The translations under genes were made by a program, and so were the position numbers. Source: Candidatus Methylomirabilota bacterium (GTDB lineage Bacteria; Methylomirabilota; Methylomirabilia; Rokubacteriales; CSP1-6). Taken from it: DNA of 14,330 nt. The stretch lies in contig JBKPAK010000199.1 of NCBI GenBank assembly GCA_046726415.1, forward strand, positions 1-14,330, written 5' to 3'. Positions 1 through 14,330 of this stretch are shown in pieces (the first letter of the stretch is position 1; every line of letters starts with the position of its first letter). Below the pieces are notes generated by a model, which saw only the letters and a list, made by a program, of their open reading frames with translations, was not told the origin of the DNA and searched no databases.

Positions 1-2
1 CG

Positions 3-284
3 CTCTGCGGAGATCGCGTTCGCCTGTCCCTCCGCGTCGACGGCCCGGTGGTGAGGCAGGCGCGGTTCGTGGGAGATGCCTGTGCCATCTGCCTCGCGTC
101 CGCCGACGTGGTCGCCGAATTAGTGGAAGGTCGCACGGTGGTCGAGGCTTCCGCGTTGACGCGGGAGGACGTGCTGGCAGTGCTCCAAGCCGACATTCGG
201 CCGACCCGGATGCGCTGCGTGACCTTGCCCGTCGATGTCCTGGCCAGAGCGCTGGGGAGGGATGGATGCGACTCGACGAGCTGA
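3..284 (+). CDS. SufU/IscU (NifU N-terminal-like) Fe-S cluster assembly scaffold, 5'-truncated by window edge
   Basis: The frame is open from position 3: LCGDRVRLSLRVDG...FVGDACAICLASA...RMRCVTLP. It has the three conserved Cys (CGD, CAI, RC) and overlaps the sufS start. Confidence 0.85.
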   Translation, partial: LCGDRVRLSLRVDGPVVRQARFVGDACAICLASADVVAELVEGRTVVEASALTREDVLAVLQADIRPTRMRCVTLPVDVLARALGRDGCDSTS

Positions 285-1483
285 CCCGCCCGGACTTCCC
301 CATCCTGGAGCGCGTGGTGAACGGCCGGCGCATGGTATACCTCGACTCGGCCGCCTCCAGCCAGAAACCGCGCCCGGTCATCGACGCGATGGTGCGCTAC
401 TACGAGCGAAACCACGCCAACGTGCACAGGTCGATCCATACTCTCGGAGAAGAAGCCACCGAGCTGTACGAACTGGCGCGCGACCGCGTTCAGCAATTCA
501 TCGGCGCGCGGCACCGCGAGGAGGTCATCTTCACGCGGGGGACCACCGACAGCCTGAGTGTCGTGGCCGAGGCCCTCGGACACACGTTGAGGCCGGGCGA
601 CGAGATTGTCATCACTGTCATGGAGCATCACTCCAACATCATCCCTTGGCAGATGGCCGCGCGCGACCGCGGTGCTGTCGTCAAGGCCGTGCCGATCACC
701 ACCGAGGGTCACCTTGACCTCGACACGCTTCGGCGACTGCTGGGGTCGCGGACGCGGGTGGTGGCGGTGGCCCACGTCTCGAACGTGCTGGGCACGGTGA
801 ACCCCGTCCGCGAGATCGCCAGGATGGCCAAGTCGGTGAACGCCGTCTCGGTCGTCGACGGAGCTCAAGCAATTCCTCATCTGTCGACCGATATGGGTGC
901 TCTGGAGTGCGACTTCTATGCCTGGTCATCTCACAAGATGCTCGGGCCGACCGGCATCGGCGTCCTCTACGGTAGACGAGAGATCCTCGAGCGGTTGGAG
1001 CCCACCCGCGGCGGCAGCGAGATGATCAAGGAGGTCTGGATCGACCGCGCGCAGTGGAACGACCTGCCATGGCGGTTCGAGCCAGGGACGCCACCCATCG
1101 CCGAGGCAGTGGGGCTGACGGCGGCCATCGAGTACCTCGAGAAGCTCGGGATGGGGCGCGTCGCGGAGCACGAGCGGGATCTGACGCGGCGGGCTTTGCA
1201 GACCCTGACGGCGATCGAAGGTGTGCGCGTGTTCGGGCCGAGAGAGCCGGACGAGCGTGGCGCCGTGATCGCCTTCAGCGTGGAAGGCCTGCATCCACAC
1301 GATGTCGCCGCGCTCCTCGATGCCCAGGGGATCGCGGTGCGTGCTGGGCATCACTGTGCCCAGCCGCTCATGCGCGCGCTCGGCGTCGTGGGAACCTCGC
1401 GGGCGAGCTTCTCCGTCTATAACTCCCCCGAAGAGGTCGCATTCTTGGCGTCGGCAGTCGAAGGCTTGCGGTCGGCCCTCTAG
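266..1483 (+). CDS. sufS: SufS-family cysteine desulfurase (PLP-dependent)
   Basis: Motifs YLDSAASSQKP, ANVHR, MEHHSN, DGAQ, SSHKMLGPTGIG (PLP lysine), FEPGTP and RAGHHCAQP (group II catalytic Cys); 405 aa. Confidence 0.95.
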   Translation: MRLDELTRPDFPILERVVNGRRMVYLDSAASSQKPRPVIDAMVRYYERNHANVHRSIHTLGEEATELYELARDRVQQFIGARHREEVIFTRGTTDSLSVVAEALGHTLRPGDEIVITVMEHHSNIIPWQMAARDRGAVVKAVPITTEGHLDLDTLRRLLGSRTRVVAVAHVSNVLGTVNPVREIARMAKSVNAVSVVDGAQAIPHLSTDMGALECDFYAWSSHKMLGPTGIGVLYGRREILERLEPTRGGSEMIKEVWIDRAQWNDLPWRFEPGTPPIAEAVGLTAAIEYLEKLGMGRVAEHERDLTRRALQTLTAIEGVRVFGPREPDERGAVIAFSVEGLHPHDVAALLDAQGIAVRAGHHCAQPLMRALGVVGTSRASFSVYNSPEEVAFLASAVEGLRSAL

Positions 1484-1487
1484 GGGC

Positions 1488-2525
1488 ATGTCGGAGGATC
1501 GAGGGGCGCCACGGCCTCCCGGGGAGCCCCCAGTACCGGGGGGCTTGGGGAGCCTGGGCTGGGCCCCCAACCTCGCTAGTGCCGGAATGAGCGAGTGGAG
1601 TCCGCGTGACCCCTTCGTCTCGCCGCGCTTCGGGCAGATCGCCACCTTCATGCTCCTGCCCGTGGCGTCGTCGGTGGAGGGGCTCGACGTGGCCCTCTTT
1701 GGCATTCCCTACGACGGAGGTACCTCGTATCGACCCGGCGCCCGCTTCGGTCCGCGCGCGGTGCGAGAGCAGTCGTCGCTCATCCGATCCTGGCATCCCG
1801 TCCTGAAGATCCACCCCTTCGAGCGCCTGCGCGTGGGGGACTGCGGCGACGTCGACGTGACGCCCATCTCGATCGAGGACACCTATGCGGCCGTGAGCCG
1901 CCGGGTCGACGAGGTGATCGCGGCAGCGGCCACGCCCCTCGGGGTGGGCGGTGACCACTCGGTGACGCTTCCCATCCTGCGCTCGCTGGCCCGGCGCCAC
2001 GGTCCTCTGGGGGTCGTGCATTTCGACGCCCATCCCGACACCTGGGATCAGTATTTTGGTCACAAGTTCTTCCACGGAACGCCCTTCCGGCGGGCGGTGG
2101 AGGAGGGCGTGGTCGAGCCACGGCGCTTCATCCAGGTCGGCATCCGCGGCCCCCTGTACGGCCCGGAGGATTTTGCGTTCCACGCCGAGCACGGAATCGA
2201 GGTCATCCGCATCGAGGCGGTCAAAGAGCGCGGCGTGTCGTGGGTCGCTGGCCAGTTGGCGCGACTGCGGGGCGGCCCCGTCTACTGCTCCTTCGATATC
2301 GATGCCGTGGATCCCGCGTACGCGCCGGGCACGGGCACGCCTGAAGTCGGCGGTCTCACCTCCTACGAGGCCCTCGGCCTCGTGCGCGCGTTGGCGGGTC
2401 TGACCCTGGTGGGTGCCGACATCGTCGAGGTGTCGCCGCTCTTCGACGGTCCCGGTCAGATCACCGCCCTGCTCGCGGCGAATCTCATGTTCGAGTTGGT
2501 CTGTCAGTTCGCGCTGGCTCGATGA
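1488..2525 (+). CDS. speB: Agmatinase / ureohydrolase family protein (start at ATG 1488 or ATG 1587)
   Basis: Motifs GIPYD..TSYRPGARFGPRAVR, GGDHS, HFDAHPD, HGTPF, SFDIDAVDPAYAPGTGTPEVGG and DIVEVSP. The ORF-track start at 1302 lies inside sufS and is unlikely. Substrate within the ureohydrolase family is not established. Confidence 0.88.
   Translation: MSEDRGAPRPPGEPPVPGGLGSLGWAPNLASAGMSEWSPRDPFVSPRFGQIATFMLLPVASSVEGLDVALFGIPYDGGTSYRPGARFGPRAVREQSSLIRSWHPVLKIHPFERLRVGDCGDVDVTPISIEDTYAAVSRRVDEVIAAAATPLGVGGDHSVTLPILRSLARRHGPLGVVHFDAHPDTWDQYFGHKFFHGTPFRRAVEEGVVEPRRFIQVGIRGPLYGPEDFAFHAEHGIEVIRIEAVKERGVSWVAGQLARLRGGPVYCSFDIDAVDPAYAPGTGTPEVGGLTSYEALGLVRALAGLTLVGADIVEVSPLFDGPGQITALLAANLMFELVCQFALAR
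1497..1579. repeat. Structured palindromic element (REP/MITE-like) between sufS and the ureohydrolase domain
   Basis: Two hairpins (1503-1530 and 1545-1570), bounded by GATC (1497-1500) and CTAG (1576-1579). Confidence 0.5.
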
Positions 2526-3850
2526 CGCCGGCACGCCGGCGCGGCGGGAGGCTGGTGGCCCTCCTCCTGATGGCGCTGGGCGGGACCGTTGGAGTGGCGG
2601 CCAGGCCCAGCGAGCGCGGGGCGCGCGTCGATCTCCTCACCATCGACGGCGTCATCAGCCCCGTGACGGTCAGGCTCGTGGAGTCGGCTCTGGACCGAGC
2701 GCGCACCGAGGGTGCGCGGGCCCTCGTCATTCAGCTCGATACCCCGGGCGGGCTCGAGCGGTCGATGCGAACCATCGCGCAACGCATTCTCAACGCTGAG
2801 GTGCCCGTCGTCGTGTACGTGGCACCCACGGGTGCGCGGGCCGCCTCGGCCGGGGTCTTCATCACCTTAGCCGGACACGTCGCCGCGATGGCGCCCGCCA
2901 CCAACATCGGGGCGGCCCATCCGGTGGCGGTGGGGGGCGGCGGGGACAAGGAGAGCCTGAAGAAGATCGAGAACGACGCGGCCGCCTTCATTCGAACCCT
3001 CGCGGTTGAGCGCGGGCGGAACGCGGAGTGGGCGGAGAAGGCGGTCCGGCAGTCCGTCTCCATCACCGAGCGCGAGGCTCTGCGGCTCCGGGTGATCGAC
3101 CTCGTGGCGGATTCCGTGCCCGACCTGCTGGAGAAGATCGACGGGCGGACGGTCAAGATGACGCGGGGACCAGTGAAGCTGGCCACGCGGGCGGCGGTGG
3201 TGGCGCCCTTCGAGATCGGCCTGCGCGATCGCTTCCTCAACGTCATCACCGACCCGAACGTCGCCTACATCCTCATGATGCTCGGCGTGCTCGGTCTCTT
3301 CTTCGAGCTGTCCAATCCTGGTGTGATCGTGCCCGGAGTCATCGGGGGCATCTCGCTCATCCTAGCTTTCTACGCCTTCCAGAGTCTGCCCATCAACTTC
3401 GCCGGCCTGCTCCTGATCCTCCTGGGCATCGTCCTCCTCATCGCGGAGATCAAGGTCGTCAGCCACGGGGTCCTCGCGATTGGCGGAGTCATCGCCATGG
3501 CGCTCGGATCCCTGATGCTCTTCGAGGCGCCCGCGGTGAGCTTCCGGATCTCTTGGTGGCTGCTGGCGGCCTCGGTGGGCCTGGTGGCCGCGGGCTTCCT
3601 CGTCACCATGGCCGCCGGGGCCCGGGCGCTGCGGCGGCCACCCATGCTCGGCGCTCGCGGAATGATTGGCACGACGGGTGTCGCGCGTGGCGCCCTGGCT
3701 CCCGAGGGTCACGTACACGTCGCGGGCGAGCTGTGGCGGGCCGTGGCCGAGGGCGGACCGATTGACGACGGGAGGCCCGTTCGGGTGGTCGGTGTCGAGG
3801 GGCTCACCCTCAAGGTGGTCAAGGTCGAGGACGGCGGAGGGAGCTCATGA
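2522..3850 (+). CDS. nfeD: NfeD-family membrane-bound ClpP-class serine protease
   Basis: Signal peptide, [24 protein letters not shown], multi-TM region and C-terminal OB-fold (GELWRA); ATGA overlap with the downstream SPFH gene. Confidence 0.93.
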
Positions 3851-4683
3851 TCAATCTCGAGTCGCTGTTGTGGGTGGTCGGGATCGGCGTCTTGCTGTTC
3901 TTCATCTCCTCCCTGGCCCGAGTGCTCCGCGAGTACGAGCGCGCGGTCATCTTCCGCCTCGGGCGCAGCGCGCGCGCGATCTTCAATCTCGGCGGGCAGG
4001 GGAACGGGCCGGGCGTCATCTTCTTGCTTCCCCTCATCGACCGCATGGTCAAGGTGAGCCTGCAGACGGTGGCCCTCGACGTGCCGCCGCAGGATGTCAT
4101 CACCCGCGACAACGTGTCGCTCAAGGTCAGCGCGGTGATCTACTTCCGAGTGGTCGATCCGGAGCGCGCGGTGATCGCCGTGCAGGACTATCTCTACGCT
4201 ACCTCGCAGATGTCGCAAACCACGCTCAGAAGCGTGCTCGGTCAGGTCGAGCTGGATGATCTGCTGTCCGCGCGCGACAAGATCAACCAGCAGCTTCAGC
4301 GGATCATCGACGAGCACACCGAACCATGGGGCATCAAGGTCGCCACGGTGGAGGTGAAGCAGATCGACTTGCCTCAGGATATGCAGCGGGCCATGGCCAA
4401 GCAGGCGGAAGCCGAGCGGGAGCGCCGCGCCAAGGTCATCAACGCCGACGGCGAGTTCCAGGCCGCGGCCAAGCTCGCGGAGGCCGCGGAGGTCCTGACC
4501 CGATACCCCGTCTCCATCCAGCTCCGCTTTCTCCAGACGATGCGGGAGATCGCCTCGGAGCGAAGTACGACGACATTCGTCCCGATCCCGGTGGAGCTGT
4601 TCGGGCCACTGCTGAACGCGATGAACGCGGGGAAGGCGCCGGCAAGCTCCCCCGGGCCGACCAGCGCAGCTGGGTCATCGTGA
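3847..4683 (+). CDS. SPFH/band 7 (slipin, stomatin-like) protein
   Basis: Motifs [35 protein letters not shown] and [16 protein letters not shown]; canonical partner of nfeD. Confidence 0.93.
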
Positions 4684-4700
4684 GATCGCTGCGGACAGCG

Positions 4701-4729
4701 TTGTCACGCGGGAGGTGCTTGGGTAGACT
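4701..4729 (+). promoter_or_regulatory. Sigma70-type promoter of tRNA-Ala
   Basis: TTGTCA (4701-4706), 17 bp spacer, TAGACT (4724-4729), about 20 nt upstream of the tRNA. Confidence 0.6.
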
Positions 4730-4748
4730 ACGGAGGCTTCGCCCACAC

Positions 4749-4824
4749 GGGGGGTTAGCTCAGTTGGGAGAGCGCGGCGTTCGCAACGCCGAGGTCGAGG
4801 GTTCGAATCCCTTACCCTCCACCA
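4749..4824 (+). tRNA. tRNA-Ala (anticodon CGC)
   Basis: 76-nt cloverleaf: acceptor GGGGGGT/ACCCTCC with the G3:U70 Ala determinant, anticodon arm CGGCG-TTCGCAA-CGCCG, TTCGAAT T-loop and encoded CCA. Confidence 0.97.
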
Positions 4825-4865
4825 TCGAATCCTCGCGCGGAAAATCGCGTCGTTGCCCCTCAGTT

Positions 4866-4904
4866 GCGCCCCCGGCGTCCAGGAGCGTGGACGCCGGGGG
4901 ACGC
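4866..4904. terminator. Strong GC-rich hairpin downstream of the tRNA, terminator-like
   Basis: Perfect 13-bp inverted repeat CCCCCGGCGTCCA (4869-4881) / TGGACGCCGGGGG (4888-4900) with a 6-nt loop; no U-tract. Confidence 0.45.
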
Positions 4905-4912
4905 GCCTGAAC

Positions 4913-4990
4913 GCCTCCCAGCACCGCATCGAGGTCCACGCGGCGCTCGTGCCGCTCCCGCTCGAGGTGACCGTAGGTCCCCTCGGTCTC
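4913..4990 (-). pseudogene. Possible C-terminal remnant of a tyrosine integrase
   Basis: The minus frame reads ETEGTYGHLERERHERRVDLDAVLGG, resembling the T-x-x-x-Y-x-H-L tail around the catalytic Tyr. It lies about 90 bp from the tRNA 3' end. Confidence 0.4.
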
Positions 4991-5135
4991 GTCTTGCCGT
5001 GCTAGCGAGTGCAAGGACCCGACCGCGCCAACACTGAGCCACAAATTCGTCGACGGCACGGGGGTTTGCGCGCCGAACGATAGCGGCCCTGAAGCCACGC
5101 GGGTTTACGAGGCATTCGAGGCGTCTCAGCCCTGA

Positions 5136-5165
5136 AAACGACTCGAAACGACTCGAATCGACCCG
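5136..5165 (+). repeat. Three tandem 10-bp repeats
   Basis: AAACGACTCG, AAACGACTCG, AATCGACCCG. Confidence 0.7.
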
Positions 5166-5307
5166 CGCCCGTGGGCCGATTCCACCGGCCCACCTCGCGG
5201 CCCGATCGCGCTCACATCTCGCGGAGTTGGCGTTGCTGCTCGCTGTCGAAGTGTCGTGGTATCACTTCTGCCTTGTGACCATCGGCGCTGTTCTCGGTGG
5301 AGCTCAC

Positions 5308-5543
5308 GGCATCACCCCGGTGGTGGTCCGCCGCGATCTCGACGCCCGCCTCAAAGCGCGAGTCCGGGCGGTCTTCCTGGAGATGGGAGACAATCCCGGG
5401 GCATCGAGATTCTCAGACAACTCATGATCAAGCGCTTCGTCACCGTGCCCGACACGCTGTTCGACAGCATCCGCGGCATGCTGCGCGTCGTCGACGGCCA
5501 GGCGCCCTCGCTGATCGCCGCGCCGAGGGCGCCGGCGCGCTAG
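5308..5543 (+). pseudogene. C-terminal fragment of a PhnD-type periplasmic oxyanion-binding protein (AioX/ArxX/ArrT-like), frameshifted
   Basis: GITPVVVRRDLDARLKARVRAVFLEMGDNP joins GIEILRQLMIKRFVTVPDTLFDSIRGM across a 1-nt deletion near 5398; directly upstream of a sensor kinase fragment. Confidence 0.6.
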
Positions 5544-5545
5544 CC

Positions 5546-6158
5546 GTGGGTGCCGTTCGCCCCTTCCGGGAATGGCGGCTCGGCGCCAAGCTGGCTGCGA
5601 CATTCCTCGTCGTCGTCACCGCCGTCGCCGCGCTGGTGAGCTTCTCAGTGATTACCCATGGTCGGCTCGCCCTTGACGAGGAGCTGCGCAAGCGCGGGGT
5701 GAACCTGGTGGAAAAGCGTGACCCGGCTCAGCGTCGACCTCGTCTTGCAGGACGACCTGTGGGGCCCCTACAAGGTCGTGCGCGACATCGCGAACGGGTC
5801 GGGCGACGCCGAGAACGTCGTGGTCTATGCCACGGTTCTGGATCCGCAGGGCCGCGTTCTGGCGCATTCCGATCCCGCGCGACATCCCATGGGTGAGCGC
5901 CTGGATCTCACCGATCAGCCGTCGATTCCGACAAGGGCCGTCGTCCTGTCCGCGCTTCGCGGACGGGAGGGCGAGCATCTCTACGACGTCGCGGCCCCGA
6001 TCGTGCTCGACAACCGCCACATCGGCGTGGCGCGGGTGGGGATCACGACATGCCATCTCGAAGCGACCGTGGCGAGGATGACGCGGAACTTGCTGCTGAT
6101 CAGCTCGCTGCTCGGCGCCTTCGGGGTTGGCCTGGGTCTGGTCATCTCGCGCCGGATG
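5546..6158 (+). pseudogene. N-terminal half of a sensor histidine kinase (TM-Cache-TM; AioS/ArxS-like), frameshifted and truncated
   Basis: TM1 KLAATFLVVVTAVAALVSFSVI, an extra A at about 5712-5715, periplasmic QDDLWGPYKVV...VLDPQGRVLAHSDP...YDVAAPI...IGVARVG, then TM2. It breaks at ISRRM, before the HAMP and kinase domains. Confidence 0.7.
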
Positions 6159-6226
6159 GTCTCGACGTTGGACCCGGTGCGCTTCGACAGGGCCCCGATG
6201 GCGAGGCGAGCTGAGGCGGTGTCCAT
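6152..6226 (-). pseudogene. N-terminal 25-codon stub of a MerR-family regulator
   Basis: MDTASARLAIGALSKRTGSNVETIR matches the start of the MerR HTH (xIGxLSxxTGxxVETIRYYE). It has a GGAGGG RBS and is divergent from a MerR-type promoter. Confidence 0.8.
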
Positions 6227-6254
6227 GCCACCCTCCCGGGCGCTGAGAATTCGC

Positions 6255-6285
6255 TTGAGTCTGTAGTTACTACAGGCTTTAGCGT
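6255..6285 (+). promoter_or_regulatory. MerR-family (MerR/CadR/PbrR-type) promoter-operator
   Basis: TTGAGT (6255-6260), 19 bp spacer, TAGCGT (6280-6285), with a perfect dyad CTGTAGT-T-ACTACAG (6261-6275) in the spacer. Confidence 0.85.
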
Positions 6286-6326
6286 CATGCCACATGAAGT
6301 CATCGCTATCGTGGAGGTGAGGTCCG

Positions 6327-6991
6327 GTGGAACTCGAGATCAAGACCGCCGAAGAATTGGTTGACCCTGACCTGGAGGCCCGATGGGTCGCTCGTCGAGA
6401 GGCTCGCCTGACGGACGTCCTCCAGGCCATCTTGCGAGCGTTTCGCGATCGGGGCGGTCCGGTGCCCGTGGAAGAGATTTCCGTCGCCCTCCCGGAGCGC
6501 ACGCCTGGAATCGTCCGGGAGACGCTGGTTGCGCTGGACAAGGAGGACCTGATCCAGCTCGCTGAAGGCCGCGTGGAGATCGCGTATCCGTTCTCCGCGG
6601 CCCCGACGCCGTTCATCGCGCGATTCACTGACGGGGCAGAGCGATATGCGTGCTGCGCGATTGACGCGCTCGGAATCGCCCGATGCTGGCTGAGCCGATC
6701 CACATCCTCTCGCAGTGCCACCACTGCCAGGCGCACCTGGCGCTGGAGGTGAGGCCTCACGGGGTGGGCCCAGGATCGGAGGAGATCATGGTGTGGGTAG
6801 GGAACCGCGCTGAGGGCCCGTGCCGGCTCGCCACCTCGTTCTGCACGACGCTGAACTTCTTCCGGTCGGGAGAGCATCTGCGGGGGTGGCGAGCAGTGAA
6901 TCCGGATGTGCCGGGAGCCGGCGCGACGGTGGCCGAGGCATTCAAGCTGGGACGACGGATCTTCGGAGGGCTCCTCCAGGGAGGGTACTGA
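6327..6991 (+). pseudogene. merB: Alkylmercury lyase (MerB)-family protein, about 221 aa, split by a 1-nt deletion near 6680
   Basis: RBS GGAGGTGA; N-terminal HTH region, [20 protein letters not shown] (CxxD), SQCHHC and [12 protein letters not shown]. Adding one C at 6678-6681 joins ORFs 6327..6752 and 6683..6991. Confidence 0.75.
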
Positions 6992-7230
6992 TGACCGGCC
7001 GACAGGTGACGGTGTATTGGTCGTCGACCTGACAGTCGTGTCACGCGGCGAAAGAGTTCCTTTCGTCTCATGGGGTGGCATTCAGCGCGAAGAACGTGGC
7101 CGAGGACGCCGGGGCGCGTGAGGAGCTGATCTCGAAGACGGGGCGGATGGCTGTTCCGGTCATCACCGTCGACGAGCAGGTGATCGTGGGGTTCGACGGA
7201 GGTCACCTGCAGCGGCTCCTGGGCATCTGA
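6991..7230 (+). CDS. Glutaredoxin/NrdH-like protein, predicted selenoprotein (UxxC; TGA at 7030-7032)
   Basis: MTGRQVTVYWSST-U-QSCHAAKEFLSSHGVAFSAKNVAEDAGAREELISKTGRMAVPVITVDEQVIVGFDGGHLQRLLGI (79 aa). The Grx fold continues in frame after the TGA. TGATG coupling to the merB-like stop; hairpin at 7047-7067. Confidence 0.85.
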
Positions 7231-7232
7231 CG

Positions 7233-7886
7233 ATGACGAAGGTTCGCTGTCCAGATTGCAGCGAGATGGTCGAGCTTCCTCAGAGTGTCCGGTCGGGCGA
7301 CCTGGTGGAATGCCCGAACTGCGCAGGCCACGTTCTCAGGGTCAGGGAAGTGAGGGACGCATGGGGCGCGACGCTTGCCCATCGCGTGAGCTGCCCGGAC
7401 TGCGAGGGGTTGCTGACCCTGCCCGAAGGGACCAAGGCGGGTGACCTGATCGAGTGCTGTGGCTGGCGCTACCGGCTCACCTTCGAGTACGGGGCGTTCG
7501 CCGCGGAGCCGTTGGAGGAGGCACCATGTGGCGTGATCGCTGGTTCGCTCTCGGCGCGGGTGCCGCCGCGTGGGCGGGGGCCCTGCTCTCATCGCTCTGC
7601 TGCCTGTTGCCGCTGGCCGTCATCGTCCTCGGACTCGGCAGCGGCGCCTTCATGGCCGTCACCATGCAGTACCGGTGGATCTGATCCCGTCGGGCGTGCT
7701 GGGTGTCGGCGCTGGCTTCTGGCTCTACGCACGCGAGCGCCGGCGATGCGACCGGCTCGGATGCCGCATGGCCGGAAGCCGGCTCACGCTCGCGCTCCTC
7801 GTCCTGGCCGGCCTCGTGGTGGCAACCTCGATCATCCTCGATCGTTTCCCCGAGATGACGTCCGATCTCGTGAGCCGTCTCATTGA
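7233..7886 (+). CDS. Tandem zinc-ribbon (LysW-like fold) Cys-rich protein; only the first ~97 codons look genuine
   Basis: Two repeats, VRCPDC...GDLVECPNC and VSCPDC...GDLIECC. The remainder overlaps merT, and the frame would stop at 7684 if the merT frameshift is corrected. Confidence 0.6.
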   Translation: MTKVRCPDCSEMVELPQSVRSGDLVECPNCAGHVLRVREVRDAWGATLAHRVSCPDCEGLLTLPEGTKAGDLIECCGWRYRLTFEYGAFAAEPLEEAPCGVIAGSLSARVPPRGRGPCSHRSAACCRWPSSSSDSAAAPSWPSPCSTGGSDPVGRAGCRRWLLALRTRAPAMRPARMPHGRKPAHARAPRPGRPRGGNLDHPRSFPRDDVRSREPSH

Positions 7887-7941
7887 CACCTCGGCGCCCT
7901 CCGGACACGAGATGCATCGGCCACAGAAGGGTTCGCTATGA
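7526..7941 (+). pseudogene. merT: MerT-family mercuric ion transporter, about 138 aa, 1-nt deletion at about 7681
   Basis: RBS GGAGGAGG; SSLCCLLPL (vicinal Cys in TM1), YRWI(L)IP, cytoplasmic CDRLGC and three TM helices. Adding one C restores the frame. Confidence 0.75.
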
Positions 7942-8230
7942 AGCGCGACGCTCTCTGGTTCGCACTCCTGCTGCTCCTGCTGGTGGCCCATACCGCGTCA
8001 GCGGCCCCGACGACGGCGGTCCTTACGGTGGAGGGCATGGCCTGAGGCACCTGACCGGTAGCGGTCAAGCGGGCCCTGGAAGGGCTCAAGGGCGTGAGCG
8101 GGGCGGCGGTGAGCCTCGGCAGAAGGAAGCACGGGTGACGTTCGACTCGGCACAGGTCACCGTGGACGACCTGATCGCCGCGGTCAATGGTCTGGGGTTC
8201 CGCGCGTCGGTCAAGCGCCAGGAACAGTAG
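7938..8230 (+). CDS. Secreted MerP/CopZ-like HMA-domain protein, predicted double selenoprotein (GMA-U-GT-U), with a 1-nt deletion at about 8118
   Basis: Signal peptide MKRDALWFALLLLLLVAHTASA, then LTVEGMA-TGA(8043)-GT-TGA(8052)-PVAVKRALEGLKGV, and after the shift QKEARVTFDSAQVTVDDLIAAVNGLGFRASV. ATGA overlap with the merT stop. Confidence 0.82.
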
Positions 8231-8422
8231 ACAGCCGCATACTGGCTGCGGGCCCTCTGCCAGTCTAGACGGCTACGACCAATCCGTCACCCGCGCACTC
8301 TTGCGGCACCGCACCGACAGGCGCGAGCCTTCGGAGGAATAGCGCGGGCGCGGAGGGTAGATCCCTGGACGACTGGATCAGCATCGGGATGGTTCCCGAT
8401 CTGGCGGGTTCTCGGGCTCGAC

Positions 8423-8451
8423 TTGACTACCGTTCCATAATTTCATACTCT
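8423..8451 (+). promoter_or_regulatory. Promoter of the arsR operon, probably a leaderless transcript
   Basis: TTGACT (8423-8428), 17 bp spacer, TACTCT (8446-8451), 7 nt before ATG 8459; AT-rich patch and no RBS. Confidence 0.6.
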
Positions 8452-8458
8452 TCGAAGC

Positions 8459-8767
8459 ATGAAGACGATCGCACGTCTGCCGCTCGGGCAGTTGGCCGCC
8501 AACGACAACCACGTCGAGGCCTTCAAAGCGCTCGCGCATCTCAGCCGCCTTCAGATCTTCTTCGTCCTTGTGAAGGTGGGACGAGAGATGTCAGTCGGAG
8601 AGATCCAGGAAGCCGTCGAGATCCCTGGAGCCACCCTGTCCCATCACCTCGATCTCCTGCGACGGGCCGGGCTCGTCGAGAGCCGGAAGGAAGAGCGGCA
8701 CATCTACTACTCGGTGCAGCGGGAGCGAGTCACCACCCTGGTGCGTTTGCTCACCGCGTGCTGCTAA
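8459..8767 (+). CDS. arsR: ArsR/SmtB-family repressor with C-terminal vicinal Cys pair
   Basis: FKALAHLSRLQIF, ATLSHHLDLLRRAGLV and terminal LTACC (C-terminal As(III)-site type); first gene of an ars cluster. Confidence 0.85.
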   Translation: MKTIARLPLGQLAANDNHVEAFKALAHLSRLQIFFVLVKVGREMSVGEIQEAVEIPGATLSHHLDLLRRAGLVESRKEERHIYYSVQRERVTTLVRLLTACC

Positions 8768-8776
8768 GGAGGAGCC

Positions 8777-9235
8777 ATGAGCGCAAAGGTCCATCTCCAC
8801 ATGCACGTGTCGGACCTCGCCAAGAGCCGTGAGTTCTACGAGCAGTTTCTCGGTGGTGACCCGGTCAAGGTGAAGCAAGGCTACGTGAAGTTCTTGCCCG
8901 AATGGGCGCCGGTCAACCTCGCCCTTTCTGCGGGCGGCCACATCGGCGCCGGCACGATTGACCATGTCGGGGTCCAGGTCGACTCCGTCGAGACCGTCCT
9001 GGCACAACTGGCGCGGGTCAAGGCCGCGGGACTCGCCGTGACCGAAGAGATGGGCGTCAACTGCTGCCACGCCAACCAGGACAAGTTCTGGGTGAAGGAC
9101 CCCGACGGTGTCGAGTGGGAGGTGTATCACCTCAACTACGACCTCGAGGGCGACGACGCTGAGGCGGAAGTGCGACCGAGCGGGCTGGCGATGGTCGCGG
9201 CGACCGCATGCTGTGGGGGCACCAGCTGCAAGTAA
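8777..9235 (+). CDS. arsI: ArsI/CadI-family VOC metalloenzyme (putative C-As lyase)
   Basis: KVHLHMHVSDL, GYVKF, DHVGVQV, NCCHANQDKFWVKDPDGVEWEVY, Cys-rich tail; RBS AAGGAGGAG. Confidence 0.85.
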   Translation: MSAKVHLHMHVSDLAKSREFYEQFLGGDPVKVKQGYVKFLPEWAPVNLALSAGGHIGAGTIDHVGVQVDSVETVLAQLARVKAAGLAVTEEMGVNCCHANQDKFWVKDPDGVEWEVYHLNYDLEGDDAEAEVRPSGLAMVAATACCGGTSCK

Positions 9236-9246
9236 CGAAGTCTCAC

Positions 9247-9279
9247 GGGGCGGCGCGGGTGAGGAGCCCGCGCCGCTTC
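9247..9279 (+). terminator. Hairpin after arsI
   Basis: GCGGCGCGGG (9250-9259) / CCCGCGCCGC (9267-9276), extendable by G-T pairs; weak U-tract. Confidence 0.45.
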
Positions 9280-9306
9280 ACTGGCAATCCGATCGCACTG
9301 GCAGCT

Positions 9307-9729
9307 GAGTTCCTGACGGGCGAAATCGAGGCTACCCCGCGGCCGAACAACTCGGTGGACGTGACCATTTTCCAACTGCGTCATCAACCTGTCTGCCGAC
9401 AAAGACCGCGTGTTCGCCGAGTCGTTCCGAGGGCTCAGACCAGATGGCCGATTCGCTGTTTCGGATGTCGTCGTCCGGGGCGAGGTGCCCGCGACGATCC
9501 GCCGTAGCGTCGAGCCGTGGATCAGATGCGCAGCCGGCGCGCTGGAGCAGTCGGAGTACCGCGAGAAATTGGCGAAGGGCGGATTCGAGGCTGTCGAGAT
9601 CGAGCCAACTCGGATCTACCGCACGGAGGATGCGCAAGAGTTCCTGGATCGCGAGGGTATCGAAGCGACCGCCATCGCGCCGGCCGTGGACGGGAACTTC
9701 AGAGCGTGTTCGTACGGGCACGCAAGCCG
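9307..9729 (+). pseudogene. arsM: Arsenite methyltransferase C-terminal fragment
   Basis: EFLTGEIEA..P.NSVDV / SNCVINLSADKDRV..E.FR.LRP.GRFAVSDVV...W..C.AGAL...IEPTRIY / SVFVRARKP. The N-terminus is missing and there are frameshifts near 9368 and 9701. Confidence 0.85.
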
Positions 9730-9926
9730 CGCAGCGGGCGACGAGGGAGCCGACGAGCACCGAGCTGGATTCGTTCGCGCTTCTCATCGCCCCAGGCGCT
9801 GGATGTGGGACTACGGCTACCCGTGGTCGGCCGGTACGTCGACGGATCGCTTGGCCCCATCATTCTGGGCGGCCGGTGTGCTGGGCCTAGGTCCGTGCGT
9901 TGCAGGGTCGCTAGGGTTTAGACGCC

Positions 9927-10472
9927 GTGACCGACCACGGTGTCGTTGTCCTCGGCATCCCGATCCCATCCTCCTCACCGATTTTCCTCAGCATTGTAGC
10001 GGGACATGTGGCTGCGGGACTCGTGTGCACCATCGCCGGGATCGCCGCGCGCTCCATGTGGAGCCCCAAACGCGCCGGTCGCCATCCGGCGGCTGGCGCC
10101 GTCTACTACTGGAGTCTCGTGGTGGTCTTCTTGTCTATGGCCGCCCTCTCTATCATGCGGTGGCCAGAGAACACGCACCTCTTCGCGCTCGGCATTCTGT
10201 TATTCGGCGCTGGAACGATCGGACGAACGGCGAGACGGCGGCTCTGGCACCCCTGGCTCCGACTGCACATCGCCGGCATGGGAATCTCATACATCCTGCT
10301 GCTCACCGCGTTCTACGTGGACAATGGACCGCACCTGCCGCTGTGGCGTTCGCTGCCGCCTCTGGCGCATTGGCTCCTGCCCAGCCTCGTCGGCGTTCCT
10401 CTTCTGGTCTGGGCACTGAGACGTCACTCGCTCACTCGGCAGTCCCGCGCGCTTCGACAACCCTCCGCGTGA
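9927..10472 (+). CDS. Multi-pass membrane protein, DUF2306-like
   Basis: HVAAG...KRAGRHP..G..YYW, HIAGMGISYILLLTAFYVDNG; several hydrophobic segments; GTG start. Confidence 0.65.
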   Translation: MTDHGVVVLGIPIPSSSPIFLSIVAGHVAAGLVCTIAGIAARSMWSPKRAGRHPAAGAVYYWSLVVVFLSMAALSIMRWPENTHLFALGILLFGAGTIGRTARRRLWHPWLRLHIAGMGISYILLLTAFYVDNGPHLPLWRSLPPLAHWLLPSLVGVPLLVWALRRHSLTRQSRALRQPSA

Positions 10473-10516
10473 AAACCGACGAGGGGGTGAAGGCTTCTGA
10501 CGAGCGAGACCGTGTT

Positions 10517-10687
10517 ATGCGATTGCTTCCGTTTCACTTCGGCTGGATGGTCCTCATAGCTGGGGGAATCGGAGCGTTTATGACCCTACCGGGCCAGACG
10601 ACCGGCGTCGCTGTATTCTTCGATCCGCTTGCCGCTGATCTCAACCTCACACGCACTCAGATCGCCCTGGCCTACACGGTCGGAACG
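10517..10687 (+). pseudogene. N-terminal fragment of an MFS transporter
   Basis: PFHFGWMVL...PGQTTGVAVFFDPLAADLNLTRTQIALAYTVGT; similarity then stops abruptly. Confidence 0.65.
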
Positions 10688-10937
10688 TTCGAGCGGAGAA
10701 GGCGGAGGCAGCCGCTCGCTTTGAGGCTCAGCAGGCTCAACTCGACGAGCTGCGGGCGCAGGTGCGCGCGCTCATCGGTGGAAGAGCGGCCATCAGAGAA
10801 TGAGCGACCGGTCGCTGCTCACCACGGCTCTGGTCGCTGCGCAGTTTCCGGAGAATGTTGCCCGAGTCGCGTGGCTCCACGCCTGGGCGGTCCGGGCCTA
10901 CGCGGCGCTGGAGGATCGTGTGAGGTATGACAGTCGG

Positions 10938-11630
10938 TCAGTCACCCGTCGGCGAGATGCGAAACTCCACGATCGCGGCCCGTTCCCGCAGCGTCTCGGC
11001 CAGGCGCCGCATGTTGTCCCAGTGGTTGGTGCGGATGATCATGCGGTACTCGAAGAAGCGCCCGTCGCCGCTCACGCGGTAGCTCATGTTGGCGATCGAG
11101 AACGAATGCGACGAGATCAGGTGTCGAACATCGACCTCGGACATCGTGTTGTCTCGCGCGAACTTCATGTGGTGGTGCGCGTAGATCTGGCTCGGCAAGG
11201 CCTGCTCAATCCATCGGAACGCGGACAGCGTGCCCAGGACCAGCAGGGTGCCCGCCGCGGCGGCCAGGTAGAAGCCGACCCCTGTAAGGATACCGATGGC
11301 CGCGGTGGTCCAGATCGAGGCCGCGGTGGTGAGTCCACGTACAGAGAGGCCTTCCTTGAAGATCACGCCGGCCCCGAGAAACCCGATGCCCGTCATGATG
11401 CCCTGGGCCATCCGCGTCGGATCGGTGCGCACCGTCTCCAGCGGTATCCCCGGCAGCCATTTCCACTGGTAGAGCGTGACGAGCATGAGGAGGCTGGACG
11501 CGACGCACACCAGCGTATGTGTCCTGAACCCGGCCGGGCGACCGTGGAAGCTGCGCTCGAGTCCGATGCAGCCTCCGGCGAGCGCGGCACTGAACAGATG
11601 ACCAAGGATTGGGCCAAGATCCCCCAGCAT
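10938..11630 (-). CDS. MgtC/SapB family protein
   Basis: IGLERSFHGRPAGFRTHTLV, DPTRMAQGIMTGIGFLGAGVI, GLTTAASIW and an ACT-like C-terminus; RBS AAGGGAG. Confidence 0.92.
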   Translation of the reverse strand: MLGDLGPILGHLFSAALAGGCIGLERSFHGRPAGFRTHTLVCVASSLLMLVTLYQWKWLPGIPLETVRTDPTRMAQGIMTGIGFLGAGVIFKEGLSVRGLTTAASIWTTAAIGILTGVGFYLAAAAGTLLVLGTLSAFRWIEQALPSQIYAHHHMKFARDNTMSEVDVRHLISSHSFSIANMSYRVSGDGRFFEYRMIIRTNHWDNMRRLAETLRERAAIVEFRISPTGD

Positions 11631-11908
11631 GCGCAGTCTCCCTTAGCCTCTGTGACCTTGACGCGGAGAATAGCAGAGCTGCACCTTTCGGAGGGGCGAA
11701 GCGCTCGGGCCGCGTCTCGGCTACCATCGCGGGCATCCCTGACCAACCAGAGCCGACGGCACCCGACAGCCCCGCTTCCGACCGAGACGCGCCCCAGTGG
11801 TTTCTTCCCGCCCTGGCGATCGCCTCACTCGGCGATGACGTTCCGGAGCGCCGCATGCTGACCGCCTGGCTCGATTCCTGGTCCGGCGCGCGTAAGGTGA
11901 TCGACGCG

Positions 11909-12685
11909 ATGAAGGTCAGCTTGCTCGCGTTCGCCCTAAGGGGATGCGTCACCTCACACCAAGTTGCGGTGACGCTCCCGAAGCCGGCGACGCTGATAGC
12001 GGAACTGTACACACCGAAAGGGCCGGGCCCTTTCCCCGCCCTCGTCCTCCTCCACGGCTGTGGCGGGGTCGGGTCAGTCATCGTCGCCTGGGCACAATGG
12101 CTCCGCGCCGAGGGCTACGCGGCGCTCATCCTCGACAGCTTCGGCGGCCGAGGCATCAGCCGCCTCTGCGGGGACTCGTCCCCGCTTCGCGGCCAACCGC
12201 GATCACCCGACGTTTACGCCGCCGCCACCTATCTGGCGACGCTACCCATGATCGACCGCAACCGTATCGGCGCGATGGGCTGGTCGCACGGCGGCTGGAC
12301 CGTGCTCTGGGCGGGCAACACCGAAGGACGGTATCCCGACGCCAAGCTTCGCGCCCTGATCGCCTTCTATCCCGTCTGCGTTGACCTCGTCGCATACGGC
12401 GGCGACACGCCGCTTCTCATGCTCCTCGGCGAACTCGATGACTGGACCCCACCCGAGGCATGCCAGACCGTGGCGCTCGGCGCCCGTCGGGCCGGTCGCG
12501 ACGTCGCCGACGTCCTCTATCCTGGCGCCCACCACGGGTTCGACGCAGCTCACCTGCCGAAGCCGGTTCGGATCGCGGATGCACGTGGCGGTCGTGGCGC
12601 GACGGTCGCCTACAGCCCGAGCGCTCACGCCGACGCGGAGAAGCGCGTGCGCGAGTTCCTAGCGCGGTATCTGAGACCGAATTGA
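11909..12685 (+). CDS. Dienelactone hydrolase family alpha/beta hydrolase
   Basis: GPFPALVLLHGCGG, GWSHGG nucleophile elbow, GELDDWTP, YPGAHHGFD. The likely start is ATG 11909, not 11609. Confidence 0.85.
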   Translation: MKVSLLAFALRGCVTSHQVAVTLPKPATLIAELYTPKGPGPFPALVLLHGCGGVGSVIVAWAQWLRAEGYAALILDSFGGRGISRLCGDSSPLRGQPRSPDVYAAATYLATLPMIDRNRIGAMGWSHGGWTVLWAGNTEGRYPDAKLRALIAFYPVCVDLVAYGGDTPLLMLLGELDDWTPPEACQTVALGARRAGRDVADVLYPGAHHGFDAAHLPKPVRIADARGGRGATVAYSPSAHADAEKRVREFLARYLRPN

Positions 12686-12797
12686 TGGGACATTTCTACC
12701 TCGCGAGGTCGCCGAGTACATCGGCGCGCGATCCGTGAGGGAAGAACACGCCCGGCGTCGTGGCCGAGATTCTGGCGGACGAAATGCGTCGAGGCCG

Positions 12798-13378
12798 ATG
12801 AAGTCTGATATCGACCACGAGGAATGTGAGGAGCTCCCGCTTTCACCGGCGGCAGAGTACCTCCTAGAGGAATGCCGGATGGTGCTGCCTGGGATCCAGG
12901 CGCTCTTCGGATTCCAGCTGATCGCGGTGTTCAATCAGGGATTTGGCGAGAAGCTCACCCTCGGGGAGCAGCGTCTCCACATCGTAGCGATCAGCATGGC
13001 CGTGGTGGCCAATCGCACTCATCATGACGCCTGCGGCACTGCACCGCAGACCGGCTCCGGAAAGTGAGCGCGACGTTTATCCGGGTGTCTAGTGCCCTGC
13101 GGCTGTCGAGCATGTTGCCGCTGGCGGTAAGTATTTGCACGGACGTCTACCTGATCGCACGCATCATTCTTGGCAGCATGACGGCCGCCGTGGTGGCCTC
13201 AGCGCTCCTCGCGTTCTTTATCATCCTGTGGTTTGTCGCTCCGGGTGTGCGAGGTCTTCAGAGGATCCTCGCTGCTGCCTCTCGAAGAGCTGTGGATCCT
13301 CCGCGCGTGGACGGCACTGCAGCAGGTGAATTGAGTGACCGCACCGAGCACCGGCGGAGCAACCGTGAGCGGCGGTGA
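12798..13378 (+). pseudogene. DUF6328-like membrane protein, multiply frameshifted
   Basis: LLEECRMVLPGIQALFGFQLIAVFN / IALIMTPAALHR / VSATFIRVSS...LWFVAP; frameshifts near 13011, 13047 and 13062. Confidence 0.65.
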
Positions 13379-13940
13379 CCCCGCTCTTGAGCTGGGTCGC
13401 CTCCGTGCCGAGCTCCGGCGTGCACGCAAGACGATCGCCGAGCTGAGGGAGGCCATGGGGTACCAGCGGCAGGAGATCGCGGCGCTCAGGGAACAGAACC
13501 GCGATCCGCATTCGATCAGGACGGACGACCTGCCAGACAACGCGATCGTGTGCGAGGCGCACCCGTGGCTGGTGTGGCCGCACCATCCCTGCGCGGGTCC
13601 AGGGATTCCCGTCGAGGAGCGCGCGACCCTGCACGAGACGGCCGGCCTCATCCCCGACGCGGACCTGGAGGCCTTCGTGCGCCTGCTGTTCGCCATGTGG
13701 GAGGGCGACATCAGCGCCGCCCAGGTCGCGGTGTTCGCGCTCCGACACTACGTGCCGGAGCCACCGCTCGACGACCGCGCGAATGACGCCTCGCCCTGTC
13801 TCGGCTGCCGACCTACCCTACGGGCCAGACCCGCTACCGCGTGGATTCGCCTCGACCTACTCACCCGTCGCGTAGTCGGTACACCGAGCCGAGGCGACGC
13901 ACTCGAGGGGCGATCCGGCGCAGCCAGCTCACCAAGCTGA
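13365..13940 (+). CDS. Hypothetical protein (coiled-coil plus Cys/His motif); 3' end uncertain
   Basis: GTG with a GGAG RBS, GC3-rich codons to about 13785, motif CEAHPWLVWPHHPCAGPG. The tail overlaps the opposing GlxA fragment. Confidence 0.45.
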   Translation: MSGGDPALELGRLRAELRRARKTIAELREAMGYQRQEIAALREQNRDPHSIRTDDLPDNAIVCEAHPWLVWPHHPCAGPGIPVEERATLHETAGLIPDADLEAFVRLLFAMWEGDISAAQVAVFALRHYVPEPPLDDRANDASPCLGCRPTLRARPATAWIRLDLLTRRVVGTPSRGDALEGRSGAASSPS

Positions 13941-14226
13941 CCACTCGGTGCCCGGCGAGCGCGATGCCGCCCGCTACCAACAGCGTGTCGATCCCGCCCC
14001 GCACTTGCGTGAACGAGCGGTGGACGACGAGCTCCAGTCCTGAGGAACTCGCCAGGGTGCCAGGGCGCGCCGCCAGAAGTTCTACCGTGTATGCCTGTTC
14101 AGGGCACCGACCTTGATCCGTAAGCCAGCGCGCGGTTCGGGCAAAGACCTCAAGCGGACCGGCGACGTCCAAGATCTGGACATCGGGATACACCACCATT
14201 GCGACTCTTCGCCTCTCCACCGGCAT
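13861..14226 (-). pseudogene. GlxA-family (DJ-1/PfpI + AraC) regulator or DJ-1/PfpI protein, N-terminal fragment
   Basis: RRVAMVVYPDVQILDVAGPLEVF...SSSGL...IDTLLVAGG...WLRR...RRLGSV; breaks at the SVCTG motif and no AraC domain follows. Confidence 0.75.
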
Positions 14227-14232
14227 GCCGCC

Positions 14233-14287
14233 AGGATGCCGTGGTGCGCGGGTGGCCGCAATGACAAAGAGCCCACCTTTTCTGCCA
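14233..14287 (-). promoter_or_regulatory. Putative promoter/operator of the GlxA-like gene
   Basis: Minus strand TTGCGG (14261-14256), 17 bp spacer, CATCCT (14238-14233), 6 nt before the ATG. It overlaps a TGGC...GCCA-bounded segment (14253-14287). Confidence 0.35.
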
Positions 14288-14330
14288 GCCGCACTCTACG
14301 ACGTGCTGTTTGTGGCGCTCCTCAATGAAC

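Follow-up and report, generated by a model that had tools for sequence, protein, structure and literature searches.

A probably decayed copy of a mer-like gene cluster with predicted selenocysteine codons in Rokuibacteriota

The DNA analysed here (the window) is a stretch of 14,330 nt from the forward strand of contig JBKPAK010000199.1 (assembly GCA_046726415.1), and the gene cluster under study occupies 6255..8230. We consider it likely, from comparison with related sequences, that this copy is a decaying and probably non-functional paralogue of a cluster that is conserved in Rokuibacteriota and has TGA codons decoded as selenocysteine (Sec), the intact cluster serving as a putative relay for mercury or another soft metal that would operate without canonical MerA.

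Results

Layout of the cluster, promoter and merR remnant

The window contains genes for a MerB-like protein, a glutaredoxin-like protein with a UxxC motif (grx), a tandem LysW-like zinc ribbon, a MerT-like protein and a MerP-like protein with a UxxU motif, in this order (Table 1). A first-pass annotation of this DNA had described five tightly coupled genes behind a MerR-type promoter with a 19-nt spacer, and reading of the sequence bore out this layout, including the coordinates of every element. The start of grx overlaps the stop of merB (TGATG, 6989-6993), the grx stop (7228-7230) is separated by 2 nt from the zinc-ribbon ATG at 7233, and the merP start overlaps the merT stop (ATGA, 7938-7941).

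Table 1. Positions of the cluster elements in the window and the basis of their assignment
Feature	Position	Strand	Basis
merR remnant	6226->6152	-	tblastn with the MerR of host contig C156
MerR-type divergent promoter/operator (predicted)	6255..6285	+	read from sequence
merB-like lyase gene	6327..6991	+	PF03243 matches on both halves
Glutaredoxin-like selenoprotein gene (predicted), 79 codons	6991..7230	+	PF00462, 62.5 bits
Tandem LysW-like zinc-ribbon gene	7233..7514	+	PF21344, 36.9 bits
MerT-like membrane protein gene	7526..7941	+	weak PF02411 match, 17.8 bits
MerP-like HMA selenoprotein gene (predicted), periplasmic (predicted), signal peptide	7938..8230	+	NF041115 on both halves

The promoter is made up of a -35 element TTGAGT (6255-6260), a 19-nt spacer (6261-6279) and a -10 element TAGCGT (6280-6285), with the dyad CTGTAGT-T-ACTACAG (6261-6275) inside the spacer. 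A spacer of 19-20 nt, a dyad operator and an adjoining divergent merR are the marks of a MerR-family metal-responsive promoter, and we predict this function here. The motif is kept in 16 of the 17 distinct merR-merB intergenic regions that were aligned and is absent from one (L039). A sigma-70 and terminator consensus scan of 6100-8500 found no promoter or terminator; at this promoter it was blank because the 19-nt spacer is outside the 16-18 nt permitted in the scan.

About 25 codons of merR are left in the window. They match residues 1-25 of the MerR encoded on host contig C156 with 88% identity (tblastn), and the homology ends at about 6152, where it joins a truncated sCache sensor ORF (5718-6266, + strand). 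The stretch 5900-6181 is matched without a difference by two run contigs (X1 and X2), which reach 29 bases beyond the junction as compared with the 31 bases of the bridging rule. Intact MerR paralogues of 173 amino acids are encoded on host contigs C156, C294 and C318. The C156 protein scored 125.7 bits with TIGR02051, below the cut-off of 150.85, 115.4 with CueR and 110.3 with CadR/PbrR. The three MerR cysteines are at positions 84, 119 and 127, a spacing which we take to be much like that of the Hg-binding cysteines of Tn21/Tn501 MerR.

In-frame TGA codons

Three in-frame TGAs are found in the window, one in grx (7030-7032, codon 14, motif U-Q-S-C) and two in merP (8043-8045 and 8052-8054, codons 36 and 39, motif U-G-T-U). 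All three fall on motif-cysteine positions of the Pfam and NCBIfam models and of the homologues. The first-pass annotation had noticed this and the hairpins that follow, and had proposed Sec codons; the same TGAs and hairpins proved to be conserved in relatives. The grx TGA is present in 20 of 20 aligned rows and in 69 of 71 non-own places (the other two begin after residue 14), and the UxxU motif of merP in 10 of 10 aligned rows. Homologues have either TGA or Cys at these columns, and the frames are open and conserved past every TGA. The host genome encodes the Sec machinery with all scores above the cut-offs: selA (591.9 bits), selB (374.2), selD (335.6) and tRNA-Sec (71).

The conserved hairpins begin 13-16 nt after the UGA, and their loops contain G and U. 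The SECIS-like hairpin of grx (7047-7067; 8 bp, loop AGUUC) has 98.6% of its alignment cells paired and that of merP (8071-8087) 96%. Covariation is thin, with one compensatory pair each in grx (CG to AU) and merP and none in merB. Folded as single sequences, the three hairpin regions formed the expected stems with z-scores of -1.08, -1.62 and -0.64; these values are unremarkable, so folding energy alone is no evidence for the hairpins. An Rfam scan of the window (E<=1) found no SECIS family and a single tRNA. Taken together, the Sec genes of the host, the exchange of TGA for Cys among homologues and the conserved hairpins that follow show, on comparative grounds, that the three in-frame TGAs are to be read as selenocysteine codons. 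General recoding of TGA to a sense codon was rejected, since three genes of the window, merB, grx and merT, also end in TGA as a genuine stop.

The MerB-like protein

The two halves of the window gene matched PF03243 with 22.5 and 62.9 bits, and the intact paralogue on C156 matched it with 109.2 bits along the whole profile (positions 1-126 of 126), which places it in the MerB family of Pfam. Scores with the NCBIfam MerB equivalogs NF009710 and NF033555 stayed below the cut-offs (protein P0009: 60.5 vs 193 and 54.1 vs 200; protein P0012: 67.2 vs 193).

The codon at 6842-6844, at the position equivalent to MerB Cys159, is TGC (Cys) in the window. The same column has TGA in 29 of the 30 fetched loci and TGT in one, and among 201 genomes of the phylum an in-frame TGA was found in the merB-like gene at 81 of 99 non-own places. 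A phmmer alignment with PDB entry 3f2g_A pairs C106, D109 and U169 (Cys in the window) with the catalytic residues that we take, by MerB numbering, to be C96, D99 and C159. This chain, a MerB mutant, is the plasmid-type MerB on which the alignment rests; 1s6l_A was also among the hits. Around residue 169, relatives read S-L-U-T-T and the window copy S-F-C-T-T.

A relic of the SECIS-like hairpin is seen in the window gene at 6858-6873. This hairpin (6-bp stem, GGUC loop) is invariant in 29 of 29 Sec forms, synonymous third positions included, and is changed in the Cys form L046. The window-type Cys form is represented in the protein collection by P0012, an intact MerB-like protein of 221 amino acids found on 12 contigs, which in the tree nests with two Sec forms (support 100/99). 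As judged from these comparisons, the MerB-like copy in the window is a Sec-to-Cys derivative, and the enzyme is normally a fourth selenoprotein of the cluster. The earlier three-Sec account was correct for the three TGAs but missed the usual Sec of the MerB-like enzyme.

A database search found 759 homologues of the MerB-like protein. Among the best 120 of these, most are 171-172 amino acids long and end at the UGA, and they are named 'alkylmercury lyase' or 'hypothetical protein'. That standard gene callers would mishandle the cluster had been anticipated in the first-pass annotation, and most of these 120 homologues are indeed shortened; the cluster proteins are routinely cut short because Sec sits at metal-binding sites.

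Other genes of the cluster

The grx gene, which adjoins merB in 16 of the 29 non-own loci, is the only cluster gene in the window that appears intact. Its product scored just under the cut-off of YruB (TIGR02196: 83.2 vs 88.55) and below that of UXX-star (55.9 vs 66). The zinc-ribbon protein has eight cysteines that are invariant in the alignment (CPDC..CPNC and CPxC..CC) and belongs to PF21344, which it matches in two stretches above the cut-off (36.9 vs 27). Its AlphaFold model (pLDDT 91.7) has LysW (3vpb_E) as the best PDB match (probability 1.00, E 7.9e-3); the score with the LysW carrier model NF041070 was 52.4, under the cut-off of 75. In four genomes (loci L018/L047, L037, L034 and L024) TGA stands at CxxC cysteines of the ribbon. 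In L049 the zinc ribbon is fused in frame to MerT, which predicts that these two proteins would make contact.

In the MerT-like protein TM1 holds a CC pair (SSLCCLLP), and there is a loop of the form C-x4-C. Its likeness to MerT is limited to the CC pair and the cytoplasmic Cys pair, and the scores with the MerT models remained low (17.8 and 18.8 vs 32.9 for PF02411; 24.9 vs 150 for NF010314). The C156 paralogue of the cluster also has MerF, which scored above its own cut-off (52.9 vs 50).

The two halves of the window merP matched NF041115 with 51.9 and 33.7 bits. An intact homologue (P0147, locus L019) carries the UxxU motif and scored 113.6 (cut-off 95), which makes it a member of this family. 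Matches above the cut-off were obtained in 12 of 201 genomes, 11 of them with two TGAs and one with a single TGA. The MerP equivalog TIGR02052 was not reached by P0147 (73.6 vs 92.55), and the N-terminal half of the window protein scored 42.9.

Conservation of gene order and search for MerA

A search for related loci among the genome contigs gave two; the loci compared here come from a search across genomes. The full order merR<>merB-grx-zinc ribbon-(merF)-merT-merP was found in seven relatives (L018, L019, L020, L029, L032, L038 and L045), so that the proposed five-gene order recurs in seven other Rokuibacteriota loci; a rearranged order is present in L024 and L034. In 13 of the 29 non-own loci the Sec-MerB gene stands without other cluster genes, in metabolic-looking contexts: in L054 and L055 it lies beside ABC-transporter, MetE-like and oxidoreductase genes. 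DUF1326 and a PpoB2 copper-chaperone gene are found nearby in the locus of genome G136 (L050).

No MerA was detected above the cut-off in the host genome (best score 349.2 vs 454.45) or in any of five operon-bearing relatives out of five, in agreement with the first-pass proposal of a module lacking merA. None of the findings that had been named there as fatal to the proposal (homologues with Cys throughout, a host lineage without selABC, or a gene order not conserved elsewhere) was encountered.

Decay of the window copy

Compared with paralogue or homologue DNA, merB, merT and merP are each one base short in the window. The deletions map to the C-run 6678-6680 in merB, to about 7680 in merT (TGGAT-CTGATC, by comparison with four homologue DNAs) and to about 8118 in merP. 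The merT deletion is present, in gap-free alignment, in run contigs X1, X2 and X4 (record 28), and the merP deletion in X1 and X2; these two may not be independent, because one best-matching sample may be the contig's own source. Among RNA runs, none was found to contain the stretch. The merB deletion is uncorroborated: X1, the sole run contig over 6678, has an extra C and an open frame, and the lesion may be peculiar to one strain or a fault of the assembly. Noise in a GC3 frame plot of the window kept it from resolving where the frameshifts lie. The zinc-ribbon gene has lost its stop by substitution (GAG where C156 has TAG), and as a result the ORF extends out of frame to 7886. Three further copies of the module in the host, on C156, C294 and C318, are truncated. 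The suggestion that this copy is partly inactivated by frameshifts was right as to the frameshift damage but understated the decay, because merR is also truncated and the zinc-ribbon stop is lost.

Discussion

The cluster resembles canonical mer operons (Tn21/Tn501 merR-merTPCAD, and broad-spectrum operons with merB) in its divergent MerR, 19-nt-spacer promoter and dyad operator, and also in the exported HMA protein of MerP type, the CC-pair proteins of MerT/MerF type and the MerB-fold lyase with the Cys96/Asp99/Cys159 triad. It differs from them by Sec at the MerB 159-equivalent and at both MerP ligands, by the additional Sec-glutaredoxin-like protein and tandem zinc ribbon, and by the lack of a MerA above cut-off in cluster or genome; moreover, all mer equivalogs score below their cut-offs.

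[quoted passage not shown] Unlike SaoL, the proteins studied here score far below the cut-off of 140 for NF040728 (C156, 61.0; P0012, 54.3; N-terminal half of the window protein, 33.8), and they have L-U or F-C where SaoL has a C-U dipeptide. The genomic setting also differs: the neighbours are MerR, Grx, zinc ribbon, MerT and MerP instead of the nine-gene SAO neighbourhood, and apart from the weak SaoL match no Sao family was found in the NCBIfam scans of the operon partners; the wider flanks were searched with Pfam models alone. The cluster is found in Rokuibacteriota sampled from soil and groundwater, whereas SAO is described in the accessible text as exclusive to anaerobes, mostly Firmicutes (10.1101/2022.07.06.499078).

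The MerP-like protein belongs to NF041115 (UxxU_metal_bind, 'metal-binding (seleno)protein'), of which the window gene is a frameshifted member. In the accessible parts of two reviews the family appears as 'putative mercuric reductase, UxxU' and without operon context (PMC13188914, PMC9312934); in the MerR-controlled cluster described here its gene comes last. The grx product shares the small thioredoxin fold and the Sec as first residue of UxxC with YruB (TIGR02196) and UXX-star (NF041212, NF041114), and differs from these in being fixed in a mer-like operon beside a lyase. MerP-like, MerT-like and MerB-like selenoproteins are already mentioned in the accessible literature (10.1101/2022.07.06.499078, PMC9312934, PMC13188914). 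The UxxU HMA protein is an already curated family, a point that the first-pass annotation had missed. In searches of the accessible literature neither this operon of Rokuibacteriota nor a Sec-MerB clade distinct from SaoL was found described, and both look undescribed. The cluster is common in the soil phylum Rokuibacteriota, and its components have known counterparts (NF041115 for the UxxU protein, other Sec-glutaredoxins, and SaoL as precedent for the lyase).

For the intact cluster we infer the biochemical roles of the proteins, including mercury as substrate, as follows. Its genes encode a putative metal sensor of the MerR family, transcribed divergently from the promoter with the 19-nt spacer, a lyase of the MerB family whose predicted active site is Cys-Asp-Sec, a UxxC (Grx-like) selenoprotein, an eight-Cys tandem ribbon (in which some relatives have Sec), in many cases MerF, and further a MerT-like protein and an exported UxxU HMA protein. 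The periplasmic diselenolate MerP would bind a soft metal (Hg(II) or an organomercurial being the likeliest candidates), the cysteine pairs of MerT/MerF would hand it inward, and Sec-MerB would cut the metal-carbon bond. The selenol/thiol of the Grx-like protein and the Cys-rich zinc ribbon would then remove the tightly bound metal, which may be sequestered or passed on instead of being reduced by canonical MerA; in this way the Sec-glutaredoxin and the Cys-rich protein could replace or assist MerA. We advance it tentatively, as a serious possibility short of an even chance, that Rokuibacteriota possess in this form a widespread, MerR-controlled and MerA-free selenol relay for organomercurials or soft metals, running from MerP through MerT/MerF and the Cys-Asp-Sec MerB to the Sec-Grx and the (seleno)cysteine-rich ribbon, to which one lineage adds a CxxxxU flavoprotein disulfide reductase.

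Two readings would deprive the window copy of selenoproteins or of its lesions. If the TGAs were ordinary stops and the genes short or dead, the public calls that end MerB-like proteins at TGA (171-172 amino acids) would be correct; this is hardly credible and already contradicted by the comparative data, given the frames open and conserved beyond each TGA, the TGA/Cys alternation at the same columns, the conserved downstream hairpins and the complete Sec machinery of the host; general recoding is contradicted by the use of TGA as the real stop in merB, grx and merT. It is also very improbable that the window copy is intact and functional, with the frameshifts and the merR truncation being sequencing or assembly errors or programmed frameshifts. 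The absence of the merB deletion from X1 (the one run contig covering 6678) and from P0012 is in its favour, and all three deletions could fall in short runs of the same base. However, the merT and merP deletions recur gap-free in the separately built X1 and X2, that in merT also in X4; the merR-truncating junction lies in sequence covered by X1 and X2, the zinc-ribbon stop was lost without any indel, the host has three more truncated copies of the module, and the homologues require no frameshift.

Accepting a decayed copy of a Sec-using cluster, its substrate has to be considered. That a real, Sec-using cluster handles something other than mercury, either another soft metal (Cu(I), Ag, Au or Cd) or a metabolic organometal(loid), is in our estimation unlikely, although several observations speak for it. 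An analogous proposal has been made, in the accessible text, for the Sec-rich SAO system (Haft and Gwadz, bioRxiv 10.1101/2022.07.06.499078). Every mer-specific equivalog (MerB, MerP, MerT, MerR) remained below cut-off, the C156 MerR scored nearly as well on CueR and CadR/PbrR as on MerR, and the mercury reading is weakened by the awkward design of importing a toxic metal without MerA, which was not found above cut-off in the host or the five operon-bearing relatives. The lone Sec-MerB genes in metabolic surroundings (L054, L055) and the presence of DUF1326 and a PpoB2 copper-chaperone gene at L050 fit a non-mercury role as well. Against it, the catalytic triad of MerB is retained exactly, MerF exceeds its own cut-off in the C156 paralogue, the combination of a CC pair of MerT type, an exported HMA protein of MerP type and a MerR operator with a 19-nt spacer corresponds to the classic mercury kit, and the MerR cysteines are presumably spaced much like the Hg-binding ones of Tn21/Tn501 MerR.

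Mercury resistance is the textbook example of a thiol relay ending in MerA. The conserved variant alters this picture, with Sec predicted both in the active site of the lyase and in the periplasmic binding site, a Sec-Grx, a zinc ribbon and no MerA. If the mercury reading is true, the biological antagonism of Hg and Se would be encoded in an operon, one that public databases miss because hundreds of entries end at the UGA. Since the lyase entries are UGA-shortened and generically named, surveys of mer genes in soil would mis-score MerB-like homologues. The window copy itself is mainly a record of decay, in which a Sec-to-Cys change with the SECIS relic kept accompanies the piecemeal loss of a redundant paralogue. 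The cluster would account for part of the very large selenoproteomes noted for Methylomirabilota/Rokuibacteriota in the accessible part of a recent source (PMC13188914), and would make the chemistry of selenium with mercury genetically tractable in a soil phylum that is abundant and uncultured.

Organization of the cluster in the window and the host genome

The window is the complete contig C199 of a host assembly of 7.6 Mb in 352 contigs (98% complete, 4.66% contamination). The promoter with a 19-nt spacer and the five tightly coupled, co-oriented genes behind it, described in the first-pass annotation, were all found at their places (see the table). The merB-like gene (lyase) matched MerB PF03243 in two pieces (Pfam), and the glutaredoxin (grx) matched PF00462 with 62.5 bits and YruB TIGR02196 with 83.2 against a cut-off of 88.55 (Pfam, NCBIfam). 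Two LysW-like zinc ribbons were recognized in the ribbon gene (PF21344, 36.9 bits), the MerT match was weak (17.8 bits), and NF041115, 'UxxU metal-binding (seleno)protein', matched both halves of the last gene, merP (51.9 and 33.7 bits). With TGA translated as selenocysteine (Sec, U), grx yields 79 residues with the motif U14-Q-S-C; the merP product, an HMA protein, carries a signal peptide and the motif U36-G-T-U39. The predicted structure of the ribbon has a pLDDT of 91.7, with LysW as the top PDB match. At its C-terminus an F-E-Y-G-A-F-A-A-E tail is strongly conserved (alignment A4); a conserved acidic tail is also found at the end of LysW carrier proteins.

Features of the window, of other host contigs and of two related loci
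Feature	Contig or locus	Position	Strand	Remarks
tRNA-Ala (CGC)	C199	4749-4824	+	
Sensor gene remnant	C199	5297-6266	+	sCache_3_2 and one transmembrane helix; no HAMP or kinase part
merR remnant	C199	6226->6152	-	about 25 codons left
Promoter -35	C199	6255-6260	+	TTGAGT, read from sequence
Promoter spacer	C199	between 6260 and 6280	+	19 nt holding dyad CTGTAGT-T-ACTACAG
Promoter -10	C199	6280-6285	+	TAGCGT
Lyase lesion	C199	6678-6680		one C missing
Gene junctions (five co-oriented genes)	C199	6989-6993; 7231-7232; 7938-7941		TGATG; 2-nt gap; ATGA
Ribbon stop lost	C199			GAG (TAG in C156); ORF continues to 7886
merT lesion	C199			one base missing
merP lesion	C199			one base missing
DUF6328 gene, two ORFs	C199	12735-13378	+	profile 14-64 in 12735-13067; 85-142 in 13064-13378
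Second module copy	C156	85560-88060		merR, promoter, lyase (Sec), grx, ribbon, merF, merT
Stump	C294	6324-7236		merR and 92 lyase codons
Stump	C318	1448-2060		merR and about 9 codons
Flavoprotein disulfide reductase	L053 (genome G045)	4174-5583	-	directly past ribbon gene; in-frame TGA within redox motif C-L-G-R-G-U (CxxxxU)
Ribbon-MerT in-frame fusion	L049 (genome G070)	7255-7998	+	248-residue ORF

The host carries three extra merR-promoter modules, each broken off at a different point, and only the one on contig C156 retains the genes from lyase to merT. In this better preserved copy merR is intact and divergent, the promoter is the same as in the window, and the lyase is unbroken and contains an in-frame TGA; its grx shares the TGA of the window grx, and its MerF scores 52.9 with NF033565 (cut-off 50). 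There is no merP in this copy, and its merT bears a foreign tail. No intact UxxU merP was found in the host genome.

Selenocysteine codons and their hairpins

The sel genes searched for in the host were found, all above their cut-offs: selA (591.9 bits), selB (374.2) and tRNA-Sec (71) lie together on contig C313, and selD (335.6 bits) itself contains a TGA. The C156 lyase, used as the query against 201 genomes of the phylum, had matches in 91, and 81 of the 99 places outside the host contain an in-frame TGA. In 29 of 30 fetched loci the TGA falls in a single column, S-L-U-T-T-L-N-F-F, the remaining locus (L046) having TGT; the window codon there is TGC. When aligned by phmmer to solved MerB structures, the Sec column falls on the catalytic Cys159, and Cys96 and Asp99 are matched by the C-A-I-D motif. 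Since TGA occupies the catalytic-Cys column in 29 of 30 loci, the lyase is predicted to be, as a rule, a selenoprotein too, the fourth in the cluster.

The grx TGA recurs at 69 of 71 places outside the host, the two exceptions being partial matches that begin past residue 14. UxxU was present in all ten rows of the MerP-type gene, and NF041115 exceeded its cut-off in 12 of the 201 genomes, with two TGAs in 11 and one TGA in 1. One to three of the ribbon CxxC cysteines are replaced by TGA in L018/L047, L037, L034 and L024 and are Cys elsewhere, which makes the ribbon itself a candidate selenoprotein in some genomes. The comparative evidence shows the TGAs as predicted Sec codons. The three window TGAs interpreted in this way at first are thus recurrent in relatives, and the fourth selenoprotein, the lyase, was not visible from the window copy.

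A hairpin is conserved 3' of each TGA of grx, merP and merB. The SECIS-like hairpins noted behind the window TGAs are retained in relatives, and their covariation is thin. That of grx (8-bp stem, loop AGUUY) begins 16 nt past the TGA; 98.6% of its cells are paired in 18 sequences, one CG->AU exchange is compensatory, and the pairing beats all slid controls. The merP hairpin, GGGCCC-UGGAA-GGGCUC, begins 16 nt past the second TGA and is 96% paired in nine sequences, again with one compensatory pair. The merB hairpin, UCUUCC-GGUC-GGAAGA, begins 13 nt past the TGA. All 29 Sec forms have it unchanged, even at five successive synonymous third positions that lie between variable positions; the Cys form L046 has an altered version, and the window lyase retains the hairpin with a single A->G change. 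An Rfam scan of the window gave no match for these hairpins, and single-sequence folding energies of the regions were unremarkable.

Conservation among relatives

Gene order was surveyed in 29 loci outside the host, with about 1.5 kb of flank each. The order seen in the window proved conserved elsewhere: lyase-grx-ribbon-(merF)-merT-merP is complete in seven loci (L018, L019, L020, L029, L032, L038 and L045), and L024 and L034 have the gene set rearranged. Directly 3' of the lyase, grx was found in 16/29 loci; the ribbon was found in 14/29. The promoter motif is kept in 16 of 17 distinct merR-lyase intergenic regions. In 13/29 loci the Sec-lyase occurs in other contexts without the other cluster genes, as in L054 and L055, where it stands alone beside ABC-transporter, MetE-like and oxidoreductase genes. 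L028 (genome G033) has a second, distant MerB-like paralogue between Sec-lyase and grx (787-1149, minus strand; 27% identity, Cys form, no hairpin).

The operon had been described as lacking merA, and no MerA above cut-off was found in the host (best 349.2 against 454.45) or in the operon-bearing relatives at least 91% complete (0/5). The L053 reductase has MerA (352.6) and lipoamide dehydrogenase (349.2) as its top NCBIfam matches, both below cut-offs; its genome belongs to another family than the host, where no orthologue was found. At C87:15122-16485 the host has a multiply frameshifted MerA/disulfide-reductase-like gene, whose match is split into four successive pieces that differ in frame.

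The unpublished genomes G101 (locus L036), G058, G151, G047 and G029 are counted in the lyase, NF041115 and grx tallies, and L036 also contributes a row to alignments A1 and A3 and is included in the promoter alignment and the tree; the public record L048 yields rows identical to L036, and no conclusion rests on unpublished genomes.

Decay of the window copy

The cluster copy in the window is a decayed member of its family. Of the partial inactivation by frameshifts suggested earlier, those in merT and merP were borne out and that in merB was not corroborated; the truncated merR and the lost ribbon stop, through whose replacement by GAG the ORF runs on out of frame, are additional. At about 6152 the 5' part of the sensor gene is joined to the merR remnant, which is in antisense to it, and overlapping ORFs (5297-5896 and 5718-6266) suggest another frameshift in the sensor.

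Window positions 5900-8400 were compared with Logan contigs from four soil-metagenome runs. The deletions in merT and in merP both occur in runs X1 and X2 with 0 gaps, and the one in merT also in X4 (record 28), the independence of the runs being uncertain because one may be the source sample. At the 6152 junction, X1 and X2 contigs reach 6181, 29 bases beyond and just below the 31-base bridging rule. The merB lesion is uncorroborated because X1, the sole run contig spanning the site, has the extra C, and because P0012, the intact 221-aa Cys form of this protein, occurs on 12 contigs of the protein collection. P0012 clusters in a midpoint-rooted maximum-likelihood tree with a pair of Sec forms, one being the C156 copy and the other from a same-genus genome (support 100/99); the simplest reading is that the window lyase represents a Sec-to-Cys replacement inside a Sec clade.

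Left of the tRNA-Ala (1-4683), class-V aminotransferase, arginase family, NfeD and SPFH/Band 7 genes are apparently intact. To its right many genes are truncated or split, resembling a genomic-island insertion site: the DUF6328 split is likely another frameshift, and the overlapping ORFs 9410-10930, 10800-11861 and 11609-12685 may reflect similar ones. The window cluster lies 1.4 kb past the tRNA-Ala, that of L051 beside an integrase and that of L049 beside a Mu-transposase fragment, neighbours which suggest that the cluster may be mobile. Near the L049 fusion there are also a second MerR, a PCYCGC protein and the C-terminal fragment of the Mu transposase.

Known systems and proposed function

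As early as 2008, a listing from marine metagenomes contained MerP-like and MerT-like Sec forms (PMC2398784), and review tables include 'metal-binding protein NF041115, UxxU', a MerT-like selenoprotein and SaoL (PMC9312934, PMC13188914); one of these sources mentions 63 predicted selenoprotein genes in a single Methylomirabilota MAG (PMC13188914). SaoL, like the cluster lyase, is described as MerB-like with Sec at the Cys159 position (bioRxiv 10.1101/2022.07.06.499078). In contrast to SaoL, the lyase scores 61 against the SaoL cut-off of 140, lacks the CU motif and has other neighbour genes. Literature searches did not find this operon described; judged by them, the cluster family is a variant of already known kinds and the operon is apparently undescribed.

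We take as shown, at the level of sequence, a MerB triad, a predicted exported UxxU HMA protein, CC-pair membrane proteins and a MerR-type operator. The main alternative, that the cluster acts on a different soft metal or on organometals in metabolism, is retained as unlikely, though with some weight, because all mer-specific equivalog models fall below their cut-offs. Selenolates bind Hg more tightly than thiolates. In the preferred mercury reading, a diselenolate MerP would capture Hg(II) or an organomercurial, MerT/MerF would move the captured metal inward and the Cys-Asp-Sec lyase would break the carbon-metal bond. Sec-glutaredoxin and the eight-Cys ribbon would then strip the metal and hold it or hand it on. 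The ribbon-MerT fusion suggests that the ribbon may act at the cytoplasmic face of MerT.
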